In this document: in pieces, positions 1 to 64,000 of the stretch | Numbering within the stretch: position 1 is the first letter of the stretch | Layout: each line of letters starts with the position of its first letter | Assembly (NCBI GenBank): GCA_048882045.1 | Contig: JBHLRZ010000001.1 | Coordinates: forward strand, 160,001-224,000 | Length of the DNA stretch: 64,000 bases | Direction of reading: 5' to 3' | DNA from: Candidatus Thorarchaeota archaeon | Lineage (GTDB): Archaea; Asgardarchaeota; Thorarchaeia; Thorarchaeales; Thorarchaeaceae | The notes under the pieces: generated by a model | Databases searched by the model: none | Told to the model about the DNA's origin: nothing | What the model saw: only the letters and a program-made list of their open reading frames with translations | Program-made: the position numbers and the translations under genes

Positions 1-1581
1 AGTTTCTCTGAACAGGGGTTCATGGGTCCGTGGGGTGCATGAAGCAACGACCAATCTGTTGAGGTCATTCTCCTTGATGGCATCCTTGATTACGACTTGT
101 GCATCGGATGAACAAGAGTAGAGTAGGTTTTCCGCATACACAACATTGGGAAGTGTGCGAGCATATTCGGTGACCTCTGCGACATCAACAGTACCAGCAA
201 TGTTGATTCCACAGGAACAGATGACGACTCCTATCCTTGGTTCAGTTGCCATAAGCTCCAAATCTTCCTCAGTAAGAGCTTCGGTTTCTTCACCCTTTGG
301 GATGACTATGTCCAGTGCTGCAAGTGCTGCAGCAGCACTCCCCTGAGCAACAGAATCAGGTATGTCCTTGGGCATATGGACAGCACCACACATGTGGACT
401 CCAGGAACACCTGTTTCGGATATCATAAGCGAATTCGTATCGGGAATTACGAATCCGGATTCGTCTGTCTTGATTCCAAGCTGTTCGAATAGTCCATTAT
501 CGTGAGAGGGAACCATGGCTGGACAGAGTACAACAAGGTCGTACGTATCTACAAGAACATCATGGCCCTTTGCGTCACTATGACGGACAATGAGGTTCCC
601 AGTTCCATATTCCGCCTGAATCTCACTGGGAAGTCCCTTCACATAGTTAATCGCATACTCAGTTTCTCCTCTGACTAGGAACTCTTCAAATCCTTTCCCG
701 AAGACTCTCATGTCATTGTATAGAATGTCAATGTGTACATCCGGAGTGTGTTCCTTTGTTATTATTGCCTCTTTCGTGGCATAGGTACAGCAAATCTTTG
801 AACAGTATGAACAATGATTGACATCACGTGAACCGACACACTGGATGAATGCAATCTTGTGTGGTTCACGACCGTCTGATGGACGCATTACAACTCCTTC
901 AGTTGGTCCACTTGCTGAAACCATTCTCTCGTACTCTAACGCACTGACAACATTGGGGAAACGACCGTACCCATACTCTGAGACTGTCGATGGGTCAAGT
1001 AAATCATATCCTGTAGCGATAATGATTGAACCAGCATTGATCACATAGTTCTCATCCTTAATATCAAAAAGGATGGCCTCAGCCTTGCAAGTCTTTACGC
1101 AGGTCATGCACTCGATACAGTTCTCCATGTCAATAGTAGCAATGTTAGGCACTGCCTGCGGAAATGGAATGTAGGCCGCCTTTCGCATCTTTAATCCGAG
1201 GTCGTATTCGTTAGGTACCTCAATTGGACAGACTCTTTGGCAGTCACCACATCCAGTGCATTTGTCAGCATCCACTCTCCGAGTTTGCTTCAGAACCTTA
1301 ACCTGGAAGTCACCTACACTACCTGTGATTTCAGTGACCTCTGAGTAGCTCAGAATCTCAATATGCGGGTGGCGAGAGCAGTCAACCATCCATGGTCCTT
1401 GAATACACATACTACAATCCAGAGTTGGAAATGTCTTGTCCAGCTGAGACATGTGTCCTCCAATGGACGGATTCTTCTCAACCAGGTATACCTGAACGCC
1501 CATATCAGCTAAATCAAGTGCAGCACGCATTCCTGCGATTCCTGCACCAATGATAACGACTGGCTTTGTTGCTCCTGTCAT
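1..1581 (-). CDS. hdrA: Heterodisulfide reductase subunit A-like flavoprotein, large/permuted form (partial; runs off the left edge)
   Basis: Manual translation from ATG at 1581: MTGATKPVVIIGAGIAG (FAD), QLDKTFPTLDCSMC, CTGCGDC...CP and CIECMTC...C ferredoxin motifs, FIQCVGSRD, YCSKICC, then PRIGVVICSCGINIAG...VVASCTPRTHEPLFRET. Absent from the ORF track because there is no stop in the window. Confidence 0.93.
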   Translation of the reverse strand, partial: MTGATKPVVIIGAGIAGMRAALDLADMGVQVYLVEKNPSIGGHMSQLDKTFPTLDCSMCIQGPWMVDCSRHPHIEILSYSEVTEITGSVGDFQVKVLKQTRRVDADKCTGCGDCQRVCPIEVPNEYDLGLKMRKAAYIPFPQAVPNIATIDMENCIECMTCVKTCKAEAILFDIKDENYVINAGSIIIATGYDLLDPSTVSEYGYGRFPNVVSALEYERMVSASGPTEGVVMRPSDGREPHKIAFIQCVGSRDVNHCSYCSKICCTYATKEAIITKEHTPDVHIDILYNDMRVFGKGFEEFLVRGETEYAINYVKGLPSEIQAEYGTGNLIVRHSDAKGHDVLVDTYDLVVLCPAMVPSHDNGLFEQLGIKTDESGFVIPDTNSLMISETGVPGVHMCGAVHMPKDIPDSVAQGSAAAALAALDIVIPKGEETEALTEEDLELMATEPRIGVVICSCGINIAGTVDVAEVTEYARTLPNVVYAENLLYSCSSDAQVVIKDAIKENDLNRLVVASCTPRTHEPLFRET

Positions 1582-1754
1582 TCATGAGTACACTCCGAAG
1601 GAGATGCTAACGGCGAATCAAATTGGAGGATAAAATGTTTGCCTTCTAAACGTCAATGATGATGCACAGCTACAACAAAGAAATTAACGCAGTTAATTGG
1701 AAGAAATGTCAGTATATTGGTGGTTCGGAGAGAGGTCTAATAGATCCAACCATA

Positions 1755-2279
1755 CTATTCTCTGAATAATTCCATGTAATGTGTATCTGCGTACTTTCCA
1801 CCCATGTAGTATTTTTGATGAGCGGTGCCATAGAGTTTGAATCCAAGCTTCTCATAGACATGTTTAGCACGAGGATTGTGAGAGTGAACACTCAATTCCA
1901 TGCGTTTCATGTTCAGATGAGTCCAACCAAAGTCAATCAGTAATTGAAGCGCCTCAGTCCCATATCCTTGATTCCAATTCTTCTTGGGATAAATTGCAAT
2001 ACCAAGGACACAGGTACGTGAAAGCCAGTCGATATCATGAAGTCCAAGAGAACCAATCATTTCTCCTTCTGGTAATTTCTCAAGAGCAAAAGTAAATTCT
2101 ATGCGTCTCTTCATTTTATCTTCAACTGCTTCAATCCATTCTCTCTCAGCATTGCGAGTGACTGGAAGAAATCCACCAAGAAAGAGTCGCATCTCAGGAT
2201 CATTGAAGTGTTCCATTATGAAGTCGAGATGTTTATCCACTTCTAACGGAACAAGCCTAACCTTCTCTCCATTAATCAT
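1755..2279 (-). CDS. GNAT N-acetyltransferase, RimJ/RimL family
   Basis: WNQGYGTEA acetyl-CoA motif, LNMKRMEL...HNPRAKHVYEKLGF. Confidence 0.88.
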   Translation of the reverse strand: MINGEKVRLVPLEVDKHLDFIMEHFNDPEMRLFLGGFLPVTRNAEREWIEAVEDKMKRRIEFTFALEKLPEGEMIGSLGLHDIDWLSRTCVLGIAIYPKKNWNQGYGTEALQLLIDFGWTHLNMKRMELSVHSHNPRAKHVYEKLGFKLYGTAHQKYYMGGKYADTHYMELFRE

Positions 2280-2413
2280 TTTGAAAACCTAGATTCTGAC
2301 CGAACTGATTCGTTAAGAATGTTAAGGACTACTTCATATTATCAAAGGGCAAACGAGCTTATCGAAAGTTCCTAATCTGATTTGCTAACATTCAAACATA
2401 ATCAGAGTTCAAT

Positions 2414-2953
2414 TTGATAGAGGTGTACAATGTGCTTGTGGGCACCAAAATCCAGCTAGTACCAATCGAGGAGCCGCATCTCGATTACATGATGGAACAT
2501 GTCAATAATATCGAGATGAGAATTCTGTTAGGAATCTTCATGCCAACCACCCGGAATATGCAAAGGGAGTGGATCAACTCTCTAGGTGAACAGATTAGTA
2601 AAAGACAAGCATTCCATCTTGCCATCGAGAAGATTCCTGAGGCAAAGATGATTGGATCCTTAGTCGTGCATGAGATTGATTGGCTCTCCAGGTCAGGGGA
2701 ACTCGCGATTGCAGTCTATGAAGAAAAGAATTGGAACAAGGGCTATGGAAGCGAAGCAATGAGTTTGTTAATTGATTTTGCATGGATTCACTTGAATTTG
2801 CGACGGCTTGAACTAGCTGTGCATTCCCATAATCCGCGAGCCAAACATGTTTATGAGAAAATTGGGTTCAAGCATTATGGCACAGCTCACGAGAAGTACT
2901 ATATTAATGGACAATTTGTCGACACTGACTATCTGGAACTATTTAGGGATTGA
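2414..2953 (+). CDS. GNAT N-acetyltransferase, RimJ/RimL family (divergently transcribed paralog of 1755..2279; start may be GTG at 2432)
   Basis: WNKGYGSEA, LNLRRLEL...HNPRAKHVYEKIGF. Confidence 0.88.
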   Translation: MIEVYNVLVGTKIQLVPIEEPHLDYMMEHVNNIEMRILLGIFMPTTRNMQREWINSLGEQISKRQAFHLAIEKIPEAKMIGSLVVHEIDWLSRSGELAIAVYEEKNWNKGYGSEAMSLLIDFAWIHLNLRRLELAVHSHNPRAKHVYEKIGFKHYGTAHEKYYINGQFVDTDYLELFRD

Positions 2954-3321
2954 CATATTTTGATCAGTGAATGGCGCCAATCCATGAAAGTAAACTATTG
3001 CTAATGCATGAACTTAATATTACCCTGGCAACGTCCTGAAAATATGAAGGCAACTAGGCTCTATACTCGAGCTTATCTCACACGAATAAAGTATCGGGGG
3101 GACTATCCACGCACAGACGACCTCAGCAAAGTTGAGGTGGTCGACTTTTCCAGACCGGTAACTGCCCATTCGAGCTGACTTTTCCCCAAAGTTGCATTCG
3201 GTTGAATGATTATAGCGAATTATTCTGAAGTATCTTAAAGTATCAAACGCAAAAAGGAACGTTATGGGGTCTTCTCTGAACCTAGGCAGTGTAGTATCTT
3301 CAATGGTCATTATATATAGAA

Positions 3322-4590
3322 ATGAGAAGTGTTCTTTTGGTGAATTACTACTTGAAGCACAAAGCTCTGTTTGGAAAGGCTTTGCTCTTTGCTTTGCTTT
3401 TCTTACTAGTTTCATCAGTCGCCAGAGTGAATGCGTTCACAACAAGCGAAGATGATAGCACGCCCACGGAGACTGAACCACCTCATGATGACGACTCACA
3501 TGAAATCGAGGAGCAACGTGATCAGGATGGTACAGCTTGGATCGAAACAGATGTAGTTACCGTGATGTTGAATCCGCACTTACCATCATATCAATACTGG
3601 TTCACTCCTGATGAGAATGGCAGTCTTGCAAGGTTCATGGTTAATTTCATGATGATTGTAGAGTTCGAGGATTACAATGGAGATGGTGTATATCAACCAA
3701 ATGAAACCATAGCCTTCGCTCCCTTGGACGCATTTGAGTGGATCCTGAAGACAGGTACTATCACAAAGGAAGACGGTAGCACGAAAGAAGTCTATGCATC
3801 ATACACAAAGGGTGGTCTAAGTTACGATTGGGAAGACGACTGGTTTAAGGATTGGATACCCGGGTGGGATGCACATGAAGATCCTCCAACTCTTCTAGCA
3901 ACGGGAGAACAGGAAAACGACACCTTTGCCCACTTCGCTGAGATGACACTACAATTCTATGGACACATCTACGCTGACAACCAAACCGAACAAGTGATTG
4001 ACGATGGAGGAGTCCAGGCAGAATACACAGTTGAAGGCGGAGCAGAGCTAAAAGTCGATATAGAGATTGGCAACTTCCCGTTCGTTTCAGAAACATCCAA
4101 GGTAGCTGTGTTAAACTATCTCAAAGAGGACGTTGCCTCTAGTGACGATGTGAATCACTACTTCACACTTCATGAAGAATCAGGCGATGACAATCATGAG
4201 TCTGAAATCGAGATGGAAGATTTCGGTGAGGAGTTCGAGAATGTTCTCAATGATGATGTGCAAGAGATTTCATTCGTGGACGAGGGCACAGATGTAACTC
4301 AAGGATTCTATCGTTGGGTTGACAAAGCACTGGTTACGAGTCTGGAGGGTGCAAAGGACGCAGTTGATGTACAGGCTTCATATTGGACGGATGGTCAAGG
4401 TTTGCTCCTTTTCCTTGCTTATCCAAACTTCGACGGTGGCTCTTTGATCCATGACCCATCAGTACGCCTTATTGAGAGCGCGTCGCCTTATATTCCACCT
4501 ACGCCATTTAATATACCAGTCATGACTGTAGCTGTAGGATCTTCGGTCATTATCCTCGCAGCTATCGGTCTGACTCTAAAACGCCGCTGA
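3322..4590 (+). CDS. Acidic cell-surface protein with signal peptide and C-terminal membrane anchor
   Basis: N-terminal hydrophobic stretch, D/E-rich beta-type body, P-rich linker, C-terminal TM plus KRR tail; motifs LKVDIEIGNFPF and YPNFDGGSLIHDPSV. Confidence 0.75.
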   Translation: MRSVLLVNYYLKHKALFGKALLFALLFLLVSSVARVNAFTTSEDDSTPTETEPPHDDDSHEIEEQRDQDGTAWIETDVVTVMLNPHLPSYQYWFTPDENGSLARFMVNFMMIVEFEDYNGDGVYQPNETIAFAPLDAFEWILKTGTITKEDGSTKEVYASYTKGGLSYDWEDDWFKDWIPGWDAHEDPPTLLATGEQENDTFAHFAEMTLQFYGHIYADNQTEQVIDDGGVQAEYTVEGGAELKVDIEIGNFPFVSETSKVAVLNYLKEDVASSDDVNHYFTLHEESGDDNHESEIEMEDFGEEFENVLNDDVQEISFVDEGTDVTQGFYRWVDKALVTSLEGAKDAVDVQASYWTDGQGLLLFLAYPNFDGGSLIHDPSVRLIESASPYIPPTPFNIPVMTVAVGSSVIILAAIGLTLKRR

Positions 4591-4597
4591 GATCTTA

Positions 4598-4630
4598 GGA
4601 GGGAGAAACCTCCCTCCGCCACTTTTCCTC
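4598..4630 (+). terminator. Hairpin GGAGGGAG-AAAC-CTCCCTCC followed by a pyrimidine tract
   Basis: Perfect 8-bp stem 8 nt after the stop of 3322..4590. Confidence 0.55.
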
Positions 4631-4674
4631 TCATTCAACCGGAGAGTTCTTAGAGAGAAACAAACACCAAGAAT

Positions 4675-5688
4675 GTGGTCCAAATGGTTGGAAGCAAGCA
4701 TTCATACCTTGTAGTCGGGGTCCTAATTGTTGGATTACTTTTAGGACCTGCAATCATCCAGGCAGATGGACAGGCAGGTTCTCAAGACATTATCATGTCC
4801 AACATGTATGTAACAGCAACAATGGATTCAGAGTGCACAACCTCACTTGTCATTTATTCTGAGGTGAAATACAGAGGCTCTGCACAGATTGACTACTTCG
4901 ATCTGAGGATTGATGTAAGAGGACTCAATGTGAGTGGAGCCAGCCTAAATGGGACTAGTGTTGCAACAACGATCATACCAGAGAGCAATTACAATCTGCT
5001 CAGAGTTATGTCAACATCTCCAATGACAAACGGCACATTGGTCAACCTCAATCTTAATCTGACAACAGACTGTCTTCAAGAACAGATAGGACTCAATGAT
5101 GACGAAACAATGTATGTCAACCATCTCATTTACTATATCAGACCGCTTTATGAAGTTCGAAATCTGACATTCACTGCCATCCTTCCGATTCATTCAATTT
5201 TGCAGTCAGACGCCGTTGCTCCGTTGTATCCTAATCCTACAATGAACTTCACTGATGGTTATAGTCCAGTGTATGTTTGGTATAGAAACCAAATGTATCC
5301 AGGTCAAGAGGTAGTATTCATAATAAGATACCAACTACCCGCAGCTATCATCCAAGATCCACCTTCACCACTCAATTCGTTGGTGTTTGGTGCTCTGGCA
5401 TTCATTATCGGAGCTGCTGCAGTCCTCTTCATAGAACGAATTCCAATGATGATTAAGAAGCTGCAATCAAGAACAATAATTGCTCCAATTCGACTCTCAA
5501 AACAGGAGGAGCAAGTCCTTGACTTTCTATCGAAAAAAGGTGGGTCAAGTCCTCAGAGGGAAATCTATGAGGAATTAGATATGTCTCAATCCTTAGCAAG
5601 TACTGTACTTACATCATTGGAAGAAAGAAAACTAATCAAGCGCTTTAGAGAGGGGAGGGAGAATATAGTTCACTTGATGGAAGAGTGA
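4675..5688 (+). CDS. Membrane-anchored protein: extracellular beta domain, TM, C-terminal winged-helix (COG2512-like)
   Basis: Signal peptide, many NxS/T sequons, TM LVFGALAFIIGAAAVLFI, then LSKQEEQVLDFL...PQREIYEELDMSQSLASTVLTSLEERKLIKRFREGRENIV wHTH. Confidence 0.78.
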   Translation: MVQMVGSKHSYLVVGVLIVGLLLGPAIIQADGQAGSQDIIMSNMYVTATMDSECTTSLVIYSEVKYRGSAQIDYFDLRIDVRGLNVSGASLNGTSVATTIIPESNYNLLRVMSTSPMTNGTLVNLNLNLTTDCLQEQIGLNDDETMYVNHLIYYIRPLYEVRNLTFTAILPIHSILQSDAVAPLYPNPTMNFTDGYSPVYVWYRNQMYPGQEVVFIIRYQLPAAIIQDPPSPLNSLVFGALAFIIGAAAVLFIERIPMMIKKLQSRTIIAPIRLSKQEEQVLDFLSKKGGSSPQREIYEELDMSQSLASTVLTSLEERKLIKRFREGRENIVHLMEE

Positions 5689-5690
5689 AC

Positions 5691-6611
5691 CTATGCCTTA
5701 GCTTCTATGCCCAATCTCTTCCAATTTGGAGCGTTCTTCCTCTGCATATATTGCAAGTGAGTCGTGAGTCCAAACTCCTCAGGTTCATGACCAAATGCGA
5801 GAGCTAGGAGTTCAGCGATATGAAGGACATCAAAGTGGTACTCTGCCTCGAAATAATTCTGGATTTCTACCTGACCCATATCCAGTTGCAATTCGCAGAA
5901 TGGACACGGAGTGACTATGATGTCTGCGCCTCCTGCTTCAAGAAGACTGTCAAACTTTTGTCTTGTGAAATCTAATGCAGTCTTGACATCTGCAGTTCGA
6001 ACTGCTCCACCAGCACCACAACAAATCAGTTCGTCTTTGTAAGGGACATATTCTGCTCCAGAGGTTTCACATAGGTCTCTGAAGATGTGTGGTCGTTCAG
6101 AGTCGTCTTTCTGCTTGACATGTTTGGGGCGCATCCAATGGCATCCTGGATGGAGAGCCATTCTTACACCTTTGAATGGACGGGTGACACGTTTTCTGAT
6201 CTTCTCAAGACCAATAGAAGAGTACAGCGCATCGACATAGTGCCAGACTTCAATGGTGCCCTTCCACTCACGACCGATTTCAGCCAGATTTTCATTTACA
6301 GCAGCTCGGAGCTCATCGTCATGTTTCAGCTCATGGTTAGCGTCCCAAAGACTAGCAAAGCATCCATTGCAACCAGTTGTAATTGGATGGCCTCCAGCCT
6401 CAGCGATGGTTAGGTTTCGAGCTGCGATAGTTGCCCACGTAACTCTATCGAAGGACCCGAAGACACCAGGAGCTGGACAACATGTGGCTCCTTCCATGTC
6501 GAGAAGATCCACACCTAAGTCCTTGAAGACCAGTTTTACTGCACTCTCAACACTTGGATATCTATGGGGTATGATGCAACCGAGGAAGTGATAGAATGAC
6601 TGCTTTGCCAT
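5691..6611 (-). CDS. hdrB: Heterodisulfide reductase subunit B (copy 1)
   Basis: Two CCG domains: GCIIP, TCCPAPG, GCNGC, HPGCH, CCGAGG, PCPFC. Confidence 0.93.
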   Translation of the reverse strand: MAKQSFYHFLGCIIPHRYPSVESAVKLVFKDLGVDLLDMEGATCCPAPGVFGSFDRVTWATIAARNLTIAEAGGHPITTGCNGCFASLWDANHELKHDDELRAAVNENLAEIGREWKGTIEVWHYVDALYSSIGLEKIRKRVTRPFKGVRMALHPGCHWMRPKHVKQKDDSERPHIFRDLCETSGAEYVPYKDELICCGAGGAVRTADVKTALDFTRQKFDSLLEAGGADIIVTPCPFCELQLDMGQVEIQNYFEAEYHFDVLHIAELLALAFGHEPEEFGLTTHLQYMQRKNAPNWKRLGIEAKA

Positions 6612-6613
6612 GA

Positions 6614-7168
6614 TTACTCCTCCTTCTTCTCCTCTTTCTCCTCGACCAGTTTGTCAAATCCCGTCTTCTTCGCAATCTTCCTGATTTCTTCGATTGCCTC
6701 AGGAAATCTGCTAGCATTTGGTGGAACTCTTTCAACACCGACCTTCTCTCGGAGGTTTTCCCAGGATTCCTTGTCCAGAGGAACTGCATGACCAGCTTCA
6801 AGCACCTTTAGGGCAGTCTTTTGGTGCGGGACTAGCATGTAACCCTCTGCGACGGCAACATTCCTGATTGCCTTGATGACGTCAGTGGGCTTCACGTCTT
6901 GTGGGCATCTGTCCGTACAGGTATAACAGGTCGTACACATCCAGAGTTCCGGCGAGGAGATGCATTGTTCTTTCATGCCTAATAGTGCCTTTCGAATGAT
7001 ACCTCGAACCAGATAATTGGTACGTGCTCCAGCTGGACAACTTCCACTGCAGGTTCCACACTGATAGCAGCTTTGAATGTTTGGACCACCAGTCTTCTTA
7101 ATCATCTGAACGAAAGAGTCGTCAGGGGTGTCTATCACTATTGCTGTTTTTTCCTCGGCACTTGTCAA
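6614..7168 (-). CDS. hdrC: Heterodisulfide reductase subunit C (copy 1)
   Basis: CYQCGTCSGSCP and LWMCTTCYTCTDRCP, GHAVP; directly upstream of hdrB. Confidence 0.93.
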   Translation of the reverse strand: MTSAEEKTAIVIDTPDDSFVQMIKKTGGPNIQSCYQCGTCSGSCPAGARTNYLVRGIIRKALLGMKEQCISSPELWMCTTCYTCTDRCPQDVKPTDVIKAIRNVAVAEGYMLVPHQKTALKVLEAGHAVPLDKESWENLREKVGVERVPPNASRFPEAIEEIRKIAKKTGFDKLVEEKEEKKEE

Positions 7169-7254
7169 GATTTCACACCGACTGCGAGGTGGAATTTATT
7201 TCCACTCTTAAATTCATTGCCAAAAGGCCGTTAAGTTCATTCGTCTTTAGATGA

Positions 7255-8343
7255 TTGTGTGTTGTGATGTACTGCCCCAATCACTTGACCGATGAGAGAA
7301 TCATTTCAAGAGCAATTGGTGTTTGTTCAGTATGTATCAGCGAAGGCCATATTGGTTTGGCAAAACAGGAACATGAGAGATTGCGACATCGGGACGGACT
7401 GATTTCAGCCATACCTTCTATCGGAGAAATTGTTTGCGCGGAATGTGGAAACCACTGCAGATTGAAAGAGGGAGACATAGGATTCTGCAACATTCGAGTC
7501 GCTAGGAATGGGGAGATTGTTGATAAACACTCAACGAGTGCTGTAGTTTCCTGGTATTTTGATCCCTTGCCAACAAACTGTGTAGCAGATTGGGTCTGTC
7601 CAGTGATAAAGGAGCGAGAACTTGGATTTGGGAAACAACGTCTCAATAATCTTGCCGTATTCTATGGATCGTGCAACTCCGACTGTCTGTTCTGCCAGAA
7701 TGCAAGTTACAGAACAATGATGGCGCAAGGAAGGCCATTGATGACTCCAATGGAGCTAGCCAATGCCGCTGATGATCAAACTGCGTGTGTCTGTTACTTT
7801 GGTGGAGATCCCGCTTGTAATGCAGAACATTCGGTGAAGACATCAAAGATTCTGAACGAGTCAAAGCAAGTCAGAGTCTGTTATGAAACAAATGGAAATA
7901 TCTCTAAAAAATGGCTGAGAACTATCGCGGACATTGTTGAAACCACAGGAGGGACCTTGAAGTTCGACCTCAAGGCTGTGACTCCTGGGATCTATAAAGC
8001 CCTGACCGGAATATCGAACTCTGTTGTTCTACGGAATTTCAGAGAGCTCTCTGCTGCAAAGAGGGAGCGAGATGGAGAGTTTCTAGTAGCCAGTATACTT
8101 CTTGTTCCCGGATATATCGACCTGCCCGAAGTAAGGAATCTTTGCAAGTTCATTGCTGAATGTGACCCATCAATTCCGACAGCATTACTAGGATTCAGCC
8201 CTCATCATGCAATGAGTGACTTACCAAGAACGAGTAGAAATCATGCAAAAGCGGCACTTGAGATTTCAAAAGAAGCAGGTTTAGAGAATGTAAGAATTGG
8301 GAATCTTGGCCTTCTTGGAATGAATAACTACAGAGTTGAATAA
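7255..8343 (+). CDS. Radical SAM protein, PflA/COG1180-like, with Cys-rich N-terminus
   Basis: CNSDCLFC (CxxxCxxC), YFGGDP, YETNG, KFDLKA; N-terminal CxxC clusters. Confidence 0.88.
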   Translation: MCVVMYCPNHLTDERIISRAIGVCSVCISEGHIGLAKQEHERLRHRDGLISAIPSIGEIVCAECGNHCRLKEGDIGFCNIRVARNGEIVDKHSTSAVVSWYFDPLPTNCVADWVCPVIKERELGFGKQRLNNLAVFYGSCNSDCLFCQNASYRTMMAQGRPLMTPMELANAADDQTACVCYFGGDPACNAEHSVKTSKILNESKQVRVCYETNGNISKKWLRTIADIVETTGGTLKFDLKAVTPGIYKALTGISNSVVLRNFRELSAAKRERDGEFLVASILLVPGYIDLPEVRNLCKFIAECDPSIPTALLGFSPHHAMSDLPRTSRNHAKAALEISKEAGLENVRIGNLGLLGMNNYRVE

Positions 8344-8409
8344 TCAGTTAACTCAATCCTTATATTCTGCCACCCGTGGGACGCAACCAAAGAACATAGA
8401 GGTCACACC

Positions 8410-8952
8410 TTGACTGATGACATCTCGCGCGAAATCATTGACAACGAGGATATCGACGCTGACTTTGTCGATAAAATTGTTGACGCTGGTGCAGACAGAA
8501 TTCGGACATGCATTCAGTGTGGTACATGTTCAGCAGTATGTCCCAGTGGGAGAAAGACTGCATTCAGAACGCGTGAGTTGATTCGCAAAGCACTGCTTGG
8601 CTTGAAGCAGGAGGTGCTTTCAAGTGAAGACCTATGGCTTTGCGCTACATGTTATAATTGTCTTGAAAGGTGTCCAAGACAGATCAAGGTGACTGATGCA
8701 ATAATAATCATGAGAAACATGGCTGCAGACGAAGGATACATGCTTCCTGAGCATCAAAATGCGTCCAAGAAACTTCTTCAGACTGGACATGCTGTTCCGA
8801 TAGACGACCAGAATCGTATGATGAGAAAGGAACTTGGTCTTGACGAGTTTCCTCCAACAACCCATTCTGATGAAAAGGCTCTCAACGATGTTAAGGAGAT
8901 TCTGAAGAGGACTGGATTTAGGGAACTAATCAAGAAACAGGAGGGCAAATGA
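8410..8952 (+). CDS. hdrC: Heterodisulfide reductase subunit C (copy 2)
   Basis: CIQCGTCSAVCP, LWLCATCYNCLERCP, GHAVP. Confidence 0.93.
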   Translation: MTDDISREIIDNEDIDADFVDKIVDAGADRIRTCIQCGTCSAVCPSGRKTAFRTRELIRKALLGLKQEVLSSEDLWLCATCYNCLERCPRQIKVTDAIIIMRNMAADEGYMLPEHQNASKKLLQTGHAVPIDDQNRMMRKELGLDEFPPTTHSDEKALNDVKEILKRTGFRELIKKQEGK

Positions 8953-8953
8953 G

Positions 8954-9850
8954 ATGACTGAAACGCAGACCTATTCCTTTTTCTTGGGCTGTGTCATGCC
9001 TAACAGGTTTCCGAATTTGGAGGCAAGCATCCGTATTGTTCTTCCTAGGCTTGGAATCAATCTTGAGGATCTTGAGGGAGCAAGTTGCTGTCCAGCACCT
9101 GGTGTGATTCGTTCATTCGACGAACCGACTTGGTTGGCTTTGGCTGCAAGAAATCTAGCACTTGCAGAAATGTCGGGGCATGATCTCATAACAGGGTGTA
9201 ATGGTTGCTATAGTACATTCAAGGAGGCTCTTACTGAGATTCAAGAACATCCCGAGAGACTGAAGGAGGTCCAGAAGGTCTTCAAGGGCATGGAATTGAA
9301 ATTCAAAGGTAAGGTCGAAGCCAAACATGTTATCGAGGTGATCGCAGACCTCGGTCCCGAAAAGATCCGAAGTGTGGTAACCAAGAAGCTGGATGGTATC
9401 AGAGTCGGAGTGCATTACGGTTGTCATCTACTCAAACCGAGTAAGAATAGACCATGGAAAAAAACACAGAACCACACGTTCTTGGATGAACTTGTTGAAG
9501 CTACCGGAGCCAAAAGTGTGGAATACAAGGACAAGAACCTCTGCTGTGGAGCAGGAGGCGGGGTAAGAGGAGGTCAGGTTGCTGTCAGTATCGATATTGC
9601 TAAGGAGAAACTGAACAACCTTCTGGAAATAGGTGTTGATTGCATAGTCAATGTCTGCTCATTCTGTCATCTACAATATGAAACTGCACAAATAGTGTTG
9701 AATAAAGAACTCAGAAAGAAGAGATACAATATCCCTGTTTTGTACTATACTCAGCTGCTTGGTCTAGCAATGAGTCTGAATCCAGATGAGTTGGGTTTGG
9801 ACAAGCATATGATAGACACAAAACCACTGCTTGACAAGTTATCTGGTTAG
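8954..9850 (+). CDS. hdrB: Heterodisulfide reductase subunit B (copy 2)
   Basis: GCVMP, SCCPAPG, GCNGC, HYGCH, CCGAGGG, VCSFC. Confidence 0.93.
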   Translation: MTETQTYSFFLGCVMPNRFPNLEASIRIVLPRLGINLEDLEGASCCPAPGVIRSFDEPTWLALAARNLALAEMSGHDLITGCNGCYSTFKEALTEIQEHPERLKEVQKVFKGMELKFKGKVEAKHVIEVIADLGPEKIRSVVTKKLDGIRVGVHYGCHLLKPSKNRPWKKTQNHTFLDELVEATGAKSVEYKDKNLCCGAGGGVRGGQVAVSIDIAKEKLNNLLEIGVDCIVNVCSFCHLQYETAQIVLNKELRKKRYNIPVLYYTQLLGLAMSLNPDELGLDKHMIDTKPLLDKLSG

Positions 9851-10776
9851 AACCACTTCTTGGCAGCATAGTAGACAACTAGAGCCATGATTCCACTAGA
9901 GAACAATAGAACAGCTACAAAAGCCAAAGCACGTGACTCCAATCCGGGATTTGGCGTAGTTGTCGTTGTAGTGGTAGGACTGGTTGTTGTAACAACTGTT
10001 CCTGCTGAAAATTCTGCATCAGACCGATCCGAGGTGAAGTATATGCTGTCAGTAGCCCTTACCTCTACAGTGTAGTTGTCTGATTTGTTTAAACTTGAAC
10101 AGTCCCATTCAAACCATGTCTTGTTTGTAGATTTGACCAATGTTTCGAAGGATGCTCCTGAGTTATCAGAGAACATGACATCGAATAGTAGAGTATCATC
10201 TAGATTAGCATCGGAAGCTGTCCATGTGATGTTATGCAAAGATGTCCAATTTTCTCCGCCGTTTGGTGAGATTACGTTGACTATAGGCATGAAGAAATTA
10301 CCAATATAAACGTCCGAAATCTCAATGCTCATTACTGTTCCATTCGGTAATTGGGTTGATGCAATGATTGTACAGGTGGCGTTGTTTCCTAGAGCCCTTG
10401 TGTCAATCTCAAGAGTGGACTGGTTCTCATCCAAAATTAGTATGGAGGGTATTGCAGGAGCATGGATCTCTAGTCGAGAATTATTCACTGCAGGTTGCCA
10501 TCTGGTCTTCAAGGTCACGTGATCCCCAGCAATTATGTCGCCTGAGTGTACTGGAGTGTCTATGAGGAGTGTACGCGTAGTATAGGTCAGATTCAAGGTG
10601 GGAACGTCAGCAGATAGAGAAACCTGATTCGCAGGAGGTTGAGTGTCACGTGTATACAGGTTTTGGTTCTTCAATGTCATTGTAAACGGAGAAATCATGA
10701 GCGAAACTATTACTAGTCCAAGTATCACTCGACGGTCCGATACGATTCTAAGCCAACAGTTCATTCTAGATATCAA
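9847..10776 (-). CDS. Cell-surface glycoprotein with Ig/FN3-like domain, Thr-rich linker and C-terminal TM
   Basis: N-terminal hydrophobic segment, VISPNGGENW...ITWTASD motif, TTTSPTTTTTTT linker, C-terminal TM plus KK. Confidence 0.75.
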   Translation of the reverse strand: MISRMNCWLRIVSDRRVILGLVIVSLMISPFTMTLKNQNLYTRDTQPPANQVSLSADVPTLNLTYTTRTLLIDTPVHSGDIIAGDHVTLKTRWQPAVNNSRLEIHAPAIPSILILDENQSTLEIDTRALGNNATCTIIASTQLPNGTVMSIEISDVYIGNFFMPIVNVISPNGGENWTSLHNITWTASDANLDDTLLFDVMFSDNSGASFETLVKSTNKTWFEWDCSSLNKSDNYTVEVRATDSIYFTSDRSDAEFSAGTVVTTTSPTTTTTTTPNPGLESRALAFVAVLLFSSGIMALVVYYAAKKWF

Positions 10777-11249
10777 TCTCGTTCACCTTCTGGGAAAGGT
10801 TGTTCCCTCCAGACTTTCAGAGCCTCGTACCATAGTACAGCACACACAGAACAGAGTAGTAGGAGTAGAATAGTTGAATACCAATCCATCGCAACCCAGA
10901 GCAGAATCCCGAGGGCTGAGGTCAGGGAAGTATAGAATGTAGCGTAGAATAGGAAACGAGGGACCATGAGTCTTCCACGTCCCATGAACTGGTTGAGTAT
11001 CCCAATTCTCACATCCCGCTTCACAGTATACTGTCCGTGTACATCCTTTTCAACCAGACCAAATTGCCTCAGACGCTCAAGGTGATGCATTGAGAGCGAC
11101 GGACTAGAGAGTTCCGCCCCACGTTGGATCTCACGCGCAGTGAGTGGTTCAGAGTGTCTCAACATGTACCAGTATACGCTTAGGGTCTTTCCTTTAACGA
11201 GTTCTGCCAACTCCTCGTCGGTTGGATTCTCTTTGGTCAAGACCCGCAA
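10773..11249 (-). CDS. Winged-helix (ArsR-like) regulator with two C-terminal TM helices
   Basis: KGKTLSVYWYML...TAREIQRGAELSSPSLSMHHLERLRQFGLVEK HTH followed by two hydrophobic segments; stop overlaps the start of the surface-protein gene. Confidence 0.78.
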   Translation of the reverse strand: MRVLTKENPTDEELAELVKGKTLSVYWYMLRHSEPLTAREIQRGAELSSPSLSMHHLERLRQFGLVEKDVHGQYTVKRDVRIGILNQFMGRGRLMVPRFLFYATFYTSLTSALGILLWVAMDWYSTILLLLLCSVCAVLWYEALKVWREQPFPEGERD

Positions 11250-11400
11250 CTCCGAAAATCTGGAGTCTGTCTAAGCTCTAAGACTCTTAAAACCTGCTAA
11301 TTGTTCAGTTGGAATTGGTCCCTCAAGGTAAGGCTAAAATAGCTTGACCGTGCGCCAAGGTTCACGCCTGAACAGGATTCTGTTCGAGGAGACAACATAG

Positions 11401-11739
11401 ATGTCAATGGCTCGAAAACCAATCACACCGAAACCTCCTCGTGTTAGAGAGAAGGTGCTAGTTATTCTCCAAGAACAGTGTAAGCAGTGCATGCTCTGTG
11501 TTGAATTCTGTCCGAAGAACGTGCTGTGTCTTACAGACATCTACAATCGTAAAGGATACCATCCTGTCACTGCTTGTGACATTGATGCATGTGTCAACTG
11601 TGAGTTTTGCGAACGAATCTGTCCCGATATGGCAATCTTCCTAGCTGACCGTGAAGAGGCGAAGAAGGCGTATAAGACAGGAGCTGTCGCTGAGGGAACT
11701 GTGATCCCTGAGTTTGATGCTGAGAAGGAGGAGTCCTGA
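11401..11739 (+). CDS. korD: 2-oxoacid:ferredoxin oxidoreductase delta subunit (2x[4Fe-4S])
   Basis: CKQCMLCVEFCP and CVNCEFCERICPDMAI, NRKGYHP; precedes the alpha subunit. Confidence 0.85.
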   Translation: MSMARKPITPKPPRVREKVLVILQEQCKQCMLCVEFCPKNVLCLTDIYNRKGYHPVTACDIDACVNCEFCERICPDMAIFLADREEAKKAYKTGAVAEGTVIPEFDAEKEES

Positions 11740-11742
11740 TAG

Positions 11743-12879
11743 ATGCCTGAGCGGGTCATGTTCACAATGGGAGACATTGCATGTGCAGAAGGTGCCCTCA
11801 GTGCAGGCTGCAGATATTTTGGAGGCTATCCTATCACTCCAGCTACAGAGATTGCAGAGTGGATGTCTCTTCGGATGCCAGAGCTTGGTGGAGCATATGT
11901 CCAATACGAGGATGAAATTGCATCCATCACGAGTGTGATCGGAGCGTCATGGACTGGTGTGAAGTCGATGACAGCAACTTCGGGTCCTGGTGTGAGCCTT
12001 ATGTTGGAAGCTATAGGACTTGCTGTGATGACAGAAACTCCACTTGTCTTGGTAAACATCATGAGAGGTGGACCAAGTACAGGACAACCAACGAAAGGGC
12101 AACAGGGGGATGTCATGCAGGCAAAGTGGGGAAGCCATGGAGACTACCAAATAATCGCATTGACACCAGCTTCTGTTCAAGAAATGTTTGATCAGACAGT
12201 ACAAGCATTCAATCTATCTGAGAAGTACAGAACACCAGTGTTTGTTCTTGCAGATGAAACAGTTGGACATATGAGAGAGAGACTGGTCATCCCTGATGAG
12301 AAGAATCTCAAGCTTGAGTATCGAAAAACTCCTTCAGGTCCTCCTGAGGACTATCTACCCTTCAAAGCAGATGATGATCTTGTTCCACCGATGGCGTTGT
12401 TCGGGTCCAAGTATCAGTTCTATGCAACTGGACTGACTCATGATGAGCGTGGATATCCCAGTGATAAGGAGAACGTTCAGATCGAGCTCATAACGAGACT
12501 CAATAATAAGATACTACACAATGCTGACAAAATTATAGACGTGGAGAGATTCATGCTAGATGATGCTAAGATTGGCGTCGTTTCATATGGAACTCCATCA
12601 AGGAGCGCAAAGAAAGCAATTAAGGAAGCAAGAGCCGAGGGGATCAAAGCTGGAATGCTTCGTTTGAAGACCGTCTGGCCATTCCCTGAGAAACAGATTG
12701 CCAAACTTGCTTCGGAAGTTGATCACATCATTGTGGCGGAGCAAAATCTAGGGCAAGTCTATCACATGGTAAAGGGTGAGGCTGCACCGACACCAGTTCA
12801 TCTCATGGTTAAACCAGCAGGAATGCCACAATTACCAAACGAGATACTAGATAAAATCAAGGAAGTGAATGTATCCTAG
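11743..12879 (+). CDS. korA: 2-oxoacid:ferredoxin oxidoreductase alpha subunit
   Basis: GYPITPATE, QYEDEIAS, TATSGPG, RGGPSTGQPT. Confidence 0.93.
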   Translation: MPERVMFTMGDIACAEGALSAGCRYFGGYPITPATEIAEWMSLRMPELGGAYVQYEDEIASITSVIGASWTGVKSMTATSGPGVSLMLEAIGLAVMTETPLVLVNIMRGGPSTGQPTKGQQGDVMQAKWGSHGDYQIIALTPASVQEMFDQTVQAFNLSEKYRTPVFVLADETVGHMRERLVIPDEKNLKLEYRKTPSGPPEDYLPFKADDDLVPPMALFGSKYQFYATGLTHDERGYPSDKENVQIELITRLNNKILHNADKIIDVERFMLDDAKIGVVSYGTPSRSAKKAIKEARAEGIKAGMLRLKTVWPFPEKQIAKLASEVDHIIVAEQNLGQVYHMVKGEAAPTPVHLMVKPAGMPQLPNEILDKIKEVNVS

Positions 12880-12929
12880 CTGCTCCAAAAGTATACTGCA
12901 GCATCTCCATACTACACTGCTTGATTCGG

Positions 12930-13445
12930 TTAGACAAAAGATTCGCAGATTCTTGCAGATATTAGCTCGAATGCTTTGTTCACATTCTTATCAAGTAAAA
13001 CTGAAACTTCGATGTAGTCCATTCCCAGTTTCGCAGCCATTTCTTTGCCTTCAACCGTTGAAATGACCCTCTCGTCGACAAGGTCTACTTTGTTTGCTAC
13101 AAGAAGTGATAGATACTCATCTACATGCCGATCCACTTCATTCTTCCAGTCGTTCACAGCGTTTAATGACTCCCAAGATGTAACATCATACATGAAGATG
13201 ACACCCTGTGTTCCGATGTAGTAGTTAGCTCGAACCCGTTCAAGGAAGTCCTGAGAGCCAAGGTCCCAGATTTGAGCATTAACAAAATTGTTTCCCAGCT
13301 TCATTTTTTTGTAGGCAAATCCGGTTCCAAGTGTGGGGGAATAGTGCTCGCGAAAAGTTCCAGTGCTATAGCGAATAATGATACTCGTCTTCCCCACTGA
13401 AGCTGCTCCTACTGTACAAATCTTCAGAAGATACGTGGGACTCAT
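12930..13445 (-). CDS. Rab-like small GTPase (Ras superfamily)
   Basis: G1 GAASVGKT, G2 YSPTLG, G3 WDLGSQ, G4 ANKVD, G5 VSVL; YY.G..G...YDVT; no C-terminal prenylation box. Confidence 0.9.
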   Translation of the reverse strand: MSPTYLLKICTVGAASVGKTSIIIRYSTGTFREHYSPTLGTGFAYKKMKLGNNFVNAQIWDLGSQDFLERVRANYYIGTQGVIFMYDVTSWESLNAVNDWKNEVDRHVDEYLSLLVANKVDLVDERVISTVEGKEMAAKLGMDYIEVSVLLDKNVNKAFELISARICESFV

Positions 13446-13520
13446 TATTTATCAGCTCTGTCGGTACTTATTCACTAGTGAGCCATCAGATAACCGTTAC
13501 TTCGATATATGATTGAGGTT

Positions 13521-15101
13521 CTAAACACTTATCCTCTTTGGGAGGGGTAATCTACGTTGTCGTGTTAGAATCAATAGAGTAAATCTGGCAGCATTTCCAA
13601 GCTTTGAATACTCGATCAAAAACTTCTCTTGATTTTCCTCCTTCTGCCAGCCCACCCAGAAGTCAGGTGGAATGTCCATCAGTGGGACCCCAGATGCCTG
13701 GCAAATCCTTGTCATACGCTCTGTACCATAGATCCCTTGACCTCTTGTCACCAATGTGTAGATTACTTCATCCAGAGGATCATCACCTGTTGGTTTGAGA
13801 GAACCAGTCTTGATTCTTCGAACTGGTGATGACCTTTGTGAAGTCAACTGTTCAAGCCACAGTGGGAACTCTTCAAACCCTCTCAGGTCAAATGGTGAAA
13901 AGCGAGTTAGTATCCGTTCAGAAAACGCTTCAGTAAGTCTAACAATGAACTGGTCGAGTTTGTTTGGTTCTAATAATGCGGCAAACTGAGCAAGAAGCTT
14001 CATCCATTCACCATAAAGCAACATGAGCCTCCGATTGTTAAGACCTTCAAGCATTTTGAAGTCAAAATCAACCGACCACACATGGTTGGTCACACGTAAT
14101 TGCCCAAGAGTTTCAGGAGTATCACTACGACTCATGACTGATGTTAGAGCTGTTGTTGCTTCACCTGTGTTGCAACAATCCTCAGCGACACGAAGCGATA
14201 TCTCAAGGACTTCCTTCGCAAGTAGAATCCTTCTCTTCTCTGGAGATAGCGCTTCGATGACTTCCCTCTCAAGTAGAAAGTCCAAGACTCTCAGAATCTC
14301 CCTCTCATCGTACGATTCTCCCAGTTCAATGAGTATCTCACGAACAGTCCTTCGACCCTCTAAGAGGCCCGCAAGGCGGGGAATGACTCCGACCATTTCT
14401 GGATAATGACTGCGCATCGATTCGGTTTCTCTAGATGTCGCTTGAAGATATTTTAGAAATCCTGTTTTGGATGACACAAAGTCATCAAAACTCAGCATGT
14501 TGCGAAATCTGATCACGCGATGTGCCCACATTCGAGATATCTCAAGCAGTAGGTCTCTCTTTGCAAGTCCACTCACATCGAGAATCTCTTTTACATTTCT
14601 GGAGCCGTTGATGAACGGCTCTAATGTTCCACTCGTGTCAACGATAGTATTTGGATCAACTGTGAAGTAGGGTACCCAAGAATCAGGAAGATCTTCAAAG
14701 GAGAGTTTCTCCATGACTCGTTCTCCGAATGGCTCTAGGTAAACATCCGAGAACGATACATCGATACCTAGTAACTCTGTGGCAAGCAGCCATTTCTCCT
14801 CAAACTCAGAGAGGAGCGAGTTCAGAATAGCGACAATCTCTGTGTTGAGACGCTGTACCCCTACTGCAATCATGTGAGTAGCTTCTCCATTAAGAACAGT
14901 GAAGATGTGAGCACCATAGTCTACAGTAAATACTGGTGCACTCTGCTGGAATACCTCTTTTGAAAACATGTCGATTGCAGCGAAGAAGCTGGATGCAAGG
15001 ACCGGGTCCATTCCAAAGGCTCGTGGGTCGAGTTGCATATAGAAACGTGGATTGCCATTTTTATCAGTGATGAGAATGGCTTCGATACTGTGTCCAGTCA
15101 T
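13521..15101 (-). CDS. Longin-like N-terminal domain + two winged-helix modules + helical C-terminus (NPRL2-like architecture); putative GTPase regulator
   Basis: N-terminus IEAILITDKNGNPRF...DPVLASSFFAAIDMFSKEV is typical of longin-type domains; two wHTH-like units FINGSRNVKEI and LLEGRRTVREI; adjacent to the GTPase. Confidence 0.6.
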   Translation of the reverse strand: MTGHSIEAILITDKNGNPRFYMQLDPRAFGMDPVLASSFFAAIDMFSKEVFQQSAPVFTVDYGAHIFTVLNGEATHMIAVGVQRLNTEIVAILNSLLSEFEEKWLLATELLGIDVSFSDVYLEPFGERVMEKLSFEDLPDSWVPYFTVDPNTIVDTSGTLEPFINGSRNVKEILDVSGLAKRDLLLEISRMWAHRVIRFRNMLSFDDFVSSKTGFLKYLQATSRETESMRSHYPEMVGVIPRLAGLLEGRRTVREILIELGESYDEREILRVLDFLLEREVIEALSPEKRRILLAKEVLEISLRVAEDCCNTGEATTALTSVMSRSDTPETLGQLRVTNHVWSVDFDFKMLEGLNNRRLMLLYGEWMKLLAQFAALLEPNKLDQFIVRLTEAFSERILTRFSPFDLRGFEEFPLWLEQLTSQRSSPVRRIKTGSLKPTGDDPLDEVIYTLVTRGQGIYGTERMTRICQASGVPLMDIPPDFWVGWQKEENQEKFLIEYSKLGNAARFTLLILTRQRRLPLPKRISV

Positions 15102-15215
15102 AGATACTCGCCATTTTCAAGGCGGGTAGAATGAATATTAGCATTCTTCGGAGAGAATGACACGATGTCAGGTGCATTGAGTAAGAGTTAAGAAACAGCC
15201 AATTCGCAAGAATTC

Positions 15216-16196
15216 ATGAAAATTCTTCTTACTGGAGCCTTTGGCAACGTAGGTGAGAGCACACTACTTGCCTTGTTCAAAAAGGACTATGATATTAGAT
15301 GTTTTGATCTCAAGACTGAGAGAAATGAAAAGATTCAGAAGCGTCTTGCCAAGATGGAACAGTTTGACACTGTATGGGGAGACATCCGTAATCAAGCAAC
15401 GGTCGAAACCATCGTTGAAGGAATTGATTGCATCATACACCTAGCTGCAATTATCCCTCCTCTATCAGAGTCTAAACCAGATTTCGCAAGATCAGTAAAC
15501 ATTGAAGGAACCAAACTTTTAGTCAAAACAGCTGAAAAGCAGGAAGTCAAACCAAAATTTGTCTTTGCTAGCTCCGTTTCCCTTTTTGGTCCAACTATGC
15601 ATCTACAACCACCACGAACCATACAAGATCCAGTGAATCCCACAGACACCTACACTGAAACTAAATTTGAATGTGAGAAAACAATCAAATCGTCTAGTAT
15701 TCAATGGACAATACTAAGATTGGCTGCAACCCCTCCTATCGAGATGACGACAGAAATCGACCCCATAGTATTTGAGATGCCCTTGGATCAGCGAATTGAG
15801 TTTGTACACTCAAGAGACGTAGGACAAGCTTTTGCAAATGCTATTGAAGCAGAAACTATTGGGAAGACACTCCTCATTGGAGGCGGACCATCCAGTCAGA
15901 TGGTTCAACGAGAATTTCTAACAAAGCTTTTCGATGGAATGGGAATCGGAATGCTTCCTGATTCTGCTTTCAGAGTTGCCACAAAACCTGAGGAATATTT
16001 CTATACTGACTGGCTTGACACTCGAGAATCACAACAACTGCTGCAGTATCAGTCAAGATCAGTTGAGGATTACATTAAGGAGATGACGTCTCAGCTTGGG
16101 ATGATGAGATATTTGACTAGATTGTTCAAAGGTCTAGCACGGAAACGGATACTCGATGCCTCACCATATTATCAAACTACAAAGCAAGTCGAATAA
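15216..16196 (+). CDS. NAD(P)-dependent epimerase/dehydratase (extended SDR)
   Basis: TGAFGNVG, IIHLAA, FASS, YTETK. Confidence 0.88.
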   Translation: MKILLTGAFGNVGESTLLALFKKDYDIRCFDLKTERNEKIQKRLAKMEQFDTVWGDIRNQATVETIVEGIDCIIHLAAIIPPLSESKPDFARSVNIEGTKLLVKTAEKQEVKPKFVFASSVSLFGPTMHLQPPRTIQDPVNPTDTYTETKFECEKTIKSSSIQWTILRLAATPPIEMTTEIDPIVFEMPLDQRIEFVHSRDVGQAFANAIEAETIGKTLLIGGGPSSQMVQREFLTKLFDGMGIGMLPDSAFRVATKPEEYFYTDWLDTRESQQLLQYQSRSVEDYIKEMTSQLGMMRYLTRLFKGLARKRILDASPYYQTTKQVE

Positions 16197-16376
16197 CTCT
16201 CGATGGAGAGAGTGTCCAAAGTGTATACAATTTCAACTTTGCAATGACACTAGAAGCAATTAGATAAGATTCACAAGCAATAACAAGTAAACACTGTTAA
16301 GAAAACAGGATGCCACACCCACAAATCTTTAATCCACTTTGCCCTAGGCCCGACTCGTGCACAGGAGAGTCTCTCA

Positions 16377-17219
16377 GTGACCGAGTCGACACCCATCTTG
16401 AAGCATCCGATGGCGAAGTACATACGAGAAGATAGGCAACCCTGGATCTACTGTTCTGGTTGTTCTATCGGTGTAGTTACAAGTATGATTGCCAGGGCAA
16501 TCGACAACTTAGGTCTAGACTTCAACAAGATAGTCGTGGTTTCAGGAATCGGATGCACTGGTCGTACATCTGGTTACTTCAAGACTGGAACGTATCACAC
16601 GACTCATGGGAGAGCAATTGCTTTTGCTGAGGGTGTCAAGATTGCTAATCCCGACCTAGAGGTCATTGTTGTCAGCGGTGATGGCGACCTCGCAGCCATC
16701 GGAGGAAACCACCTCATTCACGCCTGTCGAAGGAACATAGACATGACGGTCGTTTGCGTGAACAACTTCAATTATGGAATGACAGGTGGCCAATTCGGAC
16801 CAACGACCGAACATGAGAGGTACTCTCAAACCAGCCCGAGACCCATTGGAAACATAGAACACCCCTTCAACCTAGTGAAATTGGCTGCGTCATCTGGAGC
16901 GACCTTTGTAGCCAGATGGACTGCAGTACAGGCAAGAAGAGCGACCAAGTCGATTGAGAAGGGCATCCAGAAAGAGGGATTCTCATTTATCGAGATAATT
17001 GGAGCCTGTCCTACAGAGTACGGGAGAATGAACAGATTGGGCGATGGAGTCACTATGCACAAACACCTGCTTGAGGTTGCAGAGATTCAGAATGGTCTTC
17101 CACCGCACGAGGCTGAACTCGATTATGCAACGAGAATTGTCTGTGGGGAGTTTTTGAACATCGAGAAACCAGAATATACAGCTGTCCTCCGTGAGATGCA
17201 GAAGAAGCTCAAGGAATGA
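16377..17219 (+). CDS. korB: 2-oxoacid:ferredoxin oxidoreductase beta (TPP-binding) subunit
   Basis: YCSGC, SGIGC, HTTHGRA, GDGD...IGGNH...NNFNYGMTGGQ, CPT. Confidence 0.93.
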   Translation: MTESTPILKHPMAKYIREDRQPWIYCSGCSIGVVTSMIARAIDNLGLDFNKIVVVSGIGCTGRTSGYFKTGTYHTTHGRAIAFAEGVKIANPDLEVIVVSGDGDLAAIGGNHLIHACRRNIDMTVVCVNNFNYGMTGGQFGPTTEHERYSQTSPRPIGNIEHPFNLVKLAASSGATFVARWTAVQARRATKSIEKGIQKEGFSFIEIIGACPTEYGRMNRLGDGVTMHKHLLEVAEIQNGLPPHEAELDYATRIVCGEFLNIEKPEYTAVLREMQKKLKE

Positions 17220-17782
17220 TTCTGATGACACGCTATGAAATCCGATTTGGTGGTTTTGGAGGACAAGGAATAGTCACCATGGCAGTCGTTCTTGGAGAAG
17301 CAGTTTCACTTGTTGAGAAGAAAGAGTGTGTACAGACGCAGAGTTACGGACCAGAGGCGAGGGGTGGAGCCACCAAAAGCGAGCTGGTTATTGATGACGA
17401 AGAAGTAGACTATCCTAAGGTACAGGAACCCGATGTGTTCGTTGCCATGAGTCGAGCTGCATACTTGGAATACATTGATGGACTCAAGGAAGACGGAATT
17501 CTCATTATCGATGAGGACTTGGTGGAGATCGAAAGCGATCTGCCTGATGGAATCAAGATCTACAAGATTCCAGCGACAAGAATCGCAGACGTTGACATAG
17601 GAACGAAACAAGCTACGAATGTTGTGATGTTAGGAGCTCTGACGGCAATTACTGGAATAGTCACACTTGAAGGCCTCAAACAGCAGATAATTGACCGCTG
17701 GCCAAGGTTCAAGGAAACCAACCTGAAAGCGCTGGAGCTGGGTGTGAAGGCTGGTAAAGAGGCTGTTCCATTCAGTAAATAG
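17216..17782 (+). CDS. korC: 2-oxoacid:ferredoxin oxidoreductase gamma subunit (start possibly 17225)
   Basis: GGFGGQGI, QSYGPEARGG, NVVMLGAL. Confidence 0.92.
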   Translation: MILMTRYEIRFGGFGGQGIVTMAVVLGEAVSLVEKKECVQTQSYGPEARGGATKSELVIDDEEVDYPKVQEPDVFVAMSRAAYLEYIDGLKEDGILIIDEDLVEIESDLPDGIKIYKIPATRIADVDIGTKQATNVVMLGALTAITGIVTLEGLKQQIIDRWPRFKETNLKALELGVKAGKEAVPFSK

Positions 17783-17817
17783 AGCTCAGCAGCCTTATGT
17801 GAGACTGGTTCCATCAA

Positions 17818-18291
17818 TTGATTATGAGTTCTAAAAATCCACTAGAAGATTGGTACTTTCTCATTGGCGAATGGGAAGGCGGGTCGACTGATCAGTTTGA
17901 TGAAGAAGGGACAATCAAGACATCTGAGGTATACACTCTGGAGTTGAATGGGGTCTATATCATGGGTAGACACGATGCTTTCAACAAAGATGGAAACCTC
18001 ATTCACAAAGCCCTCAGCATGCTCTACTATGATAGACATAACAAGATAATGCTGCGGAAGACATTCTACTCATACGGCTTCACGAACAACGAGGTGGAGC
18101 TTGAGAGAACTGATGACATGATTCGTTTTGAGGTCGTTCAAGAGCCTATACCTCAAGCCTTTGATGGGATGAAGTGGAGATCCTATATCAAGAAAGTTTC
18201 AGAAACTGAGATTCGTGATGGATTAGAAGTTTGCAAACCAGGAGAAGATTTCTCCAGCTATGGAGAGTCCGTTTCAAAGAAAATTAAATGA
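17818..18291 (+). CDS. Hypothetical beta-barrel (DUF1579/nitrobindin-like) protein
   Basis: L..LIGEWEG N-terminal motif typical of calycin-like barrels. Confidence 0.5.
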   Translation: MIMSSKNPLEDWYFLIGEWEGGSTDQFDEEGTIKTSEVYTLELNGVYIMGRHDAFNKDGNLIHKALSMLYYDRHNKIMLRKTFYSYGFTNNEVELERTDDMIRFEVVQEPIPQAFDGMKWRSYIKKVSETEIRDGLEVCKPGEDFSSYGESVSKKIK

Positions 18292-18292
18292 T

Positions 18293-18646
18293 TCATTTCT
18301 TCTTCTTAGGTTCCTTAGGAGGAAGAGTAGTGACATATGATATCGATTTCTTGATCAGCAACTTCAGTCTTGGTGATTCATCTAGCACCGAATCATTAAG
18401 CACAATATACTCACTCATGACCTTACCTTTCAGTGGTTCAAAGACAGTGATGTTATCCTGAGCCAGTGCTTCTTCACGGTCATCTGCAGAAAGCCTCAAG
18501 AAAAGGTCTGATCGATGAGTTCCGGTGAACATGTTCTTGTTTATGAAGAAAGCAACACCTCCGAACATCTTCTTCTCTGTATAATCTACATCCTTCAAAT
18601 GCGACTTTATGAGCCCATGTAGTTCTTCTTTTGATCGCTCGGTCAT
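18293..18646 (-). CDS. TfoX/Sxy N-terminal domain protein
   Basis: EKKMFGGVAFFINKNMF...LFLRL...M.EYI. Confidence 0.8.
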   Translation of the reverse strand: MTERSKEELHGLIKSHLKDVDYTEKKMFGGVAFFINKNMFTGTHRSDLFLRLSADDREEALAQDNITVFEPLKGKVMSEYIVLNDSVLDESPRLKLLIKKSISYVTTLPPKEPKKKK

Positions 18647-19428
18647 TAGTTGATTTCCTTCTCATCAAGAGCTAATACTGCAGCACCTAATGCCCCGGTG
18701 AGTTGTGGCTCCTGGGGAACCCAGAGTTCCACACCTAATTGTTTGGAAAGGTGATATCTGAATGCAGGGTTGAGAGCTACTCCGCCAGTCACACATACAG
18801 GCTCTTTGACACCAACTCGTTTCGAAAGCGCAGTAATCTTTGAAACCATGGATACGTGAACCCCTGCTGCAATGTCTGCAGCTGACTCTCCAGCGCCAAT
18901 GTGACCAATGACCTCGCTTTCCGCAAAGACGGTGCAAGTGCTACTTATCGAACTTGGGTTCTTTGATTTCAGTGCAAGAGGACCTAGTTCGTCTAAAGAT
19001 ACCTCAAGAACTCTTGCCATAACCTCAAGAAATCGACCAGTTCCAGCAGAACACTTGTCATTCAACTCAAAATCCTCAGGTCTTCCAGAGGGACCAACGC
19101 GAATGGCCTTGGCGTCTTGCCCTCCAACATCGATGAGCAATCGAATGTCTGGATTGATGTGATGTACTCCAACGCTATGGCAAGTAATCTCAGTGACTGA
19201 TTTTTCAGCCAGCTCAACGCGTGCTCGACCGTACCCTGTACTAATCACCGGGATTCCATTCAGATCTATGTTCGATGTTGAAGATATATTCCGTATCGTC
19301 TTTTCCACTGACTGGACAGCAGACGCTCCGGTTAGCATCAGTGATTTAGCCACAATCTCACCTGAGCTATCTAGCAGGACTCCCTTTGTTGTTGTAGATC
19401 CAACATCAATTCCAACACCGAAAGCCAC
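18646..19428 (-). CDS. CoA-substrate-specific enzyme activase (HgdC/BadG ASKHA ATPase, [4Fe-4S])
   Basis: GIDVGSTTTK, TGYGR, TEITCH, DVGGQDAK, NDKCSAGTGRFLE, SSTCTVFAESE. Confidence 0.93.
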   Translation of the reverse strand: MAFGVGIDVGSTTTKGVLLDSSGEIVAKSLMLTGASAVQSVEKTIRNISSTSNIDLNGIPVISTGYGRARVELAEKSVTEITCHSVGVHHINPDIRLLIDVGGQDAKAIRVGPSGRPEDFELNDKCSAGTGRFLEVMARVLEVSLDELGPLALKSKNPSSISSTCTVFAESEVIGHIGAGESAADIAAGVHVSMVSKITALSKRVGVKEPVCVTGGVALNPAFRYHLSKQLGVELWVPQEPQLTGALGAAVLALDEKEIN

Positions 19429-19441
19429 TGATTTTCTCTCC

Positions 19442-20668
19442 TTACATCAGCATCTCAAGGAGTGCATCCACTCTAGTTTCAATCTGAGCTGCATTATAAA
19501 CTCTGGAATCGACCATATCACCTTCAATAATGACACCCGGAACGCCTGTCCTTTCTGTCACTATCTCTTTGGATACAAGCTGTCCTAGTGAGTATCGCTT
19601 GCAAGAACGGACTGAAAACATAACGAATCCATCAAGGTCGTAATCTTTGATGAGCTGACACATCTTGTCAATCTTGGCATCGAGTCCCATGTTCAGATAG
19701 ACTCTGGAATATGTTTCAACCACTTGATCAATAATTGAAGACGTATTTACACCCACCATATTCCCGGTCCAAGCATGTGTATAGGTGTCAGCAGGAAAGA
19801 CTACTCCTCTACTAGCGAGTATGTTGAAGAATCTTAGAGTATGCCAAGGCGGTATATTGTCCCAGAGTAAACGAACCTTTTCATCTCGAATCGCACCAAT
19901 TCCATTCTTGACACGCTCCTCTACTTCTGCGACGAATGATTCGTAAAACTCAACACAATGCTCAGTCCCCCTACTTGACACTACAGGAGCCATTGTCAAG
20001 AATCTATCAGCACAGTTCAATGGGCTGGGTTTCGTCTTACAAGCCTCAAGAGCACGAATCCAGAGCCTTGTAGCTTTACTTGAAAGATCAGCAACCACGC
20101 GAATTCGATTTTCCTCAAGAGTCCGATTGAAGTGAGACCCAATGAACTCAATCAGACGCTCCACTCCACGACGTACATACTCTTGATTGTGAGGGAGCTG
20201 TTGTTTGTCTATAGGTGGTGTGTCTAGAAGGAAGACTGGTGCACCGGTCATCTCAGATATGGCATCATACCATTTCAGAACTGTTCCACAGATATTATTG
20301 CATGCAAGAAGTATCTGAGGTGTTGGGAGTGATCCCATCGGAACCTCTTCGGGTTTTTCTGTTGAACCAATACTAACACGAGCATAGGAACACAGCTCCT
20401 GTGAATACCCCAGGTCTTCTGCAATATTAGAAACCTCAGGACCTATTTTTTGGGCTCCAATGATAGCCCCAGCCTGTTCAGGATAGACCACACCCAGATC
20501 CATTGCAATAGGAATCTCCACTGGAAAGCCTGAAGTCACCCAGGCCAGATTTCCATTCTCGCTTGCTTCCATTGCCTCTAATCCGTGACGAAATGCAATC
20601 TGTTGTAGAAGCGATTGTGTTTCAAGACGTCTGTAGGGCTTCTCTTCAGCAGCTCTTTCTTGAGTCAT
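19442..20668 (-). CDS. 2-hydroxyacyl-CoA dehydratase / aryl-CoA reductase family subunit (HgdA/FldB-like)
   Basis: YPE, LCSY, NNICG..KWY, RSCKR, IEGDMVDSR; start placed at MTQER (20668) to avoid overlap with the upstream gene. Confidence 0.88.
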   Translation of the reverse strand: MTQERAAEEKPYRRLETQSLLQQIAFRHGLEAMEASENGNLAWVTSGFPVEIPIAMDLGVVYPEQAGAIIGAQKIGPEVSNIAEDLGYSQELCSYARVSIGSTEKPEEVPMGSLPTPQILLACNNICGTVLKWYDAISEMTGAPVFLLDTPPIDKQQLPHNQEYVRRGVERLIEFIGSHFNRTLEENRIRVVADLSSKATRLWIRALEACKTKPSPLNCADRFLTMAPVVSSRGTEHCVEFYESFVAEVEERVKNGIGAIRDEKVRLLWDNIPPWHTLRFFNILASRGVVFPADTYTHAWTGNMVGVNTSSIIDQVVETYSRVYLNMGLDAKIDKMCQLIKDYDLDGFVMFSVRSCKRYSLGQLVSKEIVTERTGVPGVIIEGDMVDSRVYNAAQIETRVDALLEMLM

Positions 20669-20675
20669 TTTTTCC

Positions 20676-21902
20676 TCACTCCAAAGTTTCAACAAAGGTC
20701 TGTATTCGTGTTTCAATCCGGCCTCGATCACTCAGTTCAGGATCAAGTGGTACTCTAACCGTCTTAATACCTAGGTCTGTGGCAGATCTTTCGATAGATG
20801 GTGCTTCAAACTCATCAGGGTCGCAGAATGACTGTTCACATACAATGAGCCCTTGAATTGAGAGGTTTGAAAGCAGGTCTTTCATTGCCTTCATGCGAAA
20901 TGAGAGACCTTCATGAGTTGGTTCACCGGGAGCAGTCAAAACAGATTTTGCCATTGAGGAGAATGGATCTTCGGATTTTGACGGAGACTGTGTAAACACA
21001 GTTTTGAATCCAAATGATAGAAGGTCCATAACGATAACAGAGTCAGAGATGTTAGGCATATCATGAATCAGCGAGGCGATGGCTTGAGGTTCGACCATAC
21101 CCCCTGCAATTACTATTCGCGGAGTTTCTAGAGCTTCTGGAAGATTCACTCTTGAATAGTCACCTTGTAGGATTGCTTGTCGTACAGTTTCAATGGTATC
21201 AAAAAGCCTTAATTCTTCGGCAGTATTTCTGACCATTGCTGCAGCATCCTTAGCTGCAGACACTGATGAAACAGTTGGAGCTGTCAGAAAGGTTCTAACA
21301 AAACGGACAACATCCGAGTAAGGAATAATCTTCGGATTGACCACTCTGGCTGAATACAGAAACTGAGCGCTCCTACGAAAGTCTTGAACAAGGTCAACTG
21401 CACGATTATAACTCTCTGAGAGGAACGGTCTGCTGAATGTTGTAGAGATTGTTTCACTAAGGAGTTTCAGCTCTTCTGCCAGAAACTTGGTTGTTGAGTC
21501 ATCAGGGCTATACCTTGTGACTGGATATGTCAATCGGAATACTCTATCATCAGGAAAGCGAACCTTCCAAACATCTCCAAGGTTCTGAAGCGCATCACAT
21601 GTGTTTCCAGGGAACAACAGTCCGGCTAAGTTGAGAAACTGACCATTTGCACGTTGACTGTAGAGGTTCCGTATGTAAGAACAAGCAAATGTCTGCAGAC
21701 TCTCTTCAAATCCGCTTGCTAATCCAGGCAATGCCCTAATTAGTGACGGTATAAACCCATGTGCCATGAAGAGTTCTAGTGGAGCATGTGGATAGATGTA
21801 GCCAATGATCTCTTCACCTGAATCCATTAGTTGCTTCAATCCTACAGATGATTGTTCGATGACTCCTTCATAATTCAAATTGGATACCTCTGTACAGGGC
21901 AA
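20676..21902 (-). CDS. 2-hydroxyacyl-CoA dehydratase / aryl-CoA reductase family subunit (HgdB/FldC-like)
   Basis: PLEL..AHG, ACSY, NTCD, FCDP.EFE, TRIQTFVE. Confidence 0.85.
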   Translation of the reverse strand: MPCTEVSNLNYEGVIEQSSVGLKQLMDSGEEIIGYIYPHAPLELFMAHGFIPSLIRALPGLASGFEESLQTFACSYIRNLYSQRANGQFLNLAGLLFPGNTCDALQNLGDVWKVRFPDDRVFRLTYPVTRYSPDDSTTKFLAEELKLLSETISTTFSRPFLSESYNRAVDLVQDFRRSAQFLYSARVVNPKIIPYSDVVRFVRTFLTAPTVSSVSAAKDAAAMVRNTAEELRLFDTIETVRQAILQGDYSRVNLPEALETPRIVIAGGMVEPQAIASLIHDMPNISDSVIVMDLLSFGFKTVFTQSPSKSEDPFSSMAKSVLTAPGEPTHEGLSFRMKAMKDLLSNLSIQGLIVCEQSFCDPDEFEAPSIERSATDLGIKTVRVPLDPELSDRGRIETRIQTFVETLE

Positions 21903-22105
21903 GTAATTCTGGTAGTATTACAGAACTTTCGACATTCAGTATCTTATTTGTTCCGCTGGATCAAACGAATTCCATTCTTTTCGTTATTTCTGACTAAAAA
22001 ACCTCTGTGGAAATCATTATCAATAGCATTTGCAGTCGTAGGTGACATCCTCTAGTCAAAATTCGACTGAGAAATAATAGACGAGAGATATGGAGAACGA
22101 ATAAT

Positions 22106-23845
22106 ATGGAAGAAATGCTATGGCACAAAAAAAGGTGGCCAAAAACTGTAAAGAAGTCGCTGGACTATCCTGAAGAGCCACTTTTTGCAATTTTGGATAA
22201 AATTGCTGATAAACATCCTGATTCACCTTCAACAATCTATGATGGAATATTCCACTCTTTTGCTGAAGTCAAGGATCATGCTGACAGAATTGCCAACTTC
22301 TTGGCAAGCAAGGGAATTGGAAAGGGCGACAAAGTCGCGATATTTTTGCCAAACACGCCCCACTATCCTCCGGTCTTCTTTGGGATACTCAAGAGTGGAG
22401 CTACTGCGGTCACATGTAATCCATCGTACAAAGCGAATGAACTGAATTTCCAACTGAAGGACTCTGGGGCAAAGGCAGTATTCGTGTTCGACCACCCATC
22501 CTTCACTCCAACATCTTACGAAGCCATCAAAGGAACTGACGTTAAGATTCACGTTATCTGCAGTATCAAAAGATTCCTACCAAAGGTGAAAGCTATTCTT
22601 GGAAGTGCACTCGGTAAGATACCCAAGGGAGGCTATTACGAAGATTTCACAGATTTCTACGATGATATCATCGAGCAGTATGAGCCAAAGGCTCCTGATG
22701 TCTCAATCACGCCGAAAGAGGACCTTGCACTCATTCTTTACACTGGTGGTACAACTGGCACACCAAAAGGAGCGATGCTCACTCACAGCAATCTCTATAG
22801 TAATGTAATGCAATTCGATGAGTGGGTACAGCTTGAGCCTGAAGGTGGCGGAACCCCTGAAAGGCTGAAGCCAGGAGAGGAGGTCTTCGTGGGAGCTCTT
22901 CCATGGTATCACTCTTATGGCCTGACATTGACCATGGTCGCCTCATATCTTATGGGAAGCTCATTAATCTGTGTGCCTGATCCAAGAGCAGGCAAACCTC
23001 CAATGAGTGAACTGCTGGCGGACATCCAGAAGTACAAGGGTTCCATTCTACATTCTGTCCCGGCAATATATGCAGGTCTCGTAAACAATCCAACCGTTGG
23101 CAAGTATGACCTCTCCAGCCTCAAAGCATGCGGTTCTGGAGCTGCGCCATTGCCTCCTGAACTATGTAAGAGATTTGAGGATGTGAGTGGTGCTACACTG
23201 TTTGAGGGATATGGTCTGACTGAGACATCCCCATTGACACACGCCAATCCTGCGCTCAAGTCGCTGCGTAAGTTTGGTTCAATCGGGGTTCCGCTCCCTG
23301 ACACTGATGCCAAGATCTTGGACATTGACACAGGGAAGAAGGAACTGAAGCAGGGAGAAACTGGCGAGATCGCCATAAACGGACCGCAGGTAATGGCTGG
23401 CTACTGGAACAAACCCAAAGAAACAGAAGAAGTAATGCGGACAATCAACGGTAAACGATACTTCCTGACTGGAGACATCGGTCACATTGATGAAGATGGC
23501 TTCTTCGTCATTTCAGACCGCAAGAAGGACATGATAAACGTTGGTGGACTGAAGGCATACCCAAGAGAGATTGAGGACATCTTCTTCGAACATCCAAAGG
23601 TATCGTTGGCTGCGGTCATTGGTCTACCAAAAGAGGACGACCCATCAAACGAGTATGTCAAGGCATACATCGTTCTGAAAGAGGGTGAAACAGCAACTGA
23701 GGAAGAATTCATCGCATGGGCGAAAGAGAAGATGGCAGGCTACAAACGACCAAAAGAGGTTGCGTTTGTCGATTCATTGCCCATGACCCAAGTTGGAAAA
23801 GTCCTCAGAAGAGAGCTTCGCGAAGCAGAGCTAGCAAAGAAATAA
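22106..23845 (+). CDS. Long-chain acyl-CoA ligase (AMP-forming), copy 1
   Basis: YTGGTTGTPKG, EGYGLTE, TGD, DRKKDMI, VGKVLRR. Confidence 0.93.
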   Translation: MEEMLWHKKRWPKTVKKSLDYPEEPLFAILDKIADKHPDSPSTIYDGIFHSFAEVKDHADRIANFLASKGIGKGDKVAIFLPNTPHYPPVFFGILKSGATAVTCNPSYKANELNFQLKDSGAKAVFVFDHPSFTPTSYEAIKGTDVKIHVICSIKRFLPKVKAILGSALGKIPKGGYYEDFTDFYDDIIEQYEPKAPDVSITPKEDLALILYTGGTTGTPKGAMLTHSNLYSNVMQFDEWVQLEPEGGGTPERLKPGEEVFVGALPWYHSYGLTLTMVASYLMGSSLICVPDPRAGKPPMSELLADIQKYKGSILHSVPAIYAGLVNNPTVGKYDLSSLKACGSGAAPLPPELCKRFEDVSGATLFEGYGLTETSPLTHANPALKSLRKFGSIGVPLPDTDAKILDIDTGKKELKQGETGEIAINGPQVMAGYWNKPKETEEVMRTINGKRYFLTGDIGHIDEDGFFVISDRKKDMINVGGLKAYPREIEDIFFEHPKVSLAAVIGLPKEDDPSNEYVKAYIVLKEGETATEEEFIAWAKEKMAGYKRPKEVAFVDSLPMTQVGKVLRRELREAELAKK

Positions 23846-23859
23846 GACTAATGGATTCA

Positions 23860-23896
23860 GGGGATGGGATTTCCCCTCCCCAAATTCCTTCTTTTT
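23860..23896 (+). terminator. Hairpin GGGGATGGGA-TT-TCCCCTCCCC plus T-tract
   Basis: Imperfect GC-rich inverted repeat 15 nt after the ligase stop, followed by TTCCTTCTTTTTT. Confidence 0.55.
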
Positions 23897-24000
23897 CACT
23901 CATTTTGTATTCTTTCAAAAGCATCCTCAACAAATATCAGTGAGCTTAGCTATACTGGACAGCTAAGTTATCATACTACATTCGAAAAGATTGTTGAGAG

Positions 24001-25758
24001 TTGAGAGAGATGGATGAGCTATATTGGCAGAAAAAAGAAGCTTGGCCAGATACAGCACCTAAAACAATAGACTATCCCGAAGAGCCCTTATTCGCCATGC
24101 TGGACAGGGCAGCTGAAAAGAGTGGAGACCTCCCATATACTGTGTTTATGGGAAAGACACAGACCTTCAAAGAGGTCAAGGACCATTCAGACAGGGTAGC
24201 GAACTTCCTAGTCAGCAAAGGTATCAAGGAAGGAGATAGTGTCGCGATTTTCCTCCCTAATGTACCTCACTTCCCAGCTATCTATTTTGGGATTCTGAGG
24301 ACAGGAGCGAAGGTTGTGACCTGCAATCCAATGTACAAAGCGAATGAACTGAACTTCCAGTTGAATGATACTGAATCGAAGATCGTCTTTGTACTTGATC
24401 ATCCAACGTTCACACCAACTGCATACGAGGCTATCAAAGGCACACCAGTCCATACTGTGGTTGTATGTAGTGTGAAACCGTTCCTCTCTAAAGCAACAGC
24501 TTTCATCGGTGGGCTCCTTGGAAAAGTACCCAAAAGCCCTTACTATGAGGAGGGCAAGACAATCTTCTATGAGAATATTCTTACACAGTACGAGCCAAAA
24601 ACGCCCGATGTGAAGATCGACCCAAAGAGCACTGCAGTGATAATTTACACCGGTGGAACCACCGGCACTCCAAAAGGAGCAGAACTCTCTCACTATAATC
24701 TGACTTCAAATGTGCTCCAGATAGCTGAATGGGTCTATATGAAAGAAGAAGACGTTGGAAGGGAAGGAGGTGTCAGATATGGAGAGGAGGTGTATGTTGG
24801 AGCCATTCCATGGTATCACTCCTATGGGATGACACTCAGCTTGCTATCAGCGACTTTGTATGGTGGGCAGCTCGTGGCCATTCCTGATCCCCGTTCTGGG
24901 AAACCTCCACTGACAGATTTGTTGAAGGAACTTGAGAAGACTAAGTGCACTGTGTTCAATTGTGTGCCTGCACTCTATGCAGGAATCGCCACCCATCCAG
25001 ATGTAGGCAAATATGATCTGTCTGAAATCAACATCTGTGGTTCAGGAGCAGCTCCATTACCACCGGAAGTAGCTAAGGCGTTCGAGGCTGTGACAGGAGC
25101 GTTGGTTTTTGAAGGGTATGGCCTCACTGAAACCTCACCAACGACTCACATCAACCCCACCAATAAGAAGTACCGAAAATTTGGCTCGATTGGACTTCCA
25201 CTACCTGATACGAACTGCAAGATTGTTGATATCGATACTGGCACAAAAGAGATGCCATTGGGAGAGATTGGCGAGATAGCCATCCATGGACCCCAGGTGT
25301 TCTCAGGCTATTGGCGAAAACCTGAAGAAACTGAGAATGTCATGCGTGAGTTTAATGGAAATCGGTTCTTCCTCACTGGAGATCTTGGTTACATGGATGA
25401 GCTTGGCTACACCTACATCAGTGACAGAAAGAAGCAGATGATCAATGTTGGTGGAATGAAAGCATACCCACGAGAGATTGAGGACACTCTCTTCACACAT
25501 CCAAAGGTGAAACTTGCAGCAGCTGTGGGGATACCTCGATTAGATGACCCGAGCAACGAGTTTGTCAAGGCTTACATCGTTCTCAAAGAGGGTGAAACAG
25601 CCACAGAAGAAGAGTTCATAGAGTGGGCAAGGGACCGGATGGCAGGATACAAGAGACCGAGAGAGGTCGAATTTAGGGATTCGCTTCCACTGAGCAACGT
25701 AGGAAAAGTACTGAGACGTGTCCTTTTGGAGGAGGAGCTTGAAAAGCGAGGAAAATAG
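24001..25758 (+). CDS. Long-chain acyl-CoA ligase (AMP-forming), copy 2 (tandem paralog; start probably ATG at 24010)
   Basis: YTGGTTGTPKG, EGYGLTE, TGD, DRKKQMI, VGKVLRR. Confidence 0.93.
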   Translation: MREMDELYWQKKEAWPDTAPKTIDYPEEPLFAMLDRAAEKSGDLPYTVFMGKTQTFKEVKDHSDRVANFLVSKGIKEGDSVAIFLPNVPHFPAIYFGILRTGAKVVTCNPMYKANELNFQLNDTESKIVFVLDHPTFTPTAYEAIKGTPVHTVVVCSVKPFLSKATAFIGGLLGKVPKSPYYEEGKTIFYENILTQYEPKTPDVKIDPKSTAVIIYTGGTTGTPKGAELSHYNLTSNVLQIAEWVYMKEEDVGREGGVRYGEEVYVGAIPWYHSYGMTLSLLSATLYGGQLVAIPDPRSGKPPLTDLLKELEKTKCTVFNCVPALYAGIATHPDVGKYDLSEINICGSGAAPLPPEVAKAFEAVTGALVFEGYGLTETSPTTHINPTNKKYRKFGSIGLPLPDTNCKIVDIDTGTKEMPLGEIGEIAIHGPQVFSGYWRKPEETENVMREFNGNRFFLTGDLGYMDELGYTYISDRKKQMINVGGMKAYPREIEDTLFTHPKVKLAAAVGIPRLDDPSNEFVKAYIVLKEGETATEEEFIEWARDRMAGYKRPREVEFRDSLPLSNVGKVLRRVLLEEELEKRGK

Positions 25759-25824
25759 TTCGCCTGATTGCTTTATTAGGGAGTACTGGCAGAAGACTGG
25801 ATTCCTACACACATTCATCTAGAG

Positions 25825-26466
25825 GTGGTTAGATTGTCACCTTCGTGGAAAAGAATTGGAGCATATCTGGGGATTCTTTCTGGAATCATCTTTGTTGTTG
25901 CAACCCTCATTGCAATGCTGATCTATCCGGGTGGATACAACTTCTTCCTGGACTCCTTCAGCAGACTTGGACACACTATAATCAATAGCACACCTTCAAT
26001 GTTGAACTATTTCCTGTTTGTGACAGCGTGCACCGGTGCAGCTGTATGCTTGGTTCCCTTCCTTTTCTCCATGCGTACATTGTTCACAGAAACAACAGGT
26101 CTCAAAGTACTAAGTGGGTTAGGTACCATTCTAGGTCTTTGTGCAGCACCCAATCTCTCAGCACTAGCAATCTTCGCAGGGAATGAAGCTCCTGAAATAC
26201 ATGGAAACACTACGAGACTCTTCTTCATACTCATTATGGCTGGAATTCTGTGCTACTCAATTGCTATCGTCATGAAAAGGGAGTACAACAACATCTATGC
26301 AGGGATTGGTTTCATCGTTGTAGTGATCTGTATACTTCACATATTCGGTATGTTTGGAGTCATGTCCGAATACTTTGGGACTGCCCTCTGGCAAAAAATT
26401 GCTGTCTATTCGTTAGTGCTGTGGTCAGTATTCCAAGGATATGAACTCTTGAAAGTCTTTGATTAG
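25825..26466 (+). CDS. Multi-pass membrane protein (DUF998-like)
   Basis: About 6 TM; YPGGYNF...FS.LG motif and conserved His (EIHG). Confidence 0.6.
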   Translation: MVRLSPSWKRIGAYLGILSGIIFVVATLIAMLIYPGGYNFFLDSFSRLGHTIINSTPSMLNYFLFVTACTGAAVCLVPFLFSMRTLFTETTGLKVLSGLGTILGLCAAPNLSALAIFAGNEAPEIHGNTTRLFFILIMAGILCYSIAIVMKREYNNIYAGIGFIVVVICILHIFGMFGVMSEYFGTALWQKIAVYSLVLWSVFQGYELLKVFD

Positions 26467-26482
26467 AAATACATAAGGAAAC

Positions 26483-26502
26483 TGGGGAGGTTTCCCTCCC
26501 CA
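26483..26502. terminator. Hairpin TGGGGAGG-TTTC-CCTCCCCA between convergent genes (GAAA loop on the minus strand)
   Basis: Perfect 8-bp stem in a 44-bp convergent intergenic gap. Confidence 0.6.
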
Positions 26503-26510
26503 CGTTTATT

Positions 26511-27287
26511 TCAGACGTTTTCGAACGTGGCACGCATTGTTGCACCACAATAGCCACAGCTGGCTTCCAGAGGGCCAACCCAGTCGACACTCTCATGTGA
26601 AACCTCTGCACCACAGGAGGGACACTTCAGTGGGAGGCGTACTGTTGTTGTCTGACTACCGTGTGTCATCACACTCCCTTGTTGTTCTTCAGGAATAGCA
26701 TGTATCGGTGCCTCGACAAGAATACTATCCATCCTTCGGCGACTTGCCCGAATGGAGCGACGAGAACGTCGGCAAGCGAAAAGACCACAGCAGAGGGGGA
26801 TCAGAATGGATGCAATGATGATGATGAAGATCCAGTCAAACAAATCCAAGGACTGGAAGAAACCTGGGATGTGAGCATCATCGTATACACCAATGTCATA
26901 AGATCCACTAGTGTCAGAATAGACGGAGTTCTCGGTCACTCCAATATATACTGTAGTGTTTGCTGCCAGATCAAAATCGACCTGCGGATAATTTCCATAG
27001 TCAGTTCCACTTTCAGCGATAATTGAAGTATAACCGCTGTCAGTTGCTACAGTTATCTTGACTTCAAGACCCCAGAACGATTCTGTGTCAACAACCACAG
27101 TCCAGTGTCCTGCTTCCAAGTCAGCTACATAATGATTTGTGTTTCCACCATAAACATATTCATCTGTTCGTTCAATATTGGCCACAAGACTTGCTTGGGC
27201 TGACACTGTTCCCACAAAGGCAAACAGCGCCACGACAAGACACGAAATCAAAAGCAGTGACTTTCGCTTCATGGTTTTTTTCCTCAC
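26511..27287 (-). CDS. Single-pass membrane protein: extracellular beta (PPC-like) domain, TM, cytoplasmic zinc ribbon
   Basis: Signal peptide, TM WIFIIIIASILIPL, Arg-rich stop-transfer, CPSCG...CGYCG. Confidence 0.7.
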   Translation of the reverse strand: MRKKTMKRKSLLLISCLVVALFAFVGTVSAQASLVANIERTDEYVYGGNTNHYVADLEAGHWTVVVDTESFWGLEVKITVATDSGYTSIIAESGTDYGNYPQVDFDLAANTTVYIGVTENSVYSDTSGSYDIGVYDDAHIPGFFQSLDLFDWIFIIIIASILIPLCCGLFACRRSRRSIRASRRRMDSILVEAPIHAIPEEQQGSVMTHGSQTTTVRLPLKCPSCGAEVSHESVDWVGPLEASCGYCGATMRATFENV

Positions 27288-27428
27288 TATTGGGTCAGCA
27301 TTACAGGATATTAGATTTACCTGCTGAAACTAACATCTGACAATGAGCTAGATACTTATTCCACAGCAAACTCATCTTGACAGTAGAATAGTCAGTCGAG
27401 ATGCCGAAGGACCAGGTCCCGGGTGACT

Positions 27429-27956
27429 CTATTCAGATTTTCCTGATCCAGAAGCCTTGTGTTGTTTTCCTAGTTCAACATAGAGCTCCGCACCAGCCAT
27501 GAAGGCTTCCTTCATTGAGTCCGAAACTTGTTTTATGACCTTACCAGGTATACCAAGAACTAGACTGCCATCAGGTATCACTGTACCCTCAGTAACGACC
27601 GTTCCGGCTCCTATGACACAGTCATTCCCTACCTTTGCACCATCCAGAACGATGGCTCCCATCCCAATCACTGTTCGATCACCAATGGTACATGCGTGTA
27701 TCACGCAGTTGTGTCCTGCGGTCACGTAGTCGCCAATAACAGTAGGATTCATGAAAGTAGTATGCACCGAAACGTTGTCCTGAATGGACGTGCCTTTTCC
27801 AACTCTTATATAGTTCAAGTCAGCTCTGATGACTGCAGACTCCCAGATACTGGAGTCAGGTCCCACTTCAATGTCTCCAATGAGAGATGCTCTTGGGGAT
27901 ACGTATGCTTCGGGATCCACTTTTGGTCTTTTACCATTGAATTCGTACTGGCCCAT
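27429..27956 (-). CDS. Gamma-class carbonic anhydrase family (left-handed beta-helix) protein
   Basis: RAD, QDN..VH, GH..VIHAC hexapeptide repeats; start moved to MGQYEF, which has an upstream GGTG RBS. Confidence 0.9.
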   Translation of the reverse strand: MGQYEFNGKRPKVDPEAYVSPRASLIGDIEVGPDSSIWESAVIRADLNYIRVGKGTSIQDNVSVHTTFMNPTVIGDYVTAGHNCVIHACTIGDRTVIGMGAIVLDGAKVGNDCVIGAGTVVTEGTVIPDGSLVLGIPGKVIKQVSDSMKEAFMAGAELYVELGKQHKASGSGKSE

Positions 27957-28046
27957 TGGTTTACACCTTGGAAGAAGAGTACATCCTTTGTTCTTTAAGA
28001 GTATTGAAATGGGATTCATAATTCTAACAAAAAGAGGAGAGGTCCA

Positions 28047-28628
28047 ATGCCCGCGACACCACTTCACTATCCCATGGCTCATGGTCTTTCAAAGCTGGAC
28101 AAACGACTTTCCCTACCTGGCTTGGTCGTCGGTTCCGTAATTCCTGATATTGAAGTCCCTCTGATGTGGGTATTCTTCAGTGATTTGCCAGACCATTTGT
28201 TTCTTCACAGTCTGATTGGAGCTATAACTGTTGGAACGTTATTAGCTGTGGTTGTCACCTGGCTTCTCTATCCGCCAATCATATCAGCCATCTTTGGTGT
28301 AGACCACCAGAGGTTAAAGGACACTTCAGGAATGTCAGGAATTCTGGTTTTGTCATGTCTGATTGGTGTACTGTCACATCTCCTTCTTGACTATCCAATG
28401 CATTGGTATAATCCCATACTCTGGCCTTGGGTAGATCCCTATACTGTCGTAGGTCCATTAGTCCTTCTCTTTACACCTCTTGAGAGTATCAGCGGACAAG
28501 CCTTCAGAATGGCACACCTGTTGACAAGCATTATCATGCTTGTATGGTGGATTCTGATACTGATACAATATAGGGGAAAGAATCTGTGGAACAACCATTG
28601 GATCAGCAGCCACTTTGACCAAACTTAG
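28047..28628 (+). CDS. DUF4184-family putative membrane metal-dependent hydrolase
   Basis: MP.TPLH, GSVIPD.E, HSLIG, SHLLLD...H. Confidence 0.75.
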   Translation: MPATPLHYPMAHGLSKLDKRLSLPGLVVGSVIPDIEVPLMWVFFSDLPDHLFLHSLIGAITVGTLLAVVVTWLLYPPIISAIFGVDHQRLKDTSGMSGILVLSCLIGVLSHLLLDYPMHWYNPILWPWVDPYTVVGPLVLLFTPLESISGQAFRMAHLLTSIIMLVWWILILIQYRGKNLWNNHWISSHFDQT

Positions 28629-29563
28629 TTACTACGTAGAGGCCACTCCTCAAGAGATACAGATGAGTGTGTGTCAATAATATTCTCAATTCCGTACAAA
28701 TCTCGGAGAAATGTGTTGAAAGAGTTGATACTCTTTGTCCTAACTGTTGCCAATAGACTATAGTCCTCACTAGTGCGATAGAGGTCCCAGACCTCATCCA
28801 TCTCTATCAGTTTTTGTGCGGTTTCAGCGGCTGTACCAGGTGAAACCTTCATTCTAACGAAGAACTTCACTGGCAATCCAATCATCCCAAAGTCAACCTC
28901 GATTGAATATCCCACTATTGCTCGTTTGAGCAATAACTTGTTGATAGCTTTTGAAACAGCAGGTTGGCGCATTAAAGGACTCATCTTTTTCCCAATAGCC
29001 TCTTGTGCGAGAGGAAATGGTTTCTCTGATGTAGGTTTATGGTAGCGCATTATTCTAAGAAGGGACATCTCTTTAGGAGAGATATACGTGTCACCAGGTT
29101 CATTTGGTACTATCCGAAATCCATTCTTTTTGTAAGTTGTAAGAATCTGTGCTTGATTGTATTTCCCCGAACCCGAACTTGCCACAACATTGTCGACTCT
29201 ATCAAGAAGGTCCTCAAAGGATCCCTCGCTATCAAACCTGAAGAATCCAATTAATGAGAACTCACCAACGACTCCATCTAATGACTCAAGTTCTTCCATC
29301 TGTAGTACTTTCTTACTTACATCTTGCTCTCGTGGATTACTTTTCATGAAGAGAACTGTGTTCCTTGCTGTTTTCACTGTTGCAGGATTGATGATTGTTG
29401 TATAACCCCTTATCACCCCACTCTTCACAAGACTTCTGATCTTCCGTGAAACCCAGTTCCGGCTTTTTCCAAGCAATTTTCCAATCACTTGAGGTGTGAA
29501 TCTTGAATTTTGAACAAGAGCTTCGAGAAGACGTTGGTCTGTATCAGAAAGAATGTTTTGCAT
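28625..29563 (-). CDS. Tandem (double) Lrp/AsnC-family transcriptional regulator
   Basis: Two HTH+RAM repeats (LSDTDQRLLEAL...GVIRGYTTIIN; ...AIVGYSIEVD...VWDLYRTSEDYS); divergent from ahcY. Confidence 0.85.
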   Translation of the reverse strand: MQNILSDTDQRLLEALVQNSRFTPQVIGKLLGKSRNWVSRKIRSLVKSGVIRGYTTIINPATVKTARNTVLFMKSNPREQDVSKKVLQMEELESLDGVVGEFSLIGFFRFDSEGSFEDLLDRVDNVVASSGSGKYNQAQILTTYKKNGFRIVPNEPGDTYISPKEMSLLRIMRYHKPTSEKPFPLAQEAIGKKMSPLMRQPAVSKAINKLLLKRAIVGYSIEVDFGMIGLPVKFFVRMKVSPGTAAETAQKLIEMDEVWDLYRTSEDYSLLATVRTKSINSFNTFLRDLYGIENIIDTHSSVSLEEWPLRSN

Positions 29564-29586
29564 TATTATCCCTCATTTGTGAAGCG

Positions 29587-29629
29587 AATCATTCCAAAAT
29601 TCTATGATATATTCATATATTTTGTGATT
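29587..29629. promoter_or_regulatory. Extended imperfect palindrome between lrp and ahcY (candidate Lrp operator)
   Basis: AATCA..CAAAAT..TATGA-TATAT-TCATA.ATTTTG-TGATT. Confidence 0.45.
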
Positions 29630-29649
29630 TCAGCGGAGCTGTGATTAGA

Positions 29650-30909
29650 ATGACAAATTACAAGGTAAAAGACATTGGACTTGCTGAAGAGGGGCGTATG
29701 CTGATCGAGTATGCCGAGAAGCACATGCCAGTGTTGATGCATCTTCGCAAGAAGTACTCAAAGTCCCAACCACTGAAGGGCATGAAGATTGCTGGGTGTC
29801 TTCATGTGACAAAGGAAACAGCAGTTCTTGTAGAAACACTTCGGGCTGCTGGAGCTGAGGTCGCATGGTCGGGCTGTAATCCACTCTCCACAAACGACAA
29901 GGTAGCAGCTGGTCTGGCTGCTAATGATGTGCCAGTGTTTGCGTGGCATAATCTCAACACCGAGGAGTACTACTGGTGCATAGAGCAGACTTTGAAGACA
30001 GAGCCTACATTGACCCTTGATGATGGTGCAGATCTCATTTTTACACTTCACAACAAACACACAGAGCTCATTCCCAATCTGTATGGCGGTTCTGAAGAAA
30101 CCACAACAGGTGTGATTCGAGTCCGTGCTATGGCAGATGATGGAGCTCTCAAGTATCCGATAATGGCTGTCAACGACGCAGATACAAAGCACCTGTTTGA
30201 CAATGTATATGGGACTGGGCAGAGTGTCTTTGATGGCGTCATGAGAGCTTCAGCTATCCTGATTGCTGGAAAGACCGTTGTCATTGGTGGTTACGGCTAC
30301 TGCGGTCGTGGAATGGCTGATCGTGCAAGAGGACTTGGTGCAAACGTAATCGTCACTGAAGTAGATCCTGTCCGTGCTCTGCAAGCACGAATGGATGGAT
30401 TCAGAGTCATGAAGATGAGTGACGCTGCTCCTGAAGGAGACTTATTCCTCACAGCAACAGGAATGAAGGATATTGTCACTGGTGAGCACTTCAAGGTCAT
30501 GAAAGACGGTGCTATGTTTGGTAATGCTGGACACTATAATGTCGAGATAAACGAACCAGATCTCATTGCTCAGAGTAAAGGTCCGAAGAGGAGAGTTCGT
30601 CATGCTCTTGACGAGTATGAGCTCAAGGACGGTCGCCGCCTCTACTTATTGGGAGAGGGGCGATTGGTAAACCTGGCTGCTGCAGAAGGACACCCAAGCG
30701 AGGTTATGGATCTCTCATTTGCATCTCAGTTGAACGCTATGATCTGGATGACCAAGCATGGTAAAGACCTCAAACCAGCGGTGTACGAGTTCCCTAAGGA
30801 ACTGGACAACGAAACTGCATTGGCCAAACTCGAAACAATGGGCATCAGCATAGACCAATGGACAGAAGAGCAAGAACGCTATGCAAAAGCATACGCTGAA
30901 GGTACTTAG
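29650..30909 (+). CDS. ahcY: Adenosylhomocysteinase
   Basis: GCLHVT.ET, CNPLST, LDDGAD, EETTTG, KHLFDN.YGTGQS, GYGYCGRG, NAGH, GRLVNL.AAEGHPSEVMDLSF. Confidence 0.97.
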   Translation: MTNYKVKDIGLAEEGRMLIEYAEKHMPVLMHLRKKYSKSQPLKGMKIAGCLHVTKETAVLVETLRAAGAEVAWSGCNPLSTNDKVAAGLAANDVPVFAWHNLNTEEYYWCIEQTLKTEPTLTLDDGADLIFTLHNKHTELIPNLYGGSEETTTGVIRVRAMADDGALKYPIMAVNDADTKHLFDNVYGTGQSVFDGVMRASAILIAGKTVVIGGYGYCGRGMADRARGLGANVIVTEVDPVRALQARMDGFRVMKMSDAAPEGDLFLTATGMKDIVTGEHFKVMKDGAMFGNAGHYNVEINEPDLIAQSKGPKRRVRHALDEYELKDGRRLYLLGEGRLVNLAAAEGHPSEVMDLSFASQLNAMIWMTKHGKDLKPAVYEFPKELDNETALAKLETMGISIDQWTEEQERYAKAYAEGT

Positions 30910-30917
30910 AACAAAGT

Positions 30918-30953
30918 GAGTGGGACATGAATTCCCACTCGATCTTTTTCTTT
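30918..30953 (+). terminator. Hairpin GAGTGGGA-CATGAAT-TCCCACTC plus T-tract after ahcY
   Basis: Perfect 8-bp stem followed by GATCTTTTTCTTT. Confidence 0.6.
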
Positions 30954-31104
30954 GCTTAAAAGTCTGATTTCATTTCTTGGTTCCATGAAGGTACTATTTG
31001 GATGATGTGCGTAAAGAATTAGAAAGAGAGATACTGAAACCCTTTCCCTTTTATTGTGCTGTTCACGTTCTATAATCATTTTATTATTCTAGGTTTGATA
31101 TCAT

Positions 31105-31680
31105 ATGACTAAAATCAAGATTGATCAAAGATTTTCTCCCTATCAAATGCCAAGTGTGATTATAGGTACAATCGTGAATGACCGGCCTAACTTCATGTTA
31201 TGTACTTGGGCAAGTCGTGTTAATCGAAATCCACCTACGTGGATGGTTTCAATTAATACAAAACATTACACGATGACTGGCATTAGAAAGAACAAAGTAT
31301 TCAGTATGAATCTGCCTTCAGCCAATCTTATTCAGCTAGCTGATTACATAGGTACCAATTCGGGACGTGAAATAGACAAGTCTTCACTGTTTGAGATATT
31401 CTATGGTGAAACAAAAGCTCCAATGATAATGGAGTGTGTTCTCAATATGGAACTTGAGGTTATGCAGATAATAGAACTGCCGGATCACTTCGTGGTTCTG
31501 GGGACTGCTGTGACTTCCTATGTTGATGATAGGAATATGACCGATAACAAACCAGACTTGAAGAAGATGAATCCTGTTGTTTACACCGGGGCTGAAAAGC
31601 AACCAACATATTGGACGCTTGGTGAAAAGATTGGAGATGCTTTTAAACTGGGAAAAGAATTCAAGGGACTCAAAACCTGA
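31105..31680 (+). CDS. Flavin reductase family (flavoredoxin-like) protein
   Basis: P..IIGT...PNFM..W, HYT..GI.....FS.N.P, SGR..DK, AP.I.EC, H..V.G. Confidence 0.85.
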   Translation: MTKIKIDQRFSPYQMPSVIIGTIVNDRPNFMLCTWASRVNRNPPTWMVSINTKHYTMTGIRKNKVFSMNLPSANLIQLADYIGTNSGREIDKSSLFEIFYGETKAPMIMECVLNMELEVMQIIELPDHFVVLGTAVTSYVDDRNMTDNKPDLKKMNPVVYTGAEKQPTYWTLGEKIGDAFKLGKEFKGLKT

Positions 31681-31730
31681 GGAGAGAATAGTTGTAGAAG
31701 GTTAATCAGGAAGAGTTCTTTCTATTGTCG

Positions 31731-31965
31731 CCCTTAGGTCCCTTTTCCTTCCTTCGTTTTAGTTTGAGGGTTGTGACCATTCCTTTCTCCTTGAGGTCCT
31801 TCTTGGATATATCTCCTTCTGACATAGAGAAGAATTTACTTCCATATTGCTTCACTTTCTCCCAATCTATGGGGAAGCCTAGACCAGGTTCCTGTGGAAT
31901 CTTTAAAAACCATCAGAGGGTATGATAGATAATGTGAGGATACCATCTCTGAATTCAGGTGTCCA
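31731..31965 (-). pseudogene. 3'-end fragment of the mandelate-racemase-family gene (diverged copy of 33040..33275)
   Basis: Collinear with the 3' end of 33036..34274; 26 bp identical at the junction (ataccatctctgaattcaggtgtcca); 1-bp deletion near 31905. Confidence 0.85.
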
Positions 31966-32177
31966 AGCGAGGTTATGGATCTCTGATTTGCATCTCAGTT
32001 GAACACGATGATCTGGATGGCAAAGAAAGGTAAGGACCTCAAACCGGCCGTCTATGAGTTTCCGAAGGAGCTTGACAATGTAACAGCCATGGCAAAATTG
32101 GAAACCATGAGAATCTCCATTGACAAGTGGACCGAAGAACAGGAGCGATATGCCAAAGCATACGCACAGGTACTTAA
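31963..32177 (+). pseudogene. ahcY: 3'-end fragment of ahcY (diverged copy of 30694..30909)
   Basis: Encodes ...IWMAKKGKDLKPAVYEFPKELDN..AMAKLETM.ISID.WTEEQERYAKAYA; TCA->TGA at 31984, 1-bp deletion near the end, no 5' part. Confidence 0.9.
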
Positions 32178-32355
32178 TTGAGAGAAAGGATCTATAGAGA
32201 GTATTCTTTCTCTAATTTCCTTATCATTTTTCCCCAAGATCAGAGTTAAACATCATCCAAGATTGTGCTTTCTCATATTTCGTGACATAATTTTGTTGAC
32301 CCAACAATAGCCAGCTGATAGTATCCATTCTACCAGTTGCGGAGTCGAATCTGTA

Positions 32356-32991
32356 TCATTCGATTTCAATTCCAGCAGAATCAGAAGACTCCTCTCGAAC
32401 CATCTCAGCTAATAATCTGATACGTACGCGGCCATGGTACTTCTTGAGGAGTCTGTTTGACGGATCTAGAACCACTGCCTGTCCGATAGATTTGTCAGCA
32501 TCCAGAAATCGCTCAAACCCGTAAAGAAGACCACCAAGCATCCACCAAGCATCAGAAAAACTCGGGTCATATTCGAGCGCTTTTCTTAGGACCTTCTCGG
32601 ATTCAATCATCTCATCAAGAAAAGCATTTGTTGATGCCCATAATCGCCAAGAGTCAAGATCATTCGGATTCTTCTTTGTCTGTTTCTTGGCAGTCTTCAT
32701 CATCTTCCTCAACTCTTTGGGTGTGAGGTGAAGGGGATCCTGATTTAAAATTTTGAACAAGATGTGATTGAATGGCAGTAACATCAGCATTCTTTCTCGA
32801 ACCTCTACACGCACAAAATACCTACCGAATACTTCTTGCATCTGCCGCGATGTAAGAGGGACTCCAACTTGATACCGATGTCTTGGTTCGACATGCTGCC
32901 AAGCTTTTGACATCAAGCTCTTCACAAGTAGAATTTCAGGATTCCTGAAGAAGTCTTCAGGGATGTCTTGTATTTCGAGGAAGTCATACAC
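32356..32991 (-). CDS. TPR-repeat protein
   Basis: NPNDLDSW...ALEYDPSFSDAWWMLG...AVVLDP TPR pattern. Confidence 0.75.
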   Translation of the reverse strand: MYDFLEIQDIPEDFFRNPEILLVKSLMSKAWQHVEPRHRYQVGVPLTSRQMQEVFGRYFVRVEVRERMLMLLPFNHILFKILNQDPLHLTPKELRKMMKTAKKQTKKNPNDLDSWRLWASTNAFLDEMIESEKVLRKALEYDPSFSDAWWMLGGLLYGFERFLDADKSIGQAVVLDPSNRLLKKYHGRVRIRLLAEMVREESSDSAGIEIE

Positions 32992-33035
32992 GAAAATCCC
33001 TCTTTATGTTCTAACGGTTGCATCTTCCTCTGTTA

Positions 33036-34274
33036 TCATCCCTTCGACTCCTTGTCCTTTCTTCTCTTGAGTTTGAGAGCTGTGACCATTCCTTTCTCCT
33101 TGAGGACCTTCTTGGATAAGTCGCCTTCAGACATAGAGAAAAATTTCCGCCCAAATCGCCTGACTTTCTCCCAGTCAATGGGAAGACCAAGACCAGGTCC
33201 TTGTGGAAGGTCCAAGTAGCCATCAGATGGAATGATGGGAGATACGAGTATACCATCTCTGAATTCAGGTGTCCATGATCCAGGTTCATGTGGATATTCC
33301 AGGGGCTGTTCTCCACCTGTCAATGCATGGACATGCATGTTTGTCATGAGACCAAGTCCGTTGGTCCAAGTGTGAGGGCTGAAGCCAAGTCCTTTGCTTG
33401 TTGCGGCCTCAAGTGTCTTCAGAGTATCTTTGAAACCAAAAACAGTGACGTCAGGTTGATAGATGTCGAAACTATCGAAATGAAGGAACATTCGAGCCTC
33501 ATGCCATCCCGCATTGAGTTCAGCACCTGCTAACTTGATGGGACTGTATTTTCTGAGCTCTGCCATTTCCTCGTATGCATGCCAGTCGAGGGGCTCTTCT
33601 AACCAGTGAATATTCTGATCACTCACACCATCGACGAATTTCTTTGCTCGGGCTAGGTTCCAGAGGGGAGGTCTGTCTACAATGGTCACAGCCCAACCTT
33701 GGTTCGCATCGACCATCAGTGGGAAGTCTGGGTCTATCAGCGACCGAGTGTCGCGTATTGCTTTGATGTCTTCTTCAATGGTCTTTGACTTCACACGAAG
33801 CTTGACTCCTTTGTAGCCTTCTTCATGTGCCTGTCTGGCTATCTTTGCATGATGCTTCGGATCGCACACAGAACCTGTGGACCAATAGACTGGAATAGGT
33901 TTGTCCTTTCCCCCAAGCATCTTCCAGACAGGAACATCCTCGGACTGAGCCTTGATATCATAGAACGCTGCTTCCATCCAGTAGTTTCTCCATCCTAAGT
34001 AGGATGCCTCTTTGATTCTCTGGTGTGCCAAATCAAGGTCACAAGGATCCACTCCAAGAACATAGGGAGCTAGTAAACCACCAAGACCTTCTCGCTCCTC
34101 CCCAAATGCCACACCTGCAGCGTTTCCAGTCAGACCTGTATCTGTTGTCAGTTGGAGGAGGGTGAATCGATTGTGGGTCTGTGGATATCCCGGTATCCAA
34201 GAAGAATAGAATGGTTTCTTGAGTGGGATTGAAATGTGATACATGTCGACCTGTGTTATCTTCATACGACGCAC
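33036..34274 (-). CDS. Mandelate racemase/muconate lactonizing enzyme (enolase superfamily) protein
   Basis: PVWKMLGG, KLR, MVDANQ, WLEEP, GAE, QPD, PH. Confidence 0.9.
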   Translation of the reverse strand: MRRMKITQVDMYHISIPLKKPFYSSWIPGYPQTHNRFTLLQLTTDTGLTGNAAGVAFGEEREGLGGLLAPYVLGVDPCDLDLAHQRIKEASYLGWRNYWMEAAFYDIKAQSEDVPVWKMLGGKDKPIPVYWSTGSVCDPKHHAKIARQAHEEGYKGVKLRVKSKTIEEDIKAIRDTRSLIDPDFPLMVDANQGWAVTIVDRPPLWNLARAKKFVDGVSDQNIHWLEEPLDWHAYEEMAELRKYSPIKLAGAELNAGWHEARMFLHFDSFDIYQPDVTVFGFKDTLKTLEAATSKGLGFSPHTWTNGLGLMTNMHVHALTGGEQPLEYPHEPGSWTPEFRDGILVSPIIPSDGYLDLPQGPGLGLPIDWEKVRRFGRKFFSMSEGDLSKKVLKEKGMVTALKLKRRKDKESKG

Positions 34275-34307
34275 CTTCTTCGTCTATAGTAGAGTCGGAT
34301 TTTCGGA

Positions 34308-35201
34308 TTACGGGGCAGTGTGCTGCAACAGTTCTTGGAGTATCTTTGGTACGACCTCGGTAGGAAAGCTGTGTCCCATCCCTTCGATGATGACTAGCTT
34401 TGAATCAGGAATGCTCTTTGCGGTGTCCTTTCCAGCTTCTACTGGAACCAATGGATCTACATTGCCGTGAATGACTAGTGTTGGGATATGCACCTTACCT
34501 AGTTCCTCATTTCGACTTCCAGAAGTGAGGACAGCTCCCAACTGCCTAGAAAATCCTGCGGGATTGTAGCATCTGTCATATTGAACTCCCGCCCACTCCC
34601 GGACATAATCCTCATCCAATGGATATGTCGGCCCGTGAAGTACCTTTGCAGATTTCAGAGTGTTTGTGATGTAATCATCTCGATTAGCTACTGGAGGTGC
34701 AAGCAGAATCGCCATGGCTTCAGGCTTTGGCTGTGGTAAGTTTGGATTACCTGTTGAAGACATGATGGAAGTGAGAGTTCGCACTCGATCAGGATAATTA
34801 ATCGCAATCATCTGAGCTATCATGCCGCCCATAGACACCCCTACAATGTCTGCCTCTTTGATTCCAAGTTCATCAAGTAGACCTACAGCATCAGCTGCCA
34901 TATCATTCAGTTTGTATGGAGTTTCAACTGGTTGTCCCTGCACAAGGGCCATAATATCAGGAACACCAGCCTCATCAAACTTTGTTGACAACCCTACATC
35001 ACGGTTATCAAAGCGAATCACATATCGTCCCTGTGCTGCAATCGCCTTACAAAATGCTTCGTCCCATCGAATCATCTGAGCCCCCAGTCCCATGACTAGT
35101 AACATTGGTGGACTTGATGGATTTCCAAATGTGTCATAGGTGATTTCTACGTCACCAACCTTTGCAGTCTTTTCACCACTATATGGTATTTCTGTCAACA
35201 T
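34308..35201 (-). CDS. Alpha/beta hydrolase
   Basis: MGLG, FDNRDVGLS, GVSMGG nucleophile elbow, HG..DPLV, GMGH. Confidence 0.92.
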   Translation of the reverse strand: MLTEIPYSGEKTAKVGDVEITYDTFGNPSSPPMLLVMGLGAQMIRWDEAFCKAIAAQGRYVIRFDNRDVGLSTKFDEAGVPDIMALVQGQPVETPYKLNDMAADAVGLLDELGIKEADIVGVSMGGMIAQMIAINYPDRVRTLTSIMSSTGNPNLPQPKPEAMAILLAPPVANRDDYITNTLKSAKVLHGPTYPLDEDYVREWAGVQYDRCYNPAGFSRQLGAVLTSGSRNEELGKVHIPTLVIHGNVDPLVPVEAGKDTAKSIPDSKLVIIEGMGHSFPTEVVPKILQELLQHTAP

Positions 35202-35305
35202 TTGTCGCCTCCTAAGAATACAGTGATGCCTTTACTCATCGCACCCTATCTATCTTTCCAATAACCAGTATGGATATTGATATTAGAGTAAAGTATGACT
35301 CGAGT

Positions 35306-36502
35306 CTAAATCTCAGTTACCTTGAGGGGAGTTTTTGCTAAGACCTCGGATCCTGACTTCGTGATCAAGATTGGTGCTTCGTATCTGAAACCAATCTCAT
35401 CCTCTGGAACCATGAATTGCATAGCGCAGATCACCAACTGGTCGGGTTCATAGATGTGGTCCGGATCAGTCCAATAAGGCATCGGGCCTGTGTTCAATCC
35501 AATACGCCACTCATCTCCCATGACTCCGATTCCGTGTTCAAATCCAGGAACAAGGTACTGTGCTATCCCTTTCTCTTCTGTCCAATCCATCATCTCATCA
35601 GCCATTTTGCCCGGAGTCATTCCTGGAACATACATCTCTTCTATGACTTTGGTAATAGTTTCAATGAAGTAATCAGCGAGCTCTCTCTGTCTGTCTGTAA
35701 CCGGAGAGAGAAGATAGTTGTGAGAATGATCGCCTAAACCCAGCATGAACATAGCGTGCAGGTCAACCATAAGAGGTTCCCCCTTCACAGTTTCACGTCG
35801 GGTAGCAGGTGTACAGGCACCCATTGGATATGATGTCCGATAACCAGATGCTATTTCATTACCTGCAGTGAAGCTCCATGACCATTCGCTTCCAGCCTTC
35901 CTCATGGCAGCCTCTGCTATACCCGCTATTTCGGTTTCAGTCATGCCAACCTCGAATTGGTCGAGTACAGCCTTGTGTCCTATGTCTACGATGTCGGATG
36001 CTTTCCTGAACCGATTGACAGTACCCTTATCCTTCTTCATGGAGAGTTCGTCAATGATGTCTATGGACTGAACAAACTCAACATCTGGAAGAGCAGCCTT
36101 CAACATCTTGAACTCTTCTGCTGTGAGGTTACCTTCAGGAAGATAACAAGACATTCCATGCTCTACACCGACTCTTCTATTTCCAGAGGATGCGAGGTAT
36201 TCTGAAACTGCATCTGAAATCACATCTATCTGGTGACCGCCACCGAGAGGTCCAAATCCTCTCACGTCGTCTAACCAGCTATCATCCCTCACTCTCTCTG
36301 CATCAATGACGAAGGTATAGATTGTTGGTTCCCCAGCCTGTGGTATGATGATGAATGATCGCCAAGGACAGAAGACATCACCGACATAGCTAATTGTTCT
36401 GAGTCGAGAACCAAGGAGAACTGGAATATCTAGGTCTTGCATCTTGTCTTGGACTGCTGAGAGGCGTTTCTTATGGTCAATTGAATAGTCATAGTTCGTC
36501 AT
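35306..36502 (-). CDS. M24 (Xaa-Pro peptidase/creatinase) family protein with atypical metal site
   Basis: Creatinase-like N-domain, VGMTETEIA, VD, GD, HGIG, G.RYE..ILIT. Confidence 0.75.
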   Translation of the reverse strand: MTNYDYSIDHKKRLSAVQDKMQDLDIPVLLGSRLRTISYVGDVFCPWRSFIIIPQAGEPTIYTFVIDAERVRDDSWLDDVRGFGPLGGGHQIDVISDAVSEYLASSGNRRVGVEHGMSCYLPEGNLTAEEFKMLKAALPDVEFVQSIDIIDELSMKKDKGTVNRFRKASDIVDIGHKAVLDQFEVGMTETEIAGIAEAAMRKAGSEWSWSFTAGNEIASGYRTSYPMGACTPATRRETVKGEPLMVDLHAMFMLGLGDHSHNYLLSPVTDRQRELADYFIETITKVIEEMYVPGMTPGKMADEMMDWTEEKGIAQYLVPGFEHGIGVMGDEWRIGLNTGPMPYWTDPDHIYEPDQLVICAMQFMVPEDEIGFRYEAPILITKSGSEVLAKTPLKVTEI

Positions 36503-36511
36503 AAATGCACC

Positions 36512-36931
36512 TCAGTAGTCGGTAGGGACCCTTGCGATTATCTTGTTCAACTTGTCAACCACACTGGACAGACGTAGAGCCTTTACCATGTTCCCCTTCA
36601 GCTTGATTCTATTGCGCATCAGGGCTGATCTTGCACCGAGCTCGGCTTTCGAGATTTTGGCAAACGTATCATACTCCCCAATGATTCTGAACTCGGGATT
36701 CTTAGACGCAACTTCATCATCATCTGTACCAACCAGCCCCTCAGCTAATAGTCCATCTTCAAAGCGGAAGTACATGTAGCGTCTTTTTCCATCGGGACAG
36801 TTCTCAACTATATTGACCATTGAGGAGGAAACGTGTTTCATCTCCTCAGAAGTAAGGTTTTCTTTTACAAGCTCTATTACAGCATCCATCCATTCCTGTG
36901 AGAGATATTTCAGATTCTCAGACATTTTCAA
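36512..36931 (-). CDS. SCP2 sterol/lipid-binding domain protein
   Basis: YLSQEW, PEFRI.G.Y..F..I...EL....ALM...IKLKG.M.KALR. Confidence 0.8.
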   Translation of the reverse strand: MKMSENLKYLSQEWMDAVIELVKENLTSEEMKHVSSSMVNIVENCPDGKRRYMYFRFEDGLLAEGLVGTDDDEVASKNPEFRIIGEYDTFAKISKAELGARSALMRNRIKLKGNMVKALRLSSVVDKLNKIIARVPTDY

Positions 36932-37008
36932 CGCATCCGTGATTTGTCGTAACTCTCTCTGGAAAAGTGGTGATAGAAATAGATTACTACAGACACAGTT
37001 GGGTGGGA

Positions 37009-37824
37009 TTACTTCTTGCTCTCTTTGGGTGCCTTTACCCGTGATGCAACATCTACACCATCATTCTCAGCCATTCTAAGAAGAAGAGGAATGAGGGAAA
37101 GATCGATGGAAACGAGGTAGGCTAGTTTCTTGTGTGTGTAAGTCCTAGCGCCACTAGAAAGCAGCTCCCAGAGTCGGCGGTATGAGTACTTCAATTTGTG
37201 ATAGTCGTTCTTAAGCATACTAAACCCATTCGGACTTTCGAGTGCATCCTTGATGATTTGCTCATAGTATGATGTATCAATATCTATGCCCTCTGAAATA
37301 AAGGTCCCATATTGTAAATCATAGATTGTAGGCCTCATGCCAGTCACATAATCAATCTCATCAAAGGTAATCACGAAAGAGGCGGGTTTCTCTTCTTCTG
37401 TGAACAAGGAATCAATCTGGTCCTTCACAACTCGACCAATGCTCTTGTTCTTGTGAATGAGATAAAACGAATTTCCGGCAATGAGTTGAGCGGAAATGTG
37501 AGCAAATGCCTTGATTGCTTGATCCTGTTTGTCACCAAAAGAGCTAATGAAGGATTTGAGGTCAAGAGTGTCCTCCTGCAACTTGACCTCCTTGTCTGGC
37601 TTGGTCTCTGTAGCTTGTTTTAGTGTTGGATATTCAACTCCCCTAGCCTTTAGATTCATGTCCAAGTAGACCATGATTGCATGAGAGGGGTCACCATGGA
37701 CCGAGATGACTGAGATGAGTCCAGTCTTGGCTCTCTCCATATCTTCTGCAGATATTTCTAGAGGAACGTTCTGTTGACATTCGTTACAGAAGACGTATAC
37801 CTCCTTTGGCTCAGACTCGACCAT
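37009..37824 (-). CDS. Hypothetical protein with N-terminal CxxC...H...H putative Zn-binding domain
   Basis: CNEC...GLISVISVHGDPSHAIMVYLD...RGVE; 271-aa ORF. Confidence 0.6.
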   Translation of the reverse strand: MVESEPKEVYVFCNECQQNVPLEISAEDMERAKTGLISVISVHGDPSHAIMVYLDMNLKARGVEYPTLKQATETKPDKEVKLQEDTLDLKSFISSFGDKQDQAIKAFAHISAQLIAGNSFYLIHKNKSIGRVVKDQIDSLFTEEEKPASFVITFDEIDYVTGMRPTIYDLQYGTFISEGIDIDTSYYEQIIKDALESPNGFSMLKNDYHKLKYSYRRLWELLSSGARTYTHKKLAYLVSIDLSLIPLLLRMAENDGVDVASRVKAPKESKK

Positions 37825-37899
37825 ACTGGTTGACTAGACGAGACTCTTGATAATAAGTCATATTCGCATCTCATCGATAATACACACGTGCCTCAGAGG

Positions 37900-38427
37900 T
37901 TAGGTCAGTTTTAGTTTGAATGTCTTCTCAAACTTCTTGAGCTTGGGAGCAATCACGACTCGACAATATCCCTGGCTCGGATTGTTTCTGTAGTAGTTCT
38001 GATGGTAGTCTTCCGCTTGGAAGAACTTCTCGAATGAAGCTATCTCGGTCACAATTGGACTCTTCCAAGTCCCACTATCATCGAGATCTTTCTTGACCCG
38101 TTCAGCAATTTCCCTCTGTTCTTCGCTATGGTAGAATATGACGGACCGATACTGTGTTCCAACGTCATTTCCTTGACGGTTGAGGGTTGTAGGGTCATGA
38201 GTATTGAAAAAGACTTCAAGCAATTCCTCATATGAAATCTGTCCAGGATCGAACTGAATCTGACAGACTTCAGCATGTCCTGTTCTTCCTGTTGTGACTT
38301 GTTGATATGAGGGGTTTTCTACGTGTCCACCGGAATATCCTGATGTGACTGATTCAACACCCTTCAATTGCTGAAACACTGCTTCAGTACACCAGAAGCA
38401 TCCTGATCCAAGAGTAGTAGTTTCCAT
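37900..38427 (-). CDS. msrA: Peptide-methionine (S)-S-oxide reductase
   Basis: GCFWC, TGHAE, HDPT..NRQGNDVGTQYRS, AEDYHQ.Y, GYC. Confidence 0.97.
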   Translation of the reverse strand: METTTLGSGCFWCTEAVFQQLKGVESVTSGYSGGHVENPSYQQVTTGRTGHAEVCQIQFDPGQISYEELLEVFFNTHDPTTLNRQGNDVGTQYRSVIFYHSEEQREIAERVKKDLDDSGTWKSPIVTEIASFEKFFQAEDYHQNYYRNNPSQGYCRVVIAPKLKKFEKTFKLKLT

Positions 38428-38503
38428 ACTATTGTCTTCGCGTTTGTACTAATCAACTAGTGGAAAGAGGAAATGAAATGTAACCCAAAGATTTTCACAC
38501 TTT

Positions 38504-38968
38504 ATGTGCAATAGTAATAGTATGACTCTCGATTATGATCTGATGCAGCGACTAGTAGAAGACCTCAATGTGGGAATTTGTGTCCTCGATAAGGACGACA
38601 ATATTGTGGTATTCAATCGTAAGGCCGGTGAGCAATTACACCAAGACAATAAGAGCCGAATCAGTTCATCCATTTTACGCTGTCATCCAGAACGGGCTGA
38701 AGCAGGAGTACTCAAGATGATTGGGGAGCTGAAGAGTGGGAAACTCGAAAAGTACGAGGGGTGGGTCCATTTCATTGGTAGACATTTCTATGAGTACATC
38801 TATCCCATCAAAGACGACAATGGTAAGTATCTTGCAACTGTGATGGAGCTACATGATGCTGCTGAGAGAGCAGAATATCTTAGAATAACTGAAGGCTGGA
38901 ATCCCCCAGAAGAGCACGGACTCGGAGAGAGCTCACCAAGGGCGCCATTTCCTAAGAAGTTCAAGTAA
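38504..38968 (+). CDS. Stand-alone PAS-domain protein (start possibly 38522)
   Basis: GICVLD.DD.IV.FN, I..CHP motif, PI.DD.G.Y...E. Confidence 0.75.
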   Translation: MCNSNSMTLDYDLMQRLVEDLNVGICVLDKDDNIVVFNRKAGEQLHQDNKSRISSSILRCHPERAEAGVLKMIGELKSGKLEKYEGWVHFIGRHFYEYIYPIKDDNGKYLATVMELHDAAERAEYLRITEGWNPPEEHGLGESSPRAPFPKKFK

Positions 38969-39479
38969 ATGAGTCGTCACCCTTACTTATTGACCCGGGT
39001 TTAAGCAGTGCCCTTAGGATGTAACCAATGAACCCAATAAGACCAGCAATCAAACAGAAATTATACACTGCTCCAAACGTGAACAGATTTACGAATGGAT
39101 TTCCTAGAACTGGGAAGAAAGGATTCATTTCAGCATAGAGAAACGAATCAAGAAAGACATGGGAATATGTGCCCACAAAGCTTGCTCCAATGATGTGACG
39201 GAGAGATGATGTCTGATGGAGTCCGAATAATGATACGATACTATTCAGATATTTGCGAAATGGGTACACAAATCCTGAAAGAACCAGCGCAGCAATCGTT
39301 GCTCCAAGATATGTGTGAAAGAATCCATGAAGAGGATATGGCAAACTAAGGAACATGATGGCCATTGGTTCCAGATCAACAATCACACTTGCTATCATTA
39401 ATGTGACCAAATCAACAAAGGGAAAGAGAAGAATTCCTAGAAGAAGACTAGGACCGAAGTGGTAAGGTGTGAATGGCAT
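38961..39479 (-). CDS. Membrane metal-dependent hydrolase (DUF4184/YdjM-like)
   Basis: MPFTPYHFGP start, D.EP, LHGFFHT, SHVFLDS, MNPFFP. Confidence 0.78.
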   Translation of the reverse strand: MPFTPYHFGPSLLLGILLFPFVDLVTLMIASVIVDLEPMAIMFLSLPYPLHGFFHTYLGATIAALVLSGFVYPFRKYLNSIVSLFGLHQTSSLRHIIGASFVGTYSHVFLDSFLYAEMNPFFPVLGNPFVNLFTFGAVYNFCLIAGLIGFIGYILRALLKPGSISKGDDSFT

Positions 39480-39675
39480 CGATCTATAACTCACAGCTTC
39501 ACGTAATAAGTTACATGAACTAAGGAAAGTTGTACGAAAGAAACGGAGTATGTTCTCCCACTCTGTCAGAAAATTCGAAATGCTACAGAAGAAGCGAAAT
39601 CCCCCGTCCACCCCGTTGAGAACAGAAAGAAGGAGAACATTCCAATCTTCATGACCGGGGGACTTCATTGATACG

Positions 39676-39757
39676 GTAACAACATTACGTAATATATTTT
39701 TCGCTTTGTGATTATGTTACCGAAAGATATATTACTTGTAACATGTAATACTATTTC
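39676..39757. promoter_or_regulatory. Cluster of GTAA-N5-TTAC-like palindromes upstream of the repeat-protein gene
   Basis: GTAACAACATTAC (39676), GTGATTATGTTAC (39708), GTAATACTATTTC (39745), partial GTAATATATTTTT (39689). Confidence 0.6.
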
Positions 39758-39874
39758 GAGGTATTTGGATGATTCAGCGAATCAATGACTGCTTCGGACT
39801 GGTAATAACTGGTCGAATCAATTTCGATGACAACATTGTCACTGAATCCTCACTCATATCGGAGGAGATAGAGA

Positions 39875-40501
39875 ATGTTTGATAATAGAAACCAAAGAGT
39901 TGCATTTGCAACTGGAATCCTGTTCATACTTGTACTGGCTGTCTTCGGTTCACTGTTTGCAGCCGCTTCTATGAGCATGAACAATACTATGGCTGTGCTG
40001 CCGGATAGTCACTCTGCTGAGGATACAGCAGCTCTTGCCTGGCGCCTTGATCCTGGTGAATCAATGTCAATTGACTTTCGATTAGATCCAGGTGAAACTG
40101 CTACAATTGACTTTCGACTTGATCCCAGTGAAACCGTTTCAATTGACTACAGAATCAATCAAGCTGAAGCCATTTCTGGTGGTAGGAGTGATCCTGGCAT
40201 GGCAAGTATGGTTGACTGGCGTCTTGATCCTGGTGAAGAGACAGCTGTGGACTATCAGAGAGAGCTAGGTCAGGTCGTATCAGTTGACTTCCGCCTAGAC
40301 CCAGGTCAGACAGTGTCAATTGATTTCAGGCTTGATACTGGTGAAGTGGTATCTGTCGATTTCAAGCTTGATCCAGGTGAGACTGTTTCTGTTGACTTTC
40401 GCCTTGATCCCAGTGAAACCGTTTCAATTGACTACAGGTATGCCGCTGAAGTATTAAGTGGATCAGGCGGAGAGCTAGGAATGCTCTATGTAGTCGATTA
40501 G
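39875..40501 (+). CDS. Exported 12-aa tandem-repeat protein of unknown function
   Basis: GGAGG RBS, N-terminal signal/TM, about 12 repeats of D(F/W/Y)RLDP(G/S)E(T)VS(I/V). Confidence 0.85.
   Translation: MFDNRNQRVAFATGILFILVLAVFGSLFAAASMSMNNTMAVLPDSHSAEDTAALAWRLDPGESMSIDFRLDPGETATIDFRLDPSETVSIDYRINQAEAISGGRSDPGMASMVDWRLDPGEETAVDYQRELGQVVSVDFRLDPGQTVSIDFRLDTGEVVSVDFKLDPGETVSVDFRLDPSETVSIDYRYAAEVLSGSGGELGMLYVVD
40037..40440 (+). repeat. Degenerate 36-bp coding tandem repeat
   Basis: 36-bp period; 40107..40152 and 40392..40437 differ at 1 of 46 nt. Confidence 0.85.
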
Positions 40502-40661
40502 ACGGAATGTAAGCCCAACCCCGAAGAAGAAAGAAGGAGAACGCTTGGTTTTTCAGGAAAAGAGTGCCAAGGCACTCTTTCTAATCTTATTTTCATATTC
40601 ACAAAACCCACTGCAATATGAAAGCACATACTTCAAAAATGAAATCCAAGAGAACTGATTT

Positions 40662-40997
40662 CTACTTCTCTTGGAATGCTTCAAAGGCATGCTTCTTGGC
40701 GGAATCGCGAAGTTTGCGAATATCGGCGGCTTGAACTTTGATCTGTTCGAACATTTGACTTCTAGCGGCAATTGCTTGTTCTACAAAAGCAGACACAGCT
40801 TCTGATCGACTTTTGAAAATCTCGAGTTCAACTAATGCATCAAGGATTTCAACGATGTCGCCACTCATTCGAGTCATCACTGAAACTTCACGCTTCTTTG
40901 AAAGGTCATCTTCAGAAAGACGGCCTAGGAGTTGTTCTCGAAGACTCACTTGAACCGCCTCTGTTTTTGATTCTTTAGTGTCGGGCACATCTTTCAC
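40662..40997 (-). CDS. Ribbon-helix-helix (CopG/MetJ-type) transcriptional regulator
   Basis: VSVMTRM....VEILDALVELEIFKSRSEAV..FV..AI. Confidence 0.8.
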   Translation of the reverse strand: MKDVPDTKESKTEAVQVSLREQLLGRLSEDDLSKKREVSVMTRMSGDIVEILDALVELEIFKSRSEAVSAFVEQAIAARSQMFEQIKVQAADIRKLRDSAKKHAFEAFQEK

Positions 40998-41039
40998 CTC
41001 ATGATACTATAGACATGAAATCTTATAATTCTTTTTCAC

Positions 41040-41052
41040 GTAATACTATTAC
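41040..41052. promoter_or_regulatory. Perfect palindrome GTAATA-C-TATTAC between the TATA-like box and the RHH start (candidate autoregulatory operator)
   Basis: 43 nt upstream of the RHH start; minus-strand TTTTATATAG at 41061..41070. Confidence 0.6.
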
Positions 41053-41172
41053 ATAATCCACTATATAAAAGGTTCTAAATGTGAAAAAAATTCGACCAAC
41101 TGTTTGTCCTGTTGATTCTTGAGGCTTGAACAGCAATTGATTCTGTATAGATGTGGTCACCTGTTCCTCTTT

Positions 41173-41502
41173 TTATGATTCAACATCCTCTTTATCGTGG
41201 AGTTGATGTCGAATCCATTCTATTGGTGCACGGAAGATCAATCTGGGACCTGAGAATCGCATCACACTTCGGATCTCCTCACGCATAGTGGGTCTGTAGC
41301 AATGAACAGGACATTTCCGGCATGTAGGTTTATCTTCTCCAAACTGGCAATTGCTCAGTCTCTGGTGAGAGTATTCCAACAGATTCTGACATGCATCACA
41401 GAGCTGGACCTTGGACGGATGGTGTTTCTTCTCACAATAGATGTGAATCATCTTCTCTACTGTCGCTTTCTCCTTTGTAATAACGGGTCCGGACTCAGTC
41501 AA
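41173..41502 (-). CDS. YgbA / nitrous-oxide-stimulated promoter family protein
   Basis: EK.TV..MI..YC...H, LC..C..L..Y...RL..C.FGE.KPTC.KCPVHCY, VMRFSGPR. Confidence 0.88.
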   Translation of the reverse strand: MTESGPVITKEKATVEKMIHIYCEKKHHPSKVQLCDACQNLLEYSHQRLSNCQFGEDKPTCRKCPVHCYRPTMREEIRSVMRFSGPRLIFRAPIEWIRHQLHDKEDVES

Positions 41503-41637
41503 ATCTATGTCCCCAGCTTTCTCTCTTCAAGACTGGTAAACCCATATCAAGCATCTGTTATGGACAAATCATTGTTCTACGACAATCCTTAAGATATCTA
41601 GAACTTCGGCATGCTTCGTTTCAAAAGAGGTTGTTTC

Positions 41638-41910
41638 ATGGCTTACTGTGTGATGGTCAAAGGTCCATGCCGTGGAAAAAAGTGTGACTACTGGGGGAGA
41701 GTGAAAATCAGGAAATCCTCAGTGGAAGAACTTGCTGCTGGAATACGAAAGGCCATTGCGCAGTGTGATGGGCAAGAAACAGTGGCAAGGGAGGATGCAC
41801 TTCGAGAGTACTGGCACTATATTGGTGTCAGAAACATGAAACGACTCTGTGAAGAAGAGCCAGACCTCTGCGCTAAAATGACTGAGGCAGAGGTCCAAGC
41901 CCAGGTCTAA
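41638..41910 (+). CDS. Small Cys-containing hypothetical protein
   Basis: MAYCVMVKGPCRGKKCDYW; GAGG RBS upstream. Confidence 0.6.
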   Translation: MAYCVMVKGPCRGKKCDYWGRVKIRKSSVEELAAGIRKAIAQCDGQETVAREDALREYWHYIGVRNMKRLCEEEPDLCAKMTEAEVQAQV

Positions 41911-41911
41911 T

Positions 41912-43639
41912 TTATTCTGCGAGTACAGGAATCATGTTTTCTCTGTTAATCAGCCATTTGGGATCGAGCGCTTTCTTGACAGCCTGCATCTCTTTGATAC
42001 CACCCTCTCCGTACATAGCCTCTAAGAACGCTCGCTTTAGCTTACCAATCCCGTGTTCAGCAGCTACAGTACCACCGAGTTCCACAGCTTTCTTTGCGAA
42101 GGTCATGTAGTTGTCCATTCCCTGATGGACTTCTTCATTATTCCGAGGCAACATATTGACGTGGATGTGATTATCACCTATGTGACCCCACATTACATAC
42201 TCCATGCCCTGTTTGTCTAGAGTTTCAATGTAATAATCGAGATACGCCTTGAGAGCCTCATCAGGTACAGCCATATCAGTACCAATCTTGTGGATCTCAG
42301 GATACTCAGCTTTTCTCATGGCGATTATTCCGTTCACTGTTTCTGGTACAAAATGGCGCACTGTCTTCATCTTTGCCAGTTCAGAACGGTCCATTCCAGC
42401 CCAACTTGATTCTGACGATGTATTGTTCTTCATGAGTAGTTCTTCCAAGCCCATGACCAGGTCTTCCATGTTCTCCTCATTGTATGAGAACTCAAAGAAG
42501 ACGATTGCTTTGGTGTCATCCTTCATTGCAGGAACTGTGACACCAGCATCACTCGCCTTCGTCTTTATCATGTCAATTGCGTGGGGACCAAAGTATTCTA
42601 AGAAGTTCATCTTTACAGGAGAGTCGGGCGCTCGGACATCGTTAACGAAATTGACTGCATCGTGAATACTCGGGAAAAAGGCCATAACAGTCATAATATT
42701 CTCTGGAAGCTTCACCAGCCCTAGTTCAACCTCTGTGATTACTCCCAAGATGCCTTCTGACCCAACGAAGAGGTCGATGAGGTCCATATCTGGTTGGGCA
42801 AATAGCCCAGCCGCGTTCTTGGTCTTTGGCATAGAATAAGATGGGACTGTGACCTCAACCTCAATACCATCACTGAGCACAACAACGAACTTGCCATTTT
42901 CAGCCTTGACCTTCCCTCGCTCAATATCTAAGACATCACCATTTGCCAGTACCACACGAAGGCGATTGACCCATCGCCTCACTGCACCATACTTGAATGT
43001 CCTTGCTCCTGAAGCATTGCAAGCCACAATTCCTCCCAGCCAAGCACTCATCTCTGTCGGATCGACTGGGAAGGAGTATGTGTCTGATTCACCCAGAAAT
43101 GTTTCGAGCGCTTTCTGTTGCTCTGGTGTACCCTTTCCCTTTAGCTTGTCAAGGTTCTTTGATTCTACCGTTTTGACTAAATCCTCCAGTGTCAAACCTG
43201 CTTGTGCGGAAATGAAATAAAATCCCTCGGCCTCATCATGAGTGATGTAATTGAGTTCTGTCATTTTCTCAAGGTTCAAAGCAATGCCTCCCTGTGGGAC
43301 GGCTGCTCCCGTGAGACCTGTGCGACCCCCCTGAATTGTAACAGGTGTGCCATCATCAAATGCATTCTTCATGATTGTAGCAATTTCTGCTTCACTAGTA
43401 GGAAAGATGATTTTGTCAGCTTTCCCATCGAAGGAGTGGCTCTCATCATCTAAATACAACGCGTATGTGTCTGTAATTTCGGCCTGATCTGACACTGTCT
43501 TCACTCTTGATAGGTCAGCCTTTCCAGATGCCTGAGCAATTATACGGTTCGTCAATATTCGTTCGCCTGTTTTTCGTGGTTTGAATTGCACAATATCAAA
43601 GATTTGGTCGGGCATTTCGCAACCAAAAGATGACGACAC
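41912..43639 (-). CDS. FAD-binding oxidoreductase, GlcD/D-lactate dehydrogenase family (start probably 43615)
   Basis: QGGRTGLTG, GG..A.NASG...F.YG, GSEG.LGVIT, GHIGD.H.H.N, AEHGIG..K. Confidence 0.9.
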   Translation of the reverse strand: MSSSFGCEMPDQIFDIVQFKPRKTGERILTNRIIAQASGKADLSRVKTVSDQAEITDTYALYLDDESHSFDGKADKIIFPTSEAEIATIMKNAFDDGTPVTIQGGRTGLTGAAVPQGGIALNLEKMTELNYITHDEAEGFYFISAQAGLTLEDLVKTVESKNLDKLKGKGTPEQQKALETFLGESDTYSFPVDPTEMSAWLGGIVACNASGARTFKYGAVRRWVNRLRVVLANGDVLDIERGKVKAENGKFVVVLSDGIEVEVTVPSYSMPKTKNAAGLFAQPDMDLIDLFVGSEGILGVITEVELGLVKLPENIMTVMAFFPSIHDAVNFVNDVRAPDSPVKMNFLEYFGPHAIDMIKTKASDAGVTVPAMKDDTKAIVFFEFSYNEENMEDLVMGLEELLMKNNTSSESSWAGMDRSELAKMKTVRHFVPETVNGIIAMRKAEYPEIHKIGTDMAVPDEALKAYLDYYIETLDKQGMEYVMWGHIGDNHIHVNMLPRNNEEVHQGMDNYMTFAKKAVELGGTVAAEHGIGKLKRAFLEAMYGEGGIKEMQAVKKALDPKWLINRENMIPVLAE

Positions 43640-43701
43640 ATTTATCCGTAGGGCATCACCCTATGCTCCGTCTGTCGATTTCAGAAAGGTGACTTTGAAA
43701 T

Positions 43702-45108
43702 ATGGATGCGCTCGGAATCACTGTGCTCATTGTTTTCATTGTCACTTATGCACTCATCAGTTCCGAGAAACTTAATCGAACTGGAATGTCACTTCTTGGC
43801 ATGGCTGTGGTTGGAGTTGTGTTTTGGGCCACAAACTTTGCCGATCCGATTGCGCAACCTCTTGATTTTGTACATTTTGTTGAAGGATTTGAATGGGATA
43901 CAGTGCTCTTTGTTACTGCCATGATGATCATTGTCGCAGTTGCAGGTGCATCAGGTATGTTTCAATATCTAGCCTTAGCACTAGCAAAACCGAGTGGGGG
44001 TGTTCATAGGAGTCTGTATACTCTGTTCCTTTTGTTCGTGTTTGTAATCTCACTATTTTTGGACAATGTATCAACCACTCTCATCATGGCACCTTTGACA
44101 ATTCAAGTTTGTAGGGCGCTAGAAGTGGATTTCAAACCATTCCTAATTTCAGAGGCGATTGTATGTAATATCGGATCTATTCCCTCAATCGTGGGTGCAG
44201 TACCAAATATTGTGATTGCAAATGAAACACAGATGGATGCAGGTCTTCTCTTTGTTACATTCATGCCACTTTCATTTCTGTTATTGATTGTTACGTGGAT
44301 TCTGCTTGGAAGACGTTACAATGACGAATTCGGAGTTGCAGATGATTACCATGTAGAGGTTCTACTCGACATAGATCCAACGGCGATGATCAAATCAAGA
44401 AGAGACTTTTACGCCTCAGCAATTGCATTCAGCTTCCTCGTCGTTGGATTCGCACTCGGCCCTACACTCCATATCCCACCTGTTATGATTGCGCTTCTCG
44501 TGGCTTCTGCACTACTGATTTTAGCCCATGATCGTGCAGTAGAGTTCTTAGCAGAAGTTGGATGGGACACAGTATTTTTCCTCGTGGGTCTGTTTGGACT
44601 CGTCGGTGCTTTGAATATCACAGGTTTCATCAGTGAACTTGGGGATGGACTTGAAGTTCTAATAGGATCGAATTCTATACTCGCAATTGTATTCATGGTA
44701 TGGATTCCCGCGATACTATCAGCATTCCTCGATAACTTACCAGTTTCTGCAGTTTTGGCGCCAATAGCATCTCAACTGGCGCCTGTTAGCACTCTTTTAC
44801 CTCTAGTCCTTGTATTTGCTGTCGGTGTAGGTGGTAATGTCTTCACTCCATTAGGTTCTCCATCAAATATGGTTGCAATTGCTTTCTCTGAAAGAGAACA
44901 CAATCCGATAACCTACAAAGAGTTTGCAATAGCAGGAACAATAGCTGGAATGTCACACCTCATTATTGGAACAGCATACTTGTTGTTGATCGATATTATT
45001 GGGTTATTGATTGTTGGTGTTGCAACAGCAGCCCTTAGTGTTGTAGGATTCATTTTCGTTCTATTTCCACATCTGCGAGGACATAGGAACAACCAACAAG
45101 AGATGTGA
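43702..45108 (+). CDS. ArsB/NhaD (ion transporter superfamily) permease, copy 1
   Basis: SLFLDNV.T, NIGS...VG..PN, SAFLDN.P, TPLGSPSN; about 12 TM. Confidence 0.88.
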   Translation: MDALGITVLIVFIVTYALISSEKLNRTGMSLLGMAVVGVVFWATNFADPIAQPLDFVHFVEGFEWDTVLFVTAMMIIVAVAGASGMFQYLALALAKPSGGVHRSLYTLFLLFVFVISLFLDNVSTTLIMAPLTIQVCRALEVDFKPFLISEAIVCNIGSIPSIVGAVPNIVIANETQMDAGLLFVTFMPLSFLLLIVTWILLGRRYNDEFGVADDYHVEVLLDIDPTAMIKSRRDFYASAIAFSFLVVGFALGPTLHIPPVMIALLVASALLILAHDRAVEFLAEVGWDTVFFLVGLFGLVGALNITGFISELGDGLEVLIGSNSILAIVFMVWIPAILSAFLDNLPVSAVLAPIASQLAPVSTLLPLVLVFAVGVGGNVFTPLGSPSNMVAIAFSEREHNPITYKEFAIAGTIAGMSHLIIGTAYLLLIDIIGLLIVGVATAALSVVGFIFVLFPHLRGHRNNQQEM

Positions 45109-46403
45109 TGCGATTGACTGCAGAGCTGATAATTCTTGTATTCGTGGTCACATACATCGCAATATCTTCTGAAAAAGTAAACAGGACTGCCACTGCGCTA
45201 TTAGGAATGGGTGTAGCAGGAATTGTTCTTTGGATAACTCAGGGATTGGAATTCTCAGAGATAGTCAATCGCATTCACTGGTCGACCATTCTCTTTGTCA
45301 CTTCAATGTTCGTCATAGTTACTATAGCGGCTTCTTCTGGAATGTTCCAGTATCTTGCCTTGAGTTTAACAGGACCCACTCAGGGTCAGACGAAGAAACT
45401 GTTTGTGTCATTACTTGCTTTCGTATTTGGAATATCCCTATTCTTTGACACAACATCCACAATGCTCATTATGGGCCCACTCACAATCGAGTTGTGTAAG
45501 GCTCTAGACATCGACTTTAGACCATTCTTGATATCTGAAGCTGTGACATGTAATTTTGCTTCAATTCCATCGATAGTTGGTGCAGTGCCCAACCTACTTA
45601 TCGCAGAGCAAGCACATGTTGATCCAGGCTTCCTCTTTGCTACTCTTCTACCTCTATCCATCATCTTGTTTGTAGCTTCGATTCCAATTCTCCTACGCAT
45701 ATTCGAAGACCAACTACAACCATCAGAAGAGGAACTTGTATCTCAGATGTTATTGATTAATCCTCAATACATGATTCGTTCCAAGTCAGATTTCTATCTA
45801 TCAATCATTGCCATGCTGATTCTAGTGTTTGGATTCACAATAGGTCCAGGTTTAGACCCTCAGCTTCAACCAGCTTTGATTGCTATCACTGTAGCCGCTG
45901 CACTACTCATCCTCGCAAGAGAATGGGTGGATGAAATCTTGAAGCGTGTGAATTGGGGTACTATCTTCTTCCTCGTGGGTCTTTTTGGCCTCGTCAGTGC
46001 ATTGGAGATTACAGGGATCATTGATGCAATAGGAGATGGTATTGGAGGTTTAATCGCAGGAAATGTCTATCTCGGAATTTTCTTTATGACATGGGTTCCT
46101 GCACTCCTATCAGCTGTGATTGATAATATCCCAGTGTCAGCAGTGCTTGCACCAATAGCGTTTCAATTTGCTGCTGTGAGTCCTTTGCTTCCCATAGCAC
46201 TTATCTTCGCAGTGAATGTGGGAGGTTTCCTCCTCCCAATTGGTGCTCCTGCAAACATTCTCGCTTTAGTATTCGCTGAAAAGGAGCGAAAACCGATATC
46301 TATGAAGGATTTTGCTAAAGTTGCTTCTCCACTGGCAATCCTGATGCTTGCTATTGGAACAGGATGGTTAGTCTTACTTAGTTTGGCCATCCCAGTACCG
46401 TAA
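45105..46403 (+). CDS. ArsB/NhaD (ion transporter superfamily) permease, copy 2
   Basis: Collinear paralog; SAVIDNIP, LPIGAPAN; overlaps the stop of copy 1. Confidence 0.88.
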   Translation: MMRLTAELIILVFVVTYIAISSEKVNRTATALLGMGVAGIVLWITQGLEFSEIVNRIHWSTILFVTSMFVIVTIAASSGMFQYLALSLTGPTQGQTKKLFVSLLAFVFGISLFFDTTSTMLIMGPLTIELCKALDIDFRPFLISEAVTCNFASIPSIVGAVPNLLIAEQAHVDPGFLFATLLPLSIILFVASIPILLRIFEDQLQPSEEELVSQMLLINPQYMIRSKSDFYLSIIAMLILVFGFTIGPGLDPQLQPALIAITVAAALLILAREWVDEILKRVNWGTIFFLVGLFGLVSALEITGIIDAIGDGIGGLIAGNVYLGIFFMTWVPALLSAVIDNIPVSAVLAPIAFQFAAVSPLLPIALIFAVNVGGFLLPIGAPANILALVFAEKERKPISMKDFAKVASPLAILMLAIGTGWLVLLSLAIPVP

Positions 46404-46558
46404 AATGAAAAGGCGCCCGCCTCCGTCATATGACCGCCGGGAAGACGACACCACGGAAACGAGACGCCAAATTCCATGCGTTTTATTCAAATAAATGTCT
46501 TTGGTTATCAACAATTGGTTCTAAGAAGTCATCTTTATACGAGGAACAAATTACCGGG

Positions 46559-47074
46559 ATGATTGCATCGAGGTCTGAACCCTTGCCAAAAAGAGTCCGT
46601 TGTCCTCATTGTGATCGTCTGTTCAGCCGTGAGGTTCTTGACAGCCACATTGTTAAGTGTAGAACAGGTAGAAAAGCTGATCATCCGAGAAAATCTCGAC
46701 GTCGGATAGTCATTGTTGATGGAAATAATATTGCGTATCATTTGTCAACTAAGGGAGAACCTAGGGCAATGAATCTCATTCTGGCTTACAGAAGTCTTAC
46801 AAATACCGGTTTCAAACCAATCTTTGTAGTGTCTGCAGCTCTGTCACATAAAATTGACAGACCGTCTTCATTAAACGAGTTCATGCTTAGTGCAGAAGTT
46901 GTTGAATCTCCCAGAGGATCGTCTGATGATCTTAGAATCTTTCAACTCGCAAAAGAGTATGATGCAGATATCGTGTCTAATGATAGATTTCTGGATTGGA
47001 CTGATAGATATCCTTGGATAACTTCTAGGTTGAAGAAATACAGAATGACACCCTCAGGTCTGATTCTTGTCTAG
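46559..47074 (+). CDS. C2HC zinc finger + Zc3h12a/Regnase-like NYN (PIN) ribonuclease (start uncertain; ORF extends to 46430)
   Basis: CPHC-x11-H-x3-C; IVIVDGNNIA, DD, IVSNDRF.D acidic catalytic set. Confidence 0.78.
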   Translation: MIASRSEPLPKRVRCPHCDRLFSREVLDSHIVKCRTGRKADHPRKSRRRIVIVDGNNIAYHLSTKGEPRAMNLILAYRSLTNTGFKPIFVVSAALSHKIDRPSSLNEFMLSAEVVESPRGSSDDLRIFQLAKEYDADIVSNDRFLDWTDRYPWITSRLKKYRMTPSGLILV

Positions 47075-47155
47075 AAATCTGGTATTCTGCGAAACGGTTA
47101 AAATCAGTCAGGATTTGGCTTTTCCAACCCTTTTGTGACAGCAATGAGGTGACAT

Positions 47156-48931
47156 ATGATGAGAGCTAAAGAACTGAGAGAAATGTATCTGAAATACTTC
47201 AAAGACAAAGGACACTCAGTCATAGCTTCAGCATCATTGTTCCCAGAGGATGATCCTACTGTACTATTCACATCAGCAGGCATGCACCCATTGGTTCCCT
47301 ACCTATTGGGACAACCTCATCCTGAAGGAAAACGTCTGACAAATGTACAGAAATGTGTACGCACAACTGACATCGAAGAAGTGGGAGATACAACTCACCT
47401 TACCTTCTTTGAGATGCTTGGAAACTGGAGTCTGGGAGATTACTGGAAGAAGGAAGCAATCACTTGGAGCTATGAGTTTCTGACCTCCAGGAAATATCTT
47501 GGATTTGACCCGGGGAAGATATCAGTAACTGTGTTCGCAGGTGATGAGGACTCTCCTAGGGATGAAGATGCAGCAGATGCATGGAAGAATGTAGGAATCC
47601 CAGATGAGAGAATCTACTTCCTGGAAAAAGAGGACAACTGGTGGATCGCGGGGAACACAGGTCCCTGTGGACCATGTACTGAGATGTTCATTGAAGTGGA
47701 TGAGATTCCAAAATGCGGTCCAGACTGTAGACCAGGATGCAACTGCGGTCATTTTGTTGAAGTGTGGAATGACGTCTTCATGAGTTATCGAAAACACGAC
47801 GACGGATCCTATGAACCTCTGAAGATGAACAGCATTGACACTGGAATGGGTGTCGAGAGAACTCTTGCTATGGTAAACAGAGTACCGACAGTTTTCGATA
47901 CGGAGTTCTTCATTCCTCTGATTGAACGTGTCAAGGAACTTTCAGGTAAAGAGGATTTCACTGAGCAGGACAACCAGCTCATCCGGATAATCGTCGATCA
48001 TGTCAGGTCAGCAGTGATGATCATGGCAGATGACAGAAAGGTTGGACCTTCCAATGTGGAACAGGGATATATTGTAAGAAGACTCCTTAGAAAAGCAATC
48101 CATAGTGCAGACAGACTGGGAATCGGTCAAGGCTTCATGATTTCACTTGCAGAGATTGTCATTGACATGTTCAAAGACCTCTATGGAGAGGTCAAACGAA
48201 ATAAAGAGTTCATCATGAGCAATCTCACAGCAGAGGAAACAAAGTTCAGAAAAACCCTGAATAAAGCTATTAGGAGATTCGAAAAAATCTACAATGATAC
48301 AGGAACCATTACGGGAGGTGATGCGTTTCTGCTCTTCACTAGCTTTGGGCTACCACTTGAGATGACGAGAGATCTTGCGGAAGAGAAAGGAATCCAAATA
48401 GATATGGATCAGTTTACGAAGCAGTTCGAAGAACACAGAGAGATATCGAGAACAGCGACTCAAGGCAAATTCAAGGGTGGTCTGGCGGAACATAGTGAGA
48501 AAATTGTGAAACTTCACACTGCAACTCATCTTCTTCAAGCGGCATTGAGGAAAGTCCTCGGAGATGAGGTGACCCAGAACGGGAGCAACATCACAGAAGA
48601 GCGTCTACGGTTTGACTTTACCTTTTCAAGAAGATTGACTCCAGAAGAGATTGAAGAAGTGGAAACGCTTGTAAACGAGATTATCAATCAAGATTTGAAA
48701 GTGAATCAGCAGTTCCTCCCCTATGACGAAGCGATTGAGAAAGGGGCTCTTGCATTTTTCAAGGAGAACTATGGAGAAACAGTGTCTGTGTATTCAGTGG
48801 GCGATTTTAGCATGGAGCTCTGTGGAGGCCCGCATGTAGAACACACAGGAGTTTTGAAGAAATTCAGGATTGTCAAGCAAAAGAGTATTGGAACAGGTCT
48901 TATCAGGCTAAGAGCTATTCTTGAAGACTAG
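47156..48931 (+). CDS. alaS: Alanine--tRNA ligase, short form lacking C-Ala
   Basis: FTSAGM, QKC.RT.DIEEVGD..H.TFFEMLGNWS.GDYWK, DTGMG.ER, DH.R, HTATH and ELCGGPH editing motifs; ends right after the editing domain. Confidence 0.95.
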   Translation: MMRAKELREMYLKYFKDKGHSVIASASLFPEDDPTVLFTSAGMHPLVPYLLGQPHPEGKRLTNVQKCVRTTDIEEVGDTTHLTFFEMLGNWSLGDYWKKEAITWSYEFLTSRKYLGFDPGKISVTVFAGDEDSPRDEDAADAWKNVGIPDERIYFLEKEDNWWIAGNTGPCGPCTEMFIEVDEIPKCGPDCRPGCNCGHFVEVWNDVFMSYRKHDDGSYEPLKMNSIDTGMGVERTLAMVNRVPTVFDTEFFIPLIERVKELSGKEDFTEQDNQLIRIIVDHVRSAVMIMADDRKVGPSNVEQGYIVRRLLRKAIHSADRLGIGQGFMISLAEIVIDMFKDLYGEVKRNKEFIMSNLTAEETKFRKTLNKAIRRFEKIYNDTGTITGGDAFLLFTSFGLPLEMTRDLAEEKGIQIDMDQFTKQFEEHREISRTATQGKFKGGLAEHSEKIVKLHTATHLLQAALRKVLGDEVTQNGSNITEERLRFDFTFSRRLTPEEIEEVETLVNEIINQDLKVNQQFLPYDEAIEKGALAFFKENYGETVSVYSVGDFSMELCGGPHVEHTGVLKKFRIVKQKSIGTGLIRLRAILED

Positions 48932-49012
48932 TTTGCCGAGGGTTCTTATGGGGGTTACAGTTTCTACGGAAGCATACAATTTGCTTAGACAAAACGAGTG
49001 CGGTGAATAAAA

Positions 49013-49675
49013 GTGGGTACATTTTCAAAATTCTTTGGTTCAGGTGACAAAGATCTTCAAAAGCGAGCTGACGAGTTATTGCTCGAAATAAGTAAAGGAC
49101 TCCAATCATCTAGTGCAAAATTGTGTGTAGGAGCAAATGAGTGGGTTGAGGGGAATATCAAGGTTCTAGAAGAAATCAAGGATGAACTAATTGAACTAGA
49201 ACGTAAAATGGATGCAAAGAAGGAAGAACTGATAGAATGTGTACTGGCAAAGCATGCATATCTTCCTCAACAAACCCAAGAACGACACAAGCTCATTAGA
49301 CTAATGGACAGTGTTATTGATACTGCTGAACATGCTGTTCGTGTGATGTGGATAGGAAGAAAAATGGAACCACCTAAGGAAGTAAAGAATTTGGCAAAAC
49401 TTGTCTGGAAATGTACAGACATGCTTCAAGATGCAGTCAAATATCTCTATAGTGATTTTGACAAATGTGTGGAGTATACTCGAGAGGTTGATAGAACAAG
49501 GGAAGAAGCAAGAGACCTTCAATTCAAAATCATTGAAGAGCTCTTCACTGAATCAAAGTATAAACCTAATGAGATACATCTTTTCAGCGAGGTTTCACAC
49601 TGGATTGTGAAAGTAGCCGTTCAATCTGAGGACACAGGGGATTTCCTTAGAGAACTTGCGGTTAAGTACTCCTAG
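49013..49675 (+). CDS. DUF47/PhoU-like phosphate transport regulator
   Basis: E...D / D...D..E helical repeats; directly upstream of PiT. Confidence 0.82.
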   Translation: MGTFSKFFGSGDKDLQKRADELLLEISKGLQSSSAKLCVGANEWVEGNIKVLEEIKDELIELERKMDAKKEELIECVLAKHAYLPQQTQERHKLIRLMDSVIDTAEHAVRVMWIGRKMEPPKEVKNLAKLVWKCTDMLQDAVKYLYSDFDKCVEYTREVDRTREEARDLQFKIIEELFTESKYKPNEIHLFSEVSHWIVKVAVQSEDTGDFLRELAVKYS

Positions 49676-50721
49676 TGGGAGGATTTTGTTCAGTGGATCC
49701 TCTACTACTACTAGCTGTTCTTGTCCTTGGCTTTGTTGTTGCATTTGCGATAGGTGGCAATGATGAGGCAATGGCTCCTGCAGTGGGGGCTAGAATTTTC
49801 TCTCTTAATATAGCAGTCACACTTGGAGGTTTACTGAGTATTATTGGAGCAGTAACACTTGGAGGAAATGTATCTGAAAAGGTAGGTTCGGATCTTGTTT
49901 CGCAACAGACAATGACTCCGAGTATGGTCTTTGCAGTGCTTGTATCCATGGCAATATGGTTGCTAATTGCGTCAGTCACCAAGGGGCTCCCAATAAGTAC
50001 GACGCAATGTATAGTTGGGTCTGTGATAGGGGTGGCTGTAGTTGCACCATTTCTTGGTGAACCAGGATGGGGATTCGAAGTTGTTTCTTGGTTCGTCGTT
50101 CTGGAAGTGTTTTTGGGATGGATCATATCTCCTGTGGTAGGATTCCTAATAGCTGCAGTTGTATTCTGGTTTGTTAGAAGGTTGCAGAAAAGAGTAACAG
50201 GTCTTGCTGGACGTGAGAGACAGGAAAGAATGGCAGCATACGGACTAGCCATCTTTTTGACGATAACAAGTTTGAGTAGAGGGGGAAATGATGTCGCAAA
50301 CGCAGTTGCACCACTAGTGACAATACCAGATTTTGCGGCTCCAATAAACCTTGGACCATTCATCTTACCAGGTATTGTGATTCCGTTATTTGTGGGAGGG
50401 CTGGGAATGGCAATCGGTCTGATTGTGGTTGGTCGAAAAGTCATCAAAGTTCTTGCTACAGAAGTTGTTACGTTGACTCCCACCTCAGCATTAGCTGCAT
50501 CGATATCTGTAGCTTTGGTAATGCTCATAGGAACATACATGGGGTTCCCACTAAGTGGAACTCACGTATTGGTGGCAGCTCTGATTGCGGTTGGATGGGT
50601 TGCTCAGACTCCTGTTCAGACAAATCAGGTCAAGGAGATTTTAGTTTCATGGGTGATTACTGTACCAATATCAGCAATCTTTGGAGTCATTCTATATGCA
50701 TGTATAACACCATTCTTCTGA
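49675..50721 (+). CDS. Inorganic phosphate transporter, PiT family
   Basis: GGND and GGNDVAN signatures, GLPISTT, GFPLSGTH. Confidence 0.92.
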   Translation: MGGFCSVDPLLLLAVLVLGFVVAFAIGGNDEAMAPAVGARIFSLNIAVTLGGLLSIIGAVTLGGNVSEKVGSDLVSQQTMTPSMVFAVLVSMAIWLLIASVTKGLPISTTQCIVGSVIGVAVVAPFLGEPGWGFEVVSWFVVLEVFLGWIISPVVGFLIAAVVFWFVRRLQKRVTGLAGRERQERMAAYGLAIFLTITSLSRGGNDVANAVAPLVTIPDFAAPINLGPFILPGIVIPLFVGGLGMAIGLIVVGRKVIKVLATEVVTLTPTSALAASISVALVMLIGTYMGFPLSGTHVLVAALIAVGWVAQTPVQTNQVKEILVSWVITVPISAIFGVILYACITPFF

Positions 50722-50737
50722 GAAGGTAGTTATCTGT

Positions 50738-51493
50738 TCAAGAAGGCATCTCAGGAACTTTGTGGATCAGGAGATAGTTCTTCGCCATTCTTCCGAGGTC
50801 TTCAGCTTCATTGATAGATAGATGAACTCGTGGTCCAGTAGGCGTTTCTCTCCTTGTTGCCTCAATGATTGCTAGGTCAGCATCACGAACAACAGCCTCT
50901 GCACCAGCACATAGACGAGTGTCACCTGTGTATGCTACAACGGTTCCACCGATTTGAACCCTAAATCCTAATGCTGGGTCTAGAACTTCCTCATTTGGAT
51001 GCGCTTCAAGTGAGTAATGCTCAACTTCGACCGATTTCACTTTGAAGAAGTCTGTGTCAAATCCAGATCCCTCTGTCATCTCATGATACCAAATCTTGAA
51101 GGGAAGCCTCTCCTTGTAGGCTTCTCTGAATCCCTTGATTAGACTAATTGCTTCTGTGCAATCACTAGGGATTAGAATATTGAGAGTTTCTTTTCGATTC
51201 AACATCTGCATAAATCCTAGCAGTGCGTGAAGACCACCAACATGGTCGAAATGGCCATGGGAGATAGCAATTAGATCAATCGCCTCAACAAAATTTGTAT
51301 TTCCAGACTTGAGCAAGTCTCTCAGAACACCGTCGCCTATATCGAGCAACATAATTCGTCCAGTGAATCTTGAAGTCAGGACAATCGTTGTAGCCACTCC
51401 TGCTGCGCTAAATGGAATATCTACTTGAACTTCATCATTATTCCAATGAGATTCATACTTGTTATCTATCAACGGATCCAACCCATCTTGCAT
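50738..51493 (-). CDS. Metallo-beta-lactamase fold hydrolase, RNase Z-like
   Basis: D.G.G, SHGHFDHVGG, YTGDT, EAT, H.S, LIH. Confidence 0.82.
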   Translation of the reverse strand: MQDGLDPLIDNKYESHWNNDEVQVDIPFSAAGVATTIVLTSRFTGRIMLLDIGDGVLRDLLKSGNTNFVEAIDLIAISHGHFDHVGGLHALLGFMQMLNRKETLNILIPSDCTEAISLIKGFREAYKERLPFKIWYHEMTEGSGFDTDFFKVKSVEVEHYSLEAHPNEEVLDPALGFRVQIGGTVVAYTGDTRLCAGAEAVVRDADLAIIEATRRETPTGPRVHLSINEAEDLGRMAKNYLLIHKVPEMPS

Positions 51494-51653
51494 CGTGGCA
51501 TAGTGAAGAATGAATAAATGTATTGAGTGAAGTCCTTTTGTACAAATCGAAACTACAATCCTAGTGGTGAAAACATCGAAAATCTAATTGATTCTCTTGA
51601 AAACCAGATGGACCAAGGAAGTTGAGAGTTTATTTTTATTATCAGTTTTGAAA

Positions 51654-51674
51654 AAACATCAAATTATGATGTTT
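51654..51674. promoter_or_regulatory. Palindrome AAACATCA-N5-TGATGTTT upstream of the NSS transporter
   Basis: Perfect 8-bp arms in the divergent intergenic region; extra half-site AAACATC near 51572. Confidence 0.5.
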
Positions 51675-51760
51675 CAAACCACAAGAAAATCGACCAAAAA
51701 CGACTTATATCACCAATCCTACACACATTTTTGATTTTCACTTCGCGTGAGGTAAACGTG

Positions 51761-53242
51761 ATGGGAGAAGAAACTTCTGTAGAACTTGAAGTAGCCCGTG
51801 AAACTTGGGTTACCCGTATGGGTTTCGTGTTCGCGGTCTGGGGTTCCATGACAGGATTAGGTAACGTCTGGAACTGGCCATTCAAAGTTTCAGTTTTGGG
51901 TGGTGGTCCTTTCGTACTTATCTACATAATCATGCTAGCATTAGTAGGAATTCCTGTTGTGCTGACAGAGTTCGTTCTGGGTTCGACTTTTCGGAGAGGA
52001 TTCCCAGGAGCACTCAAAAGAATTTCGCCAATGGGAGAGTTCCTTGGCTGGTTCTGCCTTGTTAATACAGCAATCCTCACAGCATTCTATACGGTGCTAA
52101 TCGGATATGCTGCAGTCTATGCTGGATATGCAATAACTGGTCTCCAACTCGACGGAGGAATGGGACCGGCTGCATTCACTGACCAACCAGCTTTCTTTGT
52201 CAACATGTTGACGTCGCCAATAGTCCTTGTTGGACTCATTGTGGTTTGGTTAGCTGTATTTATCATCGACTACTTTGGAACCAGGGGTATTGAACGCTCT
52301 GTCATGATACTATTCCCATTGATGTGGATAATCATTATATTCATGGCATTCTGGGGTCTTTCCCAGCCAAATGCATATGAGGGATTAGATTTCTATCTGA
52401 ACCCGGACGTTGATCAGTTTCTAAACCCACAGATGTGGTCAACTGCGGTTTCATTGAGCTTCTTCAAACTTAGTGCAGGAATGGGAGCGTTAACCGCGTA
52501 TGCGAGTTATCTTCCTCGTCGTGGTGAACTTACAAACAGTGCAGTAACAACAAGTCTGCTTGATACTACATTCGCATTTACAGCAGGAATGGCAGTTTTC
52601 ACAATCGCAGCTACCGCAGGTTTTCTCGGTGGAGGTGGTGTGGGCTTCGCATTCATTGCATGGCCGGGAGGAATGGCTATTCCAGGAGGCAATATCTTAG
52701 GATTTGTGTTCTTCCTGATGATGGTATTCCTTGGTGTGACGAGTGCAATCTCATTAGTGGAAGCTATAGTCACTGCTGTGATGGATAAGTTCGGATGGCC
52801 ACGATCAAAGACTGTGATTGCAATCACCCTCATTCTGTTTCTCGGTGGAGTCCCATTCACCTTGTGGATGGAATTACCGGATCCCGCAGGAGCAGGTGAT
52901 GTTGTCTGGGGTCTGTACTTACTTGATATCTTCGACTACTATGTTGAGAATTTTGGTCTTGTTCTAGTAACTCTGTTCATGATGTTAGTCATGGGCTGGG
53001 TCTGGGGTGGAGCAAAGATAGTAGATGCTGCAAACGAAGCTGGGGACTTCAAACTACCTAGTTCGTACAAGTGGATAGTCAAAGTGATTTCACCAGTTGG
53101 TATCATTGTCGCACTTGCATTCATCATTCTCAATGGATTCTATGCAGTCGGAAGTATAATGGAATTAACTGCACCCTTGATTTGGATTGCAATATGTGTC
53201 GTAATTGCGGCTATATTATGGCGTATGAAGGGGGTTGACTGA
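51761..53242 (+). CDS. Sodium-dependent transporter, NSS/SNF (LeuT-like) family
   Basis: RETW..R.GF, GLGNVW.WP, GGG.F...Y, FFKLS.G.G...YASY, TSAISL.E. Confidence 0.92.
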   Translation: MGEETSVELEVARETWVTRMGFVFAVWGSMTGLGNVWNWPFKVSVLGGGPFVLIYIIMLALVGIPVVLTEFVLGSTFRRGFPGALKRISPMGEFLGWFCLVNTAILTAFYTVLIGYAAVYAGYAITGLQLDGGMGPAAFTDQPAFFVNMLTSPIVLVGLIVVWLAVFIIDYFGTRGIERSVMILFPLMWIIIIFMAFWGLSQPNAYEGLDFYLNPDVDQFLNPQMWSTAVSLSFFKLSAGMGALTAYASYLPRRGELTNSAVTTSLLDTTFAFTAGMAVFTIAATAGFLGGGGVGFAFIAWPGGMAIPGGNILGFVFFLMMVFLGVTSAISLVEAIVTAVMDKFGWPRSKTVIAITLILFLGGVPFTLWMELPDPAGAGDVVWGLYLLDIFDYYVENFGLVLVTLFMMLVMGWVWGGAKIVDAANEAGDFKLPSSYKWIVKVISPVGIIVALAFIILNGFYAVGSIMELTAPLIWIAICVVIAAILWRMKGVD

Positions 53243-53244
53243 CA

Positions 53245-53469
53245 ATGGGACTAATGGATATCATCTTTGGCCCATATGAGCGATTTGGAATGAGAGGGGG
53301 ATTCATCCTTCTCATCCTGGTCGCTATAGTTGGTGTTGTCTTTGCAGTTTGGATGACGATGATCGGTGCTCAATTGGGAGCTGCCGTGTCATTCATTCTG
53401 GACCTTACCCTAACATATGGCATATTGGTCATGTTCCTGTACATTATGTGGTTGCGTCGCCCCCAGTGA
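53245..53469 (+). CDS. Small 2-TM protein, possible NSS accessory subunit
   Basis: 74 aa, two hydrophobic helices, 2 nt after the NSS stop. Confidence 0.6.
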   Translation: MGLMDIIFGPYERFGMRGGFILLILVAIVGVVFAVWMTMIGAQLGAAVSFILDLTLTYGILVMFLYIMWLRRPQ

Positions 53470-53521
53470 CACATACCACATACCCCCCTTTTTTTAAGTA
53501 GGGTTTGGATGTTCATAAAAC

Positions 53522-53938
53522 ATGTCAAAAGGACTAGAGCTACTCACAGGAAAGGTGCGGAGAAGGAGATATAGATACTATACTTTTGGTATAATCACTA
53601 TCATTGCACTTGCTCTTGCAGGACTAACCGGATATATGATCTATGGTGCCACTGAGGCAGGTTGGTCAGCTATTCAATCAAGTTTGTTTCTTTCCTTTGC
53701 TATACTCCTGCTGTTTCTAGTACCTACTAGAGATATGAGGCGTGCAGAAGCAATCATAATTCTTGCATCAGAGCATGGGGGAACTCTTCAGGTCGAAACT
53801 ATTCAACAAGAGTTGGGACTTCCGAAAGACAAGGGAACCCAGCTGCTCGACTGGATGGTCAAACAGAAGATGGCTGAAAAACGTGAACAAACAAAACGAT
53901 ACGTCTTTCCGGAAATGCGTCGTGGGCGGGATGAATGA
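53522..53938 (+). CDS. 2-TM membrane protein with C-terminal winged-helix-like domain
   Basis: Two TMs then HGGTLQVETIQQELGL......LLDWMVKQKMA...YVFP. Confidence 0.6.
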   Translation: MSKGLELLTGKVRRRRYRYYTFGIITIIALALAGLTGYMIYGATEAGWSAIQSSLFLSFAILLLFLVPTRDMRRAEAIIILASEHGGTLQVETIQQELGLPKDKGTQLLDWMVKQKMAEKREQTKRYVFPEMRRGRDE

Positions 53939-53964
53939 GAAACTAGTCCTCCCTACCAGCTTTA

Positions 53965-55080
53965 TCATAGCTTTGATGCGAGTACTTCATCATAATCTAT
54001 CAGTTCATTGACTTTCTTGAATTTCTTCTTCTTTCCCTTTCTATCCAACCACTCGCCCTCGATGTCAATGATACGTTCAGTTCCCTCTTCAGCAATTCTT
54101 ACTCGAGACCAATTCCAATATTCGAGGGTGCCCTTGTTGAGTGTGATTGATACTGAGGTTTTGGAAGTATCATAGCCAATTGTGATCTTGGTACGGTTGC
54201 CAAAGTCAAGATCATGTATTCTTTCTTCAATCTGACCATTCTCATTTGTATGCTTGATGCTGATGTATGCTCCGAAAGCCTCGTGTATGTGCCCAACTAG
54301 GACTAGTAACGGACGATATTCGTCTGCGACCTCACGAAGAGATGTGCTTCCTTTACTCTCCCCCCATAGATGAGGAGGTACTCCAAATCGTCCAAGTCTA
54401 TCTCTCATTTCATATGGAGGACTATGAGTGGCAATAATTGTATTCTGAGCTTTTACGTTTGTCCGGGAAATTGCATCTTCTATCGCCCACTTAAGATTCT
54501 CTTCTGATCTTTCTCCTGGGAATGTGTGATTGATGGGATTTGATCCCTCTACTCCAATATATCTGAAGCCTTTTTCTTCAAATATACCTCCAGGCCAAGT
54601 TTCTCTCTTGCTTTGAAGATCCATATAGATTTCATCAGGATGGATATTATCAATACGAGACTTTTCAGACTTGTCGCAACCAATGTCATGCAACTGATCC
54701 GATCCAATTGCTTCTATCGCATCAGCAGTGGTGCCAAACATCTCGTAATTACCTGCGATACAAATTGTGGGAGCAGGAGAGGACTCTAGAGTACTCAAAA
54801 GATCTGTCAATTTTTCAACTGTATCTTTAGCAATCAAAGATAGATCAGCCCTAGCCTTAAGGTATGCAGGCTCAGCTAAATAGTCACCATCAAAAACCAG
54901 AATATCAGGAATGCAATTCCTCAGATTTTCCAAGAGGAGGTTGACCTTACCTTTCTCTTCATGCGGATCACCACTCCCAGCAAATTCTAAAGTCTTATTC
55001 TGCTCCAGATATGCTTCTATATCTTCAACTTTGAAAGAGGACTTTTTCCCACGTCTGAAACTCATAGATATACGCCTCAT
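53965..55080 (-). CDS. Calcineurin-like metallophosphoesterase
   Basis: GDPH, DGD, GNYE, THSPP, GHIHE. Confidence 0.82.
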   Translation of the reverse strand: MRRISMSFRRGKKSSFKVEDIEAYLEQNKTLEFAGSGDPHEEKGKVNLLLENLRNCIPDILVFDGDYLAEPAYLKARADLSLIAKDTVEKLTDLLSTLESSPAPTICIAGNYEMFGTTADAIEAIGSDQLHDIGCDKSEKSRIDNIHPDEIYMDLQSKRETWPGGIFEEKGFRYIGVEGSNPINHTFPGERSEENLKWAIEDAISRTNVKAQNTIIATHSPPYEMRDRLGRFGVPPHLWGESKGSTSLREVADEYRPLLVLVGHIHEAFGAYISIKHTNENGQIEERIHDLDFGNRTKITIGYDTSKTSVSITLNKGTLEYWNWSRVRIAEEGTERIIDIEGEWLDRKGKKKKFKKVNELIDYDEVLASKL

Positions 55081-55189
55081 ATGACGGATTTAATATATTC
55101 TATTCAACTTCCTATACTCGACATTGGATTTATCTGTTAGGGAGTGCAACTTGGAGTGATGGCAGCGAGCTTCGTATACTCGTGCTAAG

Positions 55190-55738
55190 GTGAGATATTT
55201 GTCCAACATGAACCAGATATTAATTGACTGCTTTGATGCAAATGGCTTCTATGAGGAGAACTACAAACGTATCATTCTTGTGATGTCAAAACTGACGAAA
55301 TCAAAGCAGTTAGAGAGAGAATGGGTATCCTCTCAAGCAGTTGGCGGAACTTGGGCTAGGTCAATCAGATGCAGCTTTGAAACAGATGCTGATGGGCGAA
55401 GAATTAAACAACTCATGTTAGGCCTTGAATATTGTAGTCTTAATGATGTTCCCGAAGAGATACACCCTAAGAGCAATTCTGAAACATTCAGGTTTGCAGA
55501 CATTGATGTACTCGAGGTTGTGGGAAAAGAAGATAGTGCGAAAAGGAGGATTGCAGGTCGCCTAAAAGTCGGAGAAAGGAAAATTGGAATTGGAGATGTT
55601 CGGGAAGGGGACTCTGATACAGATTTTGTCCTCTCATGCAGGAAAAAGCTAATTGATAGTCTCGATGAATCCTCCCGTCAGGAATTATTTGATCTTGAGA
55701 AACTAATCTATGATGAACTCAGAAAGTCAGTTGTGTAA
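55190..55738 (+). CDS. Hypothetical protein
   Basis: 182-aa ORF filling the gap; no confident family. Confidence 0.55.
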   Translation: MRYLSNMNQILIDCFDANGFYEENYKRIILVMSKLTKSKQLEREWVSSQAVGGTWARSIRCSFETDADGRRIKQLMLGLEYCSLNDVPEEIHPKSNSETFRFADIDVLEVVGKEDSAKRRIAGRLKVGERKIGIGDVREGDSDTDFVLSCRKKLIDSLDESSRQELFDLEKLIYDELRKSVV

Positions 55739-55771
55739 TGTTCTGGTATTCTTGGTTTAAAGAACTGAATG

Positions 55772-55799
55772 AGCTGAGTCATGTTAGACTCAGCTTTTT
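55772..55799. terminator. Hairpin AGCTGAGTC-ATGTTA-GACTCAGCT plus T-tract between convergent genes
   Basis: Perfect 9-bp stem. Confidence 0.6.
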
Positions 55800-55807
55800 C
55801 CTCGTTC

Positions 55808-57046
55808 TCAATCGTAGCCCATAGGATTGAATCTAGCAAGCCATGCCATGAAATATCCAATGAAGACTGAAATGACAAGTCCAACGACTGTCGAGAGGAA
55901 TACGGTTACCAAATCAGGTGTCGCACCACTAAACATCTGCATGAATGACCAGTAGGCACCAGCTATTGTCATCCCTGAAAATGCAACCTTCTTCAGTGGT
56001 ATCTTCACTGTCTTGGTCTGGAGTGCACCCATATCAACAAGTGCTGCAGCAAGTGCTCCAGCCTTGTCAGGCTTGAGCCGCAGCTTCTTGCCCAACTGAC
56101 CAACAGTAACCTTTGACTTGGGTCTCACTACGCTCATAGCTTTCGGAGCATAATCCGCAATGTCATCTGAGAAGTATTGAACAGCTCCACCTGTATCAAT
56201 ACCGCACTTCCCACAATTGGGAGCATCCTTCCTCCATTTCTTCCCGCATTTCGGACAGCGTTTTCCGTCCCATGAGCTACTTGCTGCCGTACTCACTCGT
56301 CTTTTGAGTTCCTCCTTGTCAATCGTTTCTCCACCCTTCTTGGGTTTTCTTCGAAGAACGACTGCTCGTGGAAAGATACCGACGTCTGAAGCACTCTTCC
56401 CCCTTCGCATCTTGCTACCAGCCACAATTCCCTGTTGGAACTCGTCAAGTGACATGAGCAATGAGAAACCAGCCATCACAGTGAAACCAACTGTAATGAG
56501 ACCGCTGATAGACATGAGGGCAGCTGTACCTGTGGGCCCAATCTGAAGGACGAAATCCTCAGACACAGTTCCATTCACTGTAGGTGTTGTTTCATTTGCA
56601 TAAGTAAAGGAGAAGGTTCCGATGATAGTCCCTGAGATTAGACTGAGGTTTCCAAAACCAAGGAGTGAACCCAGAGGAATTGATGTATTCAGAAGACTCT
56701 CTGTGTGATTATCCGGCAAAAGTGGCACAGCACTCAAATCAAACGGCTGATTGATTATTGGGAACCCTAGATAGACCATCGTAAATTGCCCCGATCGCAG
56801 ATAGAGACTATTGCCAGTAGCTATTGTCAGCTCAAGAGTCAAATCAGCAGACAGATCTAGCAAAGGAATTGGGTTTGCTAAATCAGAATCAGCAGCGTTT
56901 ATTCCATTGACTTCCAACAAGAAGCCAAGACTATTGTTTCCACTCCATCCCGCAGGAGGTGCAGCTTGGACCGAGGTCAGACTTGCTGACCATAGGAAAC
57001 ATGTAATTGTAAACATAACAAATAGATGTAGGAGAGTCTTTCTCAA
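55808..57046 (-). CDS. Membrane protein: extracellular domain, TM, cytoplasmic zinc ribbon, two C-terminal TMs
   Basis: Signal peptide, NxS/T-rich ectodomain, CPKCG...CGKCG, basic cytoplasmic region. Confidence 0.68.
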   Translation of the reverse strand: MRKTLLHLFVMFTITCFLWSASLTSVQAAPPAGWSGNNSLGFLLEVNGINAADSDLANPIPLLDLSADLTLELTIATGNSLYLRSGQFTMVYLGFPIINQPFDLSAVPLLPDNHTESLLNTSIPLGSLLGFGNLSLISGTIIGTFSFTYANETTPTVNGTVSEDFVLQIGPTGTAALMSISGLITVGFTVMAGFSLLMSLDEFQQGIVAGSKMRRGKSASDVGIFPRAVVLRRKPKKGGETIDKEELKRRVSTAASSSWDGKRCPKCGKKWRKDAPNCGKCGIDTGGAVQYFSDDIADYAPKAMSVVRPKSKVTVGQLGKKLRLKPDKAGALAAALVDMGALQTKTVKIPLKKVAFSGMTIAGAYWSFMQMFSGATPDLVTVFLSTVVGLVISVFIGYFMAWLARFNPMGYD

Positions 57047-57100
57047 TTGTTTAGTACCTCCTCAAGGCGCGATTCTAGAGCCTCACGGGAAATTACACCT

Positions 57101-57514
57101 TTAACTCTTGTTGGACTTGTATTTGCCTGATAAAGCATCTTCAATTTCTCTATCAAATGCCTCATCGTCATCATCGGGTTCATGGATAATATGACTCTCT
57201 TTGGGTTTTTCCGGGGTGGGAGCCCAGTTTGAAACAGCTCCGAGAACATATCCTCCAAAGTATGACAGAACTATGAAAATCACTTCGAAGGTAGTCAGAA
57301 GAATCCAGTAATTCATTATGAGAAATGCAGTAATGACTCCAGCGAATATACTTGAAATGATTCCCATTCCAATCCTGTCAATTGCTCTGAATCTCTCATA
57401 TCCTCCAAAGTAATAACCAAGACCGAGACCAATGAGTACTCCAGGAACTCCGAGGATAGCCATTTCGAGAGTGGGCGGCGCTTGCATCAATTCTCCTCCG
57501 TTTTTCAGAATCAT
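57101..57514 (-). CDS. Small 3-TM membrane protein with acidic C-tail
   Basis: Three hydrophobic segments, EPDDDDEAFDREIEDAL. Confidence 0.65.
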   Translation of the reverse strand: MILKNGGELMQAPPTLEMAILGVPGVLIGLGLGYYFGGYERFRAIDRIGMGIISSIFAGVITAFLIMNYWILLTTFEVIFIVLSYFGGYVLGAVSNWAPTPEKPKESHIIHEPDDDDEAFDREIEDALSGKYKSNKS

Positions 57515-57557
57515 TTGGTTATTGATTTCATTAAAACTTTCACATTAATGATAGTCG

Positions 57558-58100
57558 TTACCAACCATTCCAGTGTACTATCTCAGACAGCTCACGTCTC
57601 GTTCTAGGCCTGTTTTCCTTTTCTCTTGTCCTTTCATCAAGCATCTCAGAATCTCCCTCGTAGCCGATGAAGACGACGGTCACGATCCGATACTCATCAG
57701 GAATTCCAGTCAACTCTTTCAATAACTCCTCATTCCAGCCCGCAGTTGGATGTCCTATGAGACCCAGATGAACAGTCTGAAGCAACATGTTCTCGACAGC
57801 AAGTCCCACATCCATCATGAAGTATGGCAGGCCATGTGATGGACATCCTCCATCTTCTTTCGCAGCTACAAGAATCATGATAGGTGCAGCTTTAGCGTAT
57901 GCATTACCTCTACTCAATGCTTGATGTGCTTTTGTTAAGATTTCAGTGTCGCGGAGAACGATGAAATTCCACGCTTGTTTATTCATGCAAGAAGGTGCCC
58001 ATCTACCAGCTTCGAGAATTGATTCAACCATCTCATCAGAAACAGGTCTGTCTGAAAAAGCACGTCCACTTCGCCTTTTCCTAATTTCTTCTAGAATCAA
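57558..58100 (-). CDS. Nitroreductase family protein
   Basis: RRSGRAF, APSCMNKQ.W, D.G.A.EN..L, R.R..L. Confidence 0.9.
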   Translation of the reverse strand: MILEEIRKRRSGRAFSDRPVSDEMVESILEAGRWAPSCMNKQAWNFIVLRDTEILTKAHQALSRGNAYAKAAPIMILVAAKEDGGCPSHGLPYFMMDVGLAVENMLLQTVHLGLIGHPTAGWNEELLKELTGIPDEYRIVTVVFIGYEGDSEMLDERTREKENRPRTRRELSEIVHWNGW

Positions 58101-58127
58101 AAATTACTCCCACAAATATTCAGTTAC

Positions 58128-58295
58128 TTACTCTTTTACTTCCATTACAGTTCCACAGTGCTCTGGAATGTCTTGATGACCACAAGTAGGACCCATCCAG
58201 CAAACTAACTGGTCTCCTTCCATGTGCATTTCCTTTCCGCAATGAACTGGAACTGAAACTTCTTTCCCGCATTTCGGGCATACTAATTGTCCCAT
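58128..58295 (-). CDS. 55-aa two-repeat Cys/His metal-binding protein (desulforedoxin-like); below the ORF-track cutoff
   Basis: MGQLVCPKCGKEVSVPVHCGKEMHMEGDQLVCWMGPTCGHQDIPEHCGTVMEVKE; GGTGAT RBS at 58301..58306. Confidence 0.8.
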   Translation of the reverse strand: MGQLVCPKCGKEVSVPVHCGKEMHMEGDQLVCWMGPTCGHQDIPEHCGTVMEVKE

Positions 58296-58375
58296 TTCGT
58301 ATCACCTATCGAGTCAAGAACTCGATTCCATCCCTGATTTGTATTAACTATATTTAACATTGTTGATGGATGAAT

Positions 58376-59635
58376 TCATTTTGGATAGTACTTGTCAATG
58401 GCTTCTCTATACACTTTTTCCTTTGTCTTATGAGCTCCAGGAGTGTCAAGTTCAATATCTCTCTTTTTTGACTTGTCCTCAGAGAGGATCTCCCTGAACA
58501 CCTCATTTTGGATGATTAGTCTCTGGACCTCATTGCTACCAGTCCAAATAGTCGCAAGTCGGGCATCTCGAAATAGTCTCTCAATCGGATAGACATCTGT
58601 GTATCCGATTCCGCCAAGAATCTGCATCGCTTCATGGACAGCGTTGTAACCTGCCTCTGTTGCAAAGACTTTGGCCTGAGAAACCTCCTTTCTGCACCAT
58701 TGACCAGTATCCGCTTTCTTTGCAGCCCGAAAGACAAGACCCCTTGCAGCATCAAGTTGTGTCATGCAGTCTGCAACCTTAAAGCTGATTCCTTCAAACC
58801 GTTTTATCGGTTGACCAAAAGCCTCTCTTTTGTCAGCGTATCGTACAGCAATTTCGATAACAGCACGTCCCATACCAATCGGACCTGCAGCTGATGTCAA
58901 CCTCTCAGGGACCATCATCGCATTGAATACTGCATTTCCATCGTTCAAGTCACCAACGAGGTTGGATTCAGGAATCTCAACATCATTCATTACAATCCTG
59001 GCTGCTCCCATGCCGCGGCAGCCCATGAGGTCATACTCTTCTTCAACCTTTACTCCCATATCTCGATCCACAATGAACGCGCTCAATGATTCATGCGGTT
59101 TCGCATCAAAGTCAGTTTTTGCATATATTAGGAAATAATCTGCACCGATTCCTCCGGCTACGAATCGTTTCTCCCCATTGATGATGTACTTGTCACCTTG
59201 TTTCACTGCGGTTGTGTTTGTCCCAAAGAAGTCTGATCCACCCCTCGGTTCAGTGAGTCCTTCGCCACCGATCTTCTTACCTTGTAACGTTGGAAGAAGG
59301 TACTCCTTCTTCAGTTCAGGAGTTCCAAACTTCTCAATACCTTCACCAACTATACTTGGAAGAGAATATGCACACCCCAATGCTATGCCAAGAACCCCAA
59401 TTTCTTCGAGCACGACTATTTCTGAAACCCAACCAAGACCCCTCCCTCCATATTCTTTCGGAAATCTAAGACCAAGGAGATTCTCCTTGGCGGCTGCTTT
59501 GATGAATTCGTAGGGGTATTCCTTTGTCTTTCCATCCATTGCGATAATTAATTCTCGGTCCACCTTCTCTCTGACGAAAGCTCTAGCTTCGTCACGGATT
59601 CGTTTCTCATCATCATTGAGCAAAATATCAAACAT
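58376..59635 (-). CDS. Acyl-CoA dehydrogenase
   Basis: P.EYGG.G, LTEPRGGSD, NGEKRF, R.AFG..I, QILGGIGY, R.FRD.R...IW.GSNEVQR. Confidence 0.93.
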   Translation of the reverse strand: MFDILLNDDEKRIRDEARAFVREKVDRELIIAMDGKTKEYPYEFIKAAAKENLLGLRFPKEYGGRGLGWVSEIVVLEEIGVLGIALGCAYSLPSIVGEGIEKFGTPELKKEYLLPTLQGKKIGGEGLTEPRGGSDFFGTNTTAVKQGDKYIINGEKRFVAGGIGADYFLIYAKTDFDAKPHESLSAFIVDRDMGVKVEEEYDLMGCRGMGAARIVMNDVEIPESNLVGDLNDGNAVFNAMMVPERLTSAAGPIGMGRAVIEIAVRYADKREAFGQPIKRFEGISFKVADCMTQLDAARGLVFRAAKKADTGQWCRKEVSQAKVFATEAGYNAVHEAMQILGGIGYTDVYPIERLFRDARLATIWTGSNEVQRLIIQNEVFREILSEDKSKKRDIELDTPGAHKTKEKVYREAIDKYYPK

Positions 59636-59656
59636 TTTCCTGACCTCGTAGTTGAA

Positions 59657-59995
59657 CTAATAGCTATCCTGCAATAAAGACTTGAGGGTTTCTTGGGAGC
59701 CTCCTTCTCTTTTGATAGATATGGCATCGACAGGACAGACAATTTCGCAGACAAGACAGAATATGCAGCTGGACTCGTGAATTGGATCAACAACTCTGCG
59801 ATCTTCCCAGTATGAGAAAACATTCGTAGGACAGGCAGTGATACATTTCTCACAACCAAAACACAATGACATATCGACTCCAACTATTACTCCATGGATT
59901 TCAGACGAGGTGTCCTCAGGAGATTGCCAGATTGGGTGTCCATTGTGTTGACCGATTTTTCTCCATGTGTCACGAAAAGATCTATCAATTGGCAC
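59657..59995 (-). CDS. 2x[4Fe-4S] ferredoxin with N-terminal extension
   Basis: CFGCEKCITACP and CIFCLVCEIVCP. Confidence 0.88.
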   Translation of the reverse strand: MPIDRSFRDTWRKIGQHNGHPIWQSPEDTSSEIHGVIVGVDMSLCFGCEKCITACPTNVFSYWEDRRVVDPIHESSCIFCLVCEIVCPVDAISIKREGGSQETLKSLLQDSY

Positions 59996-60036
59996 GATAA
60001 TGTCACAGCTCGAATCCCTTTTAGAAACTGTGGAAA

Positions 60037-60795
60037 CTAGATAAACTTCGATCTATAGGCCTGTAGTAATGAAGCGAGGAGTCTGGCTGTTTCCACGAGT
60101 TTGTCCCAGAATCTCTCAGCACCGTCAGCTGAATTGAGCTGGAGTTCGATGTCAAAATTGTGTGGGCCATAGCTTGGAATCCAGCCACTTATGTCAGCGA
60201 GTGTGAACAGGTGAGCAGACGAGCGGGGATAGATTCGTTCATCAAACATAACGTAGGGGAGGTATGGATCTCTGTCTAGATGATCTTTGGCTAGTCCAGA
60301 ACAACTCTGGGTGGTTTGAAATCCCAGTTCATTCAGCTCTTTAATGTGAGGTTTGATTGATTCGTCGATAAGGTGAAGAATGGATTCAACGGGTATCAAC
60401 TCGTGTTGAGGCCCTTCCCAGTTCTTTCTGTACCATTGAATTTCATAATAGACCCAAGGTGAGCTGGGGATTATTCCATGCAATAGTCCCTGTTTGTACT
60501 GCTCGAGTGATTTCATGACATCTTCGAGGGTCGTAAGTAGCTTCATCCAAGTCTTGAATTTGTCAGAATCGTTTGATAGGCTGGAGAGAAGGACATTGGC
60601 AGATGAAAGGAGCTCAGGTTCCCAAGAGGACACGTCAGCGATTGTAAAAAGATGAGCCTCGATTCCAGGATAGCTAGTATGATCAAATTCAATCTGGGGT
60701 CGATTGTCACTATCAATCCCTAGAGTATAATCAGTCACCAAGACACCATGATCTGAGAGCGTGTTGATTCGTTTCCTTATTGCATCAGAACTCAT
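60037..60795 (-). CDS. Hypothetical protein with internal duplication
   Basis: AHLFTIADVSSWEP / AHLFTLADISGWIP; IDESI...I.ELN..GF.TTQSCSG motif. Confidence 0.6.
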   Translation of the reverse strand: MSSDAIRKRINTLSDHGVLVTDYTLGIDSDNRPQIEFDHTSYPGIEAHLFTIADVSSWEPELLSSANVLLSSLSNDSDKFKTWMKLLTTLEDVMKSLEQYKQGLLHGIIPSSPWVYYEIQWYRKNWEGPQHELIPVESILHLIDESIKPHIKELNELGFQTTQSCSGLAKDHLDRDPYLPYVMFDERIYPRSSAHLFTLADISGWIPSYGPHNFDIELQLNSADGAERFWDKLVETARLLASLLQAYRSKFI

Positions 60796-60880
60796 TATGC
60801 ATATGTGTCCTGGAGTGCTTATGTATCTCCCGAAGTTGTTAAGTGAGGGCTCTGTCCAAGTACAAGGGGGATGTCCAAAG

Positions 60881-61636
60881 ATGACCGAGCGTTTGGCTCA
60901 ATTCGAAGAGATCTATGATATTGTTATTCAGAACCCAAAGAAAGTGCCTGTTGAAACAAGGAAACACTTCTGGAAGTTGGTCCGTCAGATAAAGAGAGAT
61001 CCCAGACCAGACAAGGCAGAGATTCTGAAAGCAGCTGAGATTAGAAATCTCTTGTTTGAAGTAGATAGAGGGAAAACATACCCTCTTGGTCCTGCGTTAT
61101 TGCTGGAGAGTATAGCAGGAATATTGGCTATATTTGGTTACATATGGCTACTGGGAACACCATTGGATTGGAGTGGTCTTTTCACTTGGACTTTGTCAGG
61201 CTGGATTGTGTTCTTCTTTCGATTTCTTTGTGTATTCTTTGCTATCGCGTTTCTTTTCCCTGTAGGGAGAGTTATTGGAAGCAAATGGGCTGGGATTAGA
61301 CTTCTCGGTATGTCTACTTCACAACGTAATGAACCAGCCGTAAAGATAGATTATGTGACCTTTCTCATGGCTCCAGCCTCAAAACGAAAATGGTTCTTTT
61401 TCTTCTCTGGAGTATGGAACATCATAACATCATTGTGGTTAGGGATTCTTGGGATGTATCTTGCATGGGATTATACATCACTCATAGTAATGACTGTGTT
61501 TGCTCTTTTTGAAGGAGCGGTTGTTTTGAGTGGGAACCCTTCATCAGGGTGGGGAGAGATGGGAAATTATAATCGCGAAAAGCGAATTGAAAGAGCATGG
61601 AAAAAGAACTTGGCTAAGTTTGGAGGAAACAGGTGA
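60881..61636 (+). CDS. Multi-pass membrane hypothetical protein
   Basis: Soluble N-domain plus about 4 TMs; start placed at MTERL after a GGGGG RBS to avoid overlap. Confidence 0.62.
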   Translation: MTERLAQFEEIYDIVIQNPKKVPVETRKHFWKLVRQIKRDPRPDKAEILKAAEIRNLLFEVDRGKTYPLGPALLLESIAGILAIFGYIWLLGTPLDWSGLFTWTLSGWIVFFFRFLCVFFAIAFLFPVGRVIGSKWAGIRLLGMSTSQRNEPAVKIDYVTFLMAPASKRKWFFFFSGVWNIITSLWLGILGMYLAWDYTSLIVMTVFALFEGAVVLSGNPSSGWGEMGNYNREKRIERAWKKNLAKFGGNR

Positions 61637-61639
61637 AAT

Positions 61640-62539
61640 TCACCATCTCTCATTAATTTTTGCATCCTGCAACATATATTCTATAACACTTGGCCAAATG
61701 GTCCCATCATCACGTGCCTTGTTCTCGAAATTATTCGTGTTTGTCCATTCTTCAAGAGCTGATTTTTCCCGTTCGGAAAACTCGTCACTCACTGGTTTGT
61801 CCAAGAATCCAAGCTTGATCAATGCGTTCTGAATCAATTTTGCTACCTTCCCTTCGATTGTGATCAAGGTTCCAGGATCCTCTCTACTTAGGAGTGTCAT
61901 GTCATATATTTTGAAGATTCGTTCAAGTTCATCAATTGGGCTTGGATGTTCATCGACTCTAACGTCAACATATCTGTCATTTCCACCCTCATATCCTCCA
62001 CCCTCACGAACAACGAATATTGCGGCAGACTGCATTCCCCTACTATCTCCACCAGCTGCTTGGCCTGCTTTGAGGCCAGCAAACAACTTGTCAATTAGGT
62101 CACCCTCTGTACTCTCAAAAGCACTGGCCATGTTGACAACTACAGCTTCTCTTGCAAGGATGTTACCTTGACAAGCATATCCTTCACCGATGATATGACC
62201 AGCCCATTCCATACATTCTTTTCCAGTATGTGAAACAGCCTTTCCATTTGTGTCTACAATTCCAATCTGTCGATGCTCTCGACCATCATCTGCATCAAGT
62301 AAAATCTTGAGAGTTTTGGAGGCACTCTTCCTCTCTTCAAGAAGAACCAGTCCTTTAGGTCCATATCCGACATTAGCCCAAGCCTGGGTAGCAATTGCTC
62401 CAACGTTGGCTTTTGCCCAAGGAACCACAGAACCAACAGCTGGAAATTTCGATTGAACAATGACACCAAGATCCCCATTTACTGGATCTCGAGCGACAAT
62501 TGAGAATGTTGAGGGACAACTCTTCTTTGACATCATCAC
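61640..62539 (-). CDS. DUF1028 family (Ntn-hydrolase-like) protein
   Basis: TFSIVARD, SKFPAVG, GAIATQ, HTG, QGNIL, GGDSRG.QSAA, VRVDEH..P..EL. Confidence 0.9.
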   Translation of the reverse strand: MMMSKKSCPSTFSIVARDPVNGDLGVIVQSKFPAVGSVVPWAKANVGAIATQAWANVGYGPKGLVLLEERKSASKTLKILLDADDGREHRQIGIVDTNGKAVSHTGKECMEWAGHIIGEGYACQGNILAREAVVVNMASAFESTEGDLIDKLFAGLKAGQAAGGDSRGMQSAAIFVVREGGGYEGGNDRYVDVRVDEHPSPIDELERIFKIYDMTLLSREDPGTLITIEGKVAKLIQNALIKLGFLDKPVSDEFSEREKSALEEWTNTNNFENKARDDGTIWPSVIEYMLQDAKINERW

Positions 62540-62714
62540 TGAACTCCTTTAGCTGCTAAAACTGGATAGGGGAAATCCCTGTATTTAGGCAATCCGATTA
62601 GATTGGCGAGTTATGAAAGTGCCATTATTTTTTAGGGAAACCTTTTCTTGCAGGAACCTAGGCGAGATAGTAGGGAGGACACTGAGATTGACTGCTGAAA
62701 TCTTCATCAGGTAT

Positions 62715-63182
62715 ATGACAACAAGTGGACTAGAGAAGTCTATGCGTTATGACACAGATGAAACAAGAATCAATCTCGATGTCCGTGACATTGCAGAGAT
62801 TGATCTTCTTCCCATTATCTGGTGCGAAAATCTAGAATCGATTAGTATCAGAAGCAACAACCTCACAGAAATAGATCTCTCACCATTGGAGAAGGTAGGA
62901 AGGAATGTAAAGGCAGTTCGGTTGAGCCACAATCGTATTCAAGAAATTGATCTTGAACCTCTTAGCTCATGTCCTAACCTTGAAGAATTTTCGATTACTG
63001 AAAACCGTCTGAAAAGAATAGATCTTTCCCCTCTGTTTCAATGTCCATATCTCAAGGAGCTAAATATTGACGATGATGTTTCACTTACTGCAAACCTTCT
63101 TCTTAGGTCCGTTGGGAGTTGGCCAGAGGTTCTGATTGAAAAATATCACAAAATTCTGTGGAAGAGTGACACTACAGAGTAG
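62715..63182 (+). CDS. Leucine-rich repeat protein
   Basis: L..I.I..N.LTEIDLSPL-type repeats (about 4). Confidence 0.82.
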   Translation: MTTSGLEKSMRYDTDETRINLDVRDIAEIDLLPIIWCENLESISIRSNNLTEIDLSPLEKVGRNVKAVRLSHNRIQEIDLEPLSSCPNLEEFSITENRLKRIDLSPLFQCPYLKELNIDDDVSLTANLLLRSVGSWPEVLIEKYHKILWKSDTTE

Positions 63183-63197
63183 CAGGAGGTTCTTCTT

Positions 63198-64000
63198 TTG
63201 AACTTTGGAATTGAAGGAAAACACATCCTAATCACTGGAGCATCGGGAGGAATAGGACTAGTCACAGCACGTATGTTCCTAGAAGAAGGAGCTATAGTCA
63301 CTGGCACATACAAGACTTCAGATGAGTCAATGCAGGAGCTCAAGGCAAAATACTCTGACTCTCTGAAAATCATCAGAGTGGACCAGACATCCGAAGAGGA
63401 GGTCCGGAACCTGTTTGATGATGCATATCAGACATTTGGCCGTGTTGATGTACTCGTTGCAAATGCAGCCATTTCCAATCCTGAAGGACGGGCTATTCAA
63501 GACATGACCCTAGACCAATGGAATGAAACCCTTCGTGTGAATCTTACAGGTTCCTTTCTCTGCGCGAAATACTTCTTTTCGAACTTAGAGAAGTATCCTG
63601 GAGATTCAGCATCTTTGATTTTGGTAGGTTCGACTGCAGGACTATTTGGTGAAGCATGGTATGTCGATTATTCTACATCAAAAGCCGCAATGCATGGAAT
63701 GATGATGAGTCTGAAAAACGAAATAGTTCATCTCGCTCCAAGAGGACGAGTTAATCTTGTGAATCCAGGTTGGACGATGACACCCATGGCTGAGAAAGCA
63801 CTCAGTGACCGAGATATGGTAAGACGGATTCATCAAACCATCCCTATGCGTAAGACAGCTGTACCAGAAGACATAGCTGGAGCGATTCTATATCTGGCGT
63901 CAGACAAGCTCGCAGGACATGTAAGTGGACAGACGATAACTGTTGCAGGCGGCATGGAGGGGCGGGTCCTATTTACTCTAGAAGAAGTGGATTCTACTTA
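63198..64000 (+). CDS. Short-chain dehydrogenase/reductase (partial; stop at or just past the right edge)
   Basis: Manual translation from TTG at 63198 after GGAGG: TGASGGIG, NAA, YSTSK, VN.V.PGW..TPM; absent from the ORF track. Confidence 0.9.
   Translation, partial: MNFGIEGKHILITGASGGIGLVTARMFLEEGAIVTGTYKTSDESMQELKAKYSDSLKIIRVDQTSEEEVRNLFDDAYQTFGRVDVLVANAAISNPEGRAIQDMTLDQWNETLRVNLTGSFLCAKYFFSNLEKYPGDSASLILVGSTAGLFGEAWYVDYSTSKAAMHGMMMSLKNEIVHLAPRGRVNLVNPGWTMTPMAEKALSDRDMVRRIHQTIPMRKTAVPEDIAGAILYLASDKLAGHVSGQTITVAGGMEGRVLFTLEEVDST

Follow-up and report, generated by a model that had tools for sequence, protein, structure and literature searches.

An NPRL2/NPRL3-family protein encoded beside a distinctive Rab-like GTPase in Thorarchaeia, and a predicted complex between them

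Two adjacent genes on the minus strand of a Thorarchaeial contig are described here; the stretch analysed (the window) comprises 64,000 nucleotides. According to the ORF list, one open reading frame (13521..15101) encodes a protein of 526 amino acids (aa) and the other (12930..13445) a protein of 171 aa. [quoted passage not shown] Both genes are real. About 150 homologs of the 526-aa protein are found at E ≤ 1e-3, which marks its gene as a genuine and conserved one. The original prediction, made from the letters of the window, of a 526-aa gene upstream of and co-oriented with a small GTPase gene is borne out by these frames, and the strings that it quoted, namely VPYF (residues 143-146), LEPFINGSRNVKEI, MWAHRVIRFRNMLSFDDFV, LEGRRTVREIL and DEREILRVLDFLLEREVIEAL, are all present in the translation. 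The locus is divided as follows.

14697..15101, minus strand: longin domain, residues 1-135 of the 526-aa protein (AF2 model, VIA fold matches)
14244..14696, minus strand: WVPYF strand and two tandem winged-helix units, residues 136-286, the NPRL2/NPRL3-specific part (profile A3, Foldseek, VIA-wide, Atlas)
13827..14243, minus strand: family-specific helical domain, residues 287-425, the predicted GTPase-binding surface (pLDDT >90, predicted interface)
13524..13826, minus strand: linker and four-helix C-terminal domain, residues 426-526 (a separate gene in paralogs and distant relatives)
13446..13520, minus strand: intergenic spacer of 75 nt (read directly from the sequence)
12930..13445, minus strand: Rab-like small GTPase of 171 aa (Pfam Ras 4e-41)

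The spacer, read along its length, contains no oligo-T run. An AT-rich CATATAT lies about 60 nt ahead of the ATG of the GTPase gene.

The N-terminal part of the 526-aa protein adopts a longin fold, as had been proposed. Residues 4-136 match Sec22b, adaptin sigma and mu chains and TRAPP longins in VIA (Z 10-12.3, rmsd 2.6-4.0, 112-125 aligned), the N-domain also resembles MglB in fold, and the secondary structure of the AF2 model (b-b-a-b-b-b-a) follows the longin order. With the full-length model as query, VIA reported the longin domain alone. A G-x-P motif (G16-N17-P18) is found just before strand 2; it reads GIP or GLP in most relatives, and G16 is at least 90% conserved. GAP-type longins carry a 'GP' motif at the same position (PMC12290439), one residue shorter than the motif seen here. 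The family alignment contains no invariant arginine within residues 1-135. The candidate DYGAR loop has Arg or Lys in most family members, however the position varies across the family and is occupied by His65 (DYGAH) in the 526-aa protein and its clade. In NPRL2, the catalytic arginine finger is Arg78, situated on a longin loop. Since no longin arginine is invariant and His65 replaces the loop arginine, a GATOR1-type finger on the longin domain finds no support here.

NPRL2 and NPRL3 (Npr2 and Npr3 in yeast) form the longin core of GATOR1/SEACIT, a GAP for RagA/Gtr1. Their homology to the 526-aa protein emerges from profiles, which were needed because single-sequence searches gave nothing significant, either in Pfam (sole match MAPKK1_Int, E 0.22) or among PDB sequences (homocitrate synthase and uL29m, E 0.05-0.08). 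Profile A1 found NPRL2 as its only match among PDB sequences (E 0.0018). The broader profile A3 aligned its positions 117-283 with NPRL2 151-328, across both winged helices, at E 2e-7; its second-ranked match was MarR at E 0.1. The motif-by-motif correspondence to NPRL2 given in the original prediction is reproduced by HMMER. Structural comparison leads to the same proteins. Using the full model, the top 13 Foldseek matches are GATOR1/SEAC chains only, and for residues 136-425 modelled alone (pLDDT 91.8) the top 14 are exclusively GATOR1/SEAC NPRL2/NPRL3 chains, after which E drops to about 0.5. VIA-wide, which is independent of Foldseek, aligned positions 1-152 of the domain model with 8fw5_C (Z 9.2, rmsd 3.9, 147 aligned) and 8adl_S (Z 9.1, rmsd 3.6, 148 aligned), and the top ESM Atlas rows for the domain are eukaryotic NPR2/NPR3 clusters. 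Neither Pfam NPR2 (PF06218) nor NPR3 (PF03666) matches the 526-aa protein or any of 30 family members at E ≤ 1, and a genome-wide search with PF06218 gives no match at E ≤ 10. HTH_NPRL3 matches four of the 30 members (best 2.4e-4) and scores 13.7 bits on the split paralog, under the 27.2 cut-off. The 526-aa protein is a Thorarchaeial homolog of the NPRL2/NPRL3 family, composed of a longin domain, VPYF and two winged helices, the order in which it was first read.

Bacterial PatA_N (PATAN) clusters also appeared in the Atlas (TM 0.41-0.50); Pfam scans of 30 members did not support them. A different explanation of the locus is that the genes are mere neighbours and that the 526-aa protein is a winged-helix regulator binding DNA or, in the manner of RRE/PqqD proteins, a peptide. 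Taken alone, the second winged helix does resemble RiPP recognition elements (8t19_A, Z 8.1, rmsd 3.2, 77 aligned), PqqD is weakly matched in three of 30 members, and the MarR match mentioned above is of the same kind. The whole two-winged-helix unit, however, matches NPRL2/NPRL3 only, and a PqqD/RRE or MarR reading of it was rejected. Together with the persistent linkage and the predicted complex described below, this makes mere neighbourhood very unlikely.

The 171-aa protein belongs to the Ras superfamily and is Rab-like, in agreement with the original prediction. Rab, Ypt and Sec4 proteins account for every one of its 60 best PDB sequences (E 3e-33 to 7e-25), the best being Rab1A, Rab3A and Ypt1 (about 1e-33), and the 'Thorarchaeota Rab' 7ezb is among its best solved relatives. 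Its motifs are GAASVGKT (G1), T38 in switch I, WDLGSQ (G3) with Gln65, NKVD (G4) and SV (G5). As in Rabs, including Thor-Rab (7ezb; Tran et al. 2024, PMC10933270), G1, the switch I Thr, the catalytic Gln and NKxD are canonical. Unlike Rabs, the module GTPases have DxGSQ instead of DxxGQ at G3 and SV instead of SA at G5, both invariant in their clade. The protein encoded here also lacks a C-terminal prenylation cysteine motif: it ends in RICESFV, with no CC, CxC or CaaX, and orthologs do not conserve the single Cys that lies five residues before the end. G63, S64 and Q65 are invariant across 16 module GTPases, which form a separate clade distinguished by the odd switch II motif WDxGSQ. Among the roughly 20 small GTPases of the genome, DxGSQ occurs only in the two that are linked to a module, both of which read WDLGSQ, and the GTPase of the paralog module is the nearest in-genome relative of the 171-aa protein (284 bits, against at most 148 for the others). 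The Gtr1_RagA model gives weak scores of 28-37 bits in this genome, on open frames of 179-222 aa that include no module GTPase.

The pairing originally noted at a single locus is conserved. A GTPase gene lies directly downstream in 27 of the 29 ortholog loci (57-91% identity), and the remaining two are contig ends. A split paralog module, consisting of core, small gene and GTPase, is encoded elsewhere in the same genome and also at L008, L056, L061 and L062. Linkage is retained down to 36-57% identity and through duplication of the module, which counts against the genes being neighbours by chance. All but one of the GTPase-linked cases fall within a single GTDB family and are kin, not independent observations. 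Of 85 Thorarchaeaceae genomes, 66 contain the protein family, which is only sporadic elsewhere in the phylum. At the loci examined, its more distant members have no GTPase neighbour, hence the core fold is not necessarily tied to GTPases; in one core subfamily, the neighbour is instead a gene for an ODP-type di-iron sensor.

The module is larger than the 'minimal' one initially suggested, as the protein also possesses a helical domain of 140 aa and, fused at its C-terminal end, a further domain of 90 aa. The helical domain (residues 287-425) carries the motifs EKRRILL, GEWMKLLAQF and DLRGFEEFxxWLE and is modelled at pLDDT >90; a VIA-wide search returned no strong fold match for it (Z ≤ 6). The C-terminal domain is fused in the 526-aa protein, but in paralogs and distant relatives it has a gene to itself, about 100-120 aa long. 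For instance, core and small ORF are adjacent separate genes on contig C21 of this genome, and likewise at L008, L062 and L042-L045. The small domain has no Pfam match, and an ESM Atlas feature search with residues 436-526 gave low scores only (0.75-0.77), to nameless clusters.

Complex prediction placed the GTPase on the 526-aa protein with an ipSAE of 0.78 (0.77-0.80 in three runs), whereas the best of three controls scored 0.00. Among 80 solved complexes 58 attain this mark, as do two of 110 mismatched pairs; these counts are only a rough guide here because the prediction used its own alignments and included GTP/Mg. The three runs have at least 87% of contacts in common, with a partner pLDDT of at least 88. 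On the side of the 526-aa protein, the predicted interface consists of residues 288, 291, 360-375 and 407-418 of the helical domain, together with 423-438 and 452-456; on the GTPase it consists of both switches and the strand between them, F43 and Y75 included, and it also touches P-loop S16 and Gln65. Within residues 1-425, seven of the 22 interface residues are invariant columns (enrichment p=0.002). Only subfamilies linked to a GTPase retain Arg407. Both Arg407 and Gln372 accompany GTPase linkage and are replaced by D, E, N, S or A in the ODP-linked subfamily; in P0124, which has Ser at position 407, the contig ends beside the gene. The contact is predicted to be made by the helical domain against switch I/II and not by the longin face that GATOR1 uses and that bears the arginine finger of NPRL2, a difference which makes it unlikely that the score reflects recall of a solved complex.

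These observations suggest that the NPRL2/NPRL3 homolog probably forms a dedicated complex with the downstream GTPase and acts as the dedicated regulator of that GTPase, most likely as a GAP. In the proposed mechanism, the GEWMKLLAQF and DLRGFEEFxxWLE helices of the helical domain, the linker and helix 1 of the C-terminal domain would clamp the GTP-bound GTPase over both switches and the interswitch strand, extending as far as P-loop S16 and the catalytic Gln65. A contact of this kind should vary with nucleotide state. Arg407 or Arg291 would be the candidate catalytic or stabilising residue, and the longin/winged-helix platform could serve in dimerisation and output. The GTPase plus GAP/GEF switch of the original prediction gains from this a predicted direct complex with clean controls; its GAP or GEF activity is something we infer, and regulation in the GAP direction, over GEF or effector, may apply.

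The same geometry accommodates another role for the 526-aa protein, that of an effector or scaffold which the GTP-bound GTPase recruits or switches, its own nucleotide state unchanged, and which signals through the longin/winged-helix platform. Rab-effector complexes usually have helices lying against both switches and the interswitch strand, as the predicted helices do here, with F43 and Y75 among the contacted residues. An adaptor taking varied inputs would also fit the pairing of core relatives with the di-iron sensor gene, and the fusion of NPRL2-like longins to two-component domains described in one survey (Liu et al., bioRxiv 10.1101/2020.10.19.343400). However, contact with P-loop S16 and the catalytic Gln would be more usual for a GAP or a GEF, and Arg407 is conserved only alongside a linked GTPase. 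An effector role is accordingly the less likely reading, with perhaps one chance in several.

Longin dimer faces contact GTPases in several known systems, NPRL2-NPRL3 on RagA and TRAPP and Mon1-Ccz1 on Rabs. The protein could therefore be a GATOR1-like longin GAP or a longin-platform GEF, with the dimer face catalytic and the helical-domain contact either a docking site or wrong. The clear longin fold, the G-x-P at the site of the 'GP' of GAP-type longins and the Arg or Lys of most DYGAR loops are consistent with this, as are the distinct docking and GAP modes of GATOR1 (PMC8534245) and the two paralogs of one genome, which could heterodimerise like NPRL2 and NPRL3. No run of the complex prediction, however, put the GTPase on the longin domain, the motif is GxP and not GP, and the loop arginine is His65 here and variable in the family. 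Catalysis by the longin face is unlikely, and regulation by the helical domain stays the favoured reading.

The survey that described the protein family reportedly appeared in Nature in 2021. Its preprint records NPRL2-like proteins for the majority of Thor MAGs (Liu et al., bioRxiv 10.1101/2020.10.19.343400, Fig. 5c), and the 526-aa protein is a member of that same Asgard 'NPRL2-like' family. The part of the preprint text that deals with the family gives domain architectures only and no conserved operon with a Rab-like GTPase; that text likewise has nothing on the helical domain, on the small domain as a fused or split unit, on the GTPase clade with WDxGSQ or on the interface predicted here. 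The family being published already, only pairing and context can be new, as the original prediction had largely supposed, and the gain is incremental.

Several known systems share features with the pair. Like eukaryotic NPRL2/NPRL3, which are its best PDB fold matches, the protein has an N-terminal longin followed by two winged helices and, by prediction, a small GTPase partner. That partner is a single-domain Rab-like GTPase, however, and not a Rag heterodimer with roadblock domains; the Pfam NPR2 model is silent, no longin arginine is conserved, and an extra helical domain is the predicted binding site. The IML1 model (PF12257, DEPDC5/Iml1) has no match in this 93%-complete genome, and control genomes are equally silent, so the search is uninformative. 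Another example is an operon encoding a LAMTOR1-like protein, a Rab-like GTPase and a DENN protein, found across most Asgard lineages (Liu et al., bioRxiv 10.1101/2020.10.19.343400). It too is a conserved Asgard cluster, joining a GTPase of the Rab-like and not the Rag type to a protein related to a eukaryotic regulator of GTPases in the mTORC1 pathway, but there the regulator is DENN/roadblock, and here an NPRL2-type longin with winged helices, and the GTPases belong to different clades. The LAMTOR1-like/DENN operon is also widespread in Asgard archaea, whereas the NPRL2-like pair is essentially confined to one family. In bacteria, the two-gene unit MglA-MglB likewise combines a small Ras-like GTPase with its GAP, a regulator of the roadblock/longin superfamily. 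MglB, however, acts as a bare roadblock dimer directly on its GTPase, in contrast to the predicted helical-domain contact of a protein four to five times larger.

Asgard genomes encode dozens of small GTPases and dozens of longin and roadblock proteins, and regulators are rarely matched clearly to their GTPases. In Lokiarchaeon MK-D1, small GTPase genes generally do not share operons with genes for roadblock or longin proteins (Tran et al. 2024, PMC10933270), which makes the present pair an exception. Gene layout helps here, as an NPRL2/NPRL3-like protein and a distinctive Rab-like GTPase have stayed together through speciation and duplication. They constitute a candidate regulator-GTPase pair accessible to bench experiments, with Arg407, Arg291, Trp415 and Ser64/Gln65 of the GTPase as targets for mutation, and offer a direct test of whether NPRL2-type proteins regulated GTPases before eukaryotes, and by which surface.

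A link to nutrient state may also exist. In its boldest form, the pair would be a survivor of pre-eukaryotic nutrient signalling by longin regulators and GTPases, with a private GTPase wired to amino-acid or 2-oxoacid catabolism and an arginine of the helical domain in place of the longin finger. This is improbable; were it true, the connection between NPRL2-type proteins and nutrient state would be older than eukaryotes. The hint behind it comes from gene order: in two genera, the pair is found inside a 2-oxoacid:ferredoxin oxidoreductase operon, between korDA and korBC.

The gene pair described in the original prediction, a 526-aa ORF with a co-oriented small GTPase, was confirmed from the ORFs and their translations, and every sequence string quoted for it was found. 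The two ORFs share a strand and are separated by a 75-nt spacer which, read directly, contains no oligo-T run. The 171-aa protein belongs to the Ras superfamily of GTPases (Pfam Ras 4e-41), and its best 60 solved relatives are Rab, Ypt or Sec4 throughout, including the 'Thorarchaeota Rab' 7ezb. Together with an SDR/epimerase gene, the pair splits a 2-oxoacid:ferredoxin oxidoreductase (kor) operon (window 11401-17782).

Genes in and around the kor operon (window coordinates)
11401-12879, + strand: korD (Fer4) and korA (POR_N), 2-oxoacid:ferredoxin oxidoreductase operon
12930-13445, - strand: 171-aa GTPase (ORF listing and translation)
13521-15101, - strand: 526-aa NPRL2-like protein (ORF listing and translation)
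15216-16196, + strand: SDR/epimerase, between korD-korA and korB-korC
16377-17782, + strand: korB (TPP_enzyme_C) and korC (POR gamma), 2-oxoacid:ferredoxin oxidoreductase operon
within 17818-18291: 157-aa ORF with no Pfam hit, downstream of korC
18293-18646, - strand: TfoX_N-domain gene, downstream of korC
18646-19428, - strand: BadF/BcrA-type ATPase, downstream of korC

Ortholog loci L013-L032, which come from two genera, show the embedding too, with or without the SDR gene: korA is found on the far side of the GTPase, and korB-korC run divergently from the large gene. The arrangement is absent in more distant orthologs. It may be inherited gene order, or it may reflect a functional link to the catabolism of 2-oxoacids and amino acids.

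Single-sequence searches with the 526-aa protein were uninformative; profiles were informative. Against 177,635 PDB sequences, a profile from 24 relatives gave NPRL2 as its sole match (E 0.0018). A broader profile from 30 sequences of the core (longin, winged helices and helical domain), with identity as low as 13%, found NPRL2 at E 2e-7, the next best PDB match being MarR at E 0.1. Positions 117-283 of this profile align to NPRL2 151-328, spanning both winged helices, and reproduce the NPRL2 motif order lined up in the original prediction: VPxF, (L)PYIDG.R.I..I, a Y/W-G-V-I hairpin, TV..I and the last helix. For the full-length protein, an AF2 model (pLDDT 81.6, pTM 0.77) was compared with the PDB using Foldseek. 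The top 13 matches all belonged to GATOR1, KICSTOR-GATOR1 or yeast SEAC chains (E 2e-6 to 1.5e-3; 340-490 aligned columns), with single-domain longin and roadblock matches ranking below them. NPRL2 is contained in 8fw5_B and in entries 6ces, 7t3a, 9v0j and 9o5a, according to the PDB profile search; by chain length, we take chains of 360-370 residues to be NPRL2 and those of 400-460 residues to be NPRL3.

Because longin domains are common, residues 136-425 were also modelled alone (pLDDT 91.8, pTM 0.83). The top 14 Foldseek matches were again GATOR1/SEAC chains only (E 1.7e-4 to 0.09, with the NPRL2-type chains at 16-17% identity), followed by a sharp fall to FadR and others (E ~0.5, probability <0.1). 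VIA, an exhaustive search independent of Foldseek, placed 8fw5_C first (Z 9.2, rmsd 3.9, 147 aligned) and 8adl_S second (Z 9.1, rmsd 3.6, 148 aligned, 16% identity), both over model residues 1-152. Single-winged-helix matches came next, led by the RRE domain 8t19_A (Z 8.1, rmsd 3.2, 77 residues). The top rows of an ESM Atlas search were eukaryotic NPR2 and NPR3 clusters. These profile, Foldseek, VIA and Atlas results therefore define a four-part architecture.

Domains of the 526-aa protein
Residues 1-135: longin domain (longin fold, Z 10-12)
Residues 136-286: NPRL2/3-type tandem winged helix
Residues 287-425: helical domain without a good structural match (Z<=6)
Residues 426-526: linker and four-helix domain

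The same evidence shows the NPRL2-like reading to be right. The Pfam NPR2 model matched neither this protein nor anything else in the genome (3.6 Mb, 93 contigs, 93% complete); the protein is a distant NPRL2/NPRL3 homolog, not a Pfam-defined member. The Atlas shape search with the 136-425 model (window 13827-14696) also returned bacterial PatA_N (PATAN, PF14332) clusters, one combined with PadR (TM 0.50 over model residues 30-281) and another at TM 0.41. PatA_N was not listed in Pfam scans of 30 family members. A distant structural link of the second winged helix and helical domain to PATAN domains is possible.

Other genomes supplied 29 ortholog loci (57-91% identity); in 27 of them the GTPase gene lies directly downstream, and the other two are cut off by contig ends. 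A member with 52% identity, P0067, retains the pairing among mostly different neighbours; an epimerase-family gene adjoins it too, there downstream of the GTPase. The window's genome also encodes a paralogous three-gene module (contig C21:20619-22781; locus L004:6617-8782) composed of a 422-aa core, a 111-aa gene overlapping it by 4 nt and corresponding to fused-protein residues 438-524, and a 169-aa GTPase. The three-gene form also occurs at L008, L056, L061 and L062. Among ~20 Ras/Rab-like GTPases of this genome, the two module GTPases are mutually closest (284 bits, against <=148 for the rest) and alone carry WDLGSQ instead of the canonical WDxAGQ/WDxGGQ. It follows that duplication involved the whole module, whose GTPases form a private clade. 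At L005 and L062 the module GTPases likewise carry WDLGSQ, and GTPases merely flanking a core gene have the canonical motif. By analogy with NPRL2 and NPRL3, the two paralogs might heterodimerise. In one relative (L005:5724-6521), a 265-aa gene matching core residues 250-423 only (second winged helix and helical domain) sits between the fused gene and the module GTPase; this locus also has a second GTPase upstream, of canonical Arf/Ras type.

A third core subfamily (24-33% identity; L009, L012/L046, L049-L054, L059, L060, L063) is followed by a Lactamase_B/ODP (oxygen-binding di-iron protein) gene, then by the small gene, a separate version of the fused protein's C-terminal domain, where the locus extends far enough; no GTPase lies within the fetched flanks. 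No GTPase accompanies the pair in four distant Asgard genomes, where the small gene immediately precedes the core. From these loci, the most widespread pair is therefore core plus small protein, and linkage to a GTPase characterises the Thorarchaeial subfamilies, whose kinship means that they are not independent cases.

Complex prediction with custom-made alignments of both proteins, GTP and Mg gave an ipSAE of 0.78 (runs 0.80, 0.77, 0.78; best of three controls 0.00), with at least 87% of contacts in common between runs and partner pLDDT of at least 88. Among solved complexes 58 of 80 attain that ipSAE mark, as do 2 of 110 mismatched pairs; this calibration is rough here given the custom alignments and included ligand. 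The predicted interface joins residues 288, 291, 360-375, 407-418, 423-438 and 452-456 of the large protein to P-loop S16, switch I and strand 2 (27-45), Q58, catalytic Q65 and switch II (67-78) of the GTPase. The longin domain takes no part. Since this differs from the GATOR1 GAP mode, recall of a solved complex is unlikely. Within residues 1-425, 7 of 22 interface residues fall in invariant columns of the 24-sequence alignment (~2 expected; hypergeometric p=0.002). GTPase-linked members, P0123 (36% identity) among them, preserve the DLRGFEEFxxWLE and AQF motifs, which are degraded in ODP-linked members (Arg407 to D/E/N, read in three third-subfamily members present in the alignment; Gln372 to K/T/L). 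Conservation and motif retention agree with the predicted interface.

The two proteins would form a dedicated complex depending on nucleotide state, the helical domain gripping the GTPase switch regions. In Rab-effector complexes, helices usually pack against switch I, the interswitch strand and switch II, as they do in the prediction, making an effector or scaffold role a serious rival. We prefer to read the large protein as a regulator of the GTPase, most likely a GAP, because the modelled interface reaches the P-loop and Gln65, because conservation of an arginine (407, perhaps 291) coincides exactly with linkage to a GTPase, and because the GTPase changes would favour slow intrinsic hydrolysis together with rapid exchange. 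These changes sit at the equivalents of Ras A59/G60 and A146, from which we presume such kinetics. The 'minimal GAP switch' is a mechanism that we infer. A GATOR1-like longin arginine finger is not supported: the longin domain has no invariant arginine, the DYGAR position is His65, and the GP motif, a feature of GAP-type longins (PMC12290439), is present as GxP. In its favour, GATOR1 has distinct docking and catalytic modes (PMC8534245).

The protein belongs to an NPRL2-like family already published from Thor MAGs, as the accessible text of Liu et al. indicates (bioRxiv 10.1101/2020.10.19.343400). An operon described there links a Rab-like GTPase with LAMTOR1-like and DENN proteins, and that portion reports none for the NPRL2-like proteins. 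Useful additions that can be tested are the pairing with a distinctive GTPase, which is conserved and was duplicated along with the gene, and the interface predicted on the helical domain. Of the 85 genomes in the window's GTDB family, 66 encode a member of the NPRL2-like family, and across the remaining Asgard families members are only sporadic; the 'Lokiarchaeota' record GF411 belongs to the same GTDB family as the window.

Follow-up and report, generated by a model that had tools for sequence, protein, structure and literature searches.

How can an archaeon gain a gene and keep two conserved neighbours of the insertion site, without any recognisable mobile element? This question is raised by an Asgard genome of Candidatus Thorarchaeota (G000), in which stacked alleles of a variable slot sit behind the housekeeping gene ahcY. 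We analyzed a 64,000-nt stretch of this genome (contig JBHLRZ010000001.1, positions 160,001 to 224,000), hereafter the window, whose numbering is used throughout. The slot begins after an intact ahcY gene (29641-30909, + strand; Pfam PF05221/PF00670), which encodes an S-adenosylhomocysteine hydrolase of 422 aa. It is followed by a flavin reductase-like gene (31105-31680, +; PF01613, E = 5e-22), the cargo of the ahcY-proximal first unit, and by a 260-nt 3' piece of an MR gene (31706-31965, -), which matches MR residues ~333-412 up to the stop and carries one 1-nt deletion. A displaced 216-nt 3' piece of ahcY comes next (31963-32178, +); it covers residues 352-422, with an in-frame TGA at 31984-31986 and one 1-nt deletion close to its end. 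The second unit has a TPR-like gene as its cargo (32356-32991, -; a weak PF23914 match, below the Pfam cut-off), and an intact MR/enolase-superfamily gene (33036-34274, -; PF13378/PF02746) closes the slot.

The two pieces have a CCA in common (31963-31965, read directly from the sequence), which forms a non-homologous junction. Two alleles of a variable slot downstream of ahcY are genuinely stacked at this locus, and the genes that flank the slot, ahcY and MR, are both intact. The stack was present in all 11 public contigs that carry the exact flavin reductase or TPR-like protein, and no unstacked flavin-reductase or TPR allele of the same species was found in public assemblies. A sequence-only reading of this DNA had described the two-unit architecture, both fragments with their stop and 1-bp deletions, the CCA fusion and the preservation of the flanking genes, all of which were recovered at the same positions.

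We compared each piece with its intact gene. Beside the junction the two are nearly identical, as that reading had also observed, with 26/26 matches for MR (31940-31965 against 33250-33275, - strand) and 41/42 for ahcY (31963-32004 against 30694-30735, + strand). Outside these tracts, ahcY was 74% and MR about 78% identical, and the differences lay mainly at third codon positions (positions 1/2/3: 9/4/27 in ahcY and 10/10/28 in MR). The Nei-Gojobori method gave a dN/dS of 0.06 (dS about 1.4) for ahcY and 0.13 (dS about 0.95) for MR, supporting the proposal that the divergence arose under purifying selection and rejecting neutral local duplication. A simple tandem duplication was likewise discarded: although each unit end is present twice, the two units have different cargo and their ends diverge by 20-26%, with these low dN/dS values.

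Across species, identity in the 42-nt ahcY tract is only 55-88%, so that the 41/42 match greatly exceeds expectation. The 26-nt MR tract varies rather little (G021, the closest relative, matches at 24/26), which makes its complete identity only mildly unexpected; given such conservation, a foreign MR end may instead have arrived in a single step. Near-identity adjoining the junction was seen in only two of ~10 genomes, with gene and piece matching at 41/42 nt in the window and about 62/66 nt in G061, and the corresponding repeats of G042, G007 and G015 had 8-10 differences per 42 nt. When the MR piece was searched by itself for a donor allele, nothing matched, and none of 120 database MR homologues was closer to it than the genome's own MR (76%); the next-best C-terminus among them was that of G021 (74%).

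To place the ahcY ends, we constructed a tree from 58 ahcY 3' ends (213 nt), with the weak support of such 3'-end trees. The gene-attached end and the displaced piece fell into different groups: the former in a clade with G022, G002 and the displaced piece of G042 (SH-aLRT 95), the latter with the 3' end of G021. The last ~170 nt of ahcY (from about 30736) are thus of a lineage type unlike that of the displaced piece, in agreement with the earlier suggestion that the divergence came from another lineage. Identity between gene and piece drops from a conserved block, GCNATGATYTGGATG (30736-30751, +), where homologous crossovers take place. Comparison among relatives revealed the same behaviour. 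The ahcY genes of G011 and G043 share 96% identity as far as the conserved block and 78% beyond it, the switch falling right after the conserved ATGATCTGG block, and those of G086 and G075 change from 93% to 70% near the same site. The crossover that had been suspected near 30735 is therefore real. The flavin reductase recurs beside ahcY 3' ends (8 times in 7 genomes), and homologues of the TPR-like gene are present in G012.

We then examined how ahcY is broken across 87 Thorarchaeia genomes, most of which are MAGs. Extra ahcY 3' pieces were identified in at least 16 of them. Ten independent junctions in 8 genomes start exactly at the boundary between a His and a Pro codon, in the context GGNCAY|CC (30688-30700, +), with the first base of the displaced pieces at 30694; at least nine other independent events have broken ahcY at the window's break nucleotide in related species. 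Among the 14 well-preserved junctions, 10 lie on this base and 4 lie 15-33 nt downstream, and no junction reaches more than 7 nt upstream of it. A pyrimidine precedes the junction in 10/10 cases, and the bases before it often resemble ahcY's own CAY. The 400-nt upstream flanks of the 14 junctions showed no homology, except for a flavin-reductase remnant in two, and no common motif was found in them.

Stacks reach 4-6 pieces, and because of these repeated 3' ends many Thorarchaeota contigs break directly after ahcY. Cargo ends interrupt ordinary chromosomal genes, such as MR in the window and the flavin reductase in G004. Among the stacks compared, a cargo end duplicated downstream was seen only in the window, which excludes a general tandem duplication that copies the cargo end. 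The reuse of one position across the class indicates that the process is site-directed, and the breakage pattern suggests an undescribed form of site-directed gene addition without a visible mobile-element gene. The junction had been read as a fusion at a CCA microhomology; far from arbitrary, its ahcY side proved to be a recurrent, class-wide break point. Through this reuse, what might have been an isolated scar becomes a process amenable to study, and the displaced ahcY 3' pieces should not be called paralogues.

We favor, with confidence only a little above even, a two-step explanation in which slot alleles arise by homologous exchange and are then stacked through a site-directed break that is joined non-homologously. 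The exchange step is shown by the comparison with relatives, while the site-directed stacking step is one that we infer from the pattern of junctions. In the first step, the last ~170-215 nt of ahcY are swapped between Thorarchaeia lineages together with the DNA downstream, with crossovers landing in a few conserved nucleotide blocks. The products are alleles of one species that match as far as about 30735 and differ by about 25% beyond it, here a flavin-reductase allele and a TPR-like allele, both with MR at the end. In the second step, ahcY would be broken between the His and Pro codons (30694) and joined at the CCA microhomology to the MR 3' end of the other allele. Because such a join is non-homologous, the second allele would be added rather than substituted. 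Both genes would stay intact, each gene end would leave one copy behind to decay, and the tracts next to the junction (42 nt and 26 nt) would be resident-like on both sides.

A rival that we consider rather unlikely is integrase-type accretion, in which ahcY holds an att site for integrase-less cassettes mobilised in trans. Each cassette would restore ahcY and displace the old end outward, and the 41/42-nt repeat would be the att core. The precise, recurrent break point and the tall stacks are consistent with this, as is the length of the direct repeat, since 42 nt lies inside the 29-69 bp range of archaeal att sites (PMC6563490); moreover, of 68 integrated elements in thaumarchaea, 14 occupy the 3'-distal part of a protein gene, some of them as tandem insertions (PMC6563490). 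However, no match to PF00589 (tyrosine recombinase) was found on the stack contigs of G015, G020, G209, G231 and G234 or in the whole genomes of G000, G004, G007 and G239, whereas every control genome gave matches. The upstream flanks are unrelated, so that no conserved element-side arm exists; the cargo ends cut ordinary chromosomal genes; and most genomes appear to have no identical core shared by gene and piece.

The window's insert contained no integrase or other mobile-element gene, as the sequence-only reading had held. In the largest cargo ORFs of five Thorarchaeia stacks and G239, searches with Pfam, PHROGs and NCBIfam found no genes for replication, integration or transposition, and the scan revealed neither recombinase nor nuclease genes in this cargo, which comprised NosD/beta-helix proteins, methyltransferases, MsrA, an AsnC-type regulator, GHKL and STAND ATPases and many unknowns. 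An att-flanked tyrosine-recombinase element is disfavored, since neither an integrase gene in the genomes and contigs searched, nor a conserved arm in the 14 upstream flanks, nor a hallmark gene in the scanned cargo was found. An integron cassette array is disfavored as well, the same genomes and contigs having given no tyrosine recombinase and the cassette boundaries being gene-end copies with no common hairpin. Neither of two papers on Asgard mobile elements (PMC11529989, PMC8813620) mentions ahcY.

An in-lineage tandem duplication of 30694-33275 by replication slippage at CCA, with the inner part later replaced by a foreign allele through a double homologous crossover, is topologically close to the two-step model, the order of events being the sole difference. 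We judge it improbable. It would explain why both unit ends are duplicated in this genome only and why resident-like tracts lie on either side of the junction, but its right-hand crossover would be confined to 26 nt of homology, and taken alone it leaves the class-wide left break point unexplained.

Similarly, we give little credence to a one-step insertion of a relative's DNA, homology-facilitated or of Campbell type, in which chance CCA would set the ahcY end. The one-step insertion was the mechanism proposed in the sequence-only reading, and part of the proposal stands: the divergence is of foreign type, no mobile-element genes were found, and the locus has one homologous side and one 3-nt microhomology junction. 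The single step and a random break are not supported. Ten independent junctions on one base of a 1269-nt gene are beyond chance, and a Campbell crossover would put the donor version of 30694-30735 in the piece, where 41/42 nt are those of the resident. The resident-like tracts on both sides of the junction, which a single-step event leaves unexplained, fit the two-step history better. Finally, a two-strain assembly chimera, or local duplication followed by neutral decay, has a negligible probability: the genome is a 93-contig MAG and relatives' contigs frequently end right after ahcY, but the 71-nt junction is identical in 8 independent contigs (2 MAGs, 6 sequencing runs), the surrounding 2.9 kb is 99.8-100% identical in these contigs, and neither dN/dS value is about 1.

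The position of the break within ahcY raises a further possibility. A 31-nt tRNA-type (BHB) intron that encodes nothing is present in ahcY of 11 relatives. The Thorarchaeia pieces begin 7 nt upstream of its predicted 5' splice site and lack the intron, placing the break in an intron-less allele near the intron insertion site. A second Asgard family is also stacked, and its pieces begin next to another ahcY intron, 6-36 nt downstream of their own intron site. On the tree, intron-bearing 3' exons cluster, whereas their 5' parts do not, and the intron and downstream exon appear to have spread horizontally. Pieces occurred in 3 of the 11 intron-bearing genomes and in about 14 of 66 others. In G239, G007 and the window, the cargo is co-oriented with ahcY and ends soon after a gene, an arrangement that brought a retro-copy of the 3' part of one transcript under consideration; this origin was rejected given antisense cargo in G004, G015 and G021 and pieces that begin upstream of the splice site.

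Because pieces in two Asgard families with different intron positions start within about 35 nt of their own intron, the fixed break might be causally tied to the BHB mini-intron and its homing-like spread, a link that we regard as tentative and rather doubtful. An activity would cut intron-less ahcY beside the intron insertion site, and repair would copy a foreign 3' exon, with the intron or without it, plus the DNA downstream. Where the second end has no homology, it would be joined non-homologously and the old 3' exon would stay. A search of the 87 genomes for one endonuclease family, LAGLIDADG (PF14528), found no such gene near ahcY; its matches were inteins or ORFs elsewhere, and G000 had none. 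Conversion by a LAGLIDADG homing endonuclease encoded in the intron or beside ahcY is disfavored by this result and by the intron length of 31 nt. Nor did the genome contain, at up to 3 mismatches, a second copy of the break-site sequence that could serve as guide for an RNA-guided nuclease.

If the homing-like reading is true, it would represent both a homing-like route for the spread of archaeal mini-introns and a mobile-element-free route of gene addition in Asgard genomes. According to a preprint on Asgard tRNA introns, how such introns arrive stays open (10.64898/2026.10.13.758758). With break points that coincide with BHB mini-intron sites in each of two lineages, ahcY is a testable locus for intron arrival.

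Archaeal mobile elements that integrate site-specifically (Krupovic et al. 2019, PMC6563490) likewise use one set position toward the 3' end of a conserved gene, which is kept whole, with direct repeats that flank the insert and arrays built by reuse of the site. In contrast, searches of the ahcY stacks turned up neither an integrase or casposase nor any other element gene, and what is repeated is a whole 215-nt gene end (74-88% identity), not a short identical att. On its far side, moreover, the insert ends at an arbitrary chromosomal point, in the window a truncated MR gene. In Streptococcus thermophilus, CIMEs accrete with ICESt1/ICESt3 at the fda 3' end and need a tyrosine integrase and a defined att. 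Their cargo stacks resemble those at ahcY in being separated by copies of the target-gene 3' end, but no such integrase or clearly defined att was found at ahcY.

Homology-facilitated illegitimate recombination, which de Vries and Wackernagel reportedly described in 2002 in naturally transformable bacteria, is said to leave scattered illegitimate end points. The ahcY locus similarly has a homology anchor on one side and a 3-nt microhomology on the other, with no mobile element: ahcY switches from resident to foreign type at about 30735, and the CCA junction lies at 31963-31965. It differs in that the ahcY end point is one base in ten independent events. Homing, with an intron or intron-less, relies on site-specific endonucleases such as archaeal rRNA intron endonucleases and phage T4 SegF. 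Like homing, the ahcY events involve a fixed break in an intron-less allele beside an intron site and a co-converted 3' flank; unlike it, the intron is short and noncoding, no LAGLIDADG endonuclease gene was found nearby, and the second end is joined non-homologously. In replacement-type flexible genomic islands, such as polysaccharide loci, the flanking conserved genes become mosaic by homologous exchange. The ahcY slot shares with them a variable content, break points inside the flanking genes and gene ends that hitch-hike with the cargo, but its alleles are sometimes added rather than swapped, and the displaced gene ends remain.

In the window, the intact S-adenosylhomocysteine hydrolase gene (ahcY; 29641-30909, + strand) is followed by a flavin reductase-like gene (31105-31680, +), a 260-nt 3' piece of an MR/enolase-superfamily gene (MR; 31706-31965, -), a 216-nt ahcY 3' piece (31963-32178, +), a gene with a weak TPR match (32356-32991, -) and the intact MR gene (33036-34274, -). 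The gene order proposed in the sequence-only reading was borne out by ORF listing, pairwise alignment and Pfam scans. The pieces overlap at a CCA (31963-31965). Next to this junction they match the intact genes at 26/26 nt (MR) and 41/42 nt (ahcY), and farther away identity drops to ~78% and 74%, respectively.

The genome is 93% complete and comprises 93 contigs, the window being part of contig 1. Searching with the exact flavin reductase and TPR-like proteins retrieved 11 public contigs. We examined the DNA of eight of these, which derive from two NCBI MAGs and from Logan assemblies of six sequencing runs (SRR24270831/2, SRR30758829/33/34/35). In all eight, a 71-nt stretch spanning the junction matched exactly and the surrounding 2.8-2.9 kb were 99.8-100% identical, which, as far as public data reach, refutes the assembly chimera considered earlier. 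No unstacked allele was seen among the 11 contigs. The junction is real and fixed in the samples on record.

The 42-nt tract following the break site, a His|Pro codon boundary in ahcY at 30694 to which the first base of the piece corresponds, is among the least conserved parts of ahcY between species (55-88%), yet it is almost unchanged between gene and piece, and their identity collapses exactly at the start of a conserved block. The 26-nt MR tract is weaker evidence, because 24 of its 26 nt are already shared by the relative G021. Given these two matches, the sequence next to the junction resembles the resident genes on either side, and only the interior has a foreign appearance. The most likely origin of the stack is the stacking of two conspecific alleles. 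The only difference between them would have been a patch brought in by homologous crossovers within conserved blocks, as seen between relatives G011 and G043; they would then have been joined non-homologously, ahcY 30694 to MR 33275. A tandem duplication whose interior was later replaced would be topologically equivalent to two-allele stacking, and we regard it as less probable. A single Campbell-type or homology-facilitated event would not produce resident-like sides around a foreign-like interior and is disfavoured. The earlier proposal, in which such recombination added a relative's allele without a mobile element, holds in outline; its one-step event does not agree with the resident-like junction sides. 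Local duplication with neutral decay is ruled out by Nei-Gojobori dN/dS between piece and intact gene of 0.06 for ahcY (dS ~1.4) and 0.13 for MR (dS ~0.95). Differences at codon positions 1/2/3 numbered 9/4/27 in ahcY and 10/10/28 in MR, with only one or two disabling changes per piece; together with the low dN/dS, this indicates that the divergence built up in functional genes of separate lineages.

Homologous exchange of ahcY ends is seen among close relatives, in which sliding identity changes abruptly near this same site. Identity between G011 and G043 was ~96% as far as the conserved ATGATCTGG block, 54 nt past the break site, and ~78% beyond it. Between G086 and G075 it fell from 93% to ~70%, the drop beginning ~27 nt before the break site. 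The tree of the 5' 1050 nt of ahcY disagreed widely with that of the 3' 213 nt. In the 3' tree, the window's attached end (the one still part of the full gene) formed a clade with G022, G002 and the displaced piece of G042 (SH-aLRT 95), and its own displaced piece grouped with G021, whose MR is also the closest to that of the window (92% amino-acid identity). In G042 and G077, the displaced piece resembled the 3' ends of that genome's 5' relatives, and in G042 the outlier was the attached end. As a general rule, the attached end seems to be the newcomer and the piece the former resident.

The window event is one instance of a recurrent, putatively site-directed process. Extra ahcY 3' pieces were found by DNA search in many species of the genus and by protein search in at least 16 of 87 Thorarchaeia genomes (17 genera). 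We retrieved the piece-bearing loci and aligned their junctions. Ten junctions from eight genomes (the window's own, G000; G007, G010, G042, G061, G063 and G077; and three in G015) started exactly at the equivalent of 30694, the His|Pro codon boundary within GHPSEVMD. Four others (G004, G012, G020, G021) started 15-33 nt further in, and several shorter, older pieces still deeper. Upstream extension past the 30694-equivalent base was at most 7 nt in all aligned junctions. The 400 nt upstream of 14 junctions had no mutual similarity except a flavin reductase remnant in G000 and G004, which argues that the junctions are independent events. A pyrimidine directly preceded the junction in 10 of 10 cases. 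Often, the last two or three bases before the junction mimicked ahcY's own CAY, which would be compatible with the use of terminal microhomology or with a preferred cleavage site. Among the stacks compared, the cargo end (MR) was repeated downstream only in the window.

Several loci had further features. In G004 (L033:5769-6401), a second, 5'-truncated flavin reductase copy (residues 60-189) lies directly upstream of the displaced ahcY piece, suggesting nested or successive events at one locus. The cargo adjoining one piece in G015 (contig C5; L041:273-3203) includes a gene, possibly of defence type, whose 976-aa product has a GHKL/HSP90-like ATPase region. In many relatives, contigs end 0.1-4 kb past ahcY (G013:C15, G015:C92, G020:C266, G022:C5, G042:C29, G012:C184), which fits assembly breaks caused by repeated ahcY ends or strain variation. 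On the related metagenome contig Ga0209536_100000381 (L174:4062-4164), only 6 nt separate the flavin reductase stop from an antisense stretch of N-terminal MR sequence (residues 44-75; 89% nucleotide identity with the window), where the contig ends. This may be a further junction, or else the bulk of MR was deleted; the arrangement demonstrates that the two genes can directly adjoin in relatives.

In G007, a 31-nt insert splits the full ahcY (L037:2238-2268). The same 31-32-nt insert, at HPSE|VMD, occurs in 11 of 87 Thorarchaeia genomes (further loci L082-L086, L088, L145, L146 and L152-L159); the window's ahcY has none. It folds as a canonical bulge-helix-bulge (BHB), the tRNA-type intron structure; its central helix has 4 bp (CTAG/CTAG), each of the two bulges has 3 nt, and compensatory changes occur in the inner hairpin. 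Predicted cuts after the second bulge base would remove 31 nt (32 in one genome) and restore HPSEVMD, the 5' cut falling 7 nt downstream of the recurrent break site. All pieces starting at that site are without the intron. The G007 gene combines the intron with a 3' exon that has diverged (68% amino-acid identity with the window, vs 86% for the 5' part). A genus-type piece (82%) that has no intron is found 1.5 kb downstream, on the far side of a NosD-like gene. Intron-bearing 3' exons mostly formed one cluster on the 3' tree, and their 5' parts were scattered.

Outside Thorarchaeia, ahcY matches were single almost everywhere in a sample of 221 Asgard genomes, with the exception of one other family, in which ~15 genomes carried extra pieces (121-genome sample). 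In its member G239 (G239:C22:8000-40000; L194, L195), a full ahcY is followed by five 3' pieces within ~20 kb, mostly just behind co-oriented cargo genes and in one case behind an opposite-strand gene; the cargo includes unknown proteins, a STAND NTPase and a PPDK-like gene. Pieces of this family start at about residue 317-330, vs 352 in Thorarchaeia. Five of its genomes carry a different BHB intron of 30-32 nt at DIE|IPT, ~residue 312, in the region of the piece starts (G239, L195:4874-4905, -; further loci L200-L203). The central helix is ATTG/CAAT in four of them, which also share AA|A bulges and a 9-bp hairpin. The fifth (G269, L203) has 30 nt and an AAT bulge, and its hairpin is a different, compensating one. 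Those pieces that are best preserved begin 6-36 nt downstream of the family's own intron site. Break points thus appear to correlate with an adjoining intron in two lineages with two intron positions, and this coincidence is the basis for a less probable reading, in which the break would be tied, in a homing-like manner, to the BHB mini-intron.

An XerA-type recombinase would be expected in an archaeon. A search for PF00589 integrases gave no match on any stack contig or anywhere in the genomes G000, G004, G007 and G239, and 14 of 14 control genomes gave matches. The scanned cargo ORFs contained no replication, integration or transposition genes. No LAGLIDADG domain was found near ahcY, those of the class being inteins or located elsewhere, and no second genomic copy of the break-site sequence, allowing up to 3 mismatches, was found as a possible guide. 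Cargo ends cut through ordinary genes (MR in the window, flavin reductase in G004), which argues against a dedicated element arm.

Papers on Asgard mobile elements (PMC11529989, PMC8813620) do not mention ahcY. The closest described kind of event is site-specific integration into the 3'-distal parts of archaeal protein genes, which is sometimes tandem (PMC6563490); however, its defining integrase and element genes were not found in the stack contigs and scanned cargo. Homology-facilitated illegitimate recombination fits the chemistry of the join but not the recurrence of the ahcY site. Replacement-type genomic islands fit the homologous-exchange step of the ahcY ends. Homing, although no LAGLIDADG endonuclease gene was found near ahcY, fits both the position of the break and the spread of the intron-bearing exon.

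Follow-up and report, generated by a model that had tools for sequence, protein, structure and literature searches.

An open reading frame on the forward strand of this contig encodes a predicted exported protein with a long array of 12-residue repeats, and the question it raises is what kind of protein this is: an anchored surface protein, a small membrane subunit with a loosely constrained tail, a fiber subunit, a precursor of secreted peptides, or no protein at all. The window referred to below is the whole 64,000-nucleotide (64-kb) stretch that was analyzed, and coordinates are those of the window unless a locus or contig is named. The best reading, to which we assign a rough probability of 0.55, is that of a surface protein tethered to the membrane and subject to regulation, the repeat ectodomain of which evolves fast and is probably beta-rich. 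The components of the gene are as follows.

39861..39874, plus strand: Shine-Dalgarno-like GGAGGAGATAGAGA, immediately 5' of the ATG, nearly identical in 12 orthologous loci
39875..40501, plus strand: whole open reading frame of 208 aa (P0001), with anchor, linker, repeat array, tail, and stop codon (from the translation and orthologs)
39875..39985, plus strand: conserved N-terminal module, with basic residues 1-8, hydrophobic helix 9-32, and MSMNN 33-37 (invariant alignment columns; AlphaFold2 helix)
39986..40036, plus strand: acidic linker, residues 38-54, with ALA at its end before the first unit (from the alignment)
40037..40144, plus strand: repeat block A, three 12-aa units of type [AD][WF]RLDP[GS]E..[ST]I (Tandem Repeats Finder and parse)
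40145..40213, plus strand: irregular 23-aa unit (DYRINQAEAISGG...), residues 91-113 (parse of the repeat units)
40214..40429, plus strand: repeat block B, six 12-aa units (Tandem Repeats Finder and parse)
40430..40498, plus strand: 23-aa C-terminal tail with a short hydrophobic/aromatic stretch at its end (LGMLYVVD) (compared with relatives)

The nine canonical 12-mers, at residues 55-90 and 114-185, conform to D-[FWY]-R-L-D-P-G-E-x-V-S-[IV] and contain one Gly at most. A sequence-only reading of the window had described an exported protein made almost entirely of this repeat; the repeat and the export or anchor segment are both present, but the array spans about residues 55-188 of 208, which is roughly two thirds of the protein. 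With basic residues before it and acidic ones after it, the hydrophobic stretch runs to about 23 to 24 residues; the ectodomain has a net charge of -20, and residues 38-208 include 32 acidic ones. An AxA motif at residues 29-31 closes the hydrophobic segment (AAA before S here, AVA before W in relatives), and an N-glycosylation sequon, NNT, follows the helix in most but not all members, too near the membrane. The signal is not of the archaeal type IV pilin-like (class III) type, which has [KR][GA] directly before the hydrophobic stretch, in that here this stretch is preceded by R and this in turn by a variable H/Q/Y/A/G, and neither a lipobox [LVI][AST][GA]C nor a conserved Cys after the helix is found in the family alignments. 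The C-terminal tail opens like a repeat unit (DYRY...), and relatives likewise finish in short hydrophobic tails.

At the DNA level, Tandem Repeats Finder detects a 36-nt period in two stretches, 40049-40148 and 40283-40425, and a separate repeat search reports 7 in-register copies; because the matches in the former amount to 70-75%, the DNA copies of the unit are old. It had been proposed that the units differ largely at synonymous positions and that the peptide is under selection, and this is borne out: pooled over all 12-mer pairs, pS is 0.65 and pN is 0.26, giving a Jukes-Cantor-corrected dN/dS of ~0.21, a rough figure in that repeat units are not independent. The 46-bp duplicated block reported earlier is also confirmed, with 40107-40152 recurring at 40392-40437 with one mismatch, and it represents a higher-order duplication, because both array halves close with DFRLDPSETVSI and then DYR[IY]..AE..SG.GG. 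The irregular 23-aa unit resembles the C-terminal tail and marks where the two parts of this internal duplication join.

The gene is a regular component of the genomes of its genus, and its absence from related genomes, which the sequence-only reading had named as grounds for abandoning its interpretation, is not observed. Searches with the full protein find short relatives (123-169 aa) in its own genus only, in 10 of 27 species, whereas a profile of the first 60 residues (profile A2) finds the gene in 20 of the 27, with one copy each and always in the same syntenic position among the orthologous loci. Elsewhere in the family the profile matches 1 of 58 genomes, on a 1.6-kb contig of another genus, and among the 301 genomes of the phylum the other families yield one marginal match (E = 3e-4) and nothing convincing; the metagenome-assembled genomes searched are 71-99% complete, so that a gene not found need not be missing. 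A HMMER scan of 1.8 billion representatives returns further short family members and no fused or longer form. The long matches in that scan (P0011, P0014, P0021, and P0036-P0057), many of which look eukaryote-like, were rejected as homologs, being unrelated low-complexity or other repeats that have D-P-G-type periodicity alone in common with the family.

Conservation is concentrated in the N-terminal 60 residues, and the ectodomain varies in unit length, copy number, and motif. In the full-length family alignment, 26 columns are invariant, including R8, F11, A12, G14, F24-G25-S26, A29, A31, the MSMNN of residues 33-37, and the first A-W of the repeats, and D44 and E49 of the linker are nearly invariant. 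Ortholog arrays are built of 12-mers (D[FY][RK]-LDP-x-x-V-R-x-[IL]), of 21-mers composed of a 12-mer plus a 9-mer, or of pure 9-mers (DAVRVIDFK), and some orthologs carry unrelated motifs (DRLxFENAV, RGPIEIxP, and YWPTPTED). Members of the DFR type have the core V-R-x-I-D-[FY]-[RK] in common, with anchor-to-anchor spacings of 9 (27 cases) or 12 (31 cases) residues. Two metagenomic alleles, P0005 and P0010, are near-identical apart from exactly one 21-aa unit, a difference that looks like the signature of slippage or unequal recombination.

Two further observations concern the edges of the family. In one species (G018:C74:9053-9166, in L049) the anchor and ectodomain parts of the ortholog are split by an in-frame TGA or a frame break, for which either gene decay to a pseudogene or faulty assembly could account. 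In a second genus, an 87-89-aa N-terminally anchored protein of similar architecture lies divergent from the ortholog of the ribbon-helix-helix (RHH)-like gene discussed below (L064:642-911, L065:643-912, L066:640-909, and L067:655-918); it has a duplicated VP(K/I)EIH motif, and its RRVPIEI recalls the RRGPIEI/RGPIEI repeats of some family members. Homology of this protein to the family is unsupported, the hhalign profile comparison giving 17% probability.

The preferred reading takes the product to be a small bitopic membrane protein, almost wholly limited to one Thorarchaeota genus, whose short basic N terminus would remain cytoplasmic (N-in/C-out signal-anchor topology, as predicted by the positive-inside rule). 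Its hydrophobic helix of ~23 residues and the invariant MSMNN would anchor it in the cytoplasmic membrane, and its acidic ectodomain, with the core [IV]-D-[FYW]-[RK] every 9 or 12 residues, would be shown on the cell surface. The helix is likely kept and not discarded, because invariant residues such as it has would be unusual in a signal peptide, and it may pack against another helix; cleavage at AxA, were it to occur, would release the protein, not tether it. Unequal recombination or slippage would grow, shrink, and replace the array as the anchor and regulatory flanks stay constant, and array turnover behind a constant anchor would therefore make the ectodomain a species-specific surface feature, which perhaps serves as a coat, as a spacer, or in contacts.

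The contrast between anchor and array also lends itself to another explanation, possible if unlikely, in which the conserved transmembrane helix is itself the functional part. The protein would then be a small subunit or modulator within the membrane, packing against itself or a partner membrane protein, and the ectodomain would be a tail under weak constraint, for the most part disordered, where repeats arise and decay. This explanation fits with the anchor and MSMNN being far better conserved than everything downstream, with ectodomain motifs that are unrelated between species, with the low pLDDT of the ectodomain, and with the small residues G14, G25, and A29, which from the alignment would lie on one helical face. 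However, the dN/dS of ~0.21 together with the [IV]D[FY][RK] core conserved in many species argues that the repeats are constrained, and a constantly adjacent membrane protein is absent, with inserted genes separating the YdjM-like membrane protein gene from the repeat gene in some species.

How the ectodomain folds was approached through profile searches and models. The statement that no family is recognizable stands: there is no full-domain match in Pfam, NCBIfam, or PDB sequences, and thus no described family to which the protein belongs. Pfam Fn3-like (PF14310) scores 33.8 bits in total, the best stretch aligning residues 69-93 with columns 28-52 of 71, and membership was rejected on the grounds that these are repeated partial matches of one hairpin motif, covering 25 of 71 columns, with no whole-domain match. 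NEW3 (PF10633) and other Ig-like models match likewise in part, below threshold, and all of these matches appear to reflect the L-x-PGE-x-x-V-x-F hairpin common to Ig-like domains, not domain membership. In NCBIfam, SitI3 and LIC_10183 are sub-threshold and far under their cutoffs, and PADLOC antiphage defense profiles match none of the three local proteins.

AlphaFold2 predicts a helix at residues 4-36 (pLDDT 77-96) and is confident for the helix alone, the ectodomain having a pLDDT of 27-57 with or without the family alignment of 10 sequences; in the better of the two models, short strands recur at 12-residue intervals over the x-[IV]-D-F-R core, at low confidence. Compared with shuffles, the ectodomain of the window protein has a high beta-type hydrophobic moment (z = 4.2); the moment is weaker in four relatives (z 1.3-2.5) and negative in a 9-mer relative, which scores as alpha-type. 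The earlier proposal of a beta-strand/turn unit is therefore supported in the window protein by its amphipathicity but does not extend to the family, across which beta amphipathicity is not kept. In the window genome each 12-mer would form an amphipathic strand (V-S-I-D-F-R-L) capped by a D-P-G-E turn, and a strand and turn per 12-mer would make the array most likely an extended beta-rich hairpin meander and not a globular domain. A strand-turn meander is thus the probable, low-confidence prediction for this genome; given a pLDDT of 27-57, the ectodomain may instead be disordered.

A solenoid or fiber is the structural alternative suggested at the outset: a beta-solenoid or functional-amyloid fiber subunit, secreted or shed by cleavage, the units of which stack between molecules into a fiber or sheath. 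The amphipathic strand-turn units would suit it, as would the AxA motif, and the low-confidence ESM Atlas model of the protein has beta-roll/RTX-like models as its nearest neighbors (TM 0.52-0.56), a weak lead; feature-based look-alikes were not found in the ESM Atlas. However, the fold is never confident in two AlphaFold2 runs, curli, RTX, and other repeat families are unmatched in Pfam, NCBIfam, and PDB, an ectodomain net charge of -20 disfavors stacking, and the invariant hydrophobic helix favors membrane retention. Twelve residues with bulky F/L/I/V side chains are, moreover, too few for a solenoid coil without disulfides. With the ectodomain at a pLDDT of 27-57, beta amphipathicity that is not family-wide, and a helix that implies tethering, the fiber proposal gained no support, and we consider it rather improbable.

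The genes around the repeat gene bear on a third explanation, in which the protein is a multicore precursor of secreted peptides of the pheromone or ribosomally synthesized and posttranslationally modified peptide (RiPP) type, with the N terminus as leader and 9- to 12-mers excised and possibly modified. The chromosomal block is conserved among the orthologous loci, in the order MsrA, PAS protein, YdjM-like membrane protein, repeat gene, convergent ~110-aa gene, YgbA, small protein, and FAD-linked oxidase. The observation that no modifying enzyme is adjacent is correct for the window, in which the neighbors are the PAS, YdjM-like, RHH-like, and YgbA genes. In some species there is instead an upstream NUDIX gene and, between it and the repeat gene, an inserted three-gene block coding for a 112-aa protein, a 537-aa TPR protein, and a 601-aa B12-binding radical SAM enzyme (L014:3141-7696, L017:3887-7720, and L018:1025-5580).

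The radical SAM gene adjoins the repeat gene in four species, immediately upstream and on the same strand, with three of these confirmed on longer loci, and, like the arrangement of a conserved leader followed by repeated variable cores, it speaks for a peptide precursor. It belongs, however, to the inserted block with the TPR gene, and it is missing beside the repeat gene here and in at least four other species; the window genome has no radical SAM ortholog, only paralogs of 30% identity or less. The enzyme was rejected as a required partner on these grounds, and the RiPP reading is thereby weakened. Further, a conserved protease or transporter is absent near the gene in the ortholog loci, there is no dibasic or other constant boundary or cleavage site, the units vary in length (9, 12, or 21 aa) as well as in sequence, and the presumed leader is a full-length transmembrane helix. 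The precursor proposal thus fared no better than the fiber, its units being variable, its cleavage motif not conserved, and its radical SAM neighbor not conserved, and we regard it as very unlikely.

Two other features of the neighborhood are worth recording. In relatives, the RHH-like gene and YgbA are separated by a four-gene NiFe-hydrogenase-like cluster (4Fe-4S dicluster, FAD/NAD-binding, small subunit, and large subunit; L014:9245-13211, with the same block in L015-L017), which is missing from the window. The YdjM-like 235-aa open reading frame (38961-39668, minus strand) is probably overextended; orthologs begin MPFTPYHFGP, placing the likely start near 39479 (172 aa), and the apparent N-terminal extension overlaps the conserved noncoding hairpin block described below.

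That the frame is not a gene but an opening within a noncoding tandem repeat, in which repeats hold several frames open and antisense and off-frame open reading frames are present, is effectively refuted by conservation, as the nonrepetitive N-terminal 54 codons are protein-conserved in 20 species, the start codon lies behind a conserved Shine-Dalgarno-like sequence, and the frame is maintained despite complete repeat turnover.

The regulated character of the protein is suggested by its one constant neighbor and by the promoter elements below, three of which lie upstream of one or the other gene.

39676..39688, plus strand: GTAA-N5-TTAC palindrome, ~200 nt 5' of the repeat-gene ATG (at -173 to -205 in six close orthologs)
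39744..39757, plus strand: promoter box TGTAATACTATTTC, ~130 nt 5' of the repeat-gene ATG, 12 of 13 positions of which match the partner-promoter palindrome
40662..40997, minus strand: convergent partner gene, ~110 aa, RHH-like by motif only and presumed to be a regulator, a constant tail-to-tail neighbor
41039..41053, no strand assigned: palindromic box (C/T)GTAATAnTATTAC(G/A) in the partner's own promoter, conserved in two genera

Among the ortholog loci, the convergent ~110-aa gene, the true start of which is probably the GTG at 40988, is the sole constant neighbor of the repeat gene. Its designation as RHH-like is prompted by the motif ...VSVMTRMSGDIVEILD...SRSEAVSAFVEQAI and by the palindromic box in its promoter; at E ≤ 0.01 no RHH family is matched in Pfam or NCBIfam, and there is no PDB homolog. 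The protein belongs to a multicopy family that occurs in 11 of 16 genera, and its orthologs proper (E < 1e-39) occur in 21 genomes of the genus, the window genome included. Every one of these has the anchor gene, bar one in which it is cut at a contig end, and six species show neither gene. This co-occurrence is modest to weak evidence of a functional pair, because the genes are adjacent, the species are kin, and the two lie in one syntenic block, and convergent orientation alone does not imply coregulation.

The promoters provide stronger evidence. The box at 41039..41053 sits just 3' of a TATA-like element, and with one mismatch or fewer the palindrome of the partner promoter has no second occurrence in the 3.6-Mb genome. 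Twelve orthologous loci keep the box that precedes the repeat gene, and in L011 a perfect palindrome stands at -132. The common motif, GTAATAnTATT, occurs 3 times in the 64-kb window versus 0.05 expected and is confined to the two promoters (39745-39755 for the repeat gene); the 12-mer with a leading T, TGTAATAnTATT, is found at four loci in 3.6 Mb and its reversed control at none. The adjacent RHH-like protein thus probably controls transcription of the repeat gene via the promoter box common to both, as judged from these motifs. Only two other genomic sites carry the palindrome TGTAATAnTATTACA, on contig 4 at 89572-89586 (L073:2073-2087) and on contig 42 at 7998-8012 (L074:1999-2013), one lying ~340 nt upstream of two tandem open reading frames for small membrane proteins and one directly upstream of a 181-aa open reading frame; these may be further members of the same regulon.

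Outside the promoters, the gene is flanked by two related noncoding elements.

39596..39667, no strand assigned: GC-clamped hairpin block containing the 15-mer AGAAAGAAGGAGAAC (39624-39638), conserved, ~210-270 nt 5' of the repeat gene
40528..40542, no strand assigned: second copy of AGAAAGAAGGAGAAC, the only other one in the 64-kb window, 27 nt past the stop codon

The hairpin block accompanies the repeat gene whichever gene lies further upstream. The downstream copy of the 15-mer, with C as its first base, is kept at +53 to +80 in five close species, and six close species conserve both copies; more distant orthologs have a GGGGAG...CTCCCC hairpin and a C/T-rich tract downstream instead. The minus-strand RNA of the block folds with -30.3 kcal/mol (z -2.1), no Rfam family matches it, and a coding role is disfavored because of indels; candidate identities are a divergent small RNA, terminator elements, and scars of recombination.

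A more far-reaching possibility, which we consider doubtful, is that the anchor-repeat gene and the RHH-like regulator together make up a "surface identity" module dedicated to that purpose in this Asgard genus. Newly born tandem repeats would rebuild the ectodomain time after time, under a diversifying pressure exerted by viruses or by the recognition of partners or kin, and in some species the ectodomain would self-assemble into a single-layer beta-sheet or surface fiber.

Asgard archaea are the closest prokaryotic relatives of eukaryotes, and their cell covering and their contacts with partners and viruses are almost unexplored. A single-copy, regulated, membrane-tethered protein with an exterior remade between species would be a candidate for a role at the Asgard surface, and it provides a clean natural example of repeated tandem-repeat birth behind a fixed anchor. 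The interest of the family comes mainly from its Asgard host and its tidy regulatory pairing; it is an orphan, and its value is as a lead and not as a solved mechanism.

Several known systems invite comparison. Functional amyloids such as curli CsgA and the archaeal sheath protein MspA are exported proteins with short strand-turn repeats that are released and lack a conserved membrane helix. The Thorarchaeota protein likewise appears to have strand-turn repeats, but it has no sequence match to these, it has a conserved membrane helix, and it gives no confident cross-beta model; it is not placed among curli-type or other functional amyloids by Pfam, NCBIfam, or PDB searches or by its neighbors (PAS, YdjM-like, RHH-like, and YgbA). 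Multicore precursors, including yeast alpha-factor, fungal Kex2-processed repeat proteins, and the cyanobactin precursor PatE, have an N-terminal targeting or leader segment and tandem short units; the Thorarchaeota protein differs in having neither dibasic or conserved cleavage sites nor conserved processing or tailoring genes, and in units that are not conserved between species, and its Pfam MF_alpha match covers 6 residues (E = 0.65). The 9-residue units of relatives, with their conserved Asp, resemble the RTX nonapeptide beta-roll (HemolysinCabind, PF00353), but the GGxGxD glycine-rich motif is lacking and there is an N-terminal membrane anchor, not a C-terminal secretion signal; PF00353 is absent among Pfam matches down to E = 10, and the protein is not assigned to the RTX proteins.

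In structural terms, the closest motif is the PGE hairpin found in Ig-like domains (PF14310 and PF10633), which each 12-mer matches, although the protein contains no complete Ig-like domain. The nearest described phenomenon is that of the amino acid tandem repeats (aaTRs) of Methanoperedens Borgs, which, according to the preprint (bioRxiv 10.1101/2022.05.18.492195), are of recent origin and give rise to disordered regions in a large number of proteins. The two have in common in-frame tandem repeats in archaea, independent origin, fast evolution, selection at the peptide level, and a copy number that varies between close relatives. They differ in that the Thorarchaeota DNA units are old and degenerate (70-75% matches), and in that the repeats are confined to one dedicated single-copy chromosomal gene, behind a membrane anchor, and look strand-forming in the window genome. 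The sequence family thus appears to be new; the class into which it falls, that of surface proteins with fast-evolving tandem repeats, is broad and familiar.
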